Below, piece after piece: positions 1 through 64,000 of a DNA stretch of 64,000 nucleotides. Numbering within the stretch: the first letter of the stretch is position 1; each line of letters begins with the position of its first letter. The DNA comes from Phycisphaerae bacterium (GTDB taxonomy: Bacteria; Planctomycetota; Phycisphaerae; UBA1845; Fen-1342). The notes under the pieces were generated by a model, which was not told where the DNA came from, ran no database searches, and was given only the letters and a program-made list of their open reading frames with translations. Both the position numbers and the translations under genes were made by a program. The DNA is taken from positions 32,001 to 96,000 of the forward strand of contig JASFQK010000015.1 of NCBI GenBank assembly GCA_050115495.1, written 5' to 3'.

Positions 1-300
1 CGGCGGGAAACGGTCAACGCGTACCTCGAAGAGGACGCCCTGGCCCACTTCGGCGACGAGAAGCCCCGGCGGGTCGGCAAGCACACCATAGAGCGTTTTC
101 CCGACCTGCTGCCTGGCGAGCTCAGCGCTCACGCCTGGTTCATGGGCTACACGCAGCCTGCCGACACGCCGCGTGGCGACGCCCCGCACGGACACGTGTA
201 CGCCATCGCCGTGATCGTCGAGTACGGCCTCAGCGGCGGACACGTGGCGGCCCCCATCGCCAAACAGATTGCGGAGTACCTGTTGGACCACGAGCCGTAG
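1..300 (+). CDS. mrdA: Penicillin-binding protein 2 (transpeptidase), C-terminal fragment; 5' end outside window
   Basis: Frame 1 reads ...HAWFMGY...YAIAVIVEYGLSGGHVAAPIAKQI...* (TAG 298-300), a class B PBP C-terminal signature. It lies directly upstream of rodA. Confidence 0.8.
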   Translation, partial: RRETVNAYLEEDALAHFGDEKPRRVGKHTIERFPDLLPGELSAHAWFMGYTQPADTPRGDAPHGHVYAIAVIVEYGLSGGHVAAPIAKQIAEYLLDHEP

Positions 301-330
301 CCACTGTGGTCCGACGATGATGATGAGGTT

Positions 331-1590
331 ATGTCGACGCCGCGTATGCTCAATCTGACGCGCCTGGGCTGGGGCCTGGCGATTCCGGTCGCCCTGCTGG
401 GGGCGCTAGGCCTGGCGTGCATCCACGCCACGGACCGCAGCAACGCCAGCGCGGACAACGATACGGCCGCCGTCACGTCGGCCGCGCCCGGCGTCGAGCC
501 GCACTGGCTGACCCGGGCATACGAGGCGGTGGGGCCGATGACCATCCGGCAGATTCTCTTCTTCTTGACGGGTATCGGCCTGCTGCTCGCCATGCTCTGG
601 CTCCCCTACCAGAAGCTCGGGCGCTACGCCTACTGGGCCTATGCGGCGACGCTGGCCCTGCTCGTGCTGCTGGTGGCGGCCCGGTACGTCCATTTGCCGG
701 AGAGCCTGCTGCCAGTGCGCAACAATGCCCGCCGGTGGATCGCCCTGGGACCGCTGAGCCTGCAACCGTCGGAGTTCATGAAGGTCGTGCTGATCGTGAC
801 GCTGGCGCGGTATCTGCGGTTCCGCAGCACGTACCGCCAGCTTCGCGGGCTGATCGTGCCGTTCGTGCTAACGCTCATCCCGATGGGCCTGATCCTCAAG
901 CAGCCGGACCTGGGCACGACGCTGATGCTCCTGCCGGTGCTGTTCATCATGCTGTTCGTCGCCGGGGCGCGGTTGCGGCACCTGGCGCTGGTAGCGGTCG
1001 TCGGGGCGGCGACGCTGCCGGTGTTCTACTTCTACGGGATGAAGGACTACCAGCGGGAACGCATCCAGATCCTGTTCCGGCAGAATTCACCGGACCAGCG
1101 CTGGCAGATGGGGCCGGGCTACCAGCTCCGGCAATCCAAGATCGCCCTGGGTTCGGGCGGGATCTTCGGCGAGGGCTGGGGCCAGGGCGTGTTCGTCGAG
1201 TCGGCCCTGCCGCTGCTGCCCGAGGAGCACAACGACTTCATCTTCGCCATCATCGGGCACCAGTGGGGGCTGATCGGCTGCGTGGTCGTCATCCTGGCGT
1301 ACAGCGTCATCGTGTTCTTCGGCATCGAGGTGGCCACCGTCACGAACGATCCGTTCGGGAGGCTGCTGGCCATCGGCGTCGTGGTGATGATCGTGGTGCA
1401 GGCCCTGCTGAACATCTCGATGACCGTCGGGCTGGCCCCCATCACCGGCATGACGCTCCCCTTCGTCAGCGCCGGCGGCAGCAGCCTGTGGGCGAACTTC
1501 ATCGCCCTGGGCCTGCTGCTCAACATCGCCCAGCGCCGCCCCCTCCTGATCGCCAATCCGCCGTTCGAACACGACGATGATGACGAATAG
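331..1590 (+). CDS. rodA: SEDS-family peptidoglycan glycosyltransferase RodA/FtsW
   Basis: Motifs RRWI, LQPSEFMK, QPDLGT, GYQ..QS.IALGSGG, LPEEHNDFIF and TLPFVSAGGSS; multi-TM; follows PBP2. Confidence 0.93.
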   Translation: MSTPRMLNLTRLGWGLAIPVALLGALGLACIHATDRSNASADNDTAAVTSAAPGVEPHWLTRAYEAVGPMTIRQILFFLTGIGLLLAMLWLPYQKLGRYAYWAYAATLALLVLLVAARYVHLPESLLPVRNNARRWIALGPLSLQPSEFMKVVLIVTLARYLRFRSTYRQLRGLIVPFVLTLIPMGLILKQPDLGTTLMLLPVLFIMLFVAGARLRHLALVAVVGAATLPVFYFYGMKDYQRERIQILFRQNSPDQRWQMGPGYQLRQSKIALGSGGIFGEGWGQGVFVESALPLLPEEHNDFIFAIIGHQWGLIGCVVVILAYSVIVFFGIEVATVTNDPFGRLLAIGVVVMIVVQALLNISMTVGLAPITGMTLPFVSAGGSSLWANFIALGLLLNIAQRRPLLIANPPFEHDDDDE

Positions 1591-1632
1591 GCGGGGCGGT
1601 ACGCCACCATCACTGCACGAACGGCGGTGCTC

Positions 1633-1835
1633 AGTCCCGTAGGGACGAATGATCGTAGCCCAGCACGCAGTGCTGGGTTTCGACGGGATGCTCCCTTCCC
1701 CGAGTCCCGTAGGGACGGCTGAAGGCTGTGTTGCGCGGCGTCGCGCTCAGTCGTCCCTACGGGACTGGGTCGTCGGGGGATGCCCCTCATCCCAGCAGTT
1801 CCTGCTGGGCTACAATCAGCCGTCCCTACGGGACT
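1633..1835. repeat. Nested palindromic REP/BIME-like element
   Basis: AGTCCCGTAGGGACG at 1633 and 1703; its reverse complement CGTCCCTACGGGACT at 1752 and 1821; CCCAGCA-N-TGCTGGG hairpins at about 1659-1677 and 1791-1809. Confidence 0.85.
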
Positions 1836-1943
1836 AAGACGCCGATAGCGCCGAGGGGGGCCTGCAAGATCCGGCCACTGTGACGCGTTCCCGCTGTTAC
1901 CTGCGGAACACTGACTTGGTTGCGTCCGTCCGAGACCCGCCGC

Positions 1944-1972
1944 TTGGGTTGCACGGGCGGCGGCGCTATAAT
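1944..1972 (+). promoter_or_regulatory. Putative sigma70 promoter for the serA-like gene
   Basis: TTGGGT-N17-TATAAT, about 100 bp upstream of ATG 2069. Confidence 0.4.
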
Positions 1973-2068
1973 GCCCGATTCCGCGGGCGGCGTGGTCCGC
2001 ACGTATCGGGGGTGCCGTCACGGGGCACCGCCGACGATCGCCTGTGTGCTTTTAGCCGGAGCGAGGTT

Positions 2069-3028
2069 ATGAAAGTCCTGATCGCCGACAAGTTTGAAGC
2101 TTCTGGTATCGAACAACTCAAGCAGATCGCCGACGAGGTCGTTTGCGAGCCGGATCTCAAGGACGATGCGCTGACGCAGCGCGTCGCCGGATTCGCGCCC
2201 GACGTCCTCATCGTCCGTTCCACGAAGGTCCAGGCCCCGACGATCGACGCCGGCAAGAGCCTCCGCGTGATCATCCGCGCCGGCTCGGGCTTCGACACGA
2301 TCGACGTCGCCCACGCCAAGGAGAAGGGTGTCAAGGTCGCCAACTGCCCCGGCATGAACGCCATCGCCGTCGCCGAGCTGGTCATGGGCCACATCATCGC
2401 CGTCGACCGGCGGCTGGGCGACAACCTGGCCGACCTGCGGGCCCACAAGTGGAACAAGAAGCTCTACAGCAAGGCCCGCGGGCTGAAGGGCCGCACGCTC
2501 GGCATCGTCGGCGTGGGGCGGATCGGCTCGGCGGTCGCCAAGCGGGCCCTGGCCTTCGAGATGAAGGTGCTCTTCTACGACGTGATCCCCGACCTCAAGC
2601 CGGCCGATCACCCCGACTGCCGCCGGGCGGAAGTGGACGAGATCTTCCGCACCGCCGACTTCATCTCGCTGCACGTGCCCGGCTCGGGTGACACGAAGCA
2701 CCTGGTCAACGCGGCGCGGCTGGCGACGATGCGGCCGGAAGCGGTCCTCATCAACACCAGCCGGGCGTCCGTCATCGACGAGCCCGCCCTGATCGAGGCC
2801 CTGAAGGCCGGCAAGATCCGAGCGGCGGCGGTGGACGTGTACGACAACGAGCCGGCGGCCGACGCCAAGGACATCACCTCGCCCATGTGCGACGTGCCGA
2901 ACCTGTACGGTACGCACCACATCGGCGCCTCGACCGACCAGGCCCAGCTTGCCGTCGCCGAGGAGACCGTCCGCATCGTCGCCGAATACAGGAAGAGCGG
3001 GCAGGTCCTGAACTGCGTGAACACCTAG
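2069..3028 (+). CDS. serA: D-3-phosphoglycerate dehydrogenase-like D-2-hydroxyacid dehydrogenase (short form, no ACT domain)
   Basis: MKVLIAD start with GAGG RBS; motifs IIRAGSGFDTID, N..AVAEL, GVGRIG, INTSRA and HHIGAST. Confidence 0.8.
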   Translation: MKVLIADKFEASGIEQLKQIADEVVCEPDLKDDALTQRVAGFAPDVLIVRSTKVQAPTIDAGKSLRVIIRAGSGFDTIDVAHAKEKGVKVANCPGMNAIAVAELVMGHIIAVDRRLGDNLADLRAHKWNKKLYSKARGLKGRTLGIVGVGRIGSAVAKRALAFEMKVLFYDVIPDLKPADHPDCRRAEVDEIFRTADFISLHVPGSGDTKHLVNAARLATMRPEAVLINTSRASVIDEPALIEALKAGKIRAAAVDVYDNEPAADAKDITSPMCDVPNLYGTHHIGASTDQAQLAVAEETVRIVAEYRKSGQVLNCVNT

Positions 3029-3270
3029 CGCCGCCGGCGTAGCGATTCACTGTCAGTCTTCAACCGTCCTGGCCGGCGCGCCGCGTGCGTGCTGGCCAGG
3101 ACGGTTTCTTTGCGGCTTAAACGTAGCCGTTCAGCGCCGCCGACACGGAACTCGACTCCCCGCGCTCGCCGATCAAACCCTGCCACACGCCCCGCACTGA
3201 TGGTACTATGCACGCTGGCAACGGCGGCCGCGGCCGCCTCCCATCGCCTCGATAGCAGGAGAGAGTCGCC

Positions 3271-5259
3271 ATGTCCCACCAGATGCGGTTGCGGTGTATC
3301 GCGCTCGGCATACTCGTCGCGGCGTGCGCTTGTGCCAACGTCGCCGCCCAGATCATCGTCAGCGAGTCGCCACCCCTGCCGCCGCGGACGCTCTGCATCG
3401 AACAGCTCTGGTTCGACCTCAACGGCAAGTGGAACGGCCAACCGGCCAACGCGATCTGCGTAGTCGTTCGGGCGGCGGGCCTGGCCGGCGAGAAGATCGA
3501 AGCGGAGATCAGGATACGCGACGCCGACGGCCGGCCGGTGCCGGTGCGGGCCGACGCCCCCGCCGACTTCCGCGACGCCGACGGCCATTTCCTCTTCACA
3601 CAACGTGCCGACGTCCAGTACGAGGCCACAAAGTGGGACCCCGCGCGCTTCGCCGTGCCCACGGACATTCTCGATCTGCCGACCGGCCGAAAGCACACGC
3701 TGTGGGTGTCGTTACGCCTGCGCAGCGGCGGCTTGCAGGCGAGCATCGCGCAGCAGATCATCTATCCGCCCGATTCGAACGAACCCGAGGCACGCGGCCT
3801 CCAGCTCTCCGACCCGGTCACGGAATCGACGACCGACGACGGCCCGGAGCGCAACGTCGCCGGCATGGGCGACGACCCGCGCCAGCAAGGCGGCTGGGCG
3901 GTGCCACACCTGCGCATATCCGCGACGCTCGCCCAACTGCCCGAGACCGTGGCCGGCAGCGCCGCCCGCGTCGAACTGCATCTGTTCCACCCGGACGGCC
4001 AATCGGTAAACGCCAAGACGGCGGGCGCCGCGTCGCAACCGTTCACCCGCTCGGCGACGGTCCAGCTCTCGCCGCAACAGCCGCAGGAACCCGTGCGGTT
4101 CGAACTGACCTGCGACGAGATTCAGCTCCGCGCGGGCTTGGACCATTCCTTGATCGCCGAGTTGCGTGCTGAGAACGAGTTCACGCGTGTGGCCTGTCAA
4201 CGAACGTGCCGCGTGCAGCATTTCTCCAGCAGCACCGGGGCGGCCAACGCGTCGCCGGCGGGCGCCGCGGCCGGTTCCGCCTCGGACGATGCGCTGCTGG
4301 CCGCGGCAGCCGCCGGAGCCACCGACCGCGTTCGTGTACTGGCCGCGCAAGCCGGCGAGACACTGCCGCGCGACAGTGCCGGCCGTACACCCCTGCATCT
4401 GGCGGCGGCCGCCGGGCACGTCGAAGCAGCCCGCGCTCTGCTGGATGCTGCCACGCCACCGAAATCGCCGGAGCCGCCGCCGGACATCGACGTCCAGGGC
4501 GATCGGCCGGCGAATCTGTTCAGTCCGGACTACGGCAAACCGCAGGCGGGCGATACTCCGTCCGGCGGAACGGCCGCGGACATGCTGACCTTCGACGCCT
4601 ACCTCGCCCGGTCGCGCGTCCTGGAAGCGACGGACAATCGCGGGCGAACACCGCTGCATCTCGCCGCCGCCGCCGGCCAGGTCGAGATGATCCGCTTCCT
4701 GTGTGAGCGCGGCGCGGCCGTCGAGTCGGCGGAAGAAAGCGGAGCGACGCCGCTGCACCTGGCCGCCGTCGCCTCGCATGCGGACGCCGTCGCCGCCCTG
4801 CTCACCGCCGGCGCTTACCCGAGGGCCCGGACGAAGCTGGGCTGCACGGTGTTGCAGATGGCCACCGACCTGAGAACGAGAGGGAACCTGGAGCAAGCGA
4901 TCAAGAAGATGACCACGGGCCCCGACGTGGACGCCGTCCGCGAGCGGGCCGAAGCGTTCCTCGCAGCGCTTCAGGCCGGCGACGGCGGCCGGGCCGGCCC
5001 ACTCATGACGCCGGAGCTGGCGGAGCAGATCCCGCAGAAGCTGGAGACCGCTCAGTTCGAGTTCCTGGTCGTTTCCGCCGAGGTCCACGCCGACACGGGC
5101 CGCGTTCGTGCCTGCCTCAAGGTCGCCGATATCGAAGCAAAGACCAACGAGTTCATCGCCGAGATCGTGTTGCTGCGTCCGGACGGTGAATGGCGCATCG
5201 CCGAGGTGCGGACCACGCCCTTCTTCCCCGAACTCGAGAAGCTGGAGGAGCAGTCATGA
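3271..5259 (+). CDS. Secreted ankyrin-repeat protein with a C-terminal NTF2-like domain
   Basis: Signal peptide; three GxTPLHLAA ankyrin repeats; AGGAG RBS. Confidence 0.75.
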   Translation: MSHQMRLRCIALGILVAACACANVAAQIIVSESPPLPPRTLCIEQLWFDLNGKWNGQPANAICVVVRAAGLAGEKIEAEIRIRDADGRPVPVRADAPADFRDADGHFLFTQRADVQYEATKWDPARFAVPTDILDLPTGRKHTLWVSLRLRSGGLQASIAQQIIYPPDSNEPEARGLQLSDPVTESTTDDGPERNVAGMGDDPRQQGGWAVPHLRISATLAQLPETVAGSAARVELHLFHPDGQSVNAKTAGAASQPFTRSATVQLSPQQPQEPVRFELTCDEIQLRAGLDHSLIAELRAENEFTRVACQRTCRVQHFSSSTGAANASPAGAAAGSASDDALLAAAAAGATDRVRVLAAQAGETLPRDSAGRTPLHLAAAAGHVEAARALLDAATPPKSPEPPPDIDVQGDRPANLFSPDYGKPQAGDTPSGGTAADMLTFDAYLARSRVLEATDNRGRTPLHLAAAAGQVEMIRFLCERGAAVESAEESGATPLHLAAVASHADAVAALLTAGAYPRARTKLGCTVLQMATDLRTRGNLEQAIKKMTTGPDVDAVRERAEAFLAALQAGDGGRAGPLMTPELAEQIPQKLETAQFEFLVVSAEVHADTGRVRACLKVADIEAKTNEFIAEIVLLRPDGEWRIAEVRTTPFFPELEKLEEQS

Positions 5260-7400
5260 GTACGCTTCCGGCAACATCACCGTGCTCCGGGCCGGCTCGC
5301 GCTGTGGCGACGCGCCGTCTGTCGCCCTGCGGTTCGCTCCTGCTGGTGCTCGTCGCGGCGACCCTGCCCGCCGCCGCCCAGCAAACCGCCGAGCTCGAAG
5401 CGAGGATTGGCGAACTGCGCCAGCAGGTGACGGCGCTCGAGAAGGAGCACTTCCAGCAGTCACAGACCATCACGAAGAATCAGGAGAACCTCGACCGCGA
5501 TACGCCCCTGGCCGCCGTCGGGCAACACTGGGTCAACGCCGCCGGCGGGTTCCTGTCCCGGATCGAGGAGAAGCAGCGGGCCTACGATGAGGCCAACGCC
5601 CGCTTCAACGAAATCCCGCCGGAAGACCGCTCCTGGCTGGACCATATCTGCCTCGGCTTCATCAAGGCACCGCAGCGGCGGATTCCGCGGGCCGCCAGCC
5701 TGTTGTACGACAGAATCAACGCCCGCTGGGACCTGCTGCTCTTCCACCGCACAATCCAGGACGAACTCGCTGAGGGCATCCGCGTCGGAGACGATCCGCG
5801 GCTCCACAAGTTCGGCAGCGTTGCCGACTTCGTGCGCCGGGCGCAGGCCGAGATCCTCAAGTCCGCCCTCGTCGAGGACAACTGCAAGACCTGGCGCGAC
5901 AACATCGCCCGCGCTGAGCGCCGCCAGGCCGAGATCGACGCCGAGAAGCAACGCCTCCGCTCGGAGTTGCACGAGCTCGAACGCCGGCTGGCGGAGCTCC
6001 GCGAGCAGGCCGCCAACCAGCCCACGCCGCCGGCACGTCCCGCGCCCAACCTGGCCGAACCCGAGATCGTCGAAGCGATGTGCTCGCAGTTGGACGGCGC
6101 CGCCGGCAGCCGCGTGGCCGTTTGGCGGTTCTACGTGCGGCTCAACGTGCGCAACCACGTGCCGGTGCAGCTCCGCCTGGATGAGCTGACCCGCGAGCCC
6201 GAGATGCAGGACCCCGATCCCAAACGCCGATTCGTCCCGCCGCAGCGCATGTTCACCGTCCGTCCCGGCGATACGTTCCAGCTCAGCGGCTGGGAAGACC
6301 CCGAGACGGGCGTGCCGATCCTCGAAGAGATGGCCACGGGCGACTTGCCGCGCGTCCCGTCCGTGCGTGACCTCGGCCCCTACTACCTCACCGTCTGGGA
6401 GGCGAACGGCTTCCAGGGCCGCTTCCGGGCGACGTTCAGCACCGTGGCCGGCGCCCCCGCGCCGGTTCAGCTCGTCGCCGAGTTCAGCCCCCCGCCGCCG
6501 GCGACGTCGCAGGTCCAGATGCGCGTCGATGATCCGGACGAAGATGAACGCAGCGGGCCGGCGGACGCCATGATGAGCAGCTTCGCCTGGAAGGACACGT
6601 ACCACCTCCGCATCGCCGTGTACGTGCCCGATCTGTCGCCGGGGTTGTACCGCCTGCGCGTGCAGGTGCGCGGTCAGCCCGACCGCTTCCTGTGGGGCCT
6701 GGCGAAGGACGGCGAGGCGCAGACGTCCATCTGGGGCTTCGTGCCGCTGAACGTGGGGCCGTACCAGATGACGCTGAGCGTACCCGAAGCGCCACAGGTC
6801 GCCCCCGTGACCATCTCCGGCCGGCTCGATCCCGCCAGAGGCACCGTCGACGCACTCGTCAGCGCTCGTGACCGCGTGCAGAAAGCGCAGGCGGCGCTGT
6901 CCGACAGCAGCAGCCGGGCCGCGCCCGAGCTCCGCCGGTGGTTGCTGGGCGATGCGCAGGTGCTCTATGCCCAGAAGCTCAATCTCGCCGGTCGGTTCGA
7001 GGAAGCGCTACAGGTCAGCGAGCAGGCGATCCGGAACCTGCCGGAATGCAAGGTCGGCGCGACCTACCCCAAGGGCAAAGGTAGCGAGTACCAGGACACG
7101 GCCTGGAAGGAGAAGGCCACCGCGCTCTATCACCTCTTCCAGCGGGACGCGTATCGCGAAGCGATGGAGCACATCTGCCAGACGCAGTTGCGCATGGCGC
7201 GGGAATTCCGCCAGAGCGGCAGCGACGCCGTGGCCAAAGATTACCTCCAGCGTGCCGGCGAATACCGCCACCTGCTCGCCCACCGGCTGATGCTGCTGGG
7301 CGTCGACCTCACCGAAGTCCGCCGAGAGGTGGAGGTCGGGAATCAGCTCTATCAGCAGGCGGGCAAGAATGTGCCGAAGCTCGTTTGGTATCCGCAGTAG
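5256..7400 (+). CDS. Secreted hypothetical protein with coiled coils and a TPR-like C-terminus
   Basis: ATGA overlap with the upstream stop, GGAGGAG RBS, signal peptide ending LPAAA-Q, host-like codon usage. Confidence 0.7.
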   Translation: MSTLPATSPCSGPARAVATRRLSPCGSLLLVLVAATLPAAAQQTAELEARIGELRQQVTALEKEHFQQSQTITKNQENLDRDTPLAAVGQHWVNAAGGFLSRIEEKQRAYDEANARFNEIPPEDRSWLDHICLGFIKAPQRRIPRAASLLYDRINARWDLLLFHRTIQDELAEGIRVGDDPRLHKFGSVADFVRRAQAEILKSALVEDNCKTWRDNIARAERRQAEIDAEKQRLRSELHELERRLAELREQAANQPTPPARPAPNLAEPEIVEAMCSQLDGAAGSRVAVWRFYVRLNVRNHVPVQLRLDELTREPEMQDPDPKRRFVPPQRMFTVRPGDTFQLSGWEDPETGVPILEEMATGDLPRVPSVRDLGPYYLTVWEANGFQGRFRATFSTVAGAPAPVQLVAEFSPPPPATSQVQMRVDDPDEDERSGPADAMMSSFAWKDTYHLRIAVYVPDLSPGLYRLRVQVRGQPDRFLWGLAKDGEAQTSIWGFVPLNVGPYQMTLSVPEAPQVAPVTISGRLDPARGTVDALVSARDRVQKAQAALSDSSSRAAPELRRWLLGDAQVLYAQKLNLAGRFEEALQVSEQAIRNLPECKVGATYPKGKGSEYQDTAWKEKATALYHLFQRDAYREAMEHICQTQLRMAREFRQSGSDAVAKDYLQRAGEYRHLLAHRLMLLGVDLTEVRREVEVGNQLYQQAGKNVPKLVWYPQ

Positions 7401-7501
7401 TAGGCGAAGGGAAGAGGGCAACGAGGCAGGAACAGGTGGCACTCGCACGGTGTCACCGGTTCGGCGCCATCCGTGCGCACTTGCACACCGCGCCAGTATG
7501 G

Positions 7502-7975
7502 CTAAACGCTGTCCGACTCCGCAACCGGCGTGCCGCACTCGGGGCACACGCCGCTGGCATTACCCGTCAGATCGTACCCGCACGTGGTGCATCCCCCAGC
7601 CCTTCGTTTCCACAACAACCACGACCAGGCAAGAAGAACAGGACACAGAATCACGCATGGCAGCGCCGTCGAACACGCGACCCGAGACGTGTTGCACTCA
7701 AACTCTCCCAGCAGTGACTGCGGCCTCAGCAAGGCGAAATACCACGTGCCTTCCCACGGGCAATTGTACTTCTCTCGCACCGTACGCGGCTCAAAGGGGT
7801 TCCAGAAGGCGCGAATGTAGTAACACGTTCCCCGCCGAATGCCCACGACCCCATCCACGCAATTGACTGGCATCTCGATGGTCACGAAGTACGATAACAC
7901 GGTGAGCACAAACACGAGCACCCAGGCACCGCTCACGCCTACGAAGCACCACCGCGCCAATCGATGACGCCGCAT
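7502..7975 (-). CDS. Membrane protein with C-terminal zinc ribbon (CxxCGYDLTGNxSGVCPECG)
   Basis: ATG 7975 with AAGGAG RBS; two hydrophobic segments; terminal CTTCGYDLTGNASGVCPECG motif typical of Phycisphaerae. Confidence 0.8.
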   Translation of the reverse strand: MRRHRLARWCFVGVSGAWVLVFVLTVLSYFVTIEMPVNCVDGVVGIRRGTCYYIRAFWNPFEPRTVREKYNCPWEGTWYFALLRPQSLLGEFECNTSRVACSTALPCVILCPVLLAWSWLLWKRRAGGCTTCGYDLTGNASGVCPECGTPVAESDSV

Positions 7976-8067
7976 ACTGTCTCCTTTCGAACGTACGCGG
8001 ACCATACTATCTGCCGCAGGGTGTCCGCCAGTGCGCTGCGCACGCGGCCATGCATCGCATGACCCTC

Positions 8068-8189
8068 GCCGGCGTCCGGTTCGCAACCCGCATTCGCTAC
8101 GGGATCGCCAAGGACGTCCATCCGGACATGCTCGTCGATGTGCCGCGTGCCCCGGACCCACGGATAGGCGGTCTGGCTCGAGCCGTCGC
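8068..8189 (-). pseudogene. Degenerate Rhs-core remnant (copy B)
   Basis: Translates as DGSSQTAYPWVRGTRHIDEHVRMDVLGDPVANAGCEPDAG; gap-free homolog of 9339-9460. Confidence 0.65.
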
Positions 8190-8192
8190 AGG

Positions 8193-8591
8193 TCAGTTCG
8201 GCTGCTGGTAGCCGCATATCGTGAGGTGCGCCCCGTCTGGGTCGCCAGTCTCGAAGCGCACTGCCGCGCCGGACGCAACGCAGATGCCCGAAGTCAGGCT
8301 CAGCGCCTCGCCATCCGAGCGCAGAACCGCGATGACACGGCCCTCTTGGCTGATCTCAACCGGGGCTCCGCCGGGGCTGGCGAACAATACGTCGGTAATG
8401 ACGAAGCACGTGCCTGGCGGGGCGAGCACCTGTTCAACCGGGGCGTCTCTGCTGACTACGATAAAGAAGCTGTGGACTCGGCCACAACCCTGATGCGTAA
8501 CGGTTGGCTGTGTGCTGGCCTGTGAACCAACCAGAAAGGCCACGCACGCGATGAGCAGAACGCCAGTTAGTTGTGATCGTGCCTGTAGCAT
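8193..8591 (-). CDS. Small secreted hypothetical protein (candidate orphan immunity protein)
   Basis: ATG 8591 with AAGGAG RBS; signal peptide MLQARSQLTGVLLIACVAFLVGSQA; beta-rich mature part. Confidence 0.65.
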   Translation of the reverse strand: MLQARSQLTGVLLIACVAFLVGSQASTQPTVTHQGCGRVHSFFIVVSRDAPVEQVLAPPGTCFVITDVLFASPGGAPVEISQEGRVIAVLRSDGEALSLTSGICVASGAAVRFETGDPDGAHLTICGYQQPN

Positions 8592-8781
8592 CGTTATCTC
8601 CTTTGAGAAAACTTCTGCATGGCGACATCGCCGCCGCCGTGAGACACGCGACCTCGGCCTCGAGGGCGCATCACTGTCATACATCTGGAATCCGCAGAAC
8701 CATTGGCTGCCCTGGAGCGCTCCCATGCATCGTTCCCATCCCTGACTCTCGCTGCTCGCAGTCCCTCCTCTCGTCCTTTCC

Positions 8782-9282
8782 TCAGCCCCCGCCTGATATC
8801 ATCTCTTCCAACTGGGCGGTGTTGCTTATCCACTGCCTGAGCGAGAATAACGCTACTGCTGCTTCCGCTATCGCTACCAGAAGGAAGAACATGAGTATCC
8901 CTGCTGGAGTCGCCTTGGGGAAGCGCCCCCAACCCGCTTCCGCAAGCGCGTCACGCTCTGCGAAGAAGGGAGCCAGGAGAAGTGGCCAGCAAGCGAAGAG
9001 TGAGGCCCAGTATAGCTGTCCCACGATGGTATGTACGTCTATGATGCGCCCATGAGAATGCGCGTGCAGGACGCAGAGCGTCGCGAAGAAAAGCTCATAG
9101 CTGTACCACAGGAAGCGCCATCTGAAGCCACGCATTGCGGCCAGCCACACTATTGACCCAACGGCAGCCGCTGCGATAACGAGGTTGCCAACGACCACGC
9201 CGACGAGGGCCACATAAACCATGCTGTCCATCACCTCTGTGGGTGTGGTGATACTCGAGCCCATGGTCGGTCCTCCGCTCAT
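8782..9282 (-). CDS. Small multi-TM hypothetical protein (candidate orphan immunity protein)
   Basis: About four hydrophobic helices. Start is either 9282 (ATGA overlap with the Rhs-remnant frame stop) or 9264 (GGAGG RBS). Confidence 0.65.
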   Translation of the reverse strand: MSGGPTMGSSITTPTEVMDSMVYVALVGVVVGNLVIAAAAVGSIVWLAAMRGFRWRFLWYSYELFFATLCVLHAHSHGRIIDVHTIVGQLYWASLFACWPLLLAPFFAERDALAEAGWGRFPKATPAGILMFFLLVAIAEAAVALFSLRQWISNTAQLEEMISGGG

Positions 9283-9338
9283 TCAATGAGATTGCTGCAA
9301 TCGCAGCACAGGCCAGCGGCAACCCTAGCCTTGCCGCT

Positions 9339-9460
9339 GCCGGCGTCCGGGTCGCAGTCGTCATTCGCCGTCGGGTCTGCGTTCACATCCATGAACAGCG
9401 GCTCATCGATGTACCGCGTCCCCCACACCCACTGCCGCGTCGCCTGGTCGCTTCCGTCGC
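9339..9460 (-). pseudogene. Rhs-core remnant (copy A)
   Basis: Translates as DGSDQATRQWVWGTRYIDEPLFMDVNADPTANDDCDPDAG, matching the QxVWGxRYIDE segment that precedes the Rhs-associated core in planctomycete Rhs proteins (recalled). Confidence 0.7.
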
Positions 9461-9483
9461 GAACCGACACGCCGGTTTCTCTG

Positions 9484-10023
9484 TTACTCCGGTGCCCCAT
9501 CGTCCAAACCATCGCCTGCCGTCACCGATATCGGCGGTACGCAAACGGTGCTGACGACCGTCTCGTCGCCGCGCTGCAATCTGGCGACCCAGAAGCCGGT
9601 GATCTCGCATTCCGCGGGGGCGGGATCCGGGCCCAGGACGACCGACCAGGCAACCTCACCCGTGTACGTGTCGCCGGGGTGCAGGACGATCGGTTTTAGC
9701 TCTGCGAGCAGCGGAATGCTGGCTTCCATGCCCGTTGCCTGGTGACACACATCACCGCCGGCCGCCACCAGCACATGCGTGTTTGCCTTGGGACCGAACG
9801 GCAGAGCGACCTTCAGTATCTGCACCGTAACGCCGGACGTGTTCACGATGTCATACCGAAGGCTGGATGCACCGGCGCTGCCGGCGTCGTGCCGCCACGT
9901 CATGCGCAAAGGCGGGCTGGTCGTTCTCGCGGCTCCCTCCGGCCCGCGGCCTTGGCTGGCCTGGAGAGCCGTCAGTGAGATCACTGCAAGCACGGCCGCG
10001 TAGCAACACATTCCGCGTTTCAC
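9484..10023 (-). CDS. Small secreted hypothetical protein (candidate orphan immunity protein)
   Basis: GTG 10023 with AAGGAGGT RBS; signal peptide; Ig-like LHPGDTYTGEV motif. Confidence 0.65.
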   Translation of the reverse strand: MKRGMCCYAAVLAVISLTALQASQGRGPEGAARTTSPPLRMTWRHDAGSAGASSLRYDIVNTSGVTVQILKVALPFGPKANTHVLVAAGGDVCHQATGMEASIPLLAELKPIVLHPGDTYTGEVAWSVVLGPDPAPAECEITGFWVARLQRGDETVVSTVCVPPISVTAGDGLDDGAPE

Positions 10024-10106
10024 TCAGCACCTCCTTCGGTCCCAGACACGTTGCACGACCGCTCTGCGCGAGCCCGCCCAGCGCGTCCGCCGCGCTGCTT
10101 CGGCGC

Positions 10107-11126
10107 CTAGTTGGTCTGACAGCGGGCCAATGGCCAGTCGGAGTGCGTGTCGAGCATGTCGGTCGACAACTGCGGCCGTTTGCCGCTGTACACGCGGATC
10201 AGCGCGCCGGGCGTGGGAAAACAGTCCGTCTGCCAGCCGGGGCCGCCCCGAAGAAAACGCTGCCACGGGAACGTGCGCGTGCAGCCCATCCTGCGCAGCT
10301 CGTCGTCCGTAAATCGGCGCAGCTCGCCGATCGGCGTTCTCCTGGCCGAACCGTCGCAATAGGCGACGTTGTCGGCCATCAGTTCGCCATGCCAACCCGG
10401 CAGCGGCGGTGTGTCCGGCTCATTGGCGAGCTTCTCCGATGCCGCGTCGAAGAACGGGTCGCAGTACAACACGGTCTGATGAAGCGGGCTCTGGATCGAC
10501 TCGGCCCTGTGGCCCCACGGGCTGCTTGTGAGAAAACATTGCGCGCAGCTACGTGACAGCCAGACGATACCATTGTCAGCAATGCTGTAGCTGTTGCCGA
10601 TGAAGTTGAAGCAGGGGATGTTCGCGGCTTCGCGCGGGGCCCGCGTCTTCCACGTCTCCCGAACACCGGTGTCCGCCGGGCAGTGAAAGACCTCCAGGCC
10701 AGTGGAGTCCGAGCCGGCCAGGTAACCGTTCAGCGGCTTGGTGCGAGCCCCCCAACCGCCGGCGGGATCGGTCATGACCGTCGCGTCACCCTTGCTCGTG
10801 GGCATCGGCACCGTCGCCGTCTGTCCGCCGAAGGAGAATGGCAGCGCCACGCGCCAACCCAACACGCCTTCCGGGAAACCGTCGCCCATTTCCCTAGACA
10901 CCATCATGCGGTGCAGCGGCACGATCTGGTTGCGCGCATCCTCGGCGGCGTAAGCCAGCGTAGCCGCGGCGATATGCTGGAGGTTATCCAGACAGGACGC
11001 CTCTCGCGGCCTTGTCCGCATCCGCAGCACGCCGGCAACCAGTATCGCCAGCACAACCGCGCCGGCCACCAACAATGCCAGCACCTCGACGACGGTTATC
11101 CCTCTGGCGAGACGAATGGCACGCAT
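10107..11126 (-). CDS. Prepilin-type N-terminal / H-X9-DG (DUF1559-like) protein, paralog 2
   Basis: RGITVVEVL pseudo-prepilin N-terminus, CLDNLQHI, FHCPAD, WHGELMADNVAYCDGS; GGGGAG RBS before ATG 11126. Confidence 0.8.
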   Translation of the reverse strand: MRAIRLARGITVVEVLALLVAGAVVLAILVAGVLRMRTRPREASCLDNLQHIAAATLAYAAEDARNQIVPLHRMMVSREMGDGFPEGVLGWRVALPFSFGGQTATVPMPTSKGDATVMTDPAGGWGARTKPLNGYLAGSDSTGLEVFHCPADTGVRETWKTRAPREAANIPCFNFIGNSYSIADNGIVWLSRSCAQCFLTSSPWGHRAESIQSPLHQTVLYCDPFFDAASEKLANEPDTPPLPGWHGELMADNVAYCDGSARRTPIGELRRFTDDELRRMGCTRTFPWQRFLRGGPGWQTDCFPTPGALIRVYSGKRPQLSTDMLDTHSDWPLARCQTN

Positions 11127-11236
11127 GGCCTGCTCCCCGACATCACGACGTGGACGTCTTCCTTTCACGCTCTTCCATACTCCGTGCGACGGAACGTCAC
11201 GCATGGACGGATGAACGAGGCGCCGCACTCTGACGA

Positions 11237-12286
11237 TCACGGCGCCTCGTTGACCTGGTGGTCGTCCAGCGGCCAGCCTTCGTAGTAGGCGACAGGGTCC
11301 TGTGGCATGAGCGGCAATCCGTTGTCGTCGTACACGCGGATGAGGGCACCTGGCGTGGGGTAGCAGTCCATCTGCCAGTCGGGACCGCGTCGCAGGAAGA
11401 CGTACCAGGGGAAGACCTGCGTAACCCCCATAGCCTCGAGTTCTTCGTCCGTGAACTGGCGTAACTCGCCGATCTGCGTCCGCCGGGCCGAGCCGTCGCA
11501 GTAGGCCACGTTGTCAGCCATCAGTTCGCCGTGCCAACCCGGCAACGGTTGAATGTCCGGGTTGCTGGCGAGCCTCATCGTGTACTGCCGGAAGAAGGGG
11601 TCGCAATATAGGATCGTCTCGGAAAGCGGGCTCTCAATCGACTCTGCCGTATGCCCCGCGGGCGTGACCCTGAAGAACGCTTGCGGCGCGAAGTAACCGG
11701 GCCCGGGTTCGCCAGTGATCCACTGCATGCCGGCGGTGGTCATGGTGTAGCTGTTGCCGAGGAAATCAAAATACGGGATGTTTGCCGCCTCGGCCGGGCC
11801 GACGTATCCCCAGTCCTCGACGTACCCAGTGTCCGCCGGGCAGTGAAACGTCTCCAGTCCAACGGAGGCCGGCCCGGCCAGGTAGCGGTTCAGCGGTTTG
11901 GTCTTTGCACCCCAGTAGCCGGCGGGGTCCGTCATCACCGTTATATCGCCGTCCTCTGTTGGCATCGGCGCGGTGGCTGTTCGGCCGCCGAACGAAGACG
12001 GCAGCACCGTGCGCGTGAGCCACAGGGCGTCGGTGAAACCGTCGGCCCCGTGCGTGGACACCATCATGCGATGCATCGGCACCGCCTGGTTGCGCGGGTC
12101 GTCAAGGGAATAGGTGATCGTTGCCGCGCCGATGCGCTGGAGGTTCGCCAGGCAGGAGACACCCCTACCCCGCGCACGCACCCGGCTCGCTCCGGTGGCC
12201 ACCATGGTCAGCAGGACCGCCCCGGCCGCCACGACCACGAGCACCTCGACTGCGGCGACCCCTCTGACCGAACGACTAGCTCTCAT
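11237..12286 (-). CDS. Prepilin-type N-terminal / H-X9-DG (DUF1559-like) protein, paralog 1
   Basis: RGVAAVEVL, CLANLQRIG, FHCPAD, WHGELMADNVAYCDGS; clearly homologous to 10107-11126. Confidence 0.8.
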   Translation of the reverse strand: MRASRSVRGVAAVEVLVVVAAGAVLLTMVATGASRVRARGRGVSCLANLQRIGAATITYSLDDPRNQAVPMHRMMVSTHGADGFTDALWLTRTVLPSSFGGRTATAPMPTEDGDITVMTDPAGYWGAKTKPLNRYLAGPASVGLETFHCPADTGYVEDWGYVGPAEAANIPYFDFLGNSYTMTTAGMQWITGEPGPGYFAPQAFFRVTPAGHTAESIESPLSETILYCDPFFRQYTMRLASNPDIQPLPGWHGELMADNVAYCDGSARRTQIGELRQFTDEELEAMGVTQVFPWYVFLRRGPDWQMDCYPTPGALIRVYDDNGLPLMPQDPVAYYEGWPLDDHQVNEAP

Positions 12287-12676
12287 GCCAAGCTCCCCAG
12301 CGGCACGACGTGGACGTCACCGTCCCTCGCGTCGCCACGCTCACCCCGCGGAACGCCCAATGCGATGTCAAACAAATACACGTCGCCTCTGACAGAACGG
12401 AAGCACCCCGCGGGTGGTCCTCCCGCACCGTCAGCAGAACCGGCATTCAGCACCTCTTGTGCCGCGAGTCCCGCATCCAGTGCCCTTTCGCCCAAGCCTA
12501 GCTCCCCCAACGCGGCGGATCAAGCTGACTACCGCCGCAAACCACGCCGACCGCCGGGCGTCCGGACGCCACCGCGCACGCCAACCCGCCCTCAGGTTGG
12601 CACCCGCCGAACAGCCGACTAGAATCTCTCATCTTCCCGCGGACGCGGGCCGGTCCGCTCCTCATGAGGCTACGTT

Positions 12677-13795
12677 GTGCCACGACAACCACTCAAGATC
12701 CCCTTTCGCCTGGAATCCCTAGCCATCCTGGCGGCGGACGGCACCGTCGACCACGACTGGGAGCCGAAGCTGCCTGACGATGACCTGCGGCGGCTTTATC
12801 GGACGATGCTCGCCTCCCGCCGACTCGACGAACGCTGCCTCCAGCTCCAGCGCCAGGGCCGGCTCGGCACCTACGGGCCCAGCAAAGGACAAGAAGCCGC
12901 CTCGCTCGGCGTGGCCTATGCCCTCCGGCAGACCGACTGGCTGGTACCCTCCTTCCGCGAGACCGCCGGTCTGCTCTGGCGCGGCTGGCCGATGCAGAAC
13001 CTCATGCTCTGGTGGGGTGGCTACGAGGCCGGCAACGTCGTCCCCGACGACATCAACGACCTGCCGCTTTGCGTGCCGATCGCCTCACAATGCCAGTATG
13101 GCATGGGCATCGCCTGGGGCTGCCGGCTGAAGGGCGAGGGGCAGGTCTGCACCACCTTCTGCGGCGACGGCGGGACGTCCGAGGGCGATTTCCACGAAGC
13201 CATGAACTTCGCCGGCGTGTACAACCTGCCGCTGGTCATGGTGGTCCAGAACAACCACTGGGCCATCTCCATCCCCCGCAGCAGCCAGACCGCCGCCCAG
13301 ACGATCGCCCAGAAGGCCATCGCCTACGGCGTCGACGGACTCCAGGTGGACGGCAACGACATCCTGGCCGTAATCGTCGCCACGCGCGAGGCCATCGAAA
13401 AAGCCCGCACCGGCGGCGGCCCCACGCTCATCGAAGCGGTCACTTACCGCCTCAGCATGCACACCACCGCCGACGACCCGAAGAAATACCGCAGCGACGA
13501 CGAGGTCCGCGAATGGGAGCCGCGCGACCCGCTGCTGCGTTTCCGTAAGTACCTGCTGGACCGCGAGTTGCTGGACGAGAAGAGCGAGCAGGCCGTCGAC
13601 GACGGGATCGCCGCCGAACTCAACCAGGCTGTGGACGAGTACCTGGCGGCGAAGGTCGAGCCCTGTGCGTTCTTCGACTACGCCTACGCGGAGAAGACGC
13701 CGGCCCTGTGCCGGCAGGAGGCCGAGCTGCATCGCCATCTGGGCGACGGGCAGCCGGCCGCGGGCGAAGTCGTTCAGCACAACCGGGTCTTGTAG
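12677..13795 (+). CDS. pdhA: Pyruvate/2-oxoacid dehydrogenase E1 alpha subunit
   Basis: LQRQGRLG, GQEA, TPP motif GDGGTSEGDFHE...NN, YRLSMHTTADD. Confidence 0.9.
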   Translation: MPRQPLKIPFRLESLAILAADGTVDHDWEPKLPDDDLRRLYRTMLASRRLDERCLQLQRQGRLGTYGPSKGQEAASLGVAYALRQTDWLVPSFRETAGLLWRGWPMQNLMLWWGGYEAGNVVPDDINDLPLCVPIASQCQYGMGIAWGCRLKGEGQVCTTFCGDGGTSEGDFHEAMNFAGVYNLPLVMVVQNNHWAISIPRSSQTAAQTIAQKAIAYGVDGLQVDGNDILAVIVATREAIEKARTGGGPTLIEAVTYRLSMHTTADDPKKYRSDDEVREWEPRDPLLRFRKYLLDRELLDEKSEQAVDDGIAAELNQAVDEYLAAKVEPCAFFDYAYAEKTPALCRQEAELHRHLGDGQPAAGEVVQHNRVL

Positions 13796-13807
13796 GACGA
13801 GGGTGAC

Positions 13808-14788
13808 ATGGCCGAACTCACGATGGTCAAAGCGATCAACCTGGCCTTGACCGAGGCGATGAACGAAGACCCGCACGTGCTCGTGCTGGGGCAGGACGTC
13901 GGGGCGGATGAGGGTGTCTTTCGCGTTACCGAGGGGCTGCTGCAACGCTTCGGGCCCGACCGTTGCATCGACACGCCGCTGGCCGAAGCCGCCATCATCG
14001 GTGCGGGCATCGGCCTGGCGTTCACCGGTTTCCGCCCGGTGTGCGAATTGCAGTTCGACGGCTTCTCGTTCCAGGCGTTTCACCAGATCGAGAACCACGC
14101 CCGCCGCTTCCGCAACCGCACCCGCGGGCGCTACACCTGCCCGATGGTCGTGCGCATGCCTTGGGGCGGCGGCATCCGAGCCATCGAACATCACAGCGAG
14201 GCCCCGGAAGCGACATACGCCCACCTCACCGGCCTGCACGTGGTCATCCCCTCCGGCCCGCGGAACGCCCGGGCCCTGCTCCGCTCGGCGATCCTCAGCC
14301 CCGACCCGGTCATCTTCTTCGAACCGAAGGCGATCTACCGGGCGTTTCGCGAGGAAGTCCCCGACGAGCCGGAAACGCTGCCCATCGGCCGCGGCACGAT
14401 CGCCCGTCCGGGTCGGCACGTGACGATCATTACGTACGGGGCGCAGGTCCGGCCCGTGCTCGAAGCTGCCGAAGAGCTGCACGAAGACCACGATGTCGAC
14501 GCCGAAGTAATCGACCTGCTCTCCGTCGCCCCGCTCGATGACGCCCTCATCAATGAATCTGTACGAAAGACGGGCCGGGCGGTCGTGGTGCACGAAGCCC
14601 CGCGGCATTGCGGCGTCGGGGCGGAGATTGTGGCGCGGATCGTCGAAGAGAGCCTCGAATACCTCGAAGCCCCGATCCGCCGCGTAACCGGTTTCGATAC
14701 GATCATCCCCTACTTCACGAACGAGCGCGCCTACCTGCCCGACGCGCGGCGGGTTGTGCAGGCCGCTCTGGACACGGTACGGTTCTAG
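13808..14788 (+). CDS. pdhB: Pyruvate/2-oxoacid dehydrogenase E1 beta subunit
   Basis: [32 protein letters not shown]. Confidence 0.92.
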
Positions 14789-14871
14789 GAACAGCGCACC
14801 GGCTGCCGCCAGCGTGCAGGACGCATCGCCGGGCCATAGCCGGCACGACCGCCGAAACAGGACATCCCGAC

Positions 14872-16179
14872 ATGTTTGAATTCGCATTGCCGGATCTGGG
14901 CGAAGGCATCCACGAGGGGCAGGTTGTCAACGTGCTCGTCAAGGAAGGCGACACCATCGCCGAGTACCAGCCCATGCTGGAGATCGAGACGGACAAGGCG
15001 GCGGTCGAAATCCCGTCGCCGAAGGCTGGCGTCGTCGCCAGCATCCTGGTCAAGCCGGGACAGGTCGTGAAGGTCGGCGAGGTCATGCTGACCATCGACG
15101 AAGCCGGCGGCGACGGCAAGACGGCCAAGGCCGCAGCACCGGCGAAAGCCGCGCCGGCGAAGGCCGCAACCGCTCCCGAGCCGGCAGCCGCTCCAGCCCG
15201 CCCGCCAGCCGCGGCGGCCTCCAAGGAACCCGCACCGTCGCCCGTCGACTCCGTCCCCGTCAGCGGCCCCGTCCCCGCGGCTCCGTCCGTCCGCAAGCTG
15301 GCCCGCGAGCTCGGCGTGGACATCCACCGCGTTCCGACCACCGGTCCCGGCGGACGCGTGCTGAAGAAGGACGTCGAGGCGTTCGCCAAGAACAAGACGG
15401 CCGCGCCGTCAGCGCCCGCCGCTGGCGGTCCCGGCGTCGCCCTGCCCGCTGAGGAGCTGCCCGACTTCAGCCAGTACGGCCCGATCCGCCGCGAGGCCGT
15501 GCCGCAGATCCGCAAGACAATCGCCCGGCAGATGGCCCGCTCGTGGCTGAACATCCCGCGCGTCACGCAGTGCGACGACGCCGACATCACTGAGCTCGAC
15601 CGCAACCGCAAGCGCTACAACGAGGGTCTCAGGGACGGCGCCGCCAAGCTCACCGTAACGGCCATCCTGCTCAAAGCCGTGGCCGCCTCGCTGCGCGAGT
15701 ACCCGCAGGTCAACGCCAGCTACGACGCGGCGACGGCGGAGATCATCTACAAAGATTACATCCACATCGGCCTGGCCGTGGACACGCCGCGGGGGCTGGT
15801 CGTGCCGGTGATCCGCGACGTCGACCGCAAGCCGCTGCCGCTGCTCGCCAGCGAGCTAAACGCCCTCGCCGGCCGTACGCGGCAGGGCCAGTTCGAAATC
15901 GCCGAGCTGCGCGGGGCGAGCTTCACCATCACGAACTACGGCGCCCTGGGCGGCATCTTCGGCACACCGATGGTGAACTTCCCGGAGGCCGCCATTCTCG
16001 GCATGGGCAAGGCGCGGATGCAGGCGGTCGTCTTCGAGGGACAGATCGTCCCCCGCCTGGTCATGCCGCTGTCGCTGTCGTTCGACCATCGCATCGTGGA
16101 CGGTGCCGACGCGGCCCGCTTCCTGACCGACGTGATCCGCTCGTTGGAGAACCCGCTGCGGCTGAATAGCCTGGCGTGA
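14872..16179 (+). CDS. pdhC: Dihydrolipoamide acyltransferase E2
   Basis: Single lipoyl domain (PDLGEG, ETDKA), E3-binding [11 protein letters not shown], catalytic FDHRIVDGA. Confidence 0.92.
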
Positions 16180-16228
16180 TCGGGCGGCCACCCGCAACCA
16201 GACAACAACCCTTACGCAGGAGAGCAAC

Positions 16229-17647
16229 GTGGTCGTCGGCGAACTCACCGAAGAAACACAATTGTTGGTCATCGGCGGCGGGCCCGGCGGCTACGTCGCC
16301 GCGTTTCGTGCCGCCGACCTCGGCCTGAAGACCACCCTGGTCGACGTGGCCCCCGTCCTCGGCGGCGTGTGCCTCCGCGAAGGCTGCATCCCGTCCAAGG
16401 CTCTGCTGCACGTCGCTCACTTGATCGAGAGTGCGTCGGAAGCAGGAAACCTCGGCGTGACCTTCAACAAGCCGGCCATAGACGTCGACAAGCTCCGCGG
16501 CTGGAAGCAGTCCGTCGTGGATCGCCTCTGCGGCGGCGTCAGCACGCTGGCCAGCAAGCGCAAGATCCAGGTCATCAAGGGCCGGGCAACGTTCGAGGAT
16601 GGCCGCACCGTCCGCATCGAGGGTGACAAGCCGGCCCGGCTCACGTTCCGCCACGCGATCATCGCCACCGGCTCGCGCGCGAAGCGTCTGCCCGAATCGC
16701 TGCTGCCCGCCGACTGCTGCATCGACGCCGCCGGCGCGCTGGCTCTCGAAGATGTGCCGCCGACGCTGCTCGTCATCGGCGGCGGCTACATCGGGATGGA
16801 GCTGGGACAGGTCTACGCCGCCCTCGGCAGCAAGGTGACCGTGGTCGAGGTCCTGCCGCGGATTCTGACCGGCTGTGACGACGACCTCGCCCGCCCGCTC
16901 ATCGCCCGGCTGAAGAAGCAGTTTGCCGCCATTCACACGAACGCCTCGCTCGGCGGCGCACGTCGCGTCAACGGCGAAGTCGAAGTCACGTTCACCGTCG
17001 GCGACAAGGAACACAAGGAGCGCTTCGCACGCGTACTGGCCTCGGTCGGCCGCCAGCCGAACTCGGACAACCTCGGCCTCGAACACACGAAGGTCGTCGT
17101 CAACGAGCGCGGCTTCATCGAGGTGGACGCGTCGCGCCGCACGGCCGACAAGCGCATCTACGCCATCGGCGACGTGGCCGGCGATCCAATGCTCGCCCAC
17201 AAGGCCAGCCGCGAAGGCGTCGTCGCCGCCGAAGCCATCGCCGGTCACAGCGCGGCTGTCTTCGATCCGCAGGCCATCCCGGCCGTCGTCTACACCAGCC
17301 CGGAAGTGGCCTGGTGCGGTGTGACCGAGGCACAGGCGAAAGAACGTGGCTTGTCGGTTAAGATCGGCAAGTTCATGTGGGGCGCGTCCGGGCGAGCGAT
17401 CGCCATGGCGCGGCCCGAAGGCGTGACGAAAGTCATCGCCGACGCCGACACGCAGCGTGTCCTCGGCGTGGGGATTGTGGGTGAGCACGCCGGCGACCTG
17501 ATCGCCGAGGCCGTGCTGGCCGTCGAGATGGGCGCCACGGCGGAAGACCTGGCGATGACCATTCACCCACACCCGGCCACGTCGGAGACGATCATGGAGG
17601 CCGCCGAAGGTGTCCTCGGTTCCGCCATCCACATGTACCGCGGTTAG
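16229..17647 (+). CDS. lpdA: Dihydrolipoyl dehydrogenase E3
   Basis: GGGPGGY, GGVCLREGCIPSK, GGGYIGME, HPHPATSE; AGGAG RBS. Confidence 0.95.
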   Translation: MVVGELTEETQLLVIGGGPGGYVAAFRAADLGLKTTLVDVAPVLGGVCLREGCIPSKALLHVAHLIESASEAGNLGVTFNKPAIDVDKLRGWKQSVVDRLCGGVSTLASKRKIQVIKGRATFEDGRTVRIEGDKPARLTFRHAIIATGSRAKRLPESLLPADCCIDAAGALALEDVPPTLLVIGGGYIGMELGQVYAALGSKVTVVEVLPRILTGCDDDLARPLIARLKKQFAAIHTNASLGGARRVNGEVEVTFTVGDKEHKERFARVLASVGRQPNSDNLGLEHTKVVVNERGFIEVDASRRTADKRIYAIGDVAGDPMLAHKASREGVVAAEAIAGHSAAVFDPQAIPAVVYTSPEVAWCGVTEAQAKERGLSVKIGKFMWGASGRAIAMARPEGVTKVIADADTQRVLGVGIVGEHAGDLIAEAVLAVEMGATAEDLAMTIHPHPATSETIMEAAEGVLGSAIHMYRG

Positions 17648-19409
17648 CCGAGCGCGGCGACCGCGCTCACTCACGCTCGCCATCGCGGCGCTCATGCTGG
17701 CGCCCCTGCTCGGCTGCCTCGCCCCGGCGCTCCGCGAGCCGGCACCGCCCCCTCCCGTTGACGAGCCCGCCGGCGTCCCGATCGAGGACGAAGTCCAGCT
17801 CGCGGGAGCCATTACACTCGCCGACTTCCAGACACCCGACCAGGCCAACTGCTTCCACCTCGTCAGCGCCGACGGCGAGGTCCCCCAGCCTACGACCAGC
17901 CCGCTGCCGGAAACCGCCGACCCGACGCAGCGCTGCCTAGTCGCTCCCTTCAACGCTCCCGACCAGCAGCTCGAACTCGACGTCGCCAGCCTGAGCACGA
18001 CACCCGCGCCGACGGACTGGCACAAGTTCGGCGTCCTGCTGTATCGGCTGCACGCGCAAGGCGAGAGCGCAAACCTGACGCTCATCCTCGAAGCCGGCCC
18101 CGAAGGCCGACAAGTATGGTCCGAGCCCGTACACGCGCACGCTGGTTGGAACCACTTCCAACTCGACCTCGACACCATCGCCCGACAGATCGACCTGAGC
18201 CGTGTTCAACGGCTGTCGTGGCGGTCGGCGGGACCGGGCGCGGTCACGATCCATCTCGACGACCTGCGTCTGGCCAACCGGACGCGCTGGCTGCTGGGCG
18301 AGAGCGCCGAACCGGGCGAGTTATCCGCGTACGCCCGCGGCGGCTGGTTGCACGTGGCGTCCGTCGGCCGATACGAACTCGTGTTTCATGACGGTCTGAT
18401 CGCCGGCTGGTTCGCCGACAGCCCGGGGAACCTGACGGTTGGCTCGGGGCTGGGTCCGTGGCCGGTACCGCTTCCGGCCGGTTGGGCCGCGCAGGAACAG
18501 CCGTCCATTCCCGCAGACATTCGCGCAAGCTCCGACGCGGATCAGGTCCGCGACTGGCGACGCCAGCAGCGGCTGCTCGAAGCGACGCCGTTGCGCGTGG
18601 TCGTCGAGGGTCGGCATAGTCCGGTCGCCGCTGGCGGGACGTCGTCGGTGACGAGCGAACGGAGCTGGCGATACGTCGTGTACGCGGACGGTCGCGTGTG
18701 CGTGCGAACGAGCTACCACCCGGACGCCGAGGTGAACGTGCGCACGGTCGTCGGGCAGGTCGTGGCGCTGTCCGGACGGGCGGAATTCCGGCTCGCCGAG
18801 CCGCCCGCTGTCGATCCATACCGGCCGCCGGCGGCGTACATGCTGCTGACGCGCCCGGGCGAGCAGGGTGCGGACCTGCTCTGGGTGCCGGCTCAGCCGG
18901 AAACGTTCGCTCAGTCACGCGTCTTGCGTGAAGAAACCCCACCCACGCTGCTCGCGCTCACCGGCGATCTGACGGGCACACCGTCTGTCGAGGCGGCCAG
19001 CGCCCTGTTCATCTGGCCGCCGAACCTGGACGACGCGGCGGCCGCGGAGCCTCTCGCCGCCGGTTACCAACGGCCGGTCGCGCTGACGCCGCTGGCCGGG
19101 GAACTCGTCCGCGACGCACCGGGCGATCTCAACGGCGACGGGTTCAATGAAGCGGAAGGCTGCTACGAGCTCGCTCTGCGGCGGGGCGTGCTGCGGTTCG
19201 TGTTCGATCCGGGCGACTTGCCCCGTGAAACGCCGGTCTTTCGCGTCCAAGGCAGCGCCGGCCACCGCTGCTGGATCTACGCCGATGGGCAGGCGCTCAA
19301 GGAGGAGCAGCGTGACGCCGCCGGCCGGCTGATGTTCACGCTACCCGGCACGATCCGCGTAGCGCGGAACGTCGAGGTACACGCCCGCACCACGCCGCCC
19401 AGCCCCTGA
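17610..19409 (+). CDS. Hypothetical lipoprotein with a CBM-like beta-sandwich domain (start uncertain)
   Basis: Long ORF with lipobox LLGC, GWNHFQLDL...IHLDDLRL (CBM-like) and GDLNGDGFNE motif. Confidence 0.65.
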   Translation: MSSVPPSTCTAVSRARRPRSLTLAIAALMLAPLLGCLAPALREPAPPPPVDEPAGVPIEDEVQLAGAITLADFQTPDQANCFHLVSADGEVPQPTTSPLPETADPTQRCLVAPFNAPDQQLELDVASLSTTPAPTDWHKFGVLLYRLHAQGESANLTLILEAGPEGRQVWSEPVHAHAGWNHFQLDLDTIARQIDLSRVQRLSWRSAGPGAVTIHLDDLRLANRTRWLLGESAEPGELSAYARGGWLHVASVGRYELVFHDGLIAGWFADSPGNLTVGSGLGPWPVPLPAGWAAQEQPSIPADIRASSDADQVRDWRRQQRLLEATPLRVVVEGRHSPVAAGGTSSVTSERSWRYVVYADGRVCVRTSYHPDAEVNVRTVVGQVVALSGRAEFRLAEPPAVDPYRPPAAYMLLTRPGEQGADLLWVPAQPETFAQSRVLREETPPTLLALTGDLTGTPSVEAASALFIWPPNLDDAAAAEPLAAGYQRPVALTPLAGELVRDAPGDLNGDGFNEAEGCYELALRRGVLRFVFDPGDLPRETPVFRVQGSAGHRCWIYADGQALKEEQRDAAGRLMFTLPGTIRVARNVEVHARTTPPSP

Positions 19410-19414
19410 CGACA

Positions 19415-19508
19415 GCCCGTTGGAAAAGGGGACTGGCTCCGAGCCGAAAGACCGGCGCTGCCTCGCAAGCCGCGTGACGCGAGGTGCCTGTCCCCTTTTC
19501 CAACGGGC
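19415..19508. repeat. 94-bp palindromic MITE/REP-like element, copy 1
   Basis: Perfect 19-bp terminal inverted repeat GCCCGTTGGAAAAGGGGAC/GTCCCCTTTTCCAACGGGC; lies between convergent genes; homolog at 50353-50446. Confidence 0.85.
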
Positions 19509-19528
19509 CGCCTCGCCAAGGCCGCCGG

Positions 19529-21985
19529 TTACGGTGCAACGACGGGCCGGACGCGGATGACGGCCTCCAGCTCGACGAGCTTCATTAGCTGGCGGACGTC
19601 AATCGTTCCGACGACGAGCTTCACGGCTTTGCTCTCGCCCGTCTGCTTGAAGCTGAGCTCGGTGAGGGCAGCCAGCGTCTTCTCCGAGTTGTCGGAGAGG
19701 TAGATCATCACGTCGACGCGCCAGGCGGTTACCTTCAGCTTGCCGAGCGTCAGGTTGCCCTCCTGCCCGTCCTTCTCGACCTTGGCGGCCAGGTCGCGCA
19801 AGACCTCATCCAGCCGCGACGCCGGCGTCTGCTCCTCGACCGTGAGCTCGTCTTCTTCATCACCGAGCTCGCGCACTCCGGCTCTCTCCAATGGCATTGG
19901 CGGTGGAGCAGTCGGTGCCGGGCGTCCCGTCGCACCTCCCAGAACAACGCCCCGCGCGCCACCACTCGCCCGCCTCGGCGCGTACAACTGGCGTTTGCCG
20001 GCGAAGCCCGCTGCACCACGCCCGAACACACCCTCGTAACTGACGCCCGCGGGCATCTCGACGGGCACGTCCACGCGAACCGGCTCGCCGCCGACGGTGA
20101 CGGTCATTTCCTCTACCGCGACGAAGCTCGTGAACTGCGTCATCAGGCGGAACTCGATGCCCAGGTCGATGACCTGCTTCCTGAGCTCGTCGGGGAACTG
20201 ACCGGACTGCGCCGCGGCGTAGTCCTGCATCATGAGATCCTCGACGCGGGCCCGGGCCCACAGCGATGCCAGCGCCTCGTGATCCTGGGCGTTCTCCGGG
20301 ACGTTGATCTCGATCTGCGATTCGTACGGCCCGGCACCGGTGTTGCCACGCAGTGCGATGATGCCGGTAGCGAGCCCGGTCAGCCGCCCGCGCACCATGA
20401 TCGGCCGAGCGGCGAACAGGTCGGGAATGCGAGTCGGGTACACATCGGCGACGGGGAGCTCGCCCCAGTCGATCTCGATATCGGTGAGCACCGGGGCGAG
20501 GATGCGTTCGTGGAAGCGTTCCGCCGCCGCATCGCCCTGGCTTTCGAGCATGACGTACTCGACCTCGCCGCGCCCGGCGCGCGCCATGCCGTCAAGCAGG
20601 AAGCGGTTGACCGAGTTGCCGATACCGAAGCTGAACACGCGCGTCGTGCCGGCGTTCTTCTTCACCGCGTCGATGATGGTCATGGCATCGCCGACGTAGC
20701 CGTCCGTCATGAAACACACGACGCGGATCGGCTGCTGCGAAGCAGGCACGTCAGCGCGGCGGCCCACGGGCATCAGCGCCGCATTAATCGCCTTCATCAT
20801 CTCCGTGCCGCCGCGGCCCTCGCGCGATTCGAGAAAGGCCTGAGCGGCGGCGATGTTCTCGGCCGTCGCCGGCCGCGGGGCATCCCACAGAATGTGCGTG
20901 TCGCCGGCGAACGTGATCAGATTGAACGTGTCGGCCGGCCGCATCTGGTCGATGGCCATGTGCATAACCTGCTTGGCCTTCTCGATCGGGAAGCCGCTCA
21001 TCGACCCGGACGTGTCCAGGACGAAAATGAGCTCGCGGGCCATGAGCTGCGCCGGCACGACGCGTTGCGGCGGCTGGAGCAGGACGGCGAAGAACGTCCC
21101 GCGCTCGTCGCCGTGCACGAGGAACGCATCGCCGATCTCATCGCCGCCCGTCCGGTAGTGCAGCACGAAGTCGCGGTTGGGAATCTCGTCCGCGTCGCGC
21201 AGCGCCACGCGCCACGCGCTGTTCGGCTGCCGGTCCACCGCCTGGGCGTCGATGTCGTACAATTCGCTCTTCACGTCGAAGATGGGCATCCCCGTGAAGA
21301 TCGTCACTTCGAGGCTGATGTCGTGCCCGGCCCGCGTGCCCTCCGGCGTGACGGGCGGAGTGATCCGCGAAGCGTCCGGCACCTGCGGCGTATCCTGGCC
21401 CTTCGTCATCGGAGCGGGAGCGCTTCCGCCACCCGGGATGTACCGCGGCCCCACCACCATCGGGAACACCCACTCGTAGACGCCGTCCTCGTAGCGGACG
21501 GTCTCGGCATAGCTGATCTCGATGACCACCTCGACCCCCGGCTCAATGTTGGCCACCGATTGCGTGAAGATGTTCGGCTGTTCCTGGTCGAGCAGGCTGG
21601 CGACGTGGCCGGCGGCCTTCGCCGTCTCGTAGATCTCGCGAGCCTCGCCGCGCTCCTTGATCTGCCCGACGATCCGCCGATCGCCGACGGTCATAACCAT
21701 CTCATCAACGGCCGCGTCGGAGGGCAGCGGGAAGACGTAGACGGCCTCGATCTTGCGGTCGGTTGGGTTCTGGTAGATCTGCGTGACGTGCACGCGGCCG
21801 ACGAAGCCGCTGATTTCTGCGCTGACGTCGGTATGCCGCAACGGGCAGGCCCCCGTTACCCCACCCTTGTCGTCGAGAATCTGCAATTGCCCCCCGATCG
21901 CCGGCGGTCCCTCCACCCCCGACGCCGTCGCCAGGGCGAAACCCGCCACCAAGATCAGACCGCCGCAGAGGATTCGAGCGCTCAT
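19529..21985 (-). CDS. Secreted VIT + von Willebrand factor A domain protein
   Basis: Signal peptide; VIT (EAVYVFPLP, FTQSVANI); vWA MIDAS DTSGSM and TDG; AAGGAG RBS. Confidence 0.88.
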   Translation of the reverse strand: MSARILCGGLILVAGFALATASGVEGPPAIGGQLQILDDKGGVTGACPLRHTDVSAEISGFVGRVHVTQIYQNPTDRKIEAVYVFPLPSDAAVDEMVMTVGDRRIVGQIKERGEAREIYETAKAAGHVASLLDQEQPNIFTQSVANIEPGVEVVIEISYAETVRYEDGVYEWVFPMVVGPRYIPGGGSAPAPMTKGQDTPQVPDASRITPPVTPEGTRAGHDISLEVTIFTGMPIFDVKSELYDIDAQAVDRQPNSAWRVALRDADEIPNRDFVLHYRTGGDEIGDAFLVHGDERGTFFAVLLQPPQRVVPAQLMARELIFVLDTSGSMSGFPIEKAKQVMHMAIDQMRPADTFNLITFAGDTHILWDAPRPATAENIAAAQAFLESREGRGGTEMMKAINAALMPVGRRADVPASQQPIRVVCFMTDGYVGDAMTIIDAVKKNAGTTRVFSFGIGNSVNRFLLDGMARAGRGEVEYVMLESQGDAAAERFHERILAPVLTDIEIDWGELPVADVYPTRIPDLFAARPIMVRGRLTGLATGIIALRGNTGAGPYESQIEINVPENAQDHEALASLWARARVEDLMMQDYAAAQSGQFPDELRKQVIDLGIEFRLMTQFTSFVAVEEMTVTVGGEPVRVDVPVEMPAGVSYEGVFGRGAAGFAGKRQLYAPRRASGGARGVVLGGATGRPAPTAPPPMPLERAGVRELGDEEDELTVEEQTPASRLDEVLRDLAAKVEKDGQEGNLTLGKLKVTAWRVDVMIYLSDNSEKTLAALTELSFKQTGESKAVKLVVGTIDVRQLMKLVELEAVIRVRPVVAP

Positions 21986-22159
21986 GGTCTTCTCCTTTCG
22001 CCACGAGGTTATACGACCATATCCCCGGCTTAGACGCGGCTTCGGCTGGCAGGTTCCCACGACCCGGCCCCGATGTCCGCCGCGGGCATTGGCATTATCG
22101 CCCCTCCCAGGTTAGGTTGTCCCGTCTTGAGAAGTGAGATTCTCGGACCAGGCGCCCCC

Positions 22160-22555
22160 ATGCCCGTTGTCGCTCACGGTATCGACCTCGTCCGCTGCGA
22201 CCGCATCGCCCGCATCTGGCGGGACCACGGCGATCGCTTCCTCGACCGCGTGTTCACGCCGGCCGAGCGGGCCTATTGCCTCGACTGCAAGACGCCGGTC
22301 GAGCGGCTGGCCGGACGGTTCGCGGCGAAAGAAGCGGTGATGAAGGTCCTGGGCACGGGCTGGCGGGGCGGGATGCGCTGGACGGATATCGAGACCCTGC
22401 CCGACCCCCTGGGCAAGCCGCTGGTGCAGCTCACCGGTGAGACCGGCGACCTGGCCACCCGCCAGGGCATTACCCGGCTCTTGATATCCATCTCACATAC
22501 GACGGATCACGCGATGGCTTCGGTGCTGGCGCTGGGCGAAGCGCCGCGGGCCTGA
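22160..22555 (+). CDS. acpS: Holo-[acyl-carrier-protein] synthase
   Basis: GIDLV, RFAAKEAVMKVLGTG, GKP, SISHT. Confidence 0.93.
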   Translation: MPVVAHGIDLVRCDRIARIWRDHGDRFLDRVFTPAERAYCLDCKTPVERLAGRFAAKEAVMKVLGTGWRGGMRWTDIETLPDPLGKPLVQLTGETGDLATRQGITRLLISISHTTDHAMASVLALGEAPRA

Positions 22556-22655
22556 GCCGGCCGAAGAAAAAAGAGCCGGGTTTGCGGCCCTGGCAGATGC
22601 CTCCGCCTGGGCCGCTCCCGGCCTCGCCACAGCTCACCCTTCCAAAACAGGTCTG

Positions 22656-23372
22656 TTACGCAGTCGCCATCGCAGCCTTGCGCCGACGGCGACGCTTCTT
22701 AACCAGTCCGACCCGCGGCGTATTGGGCGTCCGCGGGGGCAAATCACGTAGGATCGAGCGAATCTCGCGGGCGGTGTCGGTGAAGACGTCGGCGCCCACT
22801 TCCTGCCACAGGCCATCAGCGCGGTTGTAGATCCCGCCGCTGACCACGATGTTCATGGTCGGGCACACGCCGATGTCGCGGATCATCTCGACGAGTCCGC
22901 GGGTCTCGGGCACGTCCTCGGGACGCGTGCCGAAGATGACCAGGACTTCGGGCCGCACCTGGCCGACCAGGGCGAGAATCTCGTCGTGCGGCACACCGCC
23001 GCCGAGCAGATAGACCTCCCAACCGTCGGCTTGCAGCAGGTCGGCGACGACCTCGGCACCAGTCTCTTCCTGGACGCCGTTGGCGCACGTGATGATGATG
23101 CGTTTGCCGTTGCGGGCGGACTGAGGGAGCATGCCCTGTACGTAGTCGACGAGCGTGCGGTTGATGCGGCAGGCCATGTGCTCGGTCGCGAGATTGATCC
23201 GGTCATTGCGGTACAGGCTGTCCACCTGGGCCATGGCCGGCCAGATCACGTCGCAGAGGAGGTCTTCCGCGAGGACACCGTTATCGCACGCTTCCGAGAT
23301 CACGCCAAAGCACTCGGCTCGCCGACCGGCCAACAGGGGTTGCAGGTAACGAATCAACAGGGGTTCCGGCAT
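22656..23372 (-). CDS. Cobalamin (B12)-binding-domain protein (cap plus Rossmann domain, no HTH)
   Basis: Cap helix bundle with ATEH; ADLLQADGWEVYLLG; VVSGG; GAD; basic C-terminal tail. Confidence 0.8.
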   Translation of the reverse strand: MPEPLLIRYLQPLLAGRRAECFGVISEACDNGVLAEDLLCDVIWPAMAQVDSLYRNDRINLATEHMACRINRTLVDYVQGMLPQSARNGKRIIITCANGVQEETGAEVVADLLQADGWEVYLLGGGVPHDEILALVGQVRPEVLVIFGTRPEDVPETRGLVEMIRDIGVCPTMNIVVSGGIYNRADGLWQEVGADVFTDTAREIRSILRDLPPRTPNTPRVGLVKKRRRRRKAAMATA

Positions 23373-23788
23373 GGATGTCGTCTCCGGGGTGCGCCCGCGG
23401 TTCGCCAAACTCCAGGCGAGCCCGCATGGGCCATCTACCGAGCAGCCGGCGCATCCATGCGTCCGGGAAGCCGTGTTGTCCGGGTCAGGTGTGTCTGACC
23501 GCCGTCTCGGGCGGTCTCTTACCCCGCCCACAGTCTCCCGTATCGGGGGCTCGGGTCCCGGCGGTTGAGGGGCCGGCAATGGCAGAAATACAGCGTTTCA
23601 AACAGACGGGGGCGGGTGGCGGCGACCGCTCCCCCAGGAATGATCCTGGGCCCGCCGCAAGCGATGTTTTCTCGGAGCTTGCCCCCGCCGCCCGGCCAAA
23701 TACTGCGAAAGTCTGCACGCACGACTTGCGCCGCCGGCCCGTGAAGCCCGGGCGCACGGCGGCCGCGGCCCCCCACTCCGGCCGCCGC

Positions 23789-23816
23789 TTGACAGTGGCA
23801 TCGCGGGGCGTAACGT
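23789..23816 (+). promoter_or_regulatory. Putative sigma70 promoter
   Basis: TTGACA-N16-TAACGT, about 70 bp upstream of ATG 23887. Confidence 0.45.
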
Positions 23817-23886
23817 ACAGGTTTCGCAAGGGCTGCGGCAGCCGCGCGGGGCTGCGGGCCGGCACGCCCCGGTGCAGGAACTGCGT

Positions 23887-25008
23887 ATGGGTTTCGCCTA
23901 CACACCCGGTCTGTCCGTTGCTGCCGAGGCCACGGTCCACAAGGTCCGCCGCCTCCCCATCCGCGGCGACGTGCTCGTCGATGTCGGGCAGACCGTTGCG
24001 GCGGACGACGTCGTCGCCCAGGCGAGCCTGCCCGGCGAGGTGCGGCCCATCAACCTGGCCACGCAGCTCGGCGTCAGCCCCGAAGACGTGCCGAAGATCA
24101 TGCTCAAGGGCGAGGACGAGCCGGTCCGCCAGGGAGAGCCGCTGGCCCGCACGCACGGGCTGTTCCGCTGGTTTCGGCGGGAGTATCGGGCCCCGCTCGA
24201 TGCGACGGTCGAATCGATCTCGCACGTGACCGGGCAGGTGATCCTGCGCGGGGCGGCGACGCCGCTGCAACGCCGGGCCTACGCCCGCGGCGAAGTGGTG
24301 GCGGTTCAGCCCGGCGAGTCGGCGACGATCGAGGTACGCGGAACGTTTATCCAGGGCATCTTCGGCATCGGCGGCGAGGCGGTGGGTCCGCTCGAACTGA
24401 TCGCCAAGAGCCCGGACGAAGTGATCGACGCCGACCGGCTCAACGAATCCCACGCCGGCCGCGTGCTGGTCGGCGGGAGCCTGGTGACAGCGGCAGCCAT
24501 TCGGCGGGCCGCGGAGCTGGGCATATACGGGCTGGTGACCGGCGGTCTGGACGACGCCGACCTGCGGACCGTGCTCGGTTACGAGTTCGGTGTGGCCATT
24601 ACCGGCGACGAGACGGTCGGTGTGACGATCGTCGTGACCGAGGGCTTCGGGCAGATCGCGATGGCCGCGGGAACGTTCGACCTGCTGGCCCGCCGGGCCG
24701 GGCAGTTGGCCAGCATCAACGGGGCGACGCAGATCCGGGCCGGCGTCATCCGGCCGGAAGTGCTGATCCCGCTGGCCGAGGCCGCCGGAGAGCGGAAGTC
24801 CGCCGTCGGCGGCGGCACGCTGGAGCTGGGCACGCGCCTGCGGGCGATCCGCGAGCCGCATTTCGGGCGGCTGGGCCGTTGCACCGCCCTGCCGGTCGAG
24901 CCGGTGACGCTGGCCAGCGAGGCCCGCGTGCGCGTGCTGGAAGTCGAGTTTGACGATGGCACACGGGCGGTGGTCCCGCGGGCCAACGTAGAGTTGATCA
25001 GCGCCTAG
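23887..25008 (+). CDS. Conserved hypothetical protein (YTPGL family; barrel-sandwich-hybrid-like repeats, C-terminal SH3/KOW-like domain)
   Basis: Motifs AYTPGL, RRLPIRGDVLV, IQGIFGIGGE, GVAITGDE, TEGFG, SINGATQIRAGVIRPE and RIIREPxFG-like. Confidence 0.8.
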   Translation: MGFAYTPGLSVAAEATVHKVRRLPIRGDVLVDVGQTVAADDVVAQASLPGEVRPINLATQLGVSPEDVPKIMLKGEDEPVRQGEPLARTHGLFRWFRREYRAPLDATVESISHVTGQVILRGAATPLQRRAYARGEVVAVQPGESATIEVRGTFIQGIFGIGGEAVGPLELIAKSPDEVIDADRLNESHAGRVLVGGSLVTAAAIRRAAELGIYGLVTGGLDDADLRTVLGYEFGVAITGDETVGVTIVVTEGFGQIAMAAGTFDLLARRAGQLASINGATQIRAGVIRPEVLIPLAEAAGERKSAVGGGTLELGTRLRAIREPHFGRLGRCTALPVEPVTLASEARVRVLEVEFDDGTRAVVPRANVELISA

Positions 25009-25062
25009 TCGCAGCGGGCGGCTCGCCTGATCCGTACAAACGAGAGCCAAGGAGGCTGAAAC

Positions 25063-25245
25063 ATGATGATGAGTCGCTCGCGCAAGATGCTGTGGGCCCT
25101 GGCCACCGGCGCCGTTACCTTCGGGTGGCTCCAAGCCTGGGAGATGACGAACTTCTCCGATTTCTGGACGCAGTTTATTACGCAGTTCCTGAACGCCCTG
25201 ATCACGGCCCTGTTCGGCGGCGATTACAGCACGTTGCTGGCCTAA
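25063..25245 (+). CDS. Small (60 aa) hydrophobic protein
   Basis: AAGGAGG RBS at 25049-25055; fills the gap before tig; basic N-terminus, hydrophobic stretch and amphipathic helix. Confidence 0.65.
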   Translation: MMMSRSRKMLWALATGAVTFGWLQAWEMTNFSDFWTQFITQFLNALITALFGGDYSTLLA

Positions 25246-25306
25246 GTTCGCCACGAAACTCGCCCGATCAGCCGCGGCGCGGAACCACTAGCCAAGGGAG
25301 AGCCCC

Positions 25307-26812
25307 ATGAGAATGCCCGGGTTTCCCGGTGCGATGGAAGACCCCGTCCTCCGGGAGAAGGCCGAACAAGAGGCCGAACGGCTCCTGGAGGAGCTGAAGA
25401 AGGAAGTCAAAGCTGAGGCCCGCGACGTGGGCGTGCTCCGCAAGGAGCTGTGCATCACGGTGCCGGCCAAGGTCATCGCCGACCACCTCGACCACAATTA
25501 CAGCGAGCTGATGCACGACGCGATCGTGCCGGGCTTCCGCAAGGGTCGCGCTCCGCGGCAACTGGTCGAAAAGCGGTTCGGAGCCGAGGTGCGCGAATCG
25601 CTGACGACCTCGATCATCGGCCAGTCTTTCTTTGCAACGACCGATAACCTCAAGCTCGAAGTCCTCGGCGATCCGCTCTTCCAGATCGCCGCCGGCGACG
25701 AAGGCACCAAAATGGTCGGCCTCGACGAGGCCTTGCAGCACGTGAAGCTGCCGGAGAGCGGCGACTTCGTGTACACCTGCGAGGTCGAGATCAAGCCGGA
25801 GTTCGAGCTGCCGGCACTGAGCGGTATCGAGGTCAAGACGCCGGACGTGGCCATCACGGACGAGATGGTCCAGGGCGAACTGCTGCGCCAGCGAAAGTTG
25901 CGCGGCCGCTTCGAGCCGCACCCCGACGCCGCCGCCGAGCGGGACGACCTGATCGTCGCCGACGTGACGCTCTGGGCGGGCGAAGAGAAGGTCAAGACCG
26001 AGGAAAACGTGCAGGTCGGCGTGCGACCCACGCGCCTGGACGGCATCCCCCTGCCGAAGCTGGACGAGGCCCTGACGGGCGTCCGGGTCGGGCAGACGGT
26101 GTCCGTCGACTGCACGATCGCCGACGACTACGAGCGGACGGATTTGCGCGGCAAGGCCGGGCGGTTCGAGTTCAAGGTGCACGAGCTGAAGCGGCTCGTC
26201 CCGCAGGCGATCGACGAGTTCCTCCAAACAGCCGGCTTCGACAAGGAGCAGGACGCGCTCGACTACTTCCGCATGATGATGGAGAACGAGCGCGACCAGA
26301 TGATCGCCCGGGCCAAGCAGGATCAGGTCTGCGCCTACCTGCTCGATAACACCAAGCTCGACGTGCCCGAGCAGCTCTCCGCCCGGCAAACCGACCGGGC
26401 CGTCCTCCGCCGAATGGTGGAGCTGCGGCAGCGCGGCGTGCCCGAGGGCGACCTGGAGGCCCACCTGGACGAGCTGCGGACGTCGGCCCAGAGCGAGGTG
26501 GCCCGCGACCTGAAGCTCAGCTTCATCCTCGAGAAGGTGGCCGAGCAGCTCGACCTGCAGGTCACAGACGAGGAAATCAATACCGAGATTGCCCAGATTG
26601 CCCGGCGGTACAACCGGCGGTTCGACCGCGTCCGGGACGATCTGCGCAAGCAGGACCTGCTGCCCCAGTTGGCCGAGCGGATCCGCCACGACAAGTGCAT
26701 CTCCCGGCTGCTGGAGGATGCCGCGCTCGTGGAAGTAAAGTCTGAGGAAGAGCCGGAGACGGCCGATAAGAAGAGCAAGCCCCGCCGGAAGAAGGCGGAG
26801 GAAAAGGACTGA
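25307..26812 (+). CDS. tig: Trigger factor
   Basis: Ribosome-binding PGFRKGRAP signature; FKBP-like middle domain; precedes clpP. Alternative start at 25334. Confidence 0.93.
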   Translation: MRMPGFPGAMEDPVLREKAEQEAERLLEELKKEVKAEARDVGVLRKELCITVPAKVIADHLDHNYSELMHDAIVPGFRKGRAPRQLVEKRFGAEVRESLTTSIIGQSFFATTDNLKLEVLGDPLFQIAAGDEGTKMVGLDEALQHVKLPESGDFVYTCEVEIKPEFELPALSGIEVKTPDVAITDEMVQGELLRQRKLRGRFEPHPDAAAERDDLIVADVTLWAGEEKVKTEENVQVGVRPTRLDGIPLPKLDEALTGVRVGQTVSVDCTIADDYERTDLRGKAGRFEFKVHELKRLVPQAIDEFLQTAGFDKEQDALDYFRMMMENERDQMIARAKQDQVCAYLLDNTKLDVPEQLSARQTDRAVLRRMVELRQRGVPEGDLEAHLDELRTSAQSEVARDLKLSFILEKVAEQLDLQVTDEEINTEIAQIARRYNRRFDRVRDDLRKQDLLPQLAERIRHDKCISRLLEDAALVEVKSEEEPETADKKSKPRRKKAEEKD

Positions 26813-26855
26813 CCCGCGGCGGACGGCTTGCCGCAACGATAGCGAAGGAGAGCGC

Positions 26856-27494
26856 ATGGCATATTGGCCGGAAGTCGAACGCCCCCGGTTGCAGTCGGGT
26901 CAACCACAGGCCTGGCGCCAGATGGGGCTCAACGAGCTGCTGCTGGAGAACCGGATCATCTTCCTCGATCTGCCGCTCGACCCGCAGATCACGATCAACA
27001 GCAGCACCGTTTGCTCGCACATCATCAAGAGCATGCTGTACCTGCAGTCGATCAAGCGCGACCAGGACATTCACCTGTACATTAACTGTCCCGGCGGCGA
27101 CATCGACGACACGCTGGCCATCTACGACACGATGCGCTTCCTGAACTGCGAGATCGCCACCTATTGCGTCGGCGCTGCCAGCAGCGGGGCCGCCCTGATC
27201 CTGGCCGCCGGCACGAAGGGCAAACGCTACGCCCTGCCCCACGCCAAGGTCATGATCCATCAGCCGTGGGGCTACGTCGGTGGGCAGGCCGCGGACATGC
27301 GTATCCAGGCCGACGAGATCCTCAAGGTCAAGAAGACCATCACGGCCATCCTCTCTGAGCACAGTGGCCGCTCGGTCGAACAGGTCGTCCAGGACACCGA
27401 GCGCGACCGCTACATGACGGCCCAGGAGGCCAAGGAATACGGCCTGATCGACGAGATCCTCGAGGAAGCCAAGACCCCGAAGAAGAAGAAATAG
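26856..27494 (+). CDS. clpP: ATP-dependent Clp protease proteolytic subunit (paralog 1)
   Basis: YINCPGG, GAASSGA (Ser), MIHQP (His), ERD (Asp): triad intact. Confidence 0.92.
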   Translation: MAYWPEVERPRLQSGQPQAWRQMGLNELLLENRIIFLDLPLDPQITINSSTVCSHIIKSMLYLQSIKRDQDIHLYINCPGGDIDDTLAIYDTMRFLNCEIATYCVGAASSGAALILAAGTKGKRYALPHAKVMIHQPWGYVGGQAADMRIQADEILKVKKTITAILSEHSGRSVEQVVQDTERDRYMTAQEAKEYGLIDEILEEAKTPKKKK

Positions 27495-27499
27495 CAAGG

Positions 27500-28129
27500 A
27501 TGCCGCGCATGACCAGCAGCCAGTTGATCCCCATCGTCATCGAGCGCGAAGGCCGTGCCGAACGCGCTTACGACATCTACTCGCGGCTCCTGAAGGACCG
27601 CATCATCTTCCTGGGCGACGAGGTCTCCTCCGACCTGTCGAACGTGATCATCGCCCAGTTGCTCTTCCTGGCCAACGAGGATCCGAAGGCGGACGTGCAC
27701 CTGTACATCAGCTCGCCGGGCGGGTCGGTGTACAGCGGGATGGGCATCTACGACACGATGAGCTACATCCCCTGCCCGGTCGCCACGTACGTCCTGGGCG
27801 CTGCGGCCAGCATGGCCGCCGTCCTGGCCGCCGCCGGCACGGCCGGCAAGCGCTTCATCCTGCCGCACTCGCGGATGATGATTCACCAGCCGCTGGGCGG
27901 GGCCCGCGGTCCGGCCACCGATCTGAAGATCGAGCTGGACGAGATGATGCGCACGCAGCGGCAGCTCTACGAGATCCTCGCCCGGCACACGAACAAGAAC
28001 GTCGACCAGATCACCGCCGACTGCGACCGGAACAACTGGATGGACGCCGAGCAGTCGGTCGAGTACGGTCTGGCGGACAAGGTGCTCGAGGCGATGCCGG
28101 AGCCGCCGGCTCTGCACACCTCGACATAG
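27500..28129 (+). CDS. clpP: ATP-dependent Clp protease proteolytic subunit (paralog 2)
   Basis: ERAYDIYSRLLKDRIIFL, AASMA, MIHQP; DCDRNNW places Asn at the catalytic Asp position. Confidence 0.93.
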   Translation: MPRMTSSQLIPIVIEREGRAERAYDIYSRLLKDRIIFLGDEVSSDLSNVIIAQLLFLANEDPKADVHLYISSPGGSVYSGMGIYDTMSYIPCPVATYVLGAAASMAAVLAAAGTAGKRFILPHSRMMIHQPLGGARGPATDLKIELDEMMRTQRQLYEILARHTNKNVDQITADCDRNNWMDAEQSVEYGLADKVLEAMPEPPALHTST

Positions 28130-28159
28130 CGTCTCGCGTCGCGGAGGGTAGCGACGACC

Positions 28160-28804
28160 ATGACACGTAGCGCATCACCCGCCAGCGCAGCGGCCCGGAC
28201 CCTTGTCCTGGCCGCTGCGCTTGGCTTTGTTCTCTTGTTGGCCACCGGTTGCTGGTCCCCCACCGGCCAGAACGACCTCCAGCACCAGGTCCAGCTCCAG
28301 CGCGAGACGATCGCCCAACAAACCGACCAGATCGCCTCGCTCGAAAACACCGTTCACACGCTCGAACAGCGTCTCGACGATGTCCGGGCTATCAAACCCA
28401 GCGACCTCGAGAAGATCTTCTACCCCGAGAAGATCGAGATCTGCAGTCTCTCCGGCGGCTACGATGCAGACGGCCAGCCCGGCGACGACGGCGTCGTCGT
28501 CTACCTCCGCCCGCTCGACCGTGAAGGCGACGCCCTCAAGGTCGCGGGCGAGATCCGCGTCCAGCTCTACGACCTGGCTGCCCCGCCCCCCGCGAACCTC
28601 CTCGGCGAGTACACCATCCCCGTCGAGCAGGCCCGCGAGCTCTGGTACGGCAAGCTGCTGACCTATCACTACAAGGTGATGTGCCCCTGGCTGCGAACGC
28701 CGCCCGAGCATCCCGAGATCACCATCCGAGCCATGTTCGTCGACTACCTGACGCAACGCGTCCTGTCGACGCAACAGACGTGCACCGTCAAGCTCGCCCG
28801 CTGA
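28160..28804 (+). CDS. Hypothetical lipoprotein with N-terminal coiled coil
   Basis: Lipobox LATGC; GGAGG RBS; host-like codon usage. Confidence 0.75.
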   Translation: MTRSASPASAAARTLVLAAALGFVLLLATGCWSPTGQNDLQHQVQLQRETIAQQTDQIASLENTVHTLEQRLDDVRAIKPSDLEKIFYPEKIEICSLSGGYDADGQPGDDGVVVYLRPLDREGDALKVAGEIRVQLYDLAAPPPANLLGEYTIPVEQARELWYGKLLTYHYKVMCPWLRTPPEHPEITIRAMFVDYLTQRVLSTQQTCTVKLAR

Positions 28805-28814
28805 AACCCCCTGC

Positions 28815-30374
28815 CTAATCGAACAACCCCGGCTGCCGCGGATCCTCCGCCGTACCGCGGAATTCGCCATCCGCCAGCTCGGTGACGATCCGCTGGCCAT
28901 CGCGCACGTCCTGCACGCTGCGCAGCACTCGCCGCGTGCGGGCGTCTCGCGTGATGCTGTACCCCCGGCGGAGCACACCGCGGGGGTCGTACGCCGTGAG
29001 CGCCTCCAGCCGGGCCCGAAGCTCGTGCCGCCGCTCGCGCAACAGGCCACGGGCCGCCCTCTCCAGCCGAGCGACCGTCTGCCGCAGGTGCTCGTCCTGC
29101 CGAGCCACGCGGCCGGCGGGCCGGACGCGTTGCAGGCGCGTGCGCATTTCCGCCAGCCGCAGGCCGTCCTGCATCACCGCCCGATTCATCGCCCGGTGCA
29201 ACGCGTACAGCCGCTCGGCCACGCGCTCACTGAGTCGGCGGAAATGAGCCCCGCTACGAAAACGCAGGATGACCAGCTCCGCATGCTCCAGCCGCCGGCG
29301 AGCCGACAGGAAACGCTCGTGCGTCGCCAGCCGCAAGCGTTGCTGCAATTCGTCGATGCGCTGCCCACGCTGGCGTACGCGTTCGCGGGGCCGGGCCAAC
29401 GCATCGGCCGCGACCGTCGCCCGCAGCCGTGCTTCCGCCAGGGCGACCGCGTGACGCACAATCCGCGACGCCTGGTCCGTGCGCTGCGCCAGCCAGGCCA
29501 GCAGATCGCTGAGCTTCGGGGCAATCAGTTCCGCGGCGGCGGTCGGTGTCGCGGCTCGCACATCGGCGACGAGGTCGCAGATGCTGACGTCAACTTCGTG
29601 CCCGACGGCGCTGACGATCGGAATCCGGCTGGCCGCAACCGCCCGCGCGACGACTTCCTCACTGAACGCCCACAGGTCTTCGAGCGAACCCCCGCCGCGG
29701 CCGACGATGGCCACGTCAATCCCGCCGAAATGCTCGGCGTGCGTGTTCATCTGCTCGATCGCGTCGGCGATTTCGCGGGCCGCCCCCTCGCCCTGCACGC
29801 GGACCGGGAAGATCAGGATCTCCAGTGGCGGAAATCGTCGCCGGAGTGTCTGGAGGATGTCCCGTATGGCGGCGCCGGTCGGGCTGGTCACGACGGCGAC
29901 GCGGCGCGGCACGCGCGGCAGCGGCCGTTTCCGCTGCGGGTCGAACAAGCCTTCCCGTTCGAGCTTCTCCCGCACCTGGCGAAACGCGAGTTCGAGCGCG
30001 CCGACGCCGCGTGGTTCGAGCTTGCGCACGTAGAGCTGATACGTCCCGCGCGGCAGGTAGACCTCGACGCCGCCGGTGGCGATGACCTCCATGCCAACTT
30101 CGGGCGTGAACTTCAGCTTGGCGGCGGTGCTCCGCCACATGACGCACTGAAGCTCGCTGTGCGGGTCTTTGAGCGTGAAATAGACGTGGCCGCTGGATGG
30201 TCGCGACAGGTCGCCGATCTCGCCGAGAACGTGCAGCGTTTGCGGCAGATGCTGATTCAGCGCCCCGCGAACCATCTCGTTGACCTGCCGCGGGCTGAGC
30301 GTGGACACAGAGCCACCCGCCGGCGGTTCCGGCACACGCACGCGCGATGGGTCAAACAGCGGACGTTCGGACAC
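28815..30374 (-). CDS. xseA: Exodeoxyribonuclease VII large subunit
   Basis: SGHVYFTLKD, VTSPTGAAIRD, RGGGSLEDLWAF, SAVGHEVD, TPTAAAE, LRRGYSI. Confidence 0.95.
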   Translation of the reverse strand: MSERPLFDPSRVRVPEPPAGGSVSTLSPRQVNEMVRGALNQHLPQTLHVLGEIGDLSRPSSGHVYFTLKDPHSELQCVMWRSTAAKLKFTPEVGMEVIATGGVEVYLPRGTYQLYVRKLEPRGVGALELAFRQVREKLEREGLFDPQRKRPLPRVPRRVAVVTSPTGAAIRDILQTLRRRFPPLEILIFPVRVQGEGAAREIADAIEQMNTHAEHFGGIDVAIVGRGGGSLEDLWAFSEEVVARAVAASRIPIVSAVGHEVDVSICDLVADVRAATPTAAAELIAPKLSDLLAWLAQRTDQASRIVRHAVALAEARLRATVAADALARPRERVRQRGQRIDELQQRLRLATHERFLSARRRLEHAELVILRFRSGAHFRRLSERVAERLYALHRAMNRAVMQDGLRLAEMRTRLQRVRPAGRVARQDEHLRQTVARLERAARGLLRERRHELRARLEALTAYDPRGVLRRGYSITRDARTRRVLRSVQDVRDGQRIVTELADGEFRGTAEDPRQPGLFD

Positions 30375-30469
30375 GGCACCTCACCCGCGATCTGCCAACC
30401 AGCCAACCCTAACACCCCCGCAACCCCGCGCCAACGCGCTGTACACATGGCCGCCGACAGGAGCCCTTG

Positions 30470-30510
30470 AAAACAAACGAGCCGCCCCGTTGGTAAGCGG
30501 GACGGCCCGT
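30470..30510 (-). terminator. Intrinsic terminator after rplM-rpsI
   Basis: Minus strand ACGGGCCGTCCCG-loop-CGGGGCGGCTCGT followed by TTGTTTT, about 30 bp after the rpsI stop. Confidence 0.6.
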
Positions 30511-30538
30511 GATTGGCTTGATAGCGCCGGCGGAGCGA

Positions 30539-31219
30539 CTAACGCTTCGAGAACTGGAAGCTGCGCCGCGCCTTGCGGTGACCGTACTTCTTGCGCTCCA
30601 CTTTGCGGGCGTCACGAGTGAGCAGCCCGGCGTCGCGCAACGTCACCTCAAAGGATGGATCGGCCTTCGTCAGGGCGCGGGCCAGACCCATGCGGATGGC
30701 GTTGCTCTGCCCGGTCGTGCCACCGCCGCGAACGTTGACGAACACGTCCCAACGACTGGCGGTATCGGTCAGCTTGAGCGGGGCCAGCACCGCGTTGCGA
30801 TCCTGCAACTCGGTGAAGTAGACCTCGATGTCGCGCTTGTTTACCTGGACCTTGCCCGAGCCGGGCTTGACGCGGACGCGGGCCACGGAGGTCTTCCGTC
30901 GACCGGTACCCCAGTACGCGCCGCCGTGCCCAGGCTTCTGGGGCGCGGGCTGCGGCTCCGTCACGAGCGTCTCTGTCGTCTCCGTCGTCTCCGTGGCGAC
31001 CGTCACCGGTTCATCACTGACAGGCGGCGCATCGGGCGTCACGTCAACCTCGGAGGCGGCGGGCGCCTCAGGCGCCGGCGGTGTTGCGGATGCCTCAGGG
31101 GCCGACGGCGTTGCAGGCGCCTCAGGCGCCGGCGGCGTGGCGGGTGCCTCGGGGGCCGGCGGCGTGGCGGACGACTCGGGCGGGGTCGGTACCGGCTGCT
31201 GGGCTTCAGCTTCAGTCAC
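30539..31219 (-). CDS. rpsI: 30S ribosomal protein S9 with long Pro/Ala/Glu-rich N-terminal extension
   Basis: [41 protein letters not shown] start with AGGAG RBS. Confidence 0.95.
31059..31186. repeat. 27-bp tandem repeat (4 full copies plus a partial) inside the rpsI extension
   Basis: Units start at 31059, 31086, 31113 and 31140 and encode TP(P/S)APEA(P/S)A. Confidence 0.85.
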
Positions 31220-31238
31220 GTCGTGGGCTCCTCAGCAA

Positions 31239-31679
31239 TCACATGGGCAGCGGTTCGGGCTGCTGGGCCTGGTGCCGATGCTCAGATCCTTTGTACAGCT
31301 TCAGCTTCTTCAGCATGCGACCACCCAGCGGGCTCTTCGGTAGCATCCGCCGGACGGCCTCGTGCAGCACGCGCTCCGGGTGCCGTTCAAGCACGCGAGC
31401 CATGCTGACCTCTTTCTGGCCGCCGGGGTAACCAGTGTACCGCTGGTACGTCACGGTTTCCTTCTTGTGGCCGGTCACCTTCACGTCGCCGGCGTTGAGC
31501 ACGATGACGAAGTCGCCGGTGTCCACGTGCGGCGTATAGGTGGGCTTGTTCTTGCCCATCAGCACGGTGGCGATGCGGACCGCCAGACGGCCCAGCACCT
31601 GGTCCGTCGCATCCACGACGTACCACTTCTGCTCCACCTCGCCGGGCTTCGCCTGAAACGATTTGTTTGCCGTCTTCAT
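31239..31679 (-). CDS. rplM: 50S ribosomal protein L13
   Basis: WYVVDA, LGRLA, GKNKPTYTPHVDTGD, GYPGG, AQQP. Confidence 0.96.
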   Translation of the reverse strand: MKTANKSFQAKPGEVEQKWYVVDATDQVLGRLAVRIATVLMGKNKPTYTPHVDTGDFVIVLNAGDVKVTGHKKETVTYQRYTGYPGGQKEVSMARVLERHPERVLHEAVRRMLPKSPLGGRMLKKLKLYKGSEHRHQAQQPEPLPM

Positions 31680-31735
31680 AGCACTTCCCATTGCTGCGGA
31701 GCCAGCAGGCCCCGACATGAGCCAGAGAATTACTT

Positions 31736-31763
31736 ATTCTACGATGCCCCCTCGCCGTGTCAA
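31736..31763 (-). promoter_or_regulatory. Putative sigma70 promoter of rplM-rpsI
   Basis: Minus strand TTGACA-N16-TAGAAT. Confidence 0.6.
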
Positions 31764-31771
31764 GAACCGCC

Positions 31772-32929
31772 TCAGGCCCGCTCCACCAGCCGGTCAATCA
31801 GGTAATCCGATTCGGCCAGGGCCCGCCCCGTGAAGCTACCGAAAAACTCCCGAACCTGGCGGTAGACCTCGGCGAACGCCGCCCGGTCCCCCCCGGCCGC
31901 GATTTCCCGCAGCCGCTCCGCCGACGCCACGAACGCCCCCGTCACCTCGTCCCGACGCGGGTTCGACATCTGGATCGCCCCGTACAACTCCGGCGACTGG
32001 CCGAAATGCCGGGCCGTCATCAGCAGCTCCAGCAGGTAGATCGGCGACGTGAACGCCAGCGTCCGCTCCAGCGACACCCCCAGCTCCACCAACGTCCTGC
32101 CCAGGACTTCCGTCGAGAAGTGCACCAGCACCTGGACGATGGACATGGCTTGGTCGTGCTCGTCCGGCGTCGTTTCGAGGATGTTCAGGCCGCGGGCGTG
32201 GAGCATCCGCCGCAGCCAGGCCAGCCACTCGTCCCCCCGCCCGGGCGTCAGGACGATCCGCTGCCCCTGGAGCGAGTGCACGGAAGGTCCGAAAAGCGGG
32301 TGCGTACCGACAACGCTGGCCGTCGAGGCTTCCATCATCGCCCGCAGCGGCTCGGTCTTGACCGAGGTGACGTCCATCAACAGGGCGTCCGCCCGAACGA
32401 GCGGCCCCAACTCCCGAACCACCTGTTCGGTCACGTCGATCGGCACGCTGATGACGACGACATCCGCCACGGCCGCGGCCTCTGCCGGCGTAAGGCGCGT
32501 GTTCAGATCGGCAACCATGACCGTATGCCCGAGGTCGCTGAACATCTCGACGAGGCACCGCCCCATCGCCCCCTCCCCGCCGATGACGGCCACGGAACGT
32601 GGCTCGACGTCGGCCGGCAATTCGGCCTTGAGTGATGCCTGCCGGTCGCGGCTGGCCCACAGCACCAACCGGAAGAGGCTCTCGATCAGCTCTGGCGAAA
32701 GACCGAGTTGCTGCGCCCGCCGGCGACGGTCGCCGAGCAACTCCTGCTCACGCTGGTGATCGCGGATATCGAGGCGGTGCTCGCGCTTGAATTGCGCGAT
32801 TTCGGCGACGATGCCATTTCGGCGGGACAGGAGCTGGAGGATCTCCCGATCCAGCGCGTCGATCATGGCCCGCAGGATCGGCAACGGGCGAACGGCGGGC
32901 GTCTCGTTAGCGGGATCCATCGGGTTCAT
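31772..32929 (-). CDS. tyrA: Bifunctional chorismate mutase/prephenate dehydrogenase
   Basis: AroQ domain (LRAMIDALDREIL), GGEGAMG, DVTSVK, HPLFGP, HDQAM..VQ. Start 32929 or 32920. Confidence 0.9.
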   Translation of the reverse strand: MNPMDPANETPAVRPLPILRAMIDALDREILQLLSRRNGIVAEIAQFKREHRLDIRDHQREQELLGDRRRRAQQLGLSPELIESLFRLVLWASRDRQASLKAELPADVEPRSVAVIGGEGAMGRCLVEMFSDLGHTVMVADLNTRLTPAEAAAVADVVVISVPIDVTEQVVRELGPLVRADALLMDVTSVKTEPLRAMMEASTASVVGTHPLFGPSVHSLQGQRIVLTPGRGDEWLAWLRRMLHARGLNILETTPDEHDQAMSIVQVLVHFSTEVLGRTLVELGVSLERTLAFTSPIYLLELLMTARHFGQSPELYGAIQMSNPRRDEVTGAFVASAERLREIAAGGDRAAFAEVYRQVREFFGSFTGRALAESDYLIDRLVERA

Positions 32930-33092
32930 GTCGCTGTAGGCCGCCGACTGCGGCTCAAAGATCGTGGCGTCCGCCTTCTCTATCGGTTGGCCGGGGGCGA
33001 CGAACGGTCCGAAAACACGGCGATTGTCGCCCAGCCGGCGTCCGGTACGATATGCGATCGACGCCATCCGTCTCACCAGCCCGGGAGCTGAC

Positions 33093-34262
33093 ATGTCCGA
33101 GTTCGACTATCGCACCGCCGGCGAATCGCACGGAAAAGCCCTCATCGTCCTGCTCGAAGGCCTGCCGGCGGATCTCGCCCTGGACACGGCCCTCATTGAC
33201 GCGGAGCTCCGCCGACGGCAAGGCGGCTACGGCCGCGGCGGACGCATGAAGATCGAGCACGACACGGCAGATGTGCTCAGCGGCGTGCGCCACGGGCGGA
33301 CGATTGGCTCGCCCATCGCGTTGCAAATCGCGAACCAGGACTGCCGAATCGAAACCGCTCCCGAAATCAACCGGCCGCGGCCGGGCCACGCCGACCTGGC
33401 CGGCAGTCTCAAGTGGCTCACAACGGACTGCCGCGGCACGCTGGAACGGGCGTCAGCTCGCGAGACAGCGGCTCGCGTGGCGGCTGGTGCGGCCGCCAGG
33501 TGCCTTCTGCGCGAGTTTGGCGTGGCCTGCGTAGGGTTCGTTGCCGAGATTGGCGGTGTGCGGGCCAGCGTGCCGGACGACATGACGCCCGAGCAGCTCG
33601 TCGCGATCCGCGACGCGAACGAGGCGTATACGCCCGATGCCCCCTGCGCCCCGCGCATGATCGAGGCGATCCGCGAGGCGAAGCGGGCGAAGGACACGAT
33701 CGGCGGCGTGATCGAGGTGCGAGCGTTCGGTCTGCCGGCAGGGCTCGGCACGTGCGCGACCGGGCGAGGTCGGCTGGACGGCCGGCTGATGGGGGCGGTC
33801 GGATCGATTCAGGCGATCAAGGGAGTGGAAATCGGGATTGGTTTCGAGGCCGCCCGCCTTCCGGGCAGCAGCGTGCACGACCCGATTCATTTCGACGCCA
33901 GCCAGCGACAATCGGCGAGCCTGGGTTTCGTCCGGCCAACGAACAACGCCGGCGGGATCGAAGGCGGCATGACCAACGGTATGCCGCTGGTTTTACGGGC
34001 GGCGATGAAGCCGATCAGCACGCTCACGCAGGGCATGGACAGCGTCAACCTGAAGACGCTCCAGGCGGAGCGCAGCGATTACGAGCGCAGCGACGTCTGT
34101 GCCGTACCGGCGGCGAGTGTCGTGGTTGAGAACATCGTCGCATTTGAGCTGGCCCGGGCGTGGCTGGAGCGGTTCGCGGGCGACACGCTGGGCCAAGTGC
34201 GGGCGGCGTACGAGCACTGGGCGGCCAGCGCCCGGGCGCTGGCCTCACCCGCCAGCAGTTGA
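33093..34262 (+). CDS. aroC: Chorismate synthase
   Basis: TAGESHG, RRQGGYGRGGRM, PRPGHAD, ERASARETA, GGIEGGMTNG, ERSDVC. Confidence 0.96.
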   Translation: MSEFDYRTAGESHGKALIVLLEGLPADLALDTALIDAELRRRQGGYGRGGRMKIEHDTADVLSGVRHGRTIGSPIALQIANQDCRIETAPEINRPRPGHADLAGSLKWLTTDCRGTLERASARETAARVAAGAAARCLLREFGVACVGFVAEIGGVRASVPDDMTPEQLVAIRDANEAYTPDAPCAPRMIEAIREAKRAKDTIGGVIEVRAFGLPAGLGTCATGRGRLDGRLMGAVGSIQAIKGVEIGIGFEAARLPGSSVHDPIHFDASQRQSASLGFVRPTNNAGGIEGGMTNGMPLVLRAAMKPISTLTQGMDSVNLKTLQAERSDYERSDVCAVPAASVVVENIVAFELARAWLERFAGDTLGQVRAAYEHWAASARALASPASS

Positions 34263-34350
34263 GGTTCTCCCCCCAAATGCACGGCGGGCAGCCCTCGTCA
34301 GGGCCGCCCGCCACGCTTGCAACCGTTCCCAGCGGAAGGTCGCTTCGTTC

Positions 34351-35220
34351 CTAGCGGCGACGCAGCAGCGTCAGCGCGCCGAGACCGATCAGCACGAGGC
34401 TGGCGGGCTCGGGAACGATGTTGATCGTGTAGGCATCCTGCATGCCGGCGGTGCCGTAGCTCACGCCGTTGAAGGTGCCGGGGGTGATGCCGCGGCCAGC
34501 GCCGTAGCTCAACGTGCCGCTCCACTGGATCTCTGCACAGTCACCGGCTTCGGTGATCGAGCCGCGCGGCGTGTTGGCCCAGTAGTCGCCGCTGTTGAGG
34601 TTGTGATCGAACGGGTCGTTGGCAATGCTGCCCTGGCCATGCGGGTCGTCGAAGACGAACAACGGCTGATCGTAGCTCCAGCCGATGCGGCCGATCGAGC
34701 TGTACGACAGGATGTCGCCGGCCGTACCTGCACTGTCGTACGCGGCGAAGGCCTGGCTGTCCCCGGTCACCGAGTTGCTGCCGGGGCTGTCGCTGTCGTA
34801 CTGCCACTCGTCGACCAGGACGCCGTCGGCGTCGTAGAGCTGGATCAGATCATCGGGACCGTTCTGGATCTCGTTGCTCCCCCATCCGGCGGGCGTGTAG
34901 TCGAGCGCGCCGGGGAAGGCATTCGCGGTCGTGGTATCGAACTGACCGATGACGAAGAAGCCACCGTTTCCGCCCCACTCGCTGGTGAAGTCGTTCGGAA
35001 TCGCGCCCTGCAGCGAGTACGATCCGTAGACAGAACCCACCTGATTCATGAACACGAGCGTCCAACCACTCAGGTCGGTGCCGGCTTCACCGACGAGCTC
35101 GACCCATTCGGTCGTGTCGGTGCCGGGGTTCTGGTAGTCGCACTCATTGATCGCGACCGCGGTCGCAAACGACGGCACGCACAGCGCCGCCACGGCCAGC
35201 ATGCAAACCAACTTCGACAT
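34351..35220 (-). CDS. PEP-CTERM sorting-domain surface protein with lamin-tail-like N-terminal domain
   Basis: Signal peptide, INExxY...EWVEL motif, C-terminal VPEPASLVLIGLGALTLLRRR. Confidence 0.88.
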   Translation of the reverse strand: MSKLVCMLAVAALCVPSFATAVAINECDYQNPGTDTTEWVELVGEAGTDLSGWTLVFMNQVGSVYGSYSLQGAIPNDFTSEWGGNGGFFVIGQFDTTTANAFPGALDYTPAGWGSNEIQNGPDDLIQLYDADGVLVDEWQYDSDSPGSNSVTGDSQAFAAYDSAGTAGDILSYSSIGRIGWSYDQPLFVFDDPHGQGSIANDPFDHNLNSGDYWANTPRGSITEAGDCAEIQWSGTLSYGAGRGITPGTFNGVSYGTAGMQDAYTINIVPEPASLVLIGLGALTLLRRR

Positions 35221-35485
35221 TCCTACTCCTCCTGTGTGTTAAGGTTTCCCTATGTGGCTAGTCCGAATCCCTGCAGCGATACTCCTCGCCAGACAGGGAT
35301 TCCTTCACATTACGCCGATTCAACTAGTAGTACGGGGAGGGGGGTGTAGCGCCATCCTCTTCCTCCATCCTCTCTCTCGTGGGACAGAATACTACGCGCC
35401 CTTCAAGGGTCAACCGGCGGCCGTATGAAAACGGTGTTAATTCGGGCGACGGTCCTGTGACGCACATTGACGGCCTGGCGGCAGG

Positions 35486-36868
35486 TCAAGTGACGTCACC
35501 GCGCGGGCCGGCCAGCTCTTCGCGGTCGGGAGCGCATTCGCGAGGCGGGCGGTCGTCTGCGGCGGCCATTCGGCGGAACAGCATAAACGACGTGCCGGCA
35601 AGAACGAGCGCGATCCCGAAAGACCAGTAGCCGAGGTAGTAGTTAGCGGTCCAGCCGGCCAGAGGCATGAGCAGTCCGCGCAGGCCGGTGAGGGCGACAT
35701 GGATGCCCATGTAGAGCTCGGTCTGGTGTTCACGGGCGAAATGGAGGTGTCCAATGTTCCAGGCGATGGCGCCGCCGCCGTTACCGGTTCCGGACAGTAT
35801 TCGTCCGATAAACAGGATAACCAGCGCCACCGGCAGCATTTCGATGCCCCACCAACCCACCACCGCCATCGACACCGTCACGCAGACGAAGGCGAGCAAC
35901 CAGCAGCCGCTGTTGTAGATCCGAAAGCGTAGCACACCCACGCGGTCGAAGAAGCGCGCCCAGAAGCGGATGGAGATCAACACCATCACGGTCGGCACTT
36001 GATAGAGCAGCAGCGTCGAATGGGAATAGCCCAAATCGAATCGGCGGGTCAGCACGTTGACCAGCACGGGGTCGGTGAAGAAGTTCGCCGAGCCGAGCAG
36101 GAACTGGGCAGACATGTACGCGGCGAAGACGCGGTCGGTGCGAAGAATGCCCGCGGCTTCCTTCAGACCGGCCCACAGGCCGCGGCCGCCGGCAGCATTC
36201 GACTCGCGTTCGGCGAGGTGCATGTGCAGGCGACGCAATTCGGCCCGCTCGCCACGCATGCGCATGCGCCGCAACGGCCACAGCGACAGCAGGCCCAGCA
36301 CGGCGACGCCCGGATACACGTAGCGATACAGGTCCGGGTTGCGGTCGAACAGGGCACTGAGCGACGCCACGGTCAGCAGCGAGAGCAGCAGACGCAATGT
36401 CTGGATGCGGCCGGCGATCTGCGCGCGGTGCGAGCCCGGGTAGTTCGCCTTCCACATCGTCGTCCGCAACGTCACCAGCCCCGAAAGGAACAGGTGCGTG
36501 AGGCCGACCTGACCCGCGAAGAGCCAGGCGCTCCAGGGCTGCCAGGCGGCCGAATTCAGGGCGATGGAAGAGAGACCCAGCAGCACGCCGCAGGCCAGGA
36601 TCGTGAACGTCCGGACACGCGGCCGGCCGCGGATGATCACGCTCCACAGGATATTGAGCAGGTTGGCGATGATGGGCGTGGCGAACACGAGCGAAGTGAG
36701 CAGTTCCGGAGCGCCGAATGTCTTGGACGCCACGACGGAAGCGAAGGGCCCCTCGATGCTACCGACCACGCACCCCCATAGTGCCATGTGGCGCAGCTCA
36801 GCCGCGAGGTTTCGGCGAGCCAGGGCCGGGACGTCGCTCGTGCGCAGAAAATCGAAGATCCGGGTCAT
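35486..36868 (-). CDS. MFS-type transporter
   Basis: About 12 hydrophobic helices in two halves with a central loop; WARFFDRVG resembles MFS motif A. Confidence 0.75.
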   Translation of the reverse strand: MTRIFDFLRTSDVPALARRNLAAELRHMALWGCVVGSIEGPFASVVASKTFGAPELLTSLVFATPIIANLLNILWSVIIRGRPRVRTFTILACGVLLGLSSIALNSAAWQPWSAWLFAGQVGLTHLFLSGLVTLRTTMWKANYPGSHRAQIAGRIQTLRLLLSLLTVASLSALFDRNPDLYRYVYPGVAVLGLLSLWPLRRMRMRGERAELRRLHMHLAERESNAAGGRGLWAGLKEAAGILRTDRVFAAYMSAQFLLGSANFFTDPVLVNVLTRRFDLGYSHSTLLLYQVPTVMVLISIRFWARFFDRVGVLRFRIYNSGCWLLAFVCVTVSMAVVGWWGIEMLPVALVILFIGRILSGTGNGGGAIAWNIGHLHFAREHQTELYMGIHVALTGLRGLLMPLAGWTANYYLGYWSFGIALVLAGTSFMLFRRMAAADDRPPRECAPDREELAGPRGDVT

Positions 36869-36996
36869 GAAACCTACCTGGTAAGGCAGCGGATGATAGC
36901 GGCCGCCGCTGACAGGTTCGACGCCTGAGGGCGGGCAATCTCCGCGCCGCAGCCGCGCCGGCGGGGTTTTTATCGAGAGGGGCTAGCCGAATCACT

Positions 36997-37025
36997 TTGA
37001 CAGTGGGCGAGAGGCGGCGGATAAT
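36997..37025 (+). promoter_or_regulatory. Putative sigma70 promoter of tatA
   Basis: TTGACA-N17-GATAAT. Confidence 0.6.
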
Positions 37026-37156
37026 CCATGTAGAGTCGGAGACTTACTGAGGTTGCGGCGATCGCCGGCCGGGCCCCCAGGCAGGTGTGTCGCCGTGGCG
37101 TCGGGCTGCCGCGCAGGCGGCCGTAGCACGGGCAACCGGCTCTCGAAGGACTGGTT

Positions 37157-37450
37157 ATGCTGGCATTCTGGAGCGGCCTGAGTCCCTGGCACCTGTTACT
37201 CGTCGGAGCGTTAGCACTCCTTTTCTACGGGAATCGGCTGCCTGAAGTCGCGCGTTCCCTGGGCAAGGCCGTCAACGAGTTCAAGCGGGGCTTGCGCGAC
37301 GTGCAGGACGAAATCACGAACGAGCCGCCGCGTGACGAGCCCAAGCGGCTTCAGCCGCCCCTGGACGACGGCATCAAAGGTGGCGAGGTCAGTCAGGCCG
37401 CCAAGAAGGCCGAACACAGCGAGCCGGAAGAGTCCGACCGCGAGGAGTGA
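37157..37450 (+). CDS. tatA: Twin-arginine translocase TatA/TatE subunit
   Basis: TM helix followed by YGNRLPEVARSLGKAVNEFKRG. Confidence 0.92.
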   Translation: MLAFWSGLSPWHLLLVGALALLFYGNRLPEVARSLGKAVNEFKRGLRDVQDEITNEPPRDEPKRLQPPLDDGIKGGEVSQAAKKAEHSEPEESDREE

Positions 37451-37558
37451 AGCCCGCCGCCGGGCGACTTCCGCAACGAGCTCCGGTGCACGCCGGGCAC
37501 TTTGTTCCTGTAGCGATAACTGAGGCTCCGCACGAGCCGGCCCCCAGCGGGAGGGAGC

Positions 37559-39775
37559 ATGACCCGTACATGGAAGGCACTCCGTCGCCCCGACCTGCTG
37601 GCCGGGCTGGTTGTTTCTGCGCTGTTGTTGACCGCGGCTGGTGGCTGCCGGGCAACGCCCGGTACGCAACCAACGTTGCAGCCGATCACCCGCGAGATGC
37701 TCACGGGCCGACCGCCCAACTTCAGCGGCTCGTACGCCCGCGGCATGCGCTGGCTGGACGGCGAGCACTACCTCCACGCCCAGCACGGCGAGCTCAAGCG
37801 CGTCGAGGCCCTCAGCGGAAGCGACGAGGCGGCCTATGACGTCGCGGCCCTGGCGGCGGCGCTCGAGGCCCAGGGCGGTTTTGAGGAGTCCGACGCCAGG
37901 CGCTGCGCCGAGCGGCCGCTCGCCTGGACGGACGATCGTAGCGGCGTGCTCATCCAGCACGAGAGGCGTCTCTACTTCTGCCGGCTGGCCGACGGACAGG
38001 TCGTGCGGCTCACTGAAGAGGCTCGGCCGCGGCGGACGGTCGCCCTGGCGCCCGACGGCTCATCCATCAGCTTCGTTCTGGACAACGACTTGTACGCCAT
38101 CGACACGACGGACGCGAAGGAAGTCCGGCTCACGCAGGACGGCAGCGATACGCTGCTGAACGGCATTCTCGACTGGGTCTACCAGGAGGAGATCTACGGC
38201 CGCGGGGCCTGGGGCGCTCACTGGTGGCGCGACGACGGCCGCTACCTGGCGTACATCCAGCTCGATGAGTCGGCGGTGCCACTATACGCCATCGTCGACT
38301 ACATCCCGCACTTATCGGACATCGAGCGAACGCGCTACCCCAAGGCCGGCGACCCGCTGCCCGTCGCCCGGCTGGGCGTCGCCGACCCGCGCACGGGACA
38401 GACCGTGTGGATCGACCTGCCCCGCCCCGACGACACGGACCTGCTCATCACGCGTGTGGGCTGGACGCCGACGGGGCAGCTCATCTTCACGGTGCAGGAC
38501 CGCGAGCAGCGCTGGCTCGATCTGAACGAGGCCGATCCGCAGACGGGGCGAAGCCGCACGCTGATTCACGAGACGTCGCCGGCCTGGGTGGACCGCCTGC
38601 CGCTGCCGGAGTGGCTGCCGGACGGTTCGTTCCTGTGGCTGAGTGCCCGGCACGGCTATCAGCACGTTTACCACTACACGGCGGATGGGCGGCTGATCGC
38701 CCGGGTAACCGACGGCCCCTGGCCGGTGCGGAATGTGATCGGCTACGACGAAGCGACGGACTACGTATACTTCACCGGCTCGCGCGAAACCGTGCTCGAA
38801 ACGCACGCCTACCGCGTGCCGCTGGGTGGCGGCGAGATCGAGCAGCTCACCGAGCCGGGCTACAGCCACAACGTCAACTTCGATCCGACGCTGCACCTGT
38901 TCTTCGATACGTTCTCGAACGTGGCCACGCCGCCACAGGTCGTGCTGCGCAATGCCGACGGAACGCCGGTGCGGGTCATCAGTGAGAACCACGTCGAGAC
39001 CTTGGAGAAGTACTCGTGGCCGGCGGGCGAGTTGCTTCAGGTCGTCAACCGCAACGGCCGTCCGCTGAACGTCAAGATCATCCGCCCGGCGGACTTCGAC
39101 CCGAGCCGGCGCTACCCGGTGTTGATGCCCGTCTACGGCGGCCCGGACGCGCCGACCGTGCGTAATCGCTGGGGCGGCTATCACGAGCTGTTCGAGCGCT
39201 ACCTCGCCACCCAGGGCTACATGATCTGCTATTGCGACCCGTACTCGGCGACCGGCGGCGTGGCGATTGCCGCCTGGCACGCGTATCGGCGGCTGGGCGA
39301 GGTCGAGCTGGCCGACTACGAGGACGTGGTGCGCTACCTCGTCGAGCACGAGAGCGCCGATCCCGAACGCATCGGCATGACCGGGTACAGCTACGGCGGC
39401 TACATCGTCGCGTATGCCCTGACGCACAGCACGATGTTCAAGATGGGCATCGCCGGCGGGCTGCTCTCCGACTGGCGGAACTACGACGCGGTGTACGTCG
39501 AGCGGTACATGCAGACGCCCGATCACAACCCGGCCGGCTATGACAACGCCGCCGTGTCCAACGCGGCGCACAAGCTGCACGGGCATCTGCTGATCGTGCA
39601 CGGCCTCATGGACGACAACGTGCACTTCCAGAACACGGCGCAGCTCATCAACGCGTTACAGGAGCAGGTGCAGCGGTTCGACCTGATGGTGTATCCGCGC
39701 GACGGACATGGCATCGGCCACGGCCACGCGCACTTCCGCGAGCTGCAACTGCGCTACATCACTGAGAACCTGTGA
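37559..39775 (+). CDS. S9B dipeptidyl peptidase IV family peptidase (probable lipoprotein)
   Basis: DWVYQEE, YPKAG, YGGP, GYSYGG nucleophile, DDNVH, catalytic His in DGHG; lipobox AGGC. Confidence 0.92.
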   Translation: MTRTWKALRRPDLLAGLVVSALLLTAAGGCRATPGTQPTLQPITREMLTGRPPNFSGSYARGMRWLDGEHYLHAQHGELKRVEALSGSDEAAYDVAALAAALEAQGGFEESDARRCAERPLAWTDDRSGVLIQHERRLYFCRLADGQVVRLTEEARPRRTVALAPDGSSISFVLDNDLYAIDTTDAKEVRLTQDGSDTLLNGILDWVYQEEIYGRGAWGAHWWRDDGRYLAYIQLDESAVPLYAIVDYIPHLSDIERTRYPKAGDPLPVARLGVADPRTGQTVWIDLPRPDDTDLLITRVGWTPTGQLIFTVQDREQRWLDLNEADPQTGRSRTLIHETSPAWVDRLPLPEWLPDGSFLWLSARHGYQHVYHYTADGRLIARVTDGPWPVRNVIGYDEATDYVYFTGSRETVLETHAYRVPLGGGEIEQLTEPGYSHNVNFDPTLHLFFDTFSNVATPPQVVLRNADGTPVRVISENHVETLEKYSWPAGELLQVVNRNGRPLNVKIIRPADFDPSRRYPVLMPVYGGPDAPTVRNRWGGYHELFERYLATQGYMICYCDPYSATGGVAIAAWHAYRRLGEVELADYEDVVRYLVEHESADPERIGMTGYSYGGYIVAYALTHSTMFKMGIAGGLLSDWRNYDAVYVERYMQTPDHNPAGYDNAAVSNAAHKLHGHLLIVHGLMDDNVHFQNTAQLINALQEQVQRFDLMVYPRDGHGIGHGHAHFRELQLRYITENL

Positions 39776-39872
39776 CCCCCCCTGCCGGTCGCGGCGACAT
39801 CGCCGATCCGCGCGCAAACGGCGCGAGATCCGACGCACGCGGCGACCGCTGCCCCCCTGCCGTCAGAGTCGG

Positions 39873-40007
39873 TCAGACCGCCGCGAGTTGGCGACCGATC
39901 CGCCGCCGGCGGCTGATGATCTTGCGCCCGAGGCGCGTCCGCATCCTCGCCCGAAAGCCGGACTTGCGCAGACGCTTGATCTTGCTGATGCGATGAGGAT
40001 AGTGCAT
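39873..40007 (-). CDS. rpmH: 50S ribosomal protein L34
   Basis: MHYPHRISKIKRLRKSGFRARMRTRLGRKIISRRRRIGR, containing the GFRARM signature. Confidence 0.9.
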   Translation of the reverse strand: MHYPHRISKIKRLRKSGFRARMRTRLGRKIISRRRRIGRQLAAV

Positions 40008-40283
40008 GGCTTCGTCTACTTCTCTGCCGGCGATCCCCGGGTCGGGCTCTGCAACGTCGGCGAGCCGCCCGGGCAGACGCCCGTTGAGTCCATCTTCGAT
40101 ACCCGGCCACCCCGCCCGACACCAGGCAGCGGCCGGCACTGATACAGAACCGTAATTATGCCACGAATCCCCGCCGGCGCCAACCAGCCGCGCTACCGGG
40201 GGTCAGCTTGCCGGGGGCAGGCGCGTTGGATAGAGTACTCCCTTTCATCCCAACACCGTTTTCCGCGTCCCCCGGAGGACCAC

Positions 40284-42245
40284 ATGGACGATAACGCGGC
40301 GATGCACAGGAAGGCCGCCGACCTTGGCAAACTCGTTGTTCGCATGACCGCCCTGGCCGGCTCCGGGCACCCTTCCAGTGCCCTCTCGCTCGCCCACGTG
40401 GTCACCGCCCTGATGTACCGGCGGATGCGGTACGATCCGGCGAACCCGTGGCATGCGACGGCCGACCGGCTGGTCCTCTCCGAAGGCCACGCCGTCCCGA
40501 TCGTTTACGCCGCTTATGCGGACCTTGGCGGGACCGTCGGCCGGGACCGGGATTCGGCCCGCGGGTTGACCGTCGCGGACGTCGATACGCTCCGGGATCG
40601 CGGCAGCGTCCTCGACGGCCACCCCAACCCCGGCGAAGGCTTCCCCTTCTTCGATGCCGCCACCGGCAGCCTGGGCCAGGGGCTCAGCGCCGCCGCCGGC
40701 CTGGCGCTCGCCGCCCGGCTCGACCGGTCCGATCGGCGTGTGTACGCCCTCGTCGGCGACGGCGAGTCGCGCGAGGGGCAGATCTGGGAGGCCGCCGACT
40801 TCATCGTCGATCACGGGCTCAAGAACGTCTGTGCCGTCTTCAACGCCAACGGGCAGGGGCAGGCGGCCAACGTCTCGCCGCAGCAATCCGCGACCAGGCT
40901 CGTCGCCAAGCTGCGAGCTTTCGGCTGGCAGGTGGTCGAGGTGGACGGGCACGATCCGGCGGCGGTCGACGCGGCCCTGGCGAAGGCCGGCAAGTCCCGC
41001 CGACCGCTGGCCATCGTCGCCCGCACGATCAAGGGCTGGGGCGTCGATCAGCTCCTCCAGGGCAACTGGCACGGCAAGCCGCTCAAGCCCGATCAACTCC
41101 CCGCCGCCGACGCGAGCCTCGATCGCGCCGTCGAACACCTGGCGGGGATTAACGACACACTGGATCGGCCACCGCTGCCGGCGAAGCCGAAACACAAGCC
41201 AGTTTCACGGCCGAATCCGCGCGAGGTGGAATGGCCGGCGTTCGCCGAAGTGATGGAATCGGGCGGTCTCAGCGGCGCCATGGCCAAGGGCAAGCTGTCC
41301 ACACGGCGGGCGTACGGGGCGACGCTCAGGGTCGCCGGCGATCTGCTACCGCAGGTGGTGGCCCTCGACGGCGACGTGAGCAACTCGACCTTCGTCAACA
41401 TCTTCGGCGCGGCGCACGCGGAGCGCTTCTTCGAGTGCAAGATCGCCGAGCAGAACATGGTTTCGGTGGCGGTCGGGCTGTCGGCGGCGGGGTTCATCTC
41501 GTTCGTGAACTCGTTCGCGAAGTTCCTGTCGCGGGCGACCGATCAGATCGAACTGGCCAACCTGTCGCGGGCCAACATCAAGATCGTCGGCTCGCACGCC
41601 GGCATCACGCCCTCGGCCGACGGGCCAAGCCAAATGGCCCTGCCCGACGTGGCGTACTTCCGGGCGTTCACCACCGTGCGCGGCGATGATCGCGTCAATC
41701 CGCTGTGCTGGTGCTTCCAGCCGGCGGACGCCGTCGCCGCCTATCACTGCACGCGGCTCATGCTCGAAAAGACCGGCATGTGCTACATGCGGACGCATCG
41801 GCCGGACGTGCCGCTGCTCTACGACGCGCAGACGAGCTTCGAGCCGGGCGGCTGCCACGTGCTGGCCACCGGCGATGATCTCACGCTCATCTCCGCCGGC
41901 TACATGGTGCACGTCGCCCGGGAAGCGGCGGCGCTGCTGGCGCGGCAGAACCTGCGGGTCACGGTGGTCGATGCGTACAGCCTGCCGCTGAACGCCGAGC
42001 GGCTGGCCGAGATCATGCAGCGTGGCGGGGGCCGGGCGCTGGTCGTCGAAGACAACTACGGCGCCGGCCTCGGAGCGGCGGTCGCCGAGGTGGCCGCAGC
42101 GCAGGGCGGCGTTCAGGTGCGCACGCTCTGTTGCGAGCGTCTGCCGAAGTCGACGCGCGACATTCCCGAGATCCTCGACTATTGCGGCGTGAGCGCCCCG
42201 CAGATTGCGGACCACGCCCTGGCCATGCTGCGGCAGCCGCAATGA
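40284..42245 (+). CDS. tkt: Transketolase (single chain)
   Basis: SGHPSS, LSEGHA, TGSLGQG, GDGESREG...N, IAEQNM, DGPSQM; GGAGG RBS. Confidence 0.92.
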   Translation: MDDNAAMHRKAADLGKLVVRMTALAGSGHPSSALSLAHVVTALMYRRMRYDPANPWHATADRLVLSEGHAVPIVYAAYADLGGTVGRDRDSARGLTVADVDTLRDRGSVLDGHPNPGEGFPFFDAATGSLGQGLSAAAGLALAARLDRSDRRVYALVGDGESREGQIWEAADFIVDHGLKNVCAVFNANGQGQAANVSPQQSATRLVAKLRAFGWQVVEVDGHDPAAVDAALAKAGKSRRPLAIVARTIKGWGVDQLLQGNWHGKPLKPDQLPAADASLDRAVEHLAGINDTLDRPPLPAKPKHKPVSRPNPREVEWPAFAEVMESGGLSGAMAKGKLSTRRAYGATLRVAGDLLPQVVALDGDVSNSTFVNIFGAAHAERFFECKIAEQNMVSVAVGLSAAGFISFVNSFAKFLSRATDQIELANLSRANIKIVGSHAGITPSADGPSQMALPDVAYFRAFTTVRGDDRVNPLCWCFQPADAVAAYHCTRLMLEKTGMCYMRTHRPDVPLLYDAQTSFEPGGCHVLATGDDLTLISAGYMVHVAREAAALLARQNLRVTVVDAYSLPLNAERLAEIMQRGGGRALVVEDNYGAGLGAAVAEVAAAQGGVQVRTLCCERLPKSTRDIPEILDYCGVSAPQIADHALAMLRQPQ

Positions 42246-43249
42246 ACCTTGTCACCGGAGCCAGCGGGCTGCTCGGCAGCCACATCGTCGAACAACTGCG
42301 TCGCCGGAACCAGCCCGTCCGCGTCCTGATGCGTCCCGGCAGCGATCGCCGCTGGCTGGAGACGCAGGGCGTCGAGTTCGTCGAGGGCGATATCACCGAG
42401 CCGGCGACGCTCGCCGCGGCCTGCGCCGGCGTCGATGCCGTGTATCACTCGGCGGCCAAGGTCGGCGACTGGGGCCCGTGGGAGGAGTTCGAGCGGGTCA
42501 CCATCGGCGGCACGCGGAACATGCTCGAAGCCGCCGCCGCCGCGGGCGTTCGGCGATTCGTGCACATCAGCTCGATCAGCGTCTTCGGGTACTACACCAA
42601 GGACCAGACGATCGACGAGTCGTTCCCGACGGGCTACGGGCTGTACCACTGGGCGTACTACAGCAAGTCGAAGATCGCCGCTGAAGAGCTGGCGCTCGAC
42701 GCTCATCGCCGGGGGCGCATCGAAGTCTCCGTCATTCGGCCGGCGTGGATCTACGGTCCGCGGGATCGGGCGACGATCGCCCGGTTGCATCGCATGGTTT
42801 CGAAGGGGCAGGCGAAGATCCTCGGCCGGGGCGACAACCGGCTGAACGTGGTCTACGCCGGCAACGTCGCCGAGGCAGCCATCACCGCCGCCGGTCTGCC
42901 CGAAGCGGCCGGCGAAGTGTTCAATTGCAGCAACGACGGTGAGATTACGCAGCAGGAGTACTTCGACCTGCTGGCCCGGACGTGCGGCGCACCGCCCGTG
43001 CGGCGACACGTGCCCTACCGCATCGCTTATCTCGCCGGCTTCGTGCTGGAATGCCTGGGGCACCTGCTGCACTGGCGCAAGCCGCCGTTCGTGACGCGTT
43101 ACGCGGTGTGGCTGATGGGCCGGCGGTCGTACTTCTCCGCGGAGAAGGCTCGGCGTGTGCTGGGCTGGCAGGCAACCGTCACATACGACGTCGGCGTCCC
43201 GCTGACGATCAAGTGGTACCTGGAACATGAACGCGAGGCTGCTTCGTAA
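42242..43249 (+). CDS. NAD-dependent epimerase/dehydratase (extended SDR, 3-beta-HSD-like)
   Basis: TGASGLLG, YSKSK (YxxxK), IRPAWIYGPRD; ATGA overlap with tkt. Confidence 0.88.
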   Translation: MNLVTGASGLLGSHIVEQLRRRNQPVRVLMRPGSDRRWLETQGVEFVEGDITEPATLAAACAGVDAVYHSAAKVGDWGPWEEFERVTIGGTRNMLEAAAAAGVRRFVHISSISVFGYYTKDQTIDESFPTGYGLYHWAYYSKSKIAAEELALDAHRRGRIEVSVIRPAWIYGPRDRATIARLHRMVSKGQAKILGRGDNRLNVVYAGNVAEAAITAAGLPEAAGEVFNCSNDGEITQQEYFDLLARTCGAPPVRRHVPYRIAYLAGFVLECLGHLLHWRKPPFVTRYAVWLMGRRSYFSAEKARRVLGWQATVTYDVGVPLTIKWYLEHEREAAS

Positions 43250-44273
43250 CTGCGCCGGACGGGCGCTGCTCGGTGCTGCCCTGCTGCTGTCGCTCGCGGC
43301 CTGCGACCGACCGTCGGGCCCGCAGCGCGTCAGCGGCACGTACGCCATGATGGGCACCGAGGCGACGATCACCGTGATCGCCGACGAGGCCAAGATCGCG
43401 CGGCGGGCGGCGAGCGGCGCCTTTGCTCGCCTGGGAAGAGTCAACTTCCTGATGAGCGACTACACCGCCAACAGCGAGATCGGCCTGCTCAACCGGCTTG
43501 GCCCGAACAGAAGGCTGGTCGTGTCGCCGGAGACGTTCGCTTGCGTGGAGGCGGCCCTGAACGTCGCCGAGCGTAGCGGCGGCGCGTTCGATCCGACGTG
43601 TCGTCCGCTCGTGCATCTGTGGAAGGAAGCGGGCAAGGCGGGCCGGCTGCCGTCGGCAGAGGCACTGGCGGAGGTGCGGCAGCGCGTCGGCTGGCAGAAA
43701 GTGCGGCTCAATCACACGGACCACTCGGTGGCCCTCACCGTCGACGGTATGCAGTTGGATCTCGGCGGCATTGCCAAGGGCTACGCCCTCGACCTGGCGG
43801 CGAAGGGCATGCTTGTCCATCCGGTCAAGGGCGGCCTGGTCGACGTCGGCGGCGACATCGTCGCGTTTGGCAAGCAGGAAGACGGCGGATTGTGGCACGT
43901 CGGCATACGCGACCCGTTTCAGCCCGACCACACCAAGAGCATGTTCGTCCTCGAGTTGACCGACCTCGCCGTCTGCACGTCGGGAATGCAGGAACGCTTC
44001 TACGAGATCGAGGGGCGCCGCTACTCGCACATCGTCGATCCGCGCACCGGGCAGCCGGCGGCGGAAGCTCCGGCCGTCACGGTCATCGGCCCCGACGGCA
44101 TGACCGCCGACGCGTGGGCCACGACGCTGAGCGTGCTGAGTGTGGCGGAAGGGCAGACCCTGCTGGCCGGGCCGGCCGCCGACGTGGGCCTCGAAGTCAT
44201 GTGGATCACCGGCACCGCCGACGCCCCGCAGATTACGAAGACGGCGGGGTTCGACCGTTACCTGGTCAAATGA
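43227..44273 (+). CDS. apbE: FAD:protein FMN transferase (lipoprotein)
   Basis: MGT, GAFDPT, DLGGIAKGY, GGD, TSG, HIVDPRTG, ADAWAT; lipobox LAAC; adjacent to rnf. Confidence 0.93.
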   Translation: MNARLLRNCAGRALLGAALLLSLAACDRPSGPQRVSGTYAMMGTEATITVIADEAKIARRAASGAFARLGRVNFLMSDYTANSEIGLLNRLGPNRRLVVSPETFACVEAALNVAERSGGAFDPTCRPLVHLWKEAGKAGRLPSAEALAEVRQRVGWQKVRLNHTDHSVALTVDGMQLDLGGIAKGYALDLAAKGMLVHPVKGGLVDVGGDIVAFGKQEDGGLWHVGIRDPFQPDHTKSMFVLELTDLAVCTSGMQERFYEIEGRRYSHIVDPRTGQPAAEAPAVTVIGPDGMTADAWATTLSVLSVAEGQTLLAGPAADVGLEVMWITGTADAPQITKTAGFDRYLVK

Positions 44274-44302
44274 CGACGTGATCGACCGAACGGCGCCGTA
44301 CG

Positions 44303-45175
44303 CTACTCGCTCGCGGCGGCGGTGGCCGCCTCTTCCTCGGCCAGTTGCTCCACGTACTCGGGCTTGGGTTCGCCGAAGTAGACGAGCACCTTCGCCGGGC
44401 ACTTGGCGAAGACGGGGGCGAACTGCTCCTGACCCGTCTCCGGCGTGTACTTGTCGTAGTTCAGGTGGGCGAGGTTGTCGGTGACCTCGAACAGGTCGGC
44501 GAAGATGCGCTGGCAGGCCTTGCAGCCGACACAGCCGACGTCGCAGACCTGCTTGACGTTGCGGGCCGGCTCCTTGTTGGCGCAGGCGACGACGAGCATC
44601 TGCTCACGCTTGAAGGGAATCTGCTCGATGAGGTTCCGCGGGCAGGCCTTCACGCAGGCACCGCAGCCGGTGCACATGGCGTAATCGACTTCGGGCTTGC
44701 CCTCGATCATGTGGAGGGCGTCGAAGTTGCACGCCCGCGAGCAGTCGCCGAACCCGAGGCAGCCATACGTGCACGCCTGGGTGACACCGACGATGTTCGC
44801 CTCGGCGCACGTCCGCACGCCGTCGTAGGGCACCACGCCGTGCTTGTCCGCGGTGCGGGCGGCGCAATGGATCACCGGCCGATAGGGGAAGGTCTTGACG
44901 ACCTCGATGCCGAGGATTTCGGCGACCTTCTCGGCGGTCTTCGAGCCGCCGACGGGACAGCCGTCGCACTCGGCGCGGCCTTCGACGACGGCTTTGGCGA
45001 AATCGGCGCAGCCGGCGAAGCCGCAGCCACCGCAGTTGGCCGACGGCAGGGCGTCGGTCACCGCGGGGATGCGCGGGTCTTCCACGACCTTGAGCTTCTC
45101 CTTGGCCACGCCGAGGAGGGTCGCAAACGCGAGCGTCAGTCCGAACAGCACGATTCCGGCCAGCAGCACCACCAT
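44303..45175 (-). CDS. rnfB: Rnf electron transport complex subunit B
   Basis: N-terminal TM, LPSANCGGCGFAGC, CPVGG, CLGFGDC, CTGCGACVKACP. Confidence 0.92.
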   Translation of the reverse strand: MVVLLAGIVLFGLTLAFATLLGVAKEKLKVVEDPRIPAVTDALPSANCGGCGFAGCADFAKAVVEGRAECDGCPVGGSKTAEKVAEILGIEVVKTFPYRPVIHCAARTADKHGVVPYDGVRTCAEANIVGVTQACTYGCLGFGDCSRACNFDALHMIEGKPEVDYAMCTGCGACVKACPRNLIEQIPFKREQMLVVACANKEPARNVKQVCDVGCVGCKACQRIFADLFEVTDNLAHLNYDKYTPETGQEQFAPVFAKCPAKVLVYFGEPKPEYVEQLAEEEAATAAASE

Positions 45176-45194
45176 GGTGTACGTCTCCGCAGTC

Positions 45195-45818
45195 TTACTT
45201 GCCCATCCCGGTGAAGCCCATGAACGCCAGGGCCAGAATGCCCGCAACCAGGAGTGTGATGCCCGCACCCTGTAACGACTTAGGCACGTCGCTGAAGCGA
45301 ATGTGCTCGCGGATGCCGGCCATGATGGTGATGGCCATCATGAAGCCGATGCCGCCGCCGAAAGCGAAGATCGCCGATTGCAGCAGGCTCCGCTGGTAGT
45401 CCTCGTTCATGTCGATCAGCAGGCAGGCCCCCAGGATGGCGCAGTTGGTCGTGATCAGCGGCAAGAACACGCCGAACGCTGTGTACAGCGGCGGGAAGAA
45501 CTTCTTCAGGTACATCTCGACGAGCTGGACCATCGAGGCGATGACCATGATGAAGGCGACGTACTTCAGGAAGTACAGCGCCCCCGGATTGCCGAGCAAA
45601 TTGGCCCCGATGGGCTCGAAGATGCCGTGGACGATGAGCCAGGTGACGATGCCCGAGACGGTCATGACGAAGGTGACAGCGCAGCCCATGCCGAAGGCCA
45701 TGTCCACCTTGCGCGACACACCGAGGAAGGGGCAGATGCCCAGGAAACCCTGAAGCACCAGGTTGTTCACCAGGACGACGCTGATGAAGACGCCGACGAG
45801 TGCGCCGAAATCCATCAC
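45195..45818 (-). CDS. rnfA: Rnf subunit A
   Basis: FLGICPFLGVS, FLPLITTNCAILG. Confidence 0.93.
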   Translation of the reverse strand: MMDFGALVGVFISVVLVNNLVLQGFLGICPFLGVSRKVDMAFGMGCAVTFVMTVSGIVTWLIVHGIFEPIGANLLGNPGALYFLKYVAFIMVIASMVQLVEMYLKKFFPPLYTAFGVFLPLITTNCAILGACLLIDMNEDYQRSLLQSAIFAFGGGIGFMMAITIMAGIREHIRFSDVPKSLQGAGITLLVAGILALAFMGFTGMGK

Positions 45819-46444
45819 GCACCTCCCTGCGCCCGGCGGGCGCGGACGTGGTTGAAGATGCCGATGACCACGCCGAGCGTCAGAAACGCCCCCGGCGGCA
45901 GGATCATGATGATCCAGGCGTGGGGCTCAAACAGCTTGAGGTTCAACGGCGTCCAGCCCAGGATCGTCCCCGAACCCATCGCCTCGCGGATCACACCGAG
46001 GATGCACAGAGCGATGGTGAAGCCCAGGCCGATGCCGGCGGCGTCCGCCAGCGAACGCCCCAGGCCGCTCTTGATGGCTACCACCTCGGCACGGCAGATG
46101 ATGATGCAATTGACGATGATCAACGGGACGAAGGGGCCGAGGTTGACGCTGATCTCCCACACGAACGCCTTCAGCACCAGGTCGGCGATCGTCACGAACG
46201 TGGCGATGGTGAGCGTGAAGATGAGGATGCGCACGTGCGGCTTGATCAGATGCCGCAGCGTGCTGGTGATCAGGTTGGACATGAACACCACGAACGTCGC
46301 CGCCAGCCCCATCACCAGGGCGTTCGCCACCGAGTTGGTGATGGCCAGCGTCGGACACATCCCCAGGAGCTGCACCAGCACCGGGTTGTTAGACAGCACG
46401 CCCTCCTTGAACTGCTGGAGGTTGGAGCCGTTTTCGTCTGCCAT
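45815..46444 (-). CDS. rnfE: Rnf subunit E
   Basis: NPVLVQLLGMCPTLA, PLIIVNC, LPPGAF. Confidence 0.93.
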   Translation of the reverse strand: MADENGSNLQQFKEGVLSNNPVLVQLLGMCPTLAITNSVANALVMGLAATFVVFMSNLITSTLRHLIKPHVRILIFTLTIATFVTIADLVLKAFVWEISVNLGPFVPLIIVNCIIICRAEVVAIKSGLGRSLADAAGIGLGFTIALCILGVIREAMGSGTILGWTPLNLKLFEPHAWIIMILPPGAFLTLGVVIGIFNHVRARRAQGGA

Positions 46445-46487
46445 GCGCTTGCACTCCCGTCATCCGCCGCCGCGGGCGGATCGCCGG

Positions 46488-47054
46488 CTACTCGTAGGTC
46501 AGTTCGCTCAGCCGCGGCCGCACCTCGCTGGTTACGCGGTTGAGGATGTCGGTCACGTAGTTGCTCGAATAGGTGGCGCCGGTAATGGCCTTGATTTCGT
46601 TCGCGCCCTCCGCCGGGTCGTTCTTGGTCACCGTCGCCGGCCGGGCGGCGTCCAGGCCGCGGTACTGAAGAATCCACTCGCCGCGAATCTTGTTGCCCAA
46701 CCCGGGGGTCTCCTTGTCGTCAATCACCTTGACACCGAGCACCTTCTCGCCGGCCAGATCGAGGCCCACGACAACCGTGAGCTTGTCGACGAAGCCGATG
46801 CCGGTCGCCCTGACAGCCCAGCCGACCTGCTGGCCGTCGGCGTCGAGGCACTTGAAGACCGTCGTCTTCTCGTCGAACTTCGCCTCGGGCATCTGCACGG
46901 TGCCCGGAGTGACGTCGCCGATCGCCTCTTCCAGGGCCTGCTTCCGGTTCGCCTGGATCTTCGCGTCCAGCGACGTCTGCGTGCCCGCCAGCAGCACCGC
47001 GAACACGATGCCCATCACCAGTACCAGCCACGATTCGTCCACGAATTTCTTCAC
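46488..47054 (-). CDS. rnfG: Rnf subunit G (FMN-binding)
   Basis: GTG 47054; N-terminal TM, ETPGLG, flavinylation motif ITGATYSS. Confidence 0.9.
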   Translation of the reverse strand: MKKFVDESWLVLVMGIVFAVLLAGTQTSLDAKIQANRKQALEEAIGDVTPGTVQMPEAKFDEKTTVFKCLDADGQQVGWAVRATGIGFVDKLTVVVGLDLAGEKVLGVKVIDDKETPGLGNKIRGEWILQYRGLDAARPATVTKNDPAEGANEIKAITGATYSSNYVTDILNRVTSEVRPRLSELTYE

Positions 47055-47101
47055 TGCACCGTCTCCCTTTCGCCGGGCCCGCAGCGCCCGGCGAAGTGTA
47101 C

Positions 47102-48223
47102 CTAGGCCGCCGGCACCTTCCCGCCAAACGGTGTCGGCACCGTCCAGCGCTCGATCAGGGGCGTCAGGGCGTTCATGATCAGAATCGCGAACATGAACCC
47201 TTCCGGGTACACGCCGAACACACGAATCAGCACCACCAGCACACCCACGCCGACGGCGAAAACCCACCGTCCGCGCGGCGTAACCGGCGCCCCGACGTAG
47301 TCCGTGGCGATGAAGAACGCCCCGAACATCAGGGCCCCGCTGGTCAGTTGGTACAGCGGGTTGGCGTAGCGGCCCGAGTCGATCAGATACAGAATCGTCG
47401 TGAACACCGCCACGCTGCCCAGCACCCCTACCGGCATCCGCCAGTCCGCCACCCGCCGGATCACCAGGTACATCCCGGCGAGGAAGGCGATCAGGGCGCT
47501 GGTCTCACCGACGCAGCCACGGACGTTGCCGATGAGCAGTTGCCAGAGCCCGGGCATCTCCTGGCGGACCTTCTCGGCCTCGGCCACGAACTCCTCGGCC
47601 TTGTCCGGGTCGGCCTGCGCCTTGCCGACGAACTCCCGCAGCTTGGCCGCCTGGTACAGCGGCGTCGCGGTCGACGTGGCGTCGACACCCGCGGCCTTCA
47701 TCGGCGCCGTATGCGACCACAGAACCATCGCCGCCGGGAAGCAGATCATCAGAAACGCCCGGCCGACCATCGCCGGGTTAAACAGGTTCTGGCCCAGCCC
47801 GCCGAACACGGCCTTGGCCAGGGCAATAGCGACGATGCCGCCGATGAAGGCCATGTAGAACTTCGACGACGTGGCCATCGACGGAGGCAGCGAGAAGGCC
47901 AGGATCATACCGGTGACGATGGCCGAGCCGTCGGCCAGCGACGACTGCCGCCGACCGCGGATCCAGTTGGCCGCCGCCTCCGCCACCAGGCAGCCCGCCA
48001 CGGTCGTGACGACCAGCACCAGGGCCGACAGCCGGTACATGTAGATGGCCACGGCCAGCAGCGGCAGCATGGCCAGCACGACCTCGAACATGATCCGCCG
48101 GGTCGTCGTGCCCTCGCTCAGGTGTGGCGACGACGCGACGTGGAAAGCCGGAGGCGGCGCCGGTTCGGCCGGCTTCTCCGGCGGGGGAGGTACGCTATCT
48201 GCCTGACTCATCGAATCGGCCAC
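47102..48223 (-). CDS. rnfD: Rnf subunit D
   Basis: SPH, FGGLGQNLFNPA, DATSTATPL (FMN site), GETS, FIATDY, YPEG. Confidence 0.93.
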   Translation of the reverse strand: MADSMSQADSVPPPPEKPAEPAPPPAFHVASSPHLSEGTTTRRIMFEVVLAMLPLLAVAIYMYRLSALVLVVTTVAGCLVAEAAANWIRGRRQSSLADGSAIVTGMILAFSLPPSMATSSKFYMAFIGGIVAIALAKAVFGGLGQNLFNPAMVGRAFLMICFPAAMVLWSHTAPMKAAGVDATSTATPLYQAAKLREFVGKAQADPDKAEEFVAEAEKVRQEMPGLWQLLIGNVRGCVGETSALIAFLAGMYLVIRRVADWRMPVGVLGSVAVFTTILYLIDSGRYANPLYQLTSGALMFGAFFIATDYVGAPVTPRGRWVFAVGVGVLVVLIRVFGVYPEGFMFAILIMNALTPLIERWTVPTPFGGKVPAA

Positions 48224-48241
48224 TCCTCTCAGATGCGCTGA

Positions 48242-49678
48242 CTAGGACGCCTTCTGCTCTGCTGCCTGGCGGGCCTTCTCGGCTTCGGCCTTGCGCCGCC
48301 GTTCGGCCTGAATCGCCCGCAACTGGGTCTTGCCGCTGCGCATGTACTGCGGCAGCGGGATGTGCGCCGGACACACAAACGCGCAGCACCCGCACTCGCA
48401 GCAAGCCATCAGGTCATACTGCTCGGCCATCTCCATGTCGTGGAACTTGACGGCGTGGGCCAGCTTCGTCGGCGACAGGTACAACGGGCAGTTGTCGATG
48501 CACCGCCCGCAGCGGATGCACGGCCCCTCCTCGACGTGGTCGACCTCGTCGTCCGTCAGCACCAGAATGCCGTTGACGCCCTTCACGACGGGCACGTTCA
48601 GGTTGGGCACCGTCGGGCCCATCATCGGGCCGCCGGCGATGACCTTGACTGTGTTGGCCGTCACGCCGCCGCAAGTCTCGATCAGCTCGCTGAACGCCGT
48701 GCCGATGGGCACCAGGTAATTCCCCGGCTGCCGCACGCCGCCGCCGGTTATGGAGACCACGCGGTGCGTAAAGGGCTGCTGACGGACGACGGCGCGGGCG
48801 ATGCTATGCGCGGTCGCGACGTTCACCACGACGACGCCGACATCCAGCGGCAGGCCGCGCGGCGCGCTCGGCACCGTGCGCTTCAGCACCGCCGGAATGA
48901 GCTGCCGTTCGCCGCCCATCGGGTACTTCGTCGCACAGACGACGAGCTCGAGCCTCGGCCGGCCGTTGATGATCTTGCGCATCAGCTCGATGGCGTCGGG
49001 CTTGTTCTCTTCGATGGCAACGATGCCACGCTCGGCACCGGCCGCGTGCACGGCGAGCTGCAACCCGGTGACGATCGCCTCCGGGCATTCGAGCATGAGA
49101 CGATGGTCGGCGGTCAGGTACGGCTCGCACTCGGCGCCATTGAGAATGACCGTGTCCACCGGACGTTCGGGGTTGCGCTTGAGCTTGATGAACGTGGGGA
49201 ACGTCGCCCCGCCCTGCCCCACCAGGCCCATCGCCCGCAACTGCTTGCAGATCTCCTCGGGGTCGTAGCTCGTGGGCTCGACGCCGTCCCAGTTGCGATC
49301 GAGGAACTGCTCGAGGAAGTCCTCGGGCATGGCCGGACCCTCGGCCGGCAGCTTGATCGTCACGGCCGGCACCCGCCGTCCCGACGGCAGCAGGGCGATC
49401 GTCGACGCCCCGACCGTGCCGTTGATGGACGAGTGAATCGGCGCCGAGACGAACGACTCGGTGTCGGCGATGCGATCGCCCAGCTTCACCTCGTCACGCA
49501 GCTTCACCACCGGCGTGCAGGCCGCCCCGAGGTTCTGCGCCATCGGAACGATCAGGTCCTTCTTCGGCACGAACAGCTTGATGGGCAGCGATTCGGTGTA
49601 TTCCTTCCGATGCGGCGGATGGATGCCCCGCTGGAAGCTGCACAAACCGGACGAACCACTCACAATGCCGGCGCTCAT
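48242..49678 (-). CDS. rnfC: Rnf subunit C
   Basis: GIHP, GQGGATFPT, NGAECEPYLTAD, GGPMMG, CIRCGRCIDNCP, CCECGCCAFVCP. Confidence 0.94.
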   Translation of the reverse strand: MSAGIVSGSSGLCSFQRGIHPPHRKEYTESLPIKLFVPKKDLIVPMAQNLGAACTPVVKLRDEVKLGDRIADTESFVSAPIHSSINGTVGASTIALLPSGRRVPAVTIKLPAEGPAMPEDFLEQFLDRNWDGVEPTSYDPEEICKQLRAMGLVGQGGATFPTFIKLKRNPERPVDTVILNGAECEPYLTADHRLMLECPEAIVTGLQLAVHAAGAERGIVAIEENKPDAIELMRKIINGRPRLELVVCATKYPMGGERQLIPAVLKRTVPSAPRGLPLDVGVVVVNVATAHSIARAVVRQQPFTHRVVSITGGGVRQPGNYLVPIGTAFSELIETCGGVTANTVKVIAGGPMMGPTVPNLNVPVVKGVNGILVLTDDEVDHVEEGPCIRCGRCIDNCPLYLSPTKLAHAVKFHDMEMAEQYDLMACCECGCCAFVCPAHIPLPQYMRSGKTQLRAIQAERRRKAEAEKARQAAEQKAS

Positions 49679-50079
49679 TCGCCACCTCCGGCCGAGTCTT
49701 TCCGCTGATTCGAGACCAACATGAGCAATCCCTTCGCGATCGCGGCGCCCACCGCCAGACCGAGCAGCATCCCCGCGAACTGCCACCAGCCCAGGCTCGC
49801 GCCGGACTTCACCGCCAGCAACCGTCCCGCCGCCCACGCACCCGCCAGAGCGCTGACGAGCGGCAACAGGAAGACCGCAGCACACGAGCCGACCAGCAGG
49901 CCACCCTCGCTATACCGGCGGACTTCGGGATCGAGCAGACGCTGCGTGGGGTCGCCGCCGTCTTTCATGAGCGGACAGGAATCGGTTCCGTCGCCGTGGC
50001 CGTGGCCGTGGCCGTGGCCGTGGCAGTGCCCGCCACAACCAAACCAGAACCGCTCCAGCATGTTGGTGAGGAAGCTCAT
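49675..50079 (-). CDS. RseC-like membrane protein with Cys/His-rich N-terminus
   Basis: AVFLLPL plus two TM helices as in RseC; first gene of the rnf operon (ATGA overlap with rnfC); CGGHC(HG)5. Confidence 0.65.
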   Translation of the reverse strand: MSFLTNMLERFWFGCGGHCHGHGHGHGHGDGTDSCPLMKDGGDPTQRLLDPEVRRYSEGGLLVGSCAAVFLLPLVSALAGAWAAGRLLAVKSGASLGWWQFAGMLLGLAVGAAIAKGLLMLVSNQRKDSAGGGE

Positions 50080-50130
50080 GATCCGCTCATTGCCGCGAAA
50101 GTCCGCCTACGTAGCTCAAAACGAACCAGT

Positions 50131-50147
50131 ATGCAAGAGCCGTGCTA
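50131..50147 (-). promoter_or_regulatory. Possible sigma54-type -24/-12 promoter of the rnf operon
   Basis: Minus strand TAGCACG-GCTC-TTGCAT versus consensus TGGCACG-N4-TTGCW; one mismatch, in the conserved GG. Confidence 0.3.
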
Positions 50148-50352
50148 GTTTGATCTAATCACCACATGTTTTAGTGCTATTACATACCAGTTCAAAACCA
50201 CACGAATCCCCCGTTTTCGGGGTCCGGCGGAGGACGCGACCCTCGCCGCCGATGTCCCCGAACTGTCCGACTGCGCGGAATTCCCCGCCCCGGGCGCGGA
50301 ACACCCGCGCCTGGACGCGCCGCCGGATACTTGCACAATGGCACCCTTGGCA

Positions 50353-50446
50353 GTCCGTTGGAAAAGGGAACTGGCTCCGAGCCACAGGGCCCGCACTGCG
50401 TCGGCAACCGGCCGCAGCGAAGTGCCTGTCCCCTTCTTCGACGGAC
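50353..50446. repeat. 94-bp palindromic MITE/REP-like element, copy 2
   Basis: GTCCGTTGGAAAAGGGAACTGGCTCCGAGCC...GTGCCTGTCCCCTTCTTCGACGGAC; same length and near-identical ends as 19415-19508. Confidence 0.85.
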
Positions 50447-50480
50447 TCTGCGCCCCGGCACGTGCTGCGGAGGACCCCAA

Positions 50481-51209
50481 GTGATCTCGACCGCCACTGA
50501 CAGGGACGGCCCGCTCGTGCGCGTCGAGCTGGCCAGTCGCGTCTTCCGGATGGGCGAAGTCGAAGTTCCCGCCCTCAGCGAAGCCACGCTCGACGTGCGC
50601 CCCGGCGAGTTCGTCGTCATCCTGGGCCCCTCCGGCTCGGGCAAGACCACGCTGCTGAACCTGATCGGCGGGCTCGACCAACCCACGCGCGGCCGCGTCT
50701 GGTACCGCGATCTCGATCTCACCGCCCTCAACGCCGAGGGGCTCACCGGTTTCCGCCGGGACAAGATCGGTTTCATCTTCCAGTTCTACAACCTCGTGCC
50801 GACGCTGACCGCCCGCGAGAACGTGCAGGTGGCAACCGAGCTCGTCGTCGACCCGCTCGATCCCGGCAAGGCGCTCGCCCTCGTCGAGCTCGAAAACCGC
50901 GCCGGGCACTTTCCCGCCCAGCTCTCCGGCGGCGAGCAGCAGCGCGTGGCGATTGCCCGCGCCCTGGCCAAGCGCCCCGAGCTGCTCCTGGCCGACGAGC
51001 CCACCGGGGCGCTCGATCTGGAGACAGCCCGCCGGGTGCTCGGCATGTTACAGCAGCTCAACCGCACGCGCGGTTTGACCACGATCCTGATCACGCACAA
51101 CCCGGCGATCGCCCGCATCGCCGGCCGCACCGTCCGCATGGCCAGCGGGCGGATCGAAGAGTCACGCGAGAACGACAACGTCATCGACGCCGCCGAGGTT
51201 TCTTGGTAG
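50481..51209 (+). CDS. ABC transporter ATP-binding protein (LolD/MacB-like)
   Basis: [34 protein letters not shown] with GGAGG RBS. Confidence 0.92.
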
Positions 51210-51219
51210 GAACCGGCCG

Positions 51220-53598
51220 ATGCGCGCCCTCACGCGAAAACTCGGACGCGAGCTCTGGCACAACGCCGGCACCATGCTGAGCGTCGTCGCCATCATCGCC
51301 ATCGGCACCGGCTGCTTCATCGGCATGAGCTCGGCGGTGCGCATCCTGTCGGTCAGCCAGGCGGCGTACTATCGCGCGTACCGCTTCGCCGATTTCTGGG
51401 TCACGGTGAAGAAGGCGCCGCTGACCGCCGTCGAGCAACTGGCCGAGATCGACGGCATCGAGGAATGGCAAGCACGGATCGTCTTCGACGTCATCCTCAA
51501 CGTCCCCGGCGAAACGCGGCCGCTGACCGGCCGGCTCATCTCGATGCCCGTCCGCAACGGCCGCCGACCGCTCAACGACATGTGCCTCATCCGCGGCACG
51601 AGCTTCTCCGACGACCGCAGCGAAGAGGTCATCCTCAGCGAGGCCTTCGCCCGCGAGCACGACCTGAGCCCCGGCGACCATGTCGAACTCATCCTCAACC
51701 GCAAGCGCGAGTCGTTCGTCATCGTCGGCACGGCCATCAGCCCCGAGTACGTGTACATGGTTCGCGGCGAGGGCGATCTCATCCCCGACCCGAAGCACTT
51801 CGGCATTCTGTACCTGCCGGAGGCGTACGCCCGCGACGTGCTCGATTTCCGCGACGCCTGCAACCAGGTCACCGGCCGTTTCGTCCCCGGTGCCGAGAAG
51901 CGGGCCGACGCCATCCTCAATCGCGTCGAACGCGTACTCGACCCCTACGGCGTACTGGCCACGACGCCCCGTGAGCGCCACGCCTCGCACCGCTTCCTCA
52001 CCGACGAGATCCGCGGCGGCCGCGTCACGTCAAAGATGATCCCGGCGATCTTCCTCGCCGTGGCCGCCCTGGTGCTCAACGTCCTCATGAGCCGGCTCGC
52101 CGAGCGGCAGCGCACCACCATCGGCACGCTCAAAGCCGTCGGCTACTCCGACCGTGGCATCCTGTGGCACTTCATGGGTTTCGGCCTCGTGGTCGGAATC
52201 GCCGGCGGCGTGGCCGGCAACATCCTCGGCATCGGCTTGGCCAGTGCCATGGTCGAAATGTACAAGGGGTTCTACCAGTTCCCCTCGTTCGTCTACGAGG
52301 TCTACCCCGACCTGCTGCTGATCGGCATGCTCATCAGCGTCTCCTTCGCCGTCGCCGGCACCGCCAAGGGCGTCTGGACCGTGCTGCACCTCCAGCCGGC
52401 GGAGGCCATGCGGGCCAAGCCGCCGGAGCGCGGCGGAGCCATTCTGCTCGAACGCCTGCCGTGGCTCTGGTCGCGCCTCGGCTTCCGCTCGCAACTCGCC
52501 CTGCGCAACCTCATGCGCAACCGCACCCGCACCATCACGGGCGTTCTCTCCACAGCGCTGGCCACTGCCCTCATCGCCTCGTCGCTCATCATGCACGATT
52601 CGATGTGGTTCCTGGTCGACTTCCAGTTCGACCGCCTCACGCACAGCGACGTCGACCTCGGCCTGCACGACGAGCAGTCCGCGGCCGTCCTGAACGAGGC
52701 TCGCGAACTGCCAGGGGTGGATTACGCCGAACCGATGCTCTCCGTCGTCTGCGACCTGCGCCACGGACCGTGCAACCGCCGACTGGGCGTCACCGGCCTG
52801 GCCGCGACGCGCCGGCTGACCACACCGCTGCAAGCGGATCTCCAGCCCATCAAGATTCCGGAGCGCGGCCTGGTGCTGACCCGCAAGCTCGCCGAACTGC
52901 TGGACGCCAACCCCGGCGACCACCTCGAACTCACACCCGTACGCGGCCGCCGCGACACCGTCGACGTCTACGTCGCTTCCGTCGTCGACAGCTACATCGG
53001 TCTTAGCTGCTACGCCAATCTCGACTATCTCAGCAGCCTGGTCGGCGAGTCCCGGGCCGTGAACGGGCTGCAACTGCTGGTCAATCCGGCGGAGACAGCC
53101 GCCCTCTTCCACAGCATCAAAGACCTGCCCGCCGCCCAGGGACTCAGCGTGCGCAGCGACGTGCGGGCCAGCATCGAGGACACGCTGGTCCATACCATGA
53201 CGGCGACGATCGGCATCATCATCGTCTTCGCCGGCATGATCGCTTTCGGCAGCATCCTGAATAACTCGCTGGTGGACATCGGCGACCAGTTGCGCGATAT
53301 CTCGACGTTCCGCGTGCTCGGCTACGGTCCGCGGCAGATCGCCGGGATCTTCTTCCGACAGGCCATGTTCACGTTTGTGCTCGGCGTAGCGCTGGCCGCG
53401 CCGCTGACGTGGGGTCTGAGCCAGTTCTGGTCGGCGGCGATGGATACCGAGCTGTTCCGCATCCACATCGCGTTCCGCCTCCCGGTTCTCGCACAGGCCC
53501 TGCTGGCCGTGGTCGCGTTCGTGCTGCTGGCGCAGGTGCTCGTCTACCGGCAAATCCGCCGACTCGACTGGCTCGAGGGAATCAAGGTTAAAGAGTAG
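51220..53598 (+). CDS. ABC transporter permease (two FtsX/MacB-like repeats)
   Basis: Duplicated TM plus periplasmic architecture; IGTLKAVGY and ISTFRVLGY motifs. Confidence 0.88.
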
Positions 53599-53609
53599 AG
53601 GCCACTACC

Positions 53610-54938
53610 ATGAAAAAGGCCGGTCTGATCGTACTGCTCATCGTCATCGCCGCCCTGGTCATCTGGCAGGTCTGGCGGCCCGCCATGACCGTCGAGGTGC
53701 TCCGCCCGCAGACGACCACGTTGCGGGCGTACGTCGAGGAGCAGGCCGTAACGGAGTTGCCGCACGACTACCTGGTCTCGATGCCGATCGACGGCTGGCT
53801 GGAGCGCATCGATCTGCGCGAAGGCGACGCCGTCCGCGCCGACGAGACGGTCGCCCGGCTGGAAACGGACGACCTCCAGGACCGGGCGCGGCAGGCCGAG
53901 CAGCGCATCGCCGTGCTGGAAACGAAGCTGCGCGAGATCGCCGACCACCGGCTCGAAGAGAACGCGCTCATCGAGACGCGGGCGACGGTGAAGGCCCTGG
54001 ACGAGACGGTTCAGGCGGCCGAGGCCAAGCTGGAAGCCGCCCTGGCCGTCGTGGAGTTCACGCAATCAGAGGTCGAGCGGCTGCGCCCGCTGCTGGAGAC
54101 GGGCGGGGCTGCGGCGCGTGAGGTGCGCGAGGCCGAAACCGAGTGGCGCAAGGCCCGGGCCGAATACCAGGGCGATCTGCTCCAGCTTGCCGCGCTGAAG
54201 ACGGTGAACCGCATCAGCTACATCGGGCCGAAGTTCATCGAGGACTACATCGACCGCAAGTCGTTTCAGACGCAGACGCAGGAAAAGCTGCTGACGGAGG
54301 CGCAGGCGGAGCTCGAGATCGCCAATCGCAACCTGGCCCGCGCCGAAGTCTGTTGCCCCATCGACGGCGTCGTGCTCGCCCGGCACCAGACCCGCCGGCA
54401 GTTCCTCCCCGCCGGCACCCCCCTGCTCACCGTCGGACGCCTGGAGGAAATGGAGGTCGTCGCCGAGATCCTCACCGAACGCGCCACGCAGCTCACTCCC
54501 GGCGACCCAGTGGAGATCTACGGGCGGGCCGTCGGCGACAAGCCGCTCTCCGGTCACGTGCTGCGCGTCTATCCGGCCGGCTTCACCAAGATCAGCTCGC
54601 TGGGCGTCGAGCAGCAGCGCGTGGAGGTGGCGGTGAGTCTCGATGAGCGGCCGCCGGCGCTGGGTATTGGCTTTCGCGTGCACGTCCGCATTTTCTACGA
54701 TGAGGCGGCCGATGCGTTGACGCTGCCGCGCACAGCGCTGTTCCGCGGCCCGCAGGGCGAGTGGCAGGTGATGATCGTGCAGGATGGCCACACGGTGCTG
54801 CGTACGGTCACGGTGGGCCTGACCAACGACGAGTTCGCCCAGATCAGCGAGGGCCTGAGCGCAACGGACCTCATCGTGGCCCATCCGGCGCGGGAGATCG
54901 TCGCCGGCCTACGCGTCCGCACGACCGGCGGCGAGTAG
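53610..54938 (+). CDS. Efflux periplasmic adaptor (HlyD/MacA family)
   Basis: N-terminal TM, lipoyl-like halves (PIDG) flanking a coiled coil, KISSLGVEQQRV. Confidence 0.88.
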   Translation: MKKAGLIVLLIVIAALVIWQVWRPAMTVEVLRPQTTTLRAYVEEQAVTELPHDYLVSMPIDGWLERIDLREGDAVRADETVARLETDDLQDRARQAEQRIAVLETKLREIADHRLEENALIETRATVKALDETVQAAEAKLEAALAVVEFTQSEVERLRPLLETGGAAAREVREAETEWRKARAEYQGDLLQLAALKTVNRISYIGPKFIEDYIDRKSFQTQTQEKLLTEAQAELEIANRNLARAEVCCPIDGVVLARHQTRRQFLPAGTPLLTVGRLEEMEVVAEILTERATQLTPGDPVEIYGRAVGDKPLSGHVLRVYPAGFTKISSLGVEQQRVEVAVSLDERPPALGIGFRVHVRIFYDEAADALTLPRTALFRGPQGEWQVMIVQDGHTVLRTVTVGLTNDEFAQISEGLSATDLIVAHPAREIVAGLRVRTTGGE

Positions 54939-54955
54939 ACGACCGAGGCCGGGCG

Positions 54956-55333
54956 ATGTTCGAGCTCGATGAATCCCGCCGCGATGCGCTGCTGGAGCGC
55001 TGGGCCCGCCGGCTGGTGGACCGCGGGCTGGCGGCGCCGGCGGTGTTTCTGCTTGAGGCGCACAAGCCGCTGGCCGGGCTGTCGGCGCAGGCGCTGATCG
55101 CGTTTCGACCGCTGCTGACGCCGCTGGTGCCATTGGACGTCGGCGAACTGGCGGCGTTCATGCGCGACGTGGACAACATCGAGCGGCTGCTTCGCCGAAT
55201 CGAGGAGCTGGAGGACCGGCGAACGGCGCGGCAGGTCATTCGCGGGCGCCGGGCGACCGAGGCTCGGCGACGCCTGCGCCGCATCCGCCGGTGGCAGCGC
55301 GACCGCCGGCCAGGTGGGGCAGGGCGGGCGTGA
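54956..55333 (+). CDS. Conserved small hypothetical protein (PAxxxLExxKPL family)
   Basis: ATG 54956; motif APAVFLLEAHKPL...Q...NIERLLRRIEE. Confidence 0.65.
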   Translation: MFELDESRRDALLERWARRLVDRGLAAPAVFLLEAHKPLAGLSAQALIAFRPLLTPLVPLDVGELAAFMRDVDNIERLLRRIEELEDRRTARQVIRGRRATEARRRLRRIRRWQRDRRPGGAGRA

Positions 55334-55341
55334 AGGTACCC

Positions 55342-55896
55342 CTACTCCTTCGTGAACTGCACGCCGACGTGATACTTGCGGGCCGAGACGTACGTGCAGT
55401 GCCGGACGACGGCGACGAGGCAGGGCCGATCGGGGAGCGTCTCGAAGACCGCCCAGACGCGCGTGCCGACATGGACCAGCCGCGCTGACAGAAAGGCGAA
55501 GCCGCCGGAAGAGATGTTCAGCGTGATGACGTCCATCTCCTCCCAGCGCGGGCCGAGCGGCGTGACGTCCTCATACAGCACACGCATCTGCGTGGGCCAG
55601 GGATAGCGCCGGTGGCGGCGCGACTCCACACGGCCAACTGCCGACGGCCGTTCGGCCTCGGCCGCCCCGGCCGCGACCGCCAGCACTTGAGCTACCGGGG
55701 GACCCTCATCCGGCCAATCGGGGCCGGCGTACAGCTCGTCCACCCCCTCGCCCTGGAGAGCGTTGATGTCGGACTCGGTGACCGTCTGGCCACGGGACAG
55801 AACGACGCGTCCCTCTCTGTCCACTACATGGCCGGGGAGTGGGTCCCCCGCAACAAGCGACGCAGGGTCCACTCTCCGACGTTCGCTGTTGCTCAT
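55342..55896 (-). CDS. PilZ domain protein (c-di-GMP receptor)
   Basis: RRHRR (RxxxR), NISSGG (D/NxSxxG), terminal GVQF. Confidence 0.82.
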   Translation of the reverse strand: MSNSERRRVDPASLVAGDPLPGHVVDREGRVVLSRGQTVTESDINALQGEGVDELYAGPDWPDEGPPVAQVLAVAAGAAEAERPSAVGRVESRRHRRYPWPTQMRVLYEDVTPLGPRWEEMDVITLNISSGGFAFLSARLVHVGTRVWAVFETLPDRPCLVAVVRHCTYVSARKYHVGVQFTKE

Positions 55897-56121
55897 GCGT
55901 CACTGCCTGTCGCTCGCATCACCGTCCGTCCTACAAGTCGACGGACCCGCCCCTACGGCCCAGACTACGGACGTACCGCGTCTGGCTAGCAACATAGATC
56001 GTGTGTTTTCAGCAGGCACTTTCTGTATGGCGCTGCATTACCGCGCAATGACGACAGGGGTGGTCCGTGAGCGTTACCGGATCAGCGTGCCTGTGGCGCC
56101 CCTCGCCGCGCGTGATGCTGT

Positions 56122-58026
56122 TTAACCCCACAGCTTCCCCAGCCAGTCCTCGATCAGAAAGCCGATCCGCGGCGCCAGCCAGGACAGGCGCGTGTTCACC
56201 GTGTTGCCGAACATGGCCCCGAAACCGATCATCATCGCCATGCGCCCCGCGCTGATCGTCCCCCGCCCCACCGCCGACCGCGGGCGGAAGATAAACACGA
56301 AATACGCCAGGGATAGCACCGCCACCGCGACGAATACCAGATGTTCGAGCCTCGCCGGATCGAACGTGGTAACCCCCGTTTGCGTGTCGGTTACCCACGG
56401 CCAGACCGGCTGAATAGTGTCCAGAATCTGCGGAATAACCAGATTGGGCTGGTTCTCGAACTCGGGGCCGATCATCAGGCCAATAAACGCGGCCACCACA
56501 AGCTGGTTCAACCAGCGATAGCGCTTCGAATAGGCGAAATACCAAAGCGCTCCCGGAACCAGCAGCAGCAGCCATAGAGCGTTTGTCCAGTGCCGGGCGC
56601 CGGTGAAGCCGCCGAGCATCGGTTCGATCCAATCCGGACGCAGAATCTCGTTGACCTGGTCCAGCAGGTACGCCAGTGCCCCGCCGATGATGATGGCCTC
56701 GATGAACCGGTAGAAGCGATTGTCGCCGAGCAGGAACGCGAATACGCCCAGCGTCAGGAACGCCATGATGAACTCGCCGATGCGCGACTCGATCATCTGG
56801 GCATAGCGGCGGTCAGCTTCGAGGCGGGCGACGGTGGCGAGCGCGGGCACGGACGACTCGGCGGCGACGGCCTGCACTTCGGCGAGCAGGTCGTCGCGTC
56901 CCACGCGTTCATAGCGCGGATAACTGCGCCCCGGCTCGTCGTCCGGACGCGCCACGCGCAGCCGGGCGAACTTGTCGTCCGCGTTGTGGCGCCACACTTC
57001 TCCGAGAACGCTCCCGCCGTAAAACAGGACAAAGGCACCGAACAACGTCCACATGAACCAGCGCGGCAGCGGCGGGAGCGGCGGGCGCAGCTTGCGCGGG
57101 TCGAGGCGCGGCAATCGCCCGCTGCGTTCGGCCCAGCGTGTGGTCAGCAAGGCGACATTGCCGACGAGCACGAGCAGCAACAGAAGCGACTTCCCGAGGC
57201 TCATCGAGTTGTCGATGGGCCGGGTCATGGGCTCGTCGGGGTCGAGGAGGCTGCGGTATTCGGTAGCGGCGCGGGCCGAGTTCAGCAGGCCGAATAGCTG
57301 GTTGGATTTGACGTAGGGATAGAGGCGATTGGCTTCGATGCCGAGCGTAGCGGGCCCGATAAGCAGCGACGGGAACTCGCCGCGGACGAGGCCGGCGATA
57401 TAGCGGCTCTCGTCGCCGGCGGAGCAGGTGATCACGGCTGACACGTCGGCCAGGCCGTGGAAGCGGGCGAGCAGCGGGTAGCTGGCGTCGTCGAGCAGGT
57501 CTTTGTCGTTGACGTAGTCGCGGCCGAAGATCTCGCGCGGGCGAGTGATGATCGAGCGGGCCTGCGAGGCGAAGACGGGGGCGTTGGTATAGCCGAAGTC
57601 GAGGTAGTCCTCGCCGTAGACCCAGGTCGGGATCGGTTCGCCGCGGCGCCAGGCACGCTGGACCTCGTCCTCGCGGGCACGCTCGAAGGCGGCCATGGCA
57701 GCGTCGTGGAACTCCGGCGGACCCATCGAGCAGATGAAGATGAACTTCAGCCGGCGGCGGAGCAGGTGGCGGACGAGCACGTTGAATTGCGGCTCGTTCT
57801 CGCCGGACGTGCCGGGGCCCCAGTTGGTCAGGAAAAGAACGACCTTGTCGCGCTCGACCGGATCGGCGGCGATGCGCTCGATCTGGTCGTAGAACTTCTG
57901 CGTATAGGTGTCCGGGTGGATCGGCAGACTGTACGTCACCACGAACGGCACGCTCAGCACGGCCACCAGCAACAGATAGACGAGCCGGCGGTCGGCCGAT
58001 TGCAGCCAGCGGACAACGCGCAACAC
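56122..58026 (-). CDS. Uncharacterised membrane protein; apparent fusion of two modules
   Basis: N-module DRRLVYLL...PYVKSNQLFGLL...EY; C-module with about six TMs, LTLGVFAFLLGDNRFYRFIE...GFGAMFGNTVNTRLS. Confidence 0.8.
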   Translation of the reverse strand: MLRVVRWLQSADRRLVYLLLVAVLSVPFVVTYSLPIHPDTYTQKFYDQIERIAADPVERDKVVLFLTNWGPGTSGENEPQFNVLVRHLLRRRLKFIFICSMGPPEFHDAAMAAFERAREDEVQRAWRRGEPIPTWVYGEDYLDFGYTNAPVFASQARSIITRPREIFGRDYVNDKDLLDDASYPLLARFHGLADVSAVITCSAGDESRYIAGLVRGEFPSLLIGPATLGIEANRLYPYVKSNQLFGLLNSARAATEYRSLLDPDEPMTRPIDNSMSLGKSLLLLLVLVGNVALLTTRWAERSGRLPRLDPRKLRPPLPPLPRWFMWTLFGAFVLFYGGSVLGEVWRHNADDKFARLRVARPDDEPGRSYPRYERVGRDDLLAEVQAVAAESSVPALATVARLEADRRYAQMIESRIGEFIMAFLTLGVFAFLLGDNRFYRFIEAIIIGGALAYLLDQVNEILRPDWIEPMLGGFTGARHWTNALWLLLLVPGALWYFAYSKRYRWLNQLVVAAFIGLMIGPEFENQPNLVIPQILDTIQPVWPWVTDTQTGVTTFDPARLEHLVFVAVAVLSLAYFVFIFRPRSAVGRGTISAGRMAMMIGFGAMFGNTVNTRLSWLAPRIGFLIEDWLGKLWG

Positions 58027-58028
58027 GG

Positions 58029-58883
58029 CTAGTCCCCTCCCCGGGCCGGCTCGGTCAGCCCACGTTCGAGTCCCAGCAGCACGCGCAAGCCCATGGCCAC
58101 GACGGCGACGGCGATACCGATCTCCAGCCCCCGCTGCATGCCCGAATTCAGCACGCGGTTGTCGATGTCGGCCCAGTACGGCAGATCGACCACGTCGTGC
58201 CCACCAAAGACCGTGTTCACGGCGGCACTGAGCCAGCCGCCGAGCGGGTCACTGCCGAGGATCACGACGGCCGCCGAGAGCATCATGACGGTCGCTTCGA
58301 GCGAGCGGATGCGGAAGGCGCGGTAGGCGGCGTAGGTGATGTAGAAGCCGAGCAGCGACATGACCGTCGCGGCCAGCGGGCTGATGAAGTTGTTCAGGTA
58401 GAAGGTGCGTGGCTCAAAGCGATACGTGGCGTCGTATTCGTAGCAGCGGTTGACCAGGCGCAGCTCTTCGGGGCTGAGCGTGCCGAGCAGCCGGTCGCGC
58501 TCGACGGGATCGTCCGTCTCGAAGGCAGCGCGGTAGGTGGCCAACGGACCGGTGGCCTCGGCCTTGAGGGCGCGGCCCTGAGCGTTGAGGTGGTACTCCC
58601 AAAGCAGAAACGTCGTCACGGTGAAGAACGTCACGAAGACGACGATGGAGAAGGGCCACTCCTTTCGGCGGGCCAGGATATTGGCGCCGTGGACCCAGAA
58701 AAGGTTCACGATGCCCAGGCCGACGGCCATGGTGGCGACGACGTTGATGCTCAGCGACAGGCCGGTGCGGACGTCGGTGAGGTGCAGGGCGCGGCCGAGG
58801 CCGGTCTCATCACCGACGAAAAAGGCGAAGATGTAGAAGACGGCCCCCACGATGATCGCCGCCCAGATCAGTCGTTGCCGCAT
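58029..58883 (-). CDS. Uncharacterised multi-TM membrane protein
   Basis: About six TMs; SLLGFYITYAAYRAFRIRSLEA and LRVLLGLER motifs; 2-nt gap to the next gene. Confidence 0.82.
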   Translation of the reverse strand: MRQRLIWAAIIVGAVFYIFAFFVGDETGLGRALHLTDVRTGLSLSINVVATMAVGLGIVNLFWVHGANILARRKEWPFSIVVFVTFFTVTTFLLWEYHLNAQGRALKAEATGPLATYRAAFETDDPVERDRLLGTLSPEELRLVNRCYEYDATYRFEPRTFYLNNFISPLAATVMSLLGFYITYAAYRAFRIRSLEATVMMLSAAVVILGSDPLGGWLSAAVNTVFGGHDVVDLPYWADIDNRVLNSGMQRGLEIGIAVAVVAMGLRVLLGLERGLTEPARGGD

Positions 58884-58892
58884 GCTGTCCCG

Positions 58893-59801
58893 CTACTGAA
58901 ACGCTTCCCGAAGACGCTGGAGGAACGCCGCCGCCGCCGGCCAGGCGTACAGACCGCAGCCCACGACGATGAGGGCGAGCACACACAGTTTGAAGACGTC
59001 CTGGGCCCCGAGGCTGCCCAGCAGCGGCGGGTCCTGGCTGAGCTTCGCCGAGGCCGCCCAGAATTCCTCGCCGATGAGCGTGTAGTCGCACGAGGCCACG
59101 AAGAACGGCACCTGCGACAGCGTGTCGGTGCCGGCGATCTGCATGGCTTCGAGCGTCTGGCCGGTCTCGGCGAAGAGGAGCGAGTCGGCCTCCCAATAGC
59201 CGAAGTAGAAGCACGCCGCCGGCCGCTCTTCGAGCATCCAGCCCATCGAGCCGATGGCGAAGAAGAACTGGCCGCCGGGATAGAAACGCACGTCCTCGGC
59301 GTGGAAGGAACCGATGGCGCCGGCGTCGATGTAGCCGTCGCGCATGGCGTTGATGTGGACGGGCATCGTCTCGGGATAGCAGCACGGGACGATGAGCCGG
59401 TTGTCGAGCTCGCCGCTGCGGCGGGCCACGTCGCGCAGGAGGGGCATCGCCGCGAAGAGTTGAACACGTTTCAGGTCGCAGGCCCCCCCTACCGTGAACA
59501 GCGTCGGGCGGCCCATCTCGGTTGCGCGGCTGACGGCTTCTTCGATCGCCGCCAGACCGGCGATCTGCCGGCCGGGCAGGACGTGCCCGCGCCAGGCGGC
59601 CCAGATACCGGCCAGCACGCCCGCGGAGACCAGCACCAGCAGCCCGCGCGGCGTCCAGAAGCGCACCGCGGCCCACAAAGCGGCATCGTCGGACGCATCC
59701 TGCCCGAAAGCCGCCGCCGTCGTGAGCAGGACGAGCAGCAACGCGGCACTCCAGCGTGCGTAGTGACGTGTGGTAAAGGCCGAGGGTGCGTCGTGCATCA
59801 C
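58893..59801 (-). CDS. DUF6754-like membrane-anchored protein
   Basis: IAGLAAIEEAVSRATEMGRP, ADSLLFAETG, QIAGT, QVPFFVASCDYTLIGEE, LGSLGAQD. Family name is from recall. Confidence 0.8.
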   Translation of the reverse strand: MMHDAPSAFTTRHYARWSAALLLVLLTTAAAFGQDASDDAALWAAVRFWTPRGLLVLVSAGVLAGIWAAWRGHVLPGRQIAGLAAIEEAVSRATEMGRPTLFTVGGACDLKRVQLFAAMPLLRDVARRSGELDNRLIVPCCYPETMPVHINAMRDGYIDAGAIGSFHAEDVRFYPGGQFFFAIGSMGWMLEERPAACFYFGYWEADSLLFAETGQTLEAMQIAGTDTLSQVPFFVASCDYTLIGEEFWAASAKLSQDPPLLGSLGAQDVFKLCVLALIVVGCGLYAWPAAAAFLQRLREAFQ

Positions 59802-59953
59802 CTGCGCTCCACCCGGTCGGGCCCCTCGCCAATCAGCTCCGGCCGAGCATCGTCCCCGAAATGACGGCCGCTGTCGACACCCGGGAGCGTCCGGTTAGAG
59901 ACCACGCCGCGCGGGGCCTTCCCGCATGGCGACTACGCTGCGGTAGGGCTGGC

Positions 59954-60022
59954 TTGACGCGGGGCCTGGCGCACGTTATCGTTGTTTGCATAAAGGGATG
60001 TTTTCTATCCCTTTATGCAAAC
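59954..60022 (+). promoter_or_regulatory. Sigma70 promoter and operator inverted repeat of the AbiE operon
   Basis: TTGACG-N17-TATCGT (59954-59982) followed by perfect IR GTTTGCATAAAGGGAT-N7-ATCCCTTTATGCAAAC (59984-60022). Confidence 0.75.
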
Positions 60023-60039
60023 TAACTGGAGCAATAGGA

Positions 60040-60834
60040 ATGGCCGGACTAACCGTGGAGGACTGGGTCGACGCCCGGCAAGCTCGGGGAAAGTACACGT
60101 TCCTCCGCGCCGAAGCGATTGATGGTACCGGGCTCTCGGCCGAGTCCGTCAAGAAGGCCCTTCAACGACTGGCACGGCGGCAGCGCGTCGCGAAGGTCAA
60201 GAACTACTTCTACGTGATTGTGCCGCTTGAGTACCTCCACGCCGGCAGCCCACCTTCCTCGTGGTTCATCGATGACCTGATGAAGGCGATGGACCGGCCG
60301 TACTACGTCGGGCTGCTCAGCGCGGCCGGCATCCACGGCGCTTCCCACCATCAGCCACAGGAATTCCAGGTAATCACGGATCGGCCGGTGCGCCCCTTGC
60401 AGGTCGGCCGTACTCGAATCAGGTTCTTCGCGAGCAAACGCACTGCGAACACCGCCGTGCAAAATGTGAAGACGCCCACCGGCGCCATGCGCGTGTCCAC
60501 GCCGGAAGCAACGGCTTTCGATCTGGTTCGTTTTGCCAAGGCAGCGGGCCAGATGGACAACGTCGCCACTGTCCTGGCGGAACTGGTCCCGCTGCTTGAT
60601 CCGCAGCGGATGTTGAAGGTGGTGCGCACCGGCGGGGACATTCGTAGTGCGCAGCGTCTCGGCTACCTGCTTGAGAAGGTCCGCGGGCGATCGCCGGCGA
60701 AGGCGTTCCATGATTGGCTCAAGCGTCAATCTCCTCGCACCGTGCCCCTGCGGCCGGGACGGGCAGCAGCCGGAGCCGAGGAGGATCGGCGTTGGCACGT
60801 GCTCGTCAGCGAGCCGGTTGACGTGGAATCGTGA
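60040..60834 (+). CDS. abiEi: Type IV toxin-antitoxin AbiEi-family antitoxin
   Basis: N-terminal wHTH-like region; YYVGLLSAA..HGASH..PQ.FQV, STPEATAFD, QRLGYLLE; coupled to the toxin by a GTGA overlap. Confidence 0.85.
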   Translation: MAGLTVEDWVDARQARGKYTFLRAEAIDGTGLSAESVKKALQRLARRQRVAKVKNYFYVIVPLEYLHAGSPPSSWFIDDLMKAMDRPYYVGLLSAAGIHGASHHQPQEFQVITDRPVRPLQVGRTRIRFFASKRTANTAVQNVKTPTGAMRVSTPEATAFDLVRFAKAAGQMDNVATVLAELVPLLDPQRMLKVVRTGGDIRSAQRLGYLLEKVRGRSPAKAFHDWLKRQSPRTVPLRPGRAAAGAEEDRRWHVLVSEPVDVES

Positions 60835-61703
60835 TTCCGCAGGCACACATCACGGCATGGCGTGCGATCGCCCCGTGGGGCGACGACGCTCAGGTCGAGC
60901 AGGACCTCGTACTCTCGCGGGCGGTTGTCGAGCTGTTCGCCGATGCGGAACTGGCGGAGTTGCTCGCGCTTCGGGGTGGAACGGCCCTCAACAAGCTGTT
61001 CATTCGGCCGGCCTGTCGGTACTCGGAGGACATTGACCTGGTGCAGGTGAAGCCGGGAGCCATCGGCGGCGTGCTCAATGCGATCCGCCGGCGGCTCGAT
61101 CCCTGGCTCGGCCGACCCAAGCGGTCGAGTGGCGAGGCCAGCGTGACCTTGGTCTATCGCTTCGAATCGGAGATACAGCCCGTCCGTCCGCTGCGTCTGA
61201 AGACCGAAATCAACACGCGCGAGCACTTCGCTGTGCTGGAGCACAATCGGCTTCCGCTGCGTGTAGAGAATCCCTGGTTCACCGGCCAGGCCGATGTGAC
61301 CACATACGCGCTCGACGAGTTGATGGGAACGAAGCTCCGCGCACTGTACCAGCGGCGCAAAGGTCGGGATCTCTTCGATCTATGGCTGTGCCTGAATCGG
61401 GGGCTGCTCGACGCGGCGCAGGTGGTGGCCTGTTTCACCGCGTACATGAAGCACGAGGGGCGAACGATCTCGCGCGCCGAGTTTGAGCGCAATCTGTTTG
61501 AGAAGGAGAGCAACCCTGGCTTCCTGGGTGATATCGGCCCGTTACTGGCAGCGGGCGTGAATTACGACGTGAGCGTGGCACTGGCGCTGGTGCGTGACGG
61601 TCTCGTCAGTCGCTTGGAAGGCGACCCGTGGCGGGCGACATCGTCCGAGCCTGACACGGACAGGGGCCGCAGACCCCGCAGAGGCAAGGCGAGGAAGAAG
61701 TAA
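60831..61703 (+). CDS. abiEii: Type IV toxin-antitoxin AbiEii-family nucleotidyltransferase toxin
   Basis: VEQDL, RGGTAL, RYSEDID, KLRAL..R.KGRDLFD motifs. Confidence 0.9.
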   Translation: MIPQAHITAWRAIAPWGDDAQVEQDLVLSRAVVELFADAELAELLALRGGTALNKLFIRPACRYSEDIDLVQVKPGAIGGVLNAIRRRLDPWLGRPKRSSGEASVTLVYRFESEIQPVRPLRLKTEINTREHFAVLEHNRLPLRVENPWFTGQADVTTYALDELMGTKLRALYQRRKGRDLFDLWLCLNRGLLDAAQVVACFTAYMKHEGRTISRAEFERNLFEKESNPGFLGDIGPLLAAGVNYDVSVALALVRDGLVSRLEGDPWRATSSEPDTDRGRRPRRGKARKK

Positions 61704-61742
61704 GGAACCACACCGCACGACATACGCCGCTCTGCCAGTGCA

Positions 61743-63200
61743 TCAGACCCGGACGGACGCCGCGGGGGGGCGGGTCGTGCCGAGGCGCTGGAGTGTGGGG
61801 GTAACGATGCGGTCGAGGTATTCGCGAGTCTGCAACGGGGCGAGGCCGACGTAGCGTTTGGCGTCGAGCACCTTCGCCCAGGGCAGTTTGGCGAACGCCG
61901 GGTCGGCTTGCAGGCGGTCGATGAGGTCGTTCGGGCGGGCGTGGCGTTTGACCTGCTGGCCGGCGGCCTGGCTGTGCTGGCGGAGGCGTTCGTGCAACTC
62001 CTGCCGGTCGCCGCCGCGGGCGACGCCGGCGAGGAGGATCTCCTCGCTGGCGATGAAGGGCAGCTCGGCGGCGACGTGGGCGGCGATCGTCTCGGGATAG
62101 ACGACGAGTCCATCGCAGATGTTCCGCAACAGGACGGCGATAGCATCGGCGGCAAGGAACGCTTCGGGTACGACGAGCCGCTTGGTGCTCGAATCATCGA
62201 GCGTGCGTTCGAGCATCTGCTCGGCGAACGTGTTGTACGCCGGAGCGACGAGACCGATGAGGAAGCGGGCCAGGCCGGTGGTCCGCTCGCAACGCATGGG
62301 GTTGCGCTTGTAAGGCATGGCCGAACTGCCGACCTGCGACTTCTCGAAGGGCTCCTCGATCTCCTTGAGCATGGCCAGGACGCGCAGGTCGTTGCACATC
62401 TTGTGGGCGCTGCCGGCGAGCGAGCCGAGCGTGGCCAGCACCTCGACGTCCACTTTGCGCGAGTAGACCTGGCCCGTCACCGGGTAACACGCGGCGAAGC
62501 CCAGACGCGTGGCGAAGAGCTTCTCCAGGCGGGCCACCTTGCGCGGCGTGCCGACGAGGCCGAGGAACGACGCCTGTGTACCCGTCGCGCCGCGCAGACC
62601 GCGACAGCGCAAACCGCGGCGTAGGCCGGCGACGACCTCGAGGTCGCGCAGCAGGTCGCTCAGCCAGAGCGTGGCCCGCTTGCCGACGGTGGTCAGTTGT
62701 GCCGGCTGCAAGTGCGTGAAGCCGAGCGTGGGCAGGTCGGCGTGCTTGGCACAGAAACCGGCCAGCACCCGGCACACCTCGGCCAGCCGCGCTTCGAGCA
62801 GCGTCAGGGCCTCGCGCATGAGGATGAGGTCGGCGTTGTCGACGACGTCCATGCTGGTCATGCCCAGGTGGATGATGCCGCGGGCCGCGGGGGCCGCGTC
62901 GCCGAAGGCGCGGATGTGGGCCATGACGTCGTGACGCAGCTCGCGCTCGTATTTCGCGACGGCCTTGAAGTCGATGTCGTCAAGAGCGCGGCTCATGGCC
63001 CGGATGGCGGCGGCGCTGATGGGGGCGCCGAGTTCGCGCTGGGCGAGAGCGGCGGCCAGCCAGACGCGCCGCCAGGTGCCGTAGCGGCTTTCGGCACTGA
63101 AGATGTGCAGCATGTCCTCGGACGCGTAGCGCGCCGCCAGGGGATGCTCGAACGAATCGGCCGACGGACGAGGCTGCGGGCGACGCGAGCGAGGGGCCAT
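61743..63200 (-). CDS. purB: Adenylosuccinate lyase
   Basis: PLAARYAS, RHDVMAH, GFTHLQPAQ, GATGTQASF, GSSAMPYKRNP, ERTLDDS. Confidence 0.95.
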   Translation of the reverse strand: MAPRSRRPQPRPSADSFEHPLAARYASEDMLHIFSAESRYGTWRRVWLAAALAQRELGAPISAAAIRAMSRALDDIDFKAVAKYERELRHDVMAHIRAFGDAAPAARGIIHLGMTSMDVVDNADLILMREALTLLEARLAEVCRVLAGFCAKHADLPTLGFTHLQPAQLTTVGKRATLWLSDLLRDLEVVAGLRRGLRCRGLRGATGTQASFLGLVGTPRKVARLEKLFATRLGFAACYPVTGQVYSRKVDVEVLATLGSLAGSAHKMCNDLRVLAMLKEIEEPFEKSQVGSSAMPYKRNPMRCERTTGLARFLIGLVAPAYNTFAEQMLERTLDDSSTKRLVVPEAFLAADAIAVLLRNICDGLVVYPETIAAHVAAELPFIASEEILLAGVARGGDRQELHERLRQHSQAAGQQVKRHARPNDLIDRLQADPAFAKLPWAKVLDAKRYVGLAPLQTREYLDRIVTPTLQRLGTTRPPAASVRV

Positions 63201-63204
63201 GTAC

Positions 63205-63999
63205 TTAGTCCTCCAGCGCCTGGCGGACGTCGGCCACCAGGTCTTCGGTATCCTCCAGCCCGACGTGTAGGCGGATGAGCCAGGTCGGGTCGGGCATGTC
63301 CTTCGAGAAAAGCGTACCGCCGACAATGAGGCTCTCGTAACCGCCCCAGCTTACGCCGATGCGGAACAGCTTCGTGCGATCCATGAAGCGGTGGGTAGCC
63401 TCCCGGCTCTGGTCGTGCAGCTCGAAGCTGAACAGGCTGCTGTAGCCGCTGAGCTGACGCTCGGCGACGGCGTGCTGCGGATGCGACGGCAACCCGGGAT
63501 GATGCACGCGGCGGACGCGGGGATGCTCCGCGAGTAATTGGGCGACGGCGAGCCCGCTGCGCTGATGCTGCTGCATGCGCAGGGGCAGCGTGCGCAGCCC
63601 GCGCAGAAGCAGCCACGCCGCGAACGGATCGGGCGTGGCGCCCAGCAGCTCCATCTCGCGGAACACGCCGCGGCGTAGCTTTTCGTCACGACCCACGACG
63701 ATGCCGGCGACCACGTCGCTGTGACCACCGATGAACTTGGTGGCGCTGTGCACGACCAGATCGCAACCGAGATCCAGCGGCCGCTGGAAACACGGTGTGG
63801 CCCACGAGTTGTCGAACATGGTCACCAGGCCGCGCTCGCGGGCGGCGGCGGCGATGGGGGCCACGTCGGGCATCTCGAAGCGCCCGCTCGTCGGGCTCTC
63901 CAGGTACACGACGCGTGTCTCGGGGCGGATGGCCGCGATGAACGCCGCCGGGTCGCAGCCCTCGACGAAGGTCGTCTCGACGCCGAAGCGCGGCAGGTA
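63205..63999 (-). CDS. PLP-dependent trans-sulfuration enzyme (cystathionine gamma-synthase/lyase family); 5' end outside window
   Basis: YLESP, DNSWATP, HSATKFIGGHSD (PLP Lys), RGLRTL, SWGGYESL, IRLHVGLED. Confidence 0.9.
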   Translation of the reverse strand, partial: YLPRFGVETTFVEGCDPAAFIAAIRPETRVVYLESPTSGRFEMPDVAPIAAAARERGLVTMFDNSWATPCFQRPLDLGCDLVVHSATKFIGGHSDVVAGIVVGRDEKLRRGVFREMELLGATPDPFAAWLLLRGLRTLPLRMQQHQRSGLAVAQLLAEHPRVRRVHHPGLPSHPQHAVAERQLSGYSSLFSFELHDQSREATHRFMDRTKLFRIGVSWGGYESLIVGGTLFSKDMPDPTWLIRLHVGLEDTEDLVADVRQALED

Positions 64000-64000
64000 C

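Follow-up and report, generated by a model that had tools for sequence, protein, structure and literature searches.

Three genes of the window, the 64,000-nucleotide stretch of DNA analysed here, code for four subunits that would together make up the membrane portion of a conserved machine, which is predicted to dock a shared actin-fold ATPase on the inner face of the membrane. We read the system as an ATP-driven importer of new architecture, possibly of a peptide-like solute, at a probability of roughly 45%. That the parts form one physical machine is held with high confidence; peptides as the cargo are, overall, fairly unlikely. The genes and features concerned are as follows.

58893-59801, minus strand: gene A (DUF6754), a 302-aa ORF
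59508-59540, minus strand: RATEMG motif, residues 88-98 of A, on which ATPase F is predicted to dock
58029-58883, minus strand: gene B, a 284-aa ORF
56122-58026, minus strand: gene C (C1-C2 fusion), a 634-aa ORF
57127-58026, minus strand: C1 half of C, with a signal anchor, a Rossmann-like domain and a second membrane helix; stand-alone homologues of ~280 aa
56800-57126, minus strand: fusion linker of C, which in the model has an outer insertion and one additional membrane helix at about residues 322-345
56122-56799, minus strand: C2 half of C, with about six membrane helices; stand-alone homologues of 200-300 aa
54956-55333, plus strand: subunit G, 125 aa, no named family
23887-25008, plus strand: subunit E (YTPGL protein), with barrel-sandwich-hybrid arms, a central alpha/beta domain and a KOW domain
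G000:C5:121857-123680, minus strand: ATPase F (GlmL-like, actin fold), on another contig, outside the window

The coordinates and ORFs of the three co-oriented, closely packed genes (intergenic gaps of 9 and 2 nt) described in the initial annotation were reproduced, and their codon usage is host-like as it had proposed, GC3 values of 0.88, 0.89 and 0.86 for A, B and C matching those of trigger factor (0.89) and purB (0.88); the adjoining AbiEi/AbiEii pair stands at 0.73/0.78. All five of the motifs it had quoted are present in the sequences, with YTPGL found at residue 5 in the product of the 23887 ORF. Its description of a three-gene system was right in that the genes are real, but C unites two genes that usually stand apart, so that the three encode four subunits (A, B, and C1 and C2 fused), and a further member, G, was overlooked 0.8 kb away. 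The two soluble alpha/beta domains that it had claimed were seen in confident models, and its count of more than a dozen membrane helices rises to about 17 (two in A, six in B and nine in C) by models and hydropathy. In agreement with the absence of ABC, MFS, TRAP and redox-cofactor motifs that it had reported, neither a motif nor a family match of these kinds was found in A, B or C, and a motif scan of the three revealed no Walker A, ABC signature, CxxCH or CxxC. A promoter and terminator scan remained at chance level.

Subunit A is a member of DUF6754 (PF20539; E 5e-74, 249 bits against a gathering cut-off of 27), a family with no function assigned in Pfam and with no mention in the literature searched, which comprised papers open without subscription. 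It consists of a likely signal peptide, a membrane helix, a Rossmann-like domain (residues 74-257) and a second membrane helix (model pLDDT 91.7, pTM 0.85), and is devoid of the FN3-type outer domain found in most of its homologues. None of 29 long A proteins was fused to another subunit. Residues R92, T94, E95, M96 and G97, within the RATEMG motif, are 98-99% conserved across 135 sequences. From charge bias, together with the signal peptide and the FN3 domain of homologues, we infer a cytoplasmic location for the Rossmann-like domain of A. That of C1 is probably periplasmic, which would place the two on opposite faces of the membrane.

The C1 domain, modelled with a pLDDT of 90.4 and a pTM of 0.88, has a secondary-structure order in common with the A domain in the models, and 9 of the top 50 fold matches are common to both, aligned in corresponding register, which may hint at the homologous, oppositely oriented halves of an inverted-repeat transporter; sequence homology between them did not rise above the control (22.2 against 20.4 for the reversed sequence), nor did any signal between B and C2 exceed the reversed control. 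One chance-like GxGxxG occurs in the window's C1 and is missing from the C1 family consensus. The extra helix of the linker would be needed to join the inside end of C1 to the outside start of C2. C2 harbors conserved Thr, Glu, Arg and GxxxG motifs as well as a weak internal repeat (P 0.006 and 0.001), and its helices are possibly arranged as three hairpin repeats. B has about six membrane helices and a variable outer insertion of ~65 aa here and several hundred aa in some homologues; it carries no family name in the Atlas, and neither B nor C yielded a Pfam match at 1e-3 or an NCBIfam match above cut-off. Conserved polar residues and GxxxG motifs sit within the membrane helices, and the membrane subunits show no conserved His/Cys set for catalysis or cofactors.

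ATPase F is ~600 aa long with a C-terminal extension and matches Pfam MutL at E 3e-131; Hydantoinase_A is matched weakly by 45 of 45 members, BcrAD_BadFG by 15 and a B12-binding family weakly by four, with MreB-like_C also among the matches. Invariant in the 45 sequences are D13-G15-S16-T17-T18-K20, D286 to D293 and S430-G431-G432, which we take to be the phosphate-1, phosphate-2 and adenosine motifs of the ASKHA (actin/Hsp70/sugar kinase) superfamily. The motifs for nucleotide binding are intact, and F may hydrolyse ATP. F and E are highly conserved (mean column identity of 54% and 52%, respectively). E is the likely partner of F: a 995-aa MutL-family cluster (66 members), an F-E fusion, aligns over the whole of E with a TM of 0.87. 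Members of the E family match Biotin_lipoyl (38/55), RnfC_N (32/55) and KOW (18/55) in Pfam. G is found amid the other genes of the system at 55 loci (own-genome HMM E 4.5e-33). A search of G000 for an optional subunit, H, gave no match at 1e-6; a weak PH-domain gene on contig C8 was rejected as a candidate.

In a three-chain model, the RATEMG motif of A docks on F with a score of 0.69, the best control giving 0.00; the score mark was reached by 116 of 157 solved pairs and by 2 of 215 mismatched pairs, a calibration that is only rough for a three-chain job with its own alignments. Docking runs agreed in at least 83% of contacts, with partner pLDDT values of at least 84, and replacing F in the model abolished the score. 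The inserted domain of F (loops 105-110 and the GGTDGG loop, 156-165) holds the RATEMG helix end of A in this model, E95 of A sitting in the glycine-rich loop of F. The modelled interface residues of A (88, 91-92 and 94-98) have a conservation of 0.81 compared to 0.65 for random residue sets, a value reached by 1.1% of draws; those of F show no significant excess in conservation over the remainder of the protein (10.5% of draws). The docking residues are altered in five divergent F-E pairs that have no cassette beside them. No solved relative of F or A was found by PDB sequence search, which leaves none that the model could have memorised. No confident contact between E and A appeared in the complex model, which, E having been modelled without its barrel-sandwich arm, is silent on their binding. 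The earlier proposal of a separate soluble ATPase module that energises the complex gains partial support here, in that the model docks F directly on A.

That the genes form a conserved block was borne out, A being followed by B, C1 and C2 in this order in 106 of 111 testable A genes. Profiling across 201 genomes of the phylum, which are kin rather than independent samples, upheld the further claim that the block travels with a GlmL-like ATPase and the YTPGL protein: of six families tested, all six were present in 48 genomes and none in 146, also where the genes do not lie together. A, B and C2 are found in an identical set of 51 genomes, and G likewise in 51, 50 of which also carry A. In the class sample, A was found in 10 of 151 genomes and main-type F and E in 9, the same nine for both. 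The single-contig genome G042 has the parts at six separate places (G, A-E, F, C2, B and C1). Two or three copies of A were seen in 16 loci, with a single F and a single main E wherever those two genes were covered; genome G200 (99% complete) has G, E and F and no match to A, B, C1 or C2.

Neighbouring genes vary. Among the flanking (140 of 147) and inserted (7 of 28) ORFs that were scanned, no common partner was found beyond eight families; neither a substrate-binding protein nor a kinase, cyclase or DNA-binding gene travels regularly with the system, family-5 peptide-binding proteins accounting for 3 of 129 neighbours. Associations with glycine cleavage, Rnf or B12 enzymes were set aside as lineage-local. 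Outer add-on domains in homologues include FN3 repeats and BamB-like propellers, which are more typical of scaffolds than of solute receptors. The initial annotation had placed the system in anaerobic bacteria and archaea; a restriction to anaerobes is not supported, as there are aa3-type oxidase gene matches in all four genomes tested of carrier family f8 (three above cut-off), likely aerobes. Family f36, in which hydrazine-synthase genes are duplicated in 4 of 4 genomes, likely consists of anammox autotrophs. That likely anammox autotrophs and likely aerobes carry the system weakens a role in peptide fermentation. Carriers also include Chloroflexota, one Firmicutes record and clusters with non-bacterial members. 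Nothing relevant on the system as a whole was found in the literature open without subscription, PF13941 had no mention in the literature searched, and none of five terms looked for occurs in five supplements of an essentiality study (PMC10632474).

In the importer that we favor, B and C2 would constitute the membrane core, with C1 as its outer cap and A as its inner one. F, acting together with E and G, would tug on A as it turns over ATP, and this pull would open the two caps alternately. A single F-E pair may serve several membrane cassettes of different specificity, in the manner of ECF and some ABC importers.

The outer appendages may instead point to ATP-driven envelope remodelling or quality control, with F pulling on A so that lipids or membrane proteins are shifted or extracted, or force is passed on to the outer FN3, propeller and coiled-coil appendages. 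This is somewhat unlikely. The scaffold-like nature of the appendages fits it, as do the genes for a TolB-like propeller and OmpA domains inside or directly behind the operon in loci L053 and L055, and scattered neighbours that include rhomboid proteases, SPFH/flotillin, a LiaF-like gene, PAP2, CdsA, PlsX and cardiolipin synthase; two papers describe known relatives of F as chaperone-like reactivases (PMC4682846, PMC7674605). However, any given neighbour type is seen in just one to three loci, related to each other, the window's A is almost without an outer domain, and the spread of carriers over Chloroflexota, the Firmicutes record and clusters with non-bacterial members indicates that the system does not depend on one particular type of envelope. 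A transmembrane sensor or gated ion channel, in which C1 and the appendages sense a ligand, A relays the signal, F-E acts as output or gate and the Rossmann-like domains behave like RCK domains, is quite unlikely: RCK is among the fold matches of both A and C1, but tied with unrelated Rossmann folds, and A is without GxGxxG. While many receptors on one common core would suit signalling, as would the KOW domain of E, kinase, cyclase or DNA-binding genes are not regularly found nearby, and ~17 helices in four subunits exceed what a receptor typically needs.

Two further explanations start from the affinities of F. Chemistry-coupled transport or a membrane enzyme, with F phosphorylating a substrate that enters or is held in the membrane, in the manner of ASKHA kinases and hydantoinase-type enzymes, would accord with the Hydantoinase_A and BcrAD_BadFG matches and with the high conservation of F and E; it is improbable given that the membrane subunits are devoid of a conserved catalytic or cofactor His or Cys set and that no downstream pathway gene is linked. 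Finally, the MutL match and the weak B12-binding matches might make of F an ordinary reactivase of glutamate mutase, with the membrane genes as passengers unrelated to it or as an accessory for B12 handling. This is largely refuted and very improbable: F falls below all three NCBIfam cut-offs for GlmL (245 against 475, 223 against 600 and 176 against 204), no B12 mutase lies beside it, and G000 (92% complete) has no PF06368 (glutamate mutase E) match. The sole short GlmL-like gene checked, in G047, does lie beside mutase E and S, in a genome without A. A lysine-aminomutase search gave no match in any genome and is hence uninformative.

The system occurs in a quarter of the sampled phylum genomes and in homologue clusters from many little-studied phyla, and database families exist for just two of its parts, one of these named misleadingly after a mutase. 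With a predicted docking site and seven listed parts, the system lends itself to direct tests, and even if one of the rival explanations is right, the genes would encode an undescribed ATPase-coupled membrane machine.

A match to a characterised complex, for which a check had been proposed, was found neither by sequence nor by fold search, and no solved or named complex corresponds to the system. PDB sequence searches with A, B, C1, C2, E, F and G returned nothing below E 0.04; Foldseek gave no match at E <= 0.001 for the A and C models, and VIA-align only tied Rossmann-type matches, with the membrane part of C barely covered. No ABC/ECF motif or family match was found in A, B, C, E or G, and no MFS/TRAP family match (Pfam) in the window proteins or in 138 B and 109 C2 members. 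Flavin or Fe-S binding motifs, as in the Rnf/Nqr redox ion pumps, were not found: only the barrel-sandwich arm of E resembles RnfC/NqrA, and the window proteins have no Cys clusters. RCK/KTN-gated K transporters (Ktr, Trk, Kef, MthK) also have membrane-tethered Rossmann-like domains of similar topology, the RCK matches being 1id1 for A (Z 9.4, rmsd 5.3, 135 aligned) and a C1 match with Z 7.9, rmsd 5.9 and 139 aligned, both tied with unrelated Rossmann folds and both alignments including the C-terminal helix; in contrast to these transporters, A is without their GxGxxG, the two domains would lie on opposite faces, and no K-channel/Trk membrane family is matched.

F has the same ASKHA core as Or-4 and the GlmL/MutL reactivase of B12-dependent glutamate mutase (PF13941; NF040745, NF040744, TIGR01319), but differs from them in its length, its C-terminal extension and its predicted binding to a membrane subunit. 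The alpha subunit of diol/glycerol dehydratase reactivase (PDB 1nbw) is an Hsp70-like ATPase that carries insert and swivelling domains and remodels its partner (PMC7674605). F-E may be a split version of it, the central domain of E resembling the swivelling domain by eye, with an RraA-like match in 1 of 55 members and no consistent Pfam/PDB match; the predicted client, however, is a membrane complex, and A is predicted to dock on F, not confidently on E. In ECF and some ABC importers, shared ATPases serve several membrane components, and the present system likewise has several membrane cassettes per single, often unlinked, ATPase module, but its ATPase is of the actin fold, and it has no P-loop ATPase, ABC signature, EcfT or solute-binding protein. 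To our knowledge, ATP-driven solute transporters use P-loop or P-type ATPases, none being established with an actin-fold ATPase as dedicated motor. We tentatively propose that the system represents a new class of primary active transporter, with an actin-fold ATPase on a four-subunit membrane core, a pair of related Rossmann-like lids that close this core on either face, and a single ATPase powering interchangeable cassettes across many bacterial phyla.

The three minus-strand open reading frames that the initial annotation had assigned to the cassette (gene A, 58893-59801; gene B, 58029-58883; gene C, 56122-58026) were recovered with the lengths and the gaps of 9 and 2 nt given there, and their host-like codon usage was borne out by a GC3 equal to that of the housekeeping genes of the window. 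The motifs quoted for them were all found in the sequence, and searches for ABC, heme and Fe-S motifs found none, in agreement with the claimed absence of redox-cofactor and ABC signatures. Family profile searches identified A as DUF6754 and yielded no match for B and C; the closest relatives, at 67-74% identity, were Phycisphaerae and Planctomycetales MAGs. The description of a three-gene system held for the genes but not for the subunits, since homologues of gene C form two groups, one matching residues 1-300 (C1) and the other residues 410-634 (C2). The fused C1-C2 form was found in the window and nine other loci, and in 7 of 150 listed representatives.

In the genome of the window, A, B, C, E (the YTPGL protein), F (a GlmL/MutL-like actin-fold, or ASKHA, ATPase) and G (a 125-residue subunit) are all single-copy genes, and no match to the optional subunit H was found there. 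The members outside the cassette are:

Window 54956-55333: G, convergent on the cassette
Window 23887-25008: E
Contig C5: F, in an unrelated gene setting

Divergent from gene E lies a stand-alone B12-binding-domain protein (22656-23579, minus strand), which was not seen recurring beside E. Behind gene C, 225 nt away on the same strand, is a PilZ-domain gene (55342-55896, minus strand) with RxxxR and N-x-S-x-x-G motifs; PilZ genes likewise come after the cassette in locus L004, and this placement could reflect an operon tie to c-di-GMP or local chance. Directly upstream of the cassette and divergent from it, an AbiEi/AbiEii type IV toxin-antitoxin pair of lower GC3 (59986-61703, plus strand) is likely a recent arrival. 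The window also holds an Rnf-type operon (44303-49885, minus strand; RnfC, D, G, E and B matches, with ApbE nearby), for which no conserved link to the membrane system was seen.

Gene order was examined in 125 annotated loci, kin and near-duplicates included, plus the window, using profiles built from those loci's own open reading frames. B, C1 and C2 follow A in 106 of the 111 A genes with at least 3 kb downstream (149 A genes in all), and the common full order is H-G-F-E-A-B-C1-C2. In two of the five exceptions the missing genes were located elsewhere in the same genome: G141 has F-E-A separate from B-C1-C2, and G042 has system genes at six separate places. In the single-contig genomes G031 and G121, G-F-E lies apart from the cassette. 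The split points thus differ among genomes, yet the genes are kept. Sixteen loci carry two or three A copies, mostly as complete tandem cassettes. H, with two membrane helices and a weak bacterial PH match, was noted at L106:3362-3781 and in 28 other loci. Two related genomes (L166 and L167) have F and E separated by a gene cluster for selenocysteine synthesis, made up of selA, selB and two copies of selD.

Joint retention was assessed in a phylum sample of 201 genomes at least 85% complete, that of the window included. A, B and C2 occurred in the same 51 genomes; the counts were 51 genomes for G, 50 for E and 52 for the MutL family. The complete set of six families was present in 48 genomes, and 146 had no member of it. 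Five of the seven exceptions are assemblies of 240-660 contigs, and that of G047 is a short GlmL-like gene adjoining mutase E and S. The seventh, G200 (L168; 99% complete), has G, F and E with no match to A, B, C1 or C2, from either an assembly gap or natural loss of the membrane unit. H was found in 26 of the 201 genomes, 25 of which carry the system. Carriers span 24 families; no P value is attached to joint retention because kin genomes are not independent. In a class sample of 151 genomes, 10 had A and nine had main-type F, these nine being also the ones with main-type E. That A-B-C, E, F and G form one machine is well supported.

Confident structure models were obtained for A (pLDDT 91.7, pTM 0.85) and C (pLDDT 90.4, pTM 0.88). 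In these, the domains of A and C1 share the same helix and strand order, each ending in a membrane helix, and of the 50 best structural matches to each domain, 9 are common to both over matching ranges; sequence homology between them did not exceed the reversed control. The two domains are putative paralogues. Their structural matches, with best Z scores of 10.0 and 8.1, are all Rossmann-type folds that tie with one another and so do not point to any one family. The charge bias, together with the signal peptide and FN3 domain of most A homologues, suggests that the domain of A lies inside and that of C1 outside. This arrangement is consistent with the additional helix of the linker in fused C and with the propellers inserted into one loop of C2. 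Conserved polar residues in membrane helices or at their ends are D268 and K271 in A; T173, R188, E196 and R251 in B; N290 in C1; and T21, E39, T205, R209 and R216 in C2 (numbered from residue 405). F retains the ASKHA motifs, E has barrel-sandwich arms and a KOW domain, and F-E fusions exist. Among side features, genes for beta-propeller proteins (PD40 in L053) and for proteins with an OmpA domain lie within or directly behind the operon in L053 (724-1794, 9041-9805) and L055 (12381-13421, 3506-4420), where A subunits are ~1,300 residues long; some C2 homologues (among P0254, P0273, P0297, P0298 and P0300) bear a BamB-like propeller or carbohydrate-binding-like domain in one loop, and B homologues extend to 600-800 residues through insertion at one fixed site.

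A single complex-prediction job combined residues 9-605 of F, 154-372 of E and 74-257 of A. Its three runs scored 0.69, 0.68 and 0.69, and none of the three controls scored above 0.00. Among calibration cases, 116 of 157 solved complexes attain the score mark, as do 2 of 215 mismatched pairs, counts that apply here only roughly. At least 83% of contacts agreed between runs, and partner pLDDT was at least 84. The confident interface joins A 88-98 (the RATEMG motif), 131-133 and 220 to F 105-110, 131-132, 156-165, 219, 222 and 397-400, with E95 of A contacting both F loops in the model. Swapping out F with E retained lowered the score to 0.00. A search for solved relatives of A and F found none. 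Conservation of the A interface exceeds that of random sets, 1.1% of draws reaching the same level; the F interface is not clearly more conserved (10.5% of draws). The predicted docking of F on A, with its clean controls, supports F-A binding. A second, divergent F-E pair, with no adjacent G or cassette, was observed at L158-L162, in five genomes that all hold the main system; these five F proteins are changed at positions 106, 109, 162, 165, 397 and 398, and the altered docking residues make another client likely. Binding among A, B and C is putative and is based on their order in the genome, the fusion of C1 to C2 and the model of C.

As to function, we infer, with a probability of about 0.45, an ATP-driven importer. 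B and C2 would form the transport path, C1 its outer and A its inner lid, and F with E and G would be the motor, acting via the RATEMG site of A; several cassettes per motor would fit cargo-specific units. Peptide-binding proteins made up 3 of 129 neighbours scanned. A machine that remodels the envelope is a less probable reading, one for sensing or gating is rather unlikely, and transport or enzyme chemistry coupled to the ATPase is more improbable still. Carrier families include likely aerobes and likely anammox autotrophs, although the HZS_alpha domain matched one control genome too, and a role specific to fermenters is therefore unlikely. A glutamate-mutase role for F was rejected, F falling outside GlmL and a search of the window's genome finding no match to mutase E.

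A literature search covering sources other than subscription journals found no description of the system, which is real, conserved and, as far as searched, undescribed. According to PMC4682846 and PMC7674605, GlmL and the dehydratase reactivases are actin/Hsp70-fold ATPases gripping a partner domain, and F resembles them in its fold and its predicted grip. With ECF and ABC importers the system shares the logic of a common motor but belongs to neither class.
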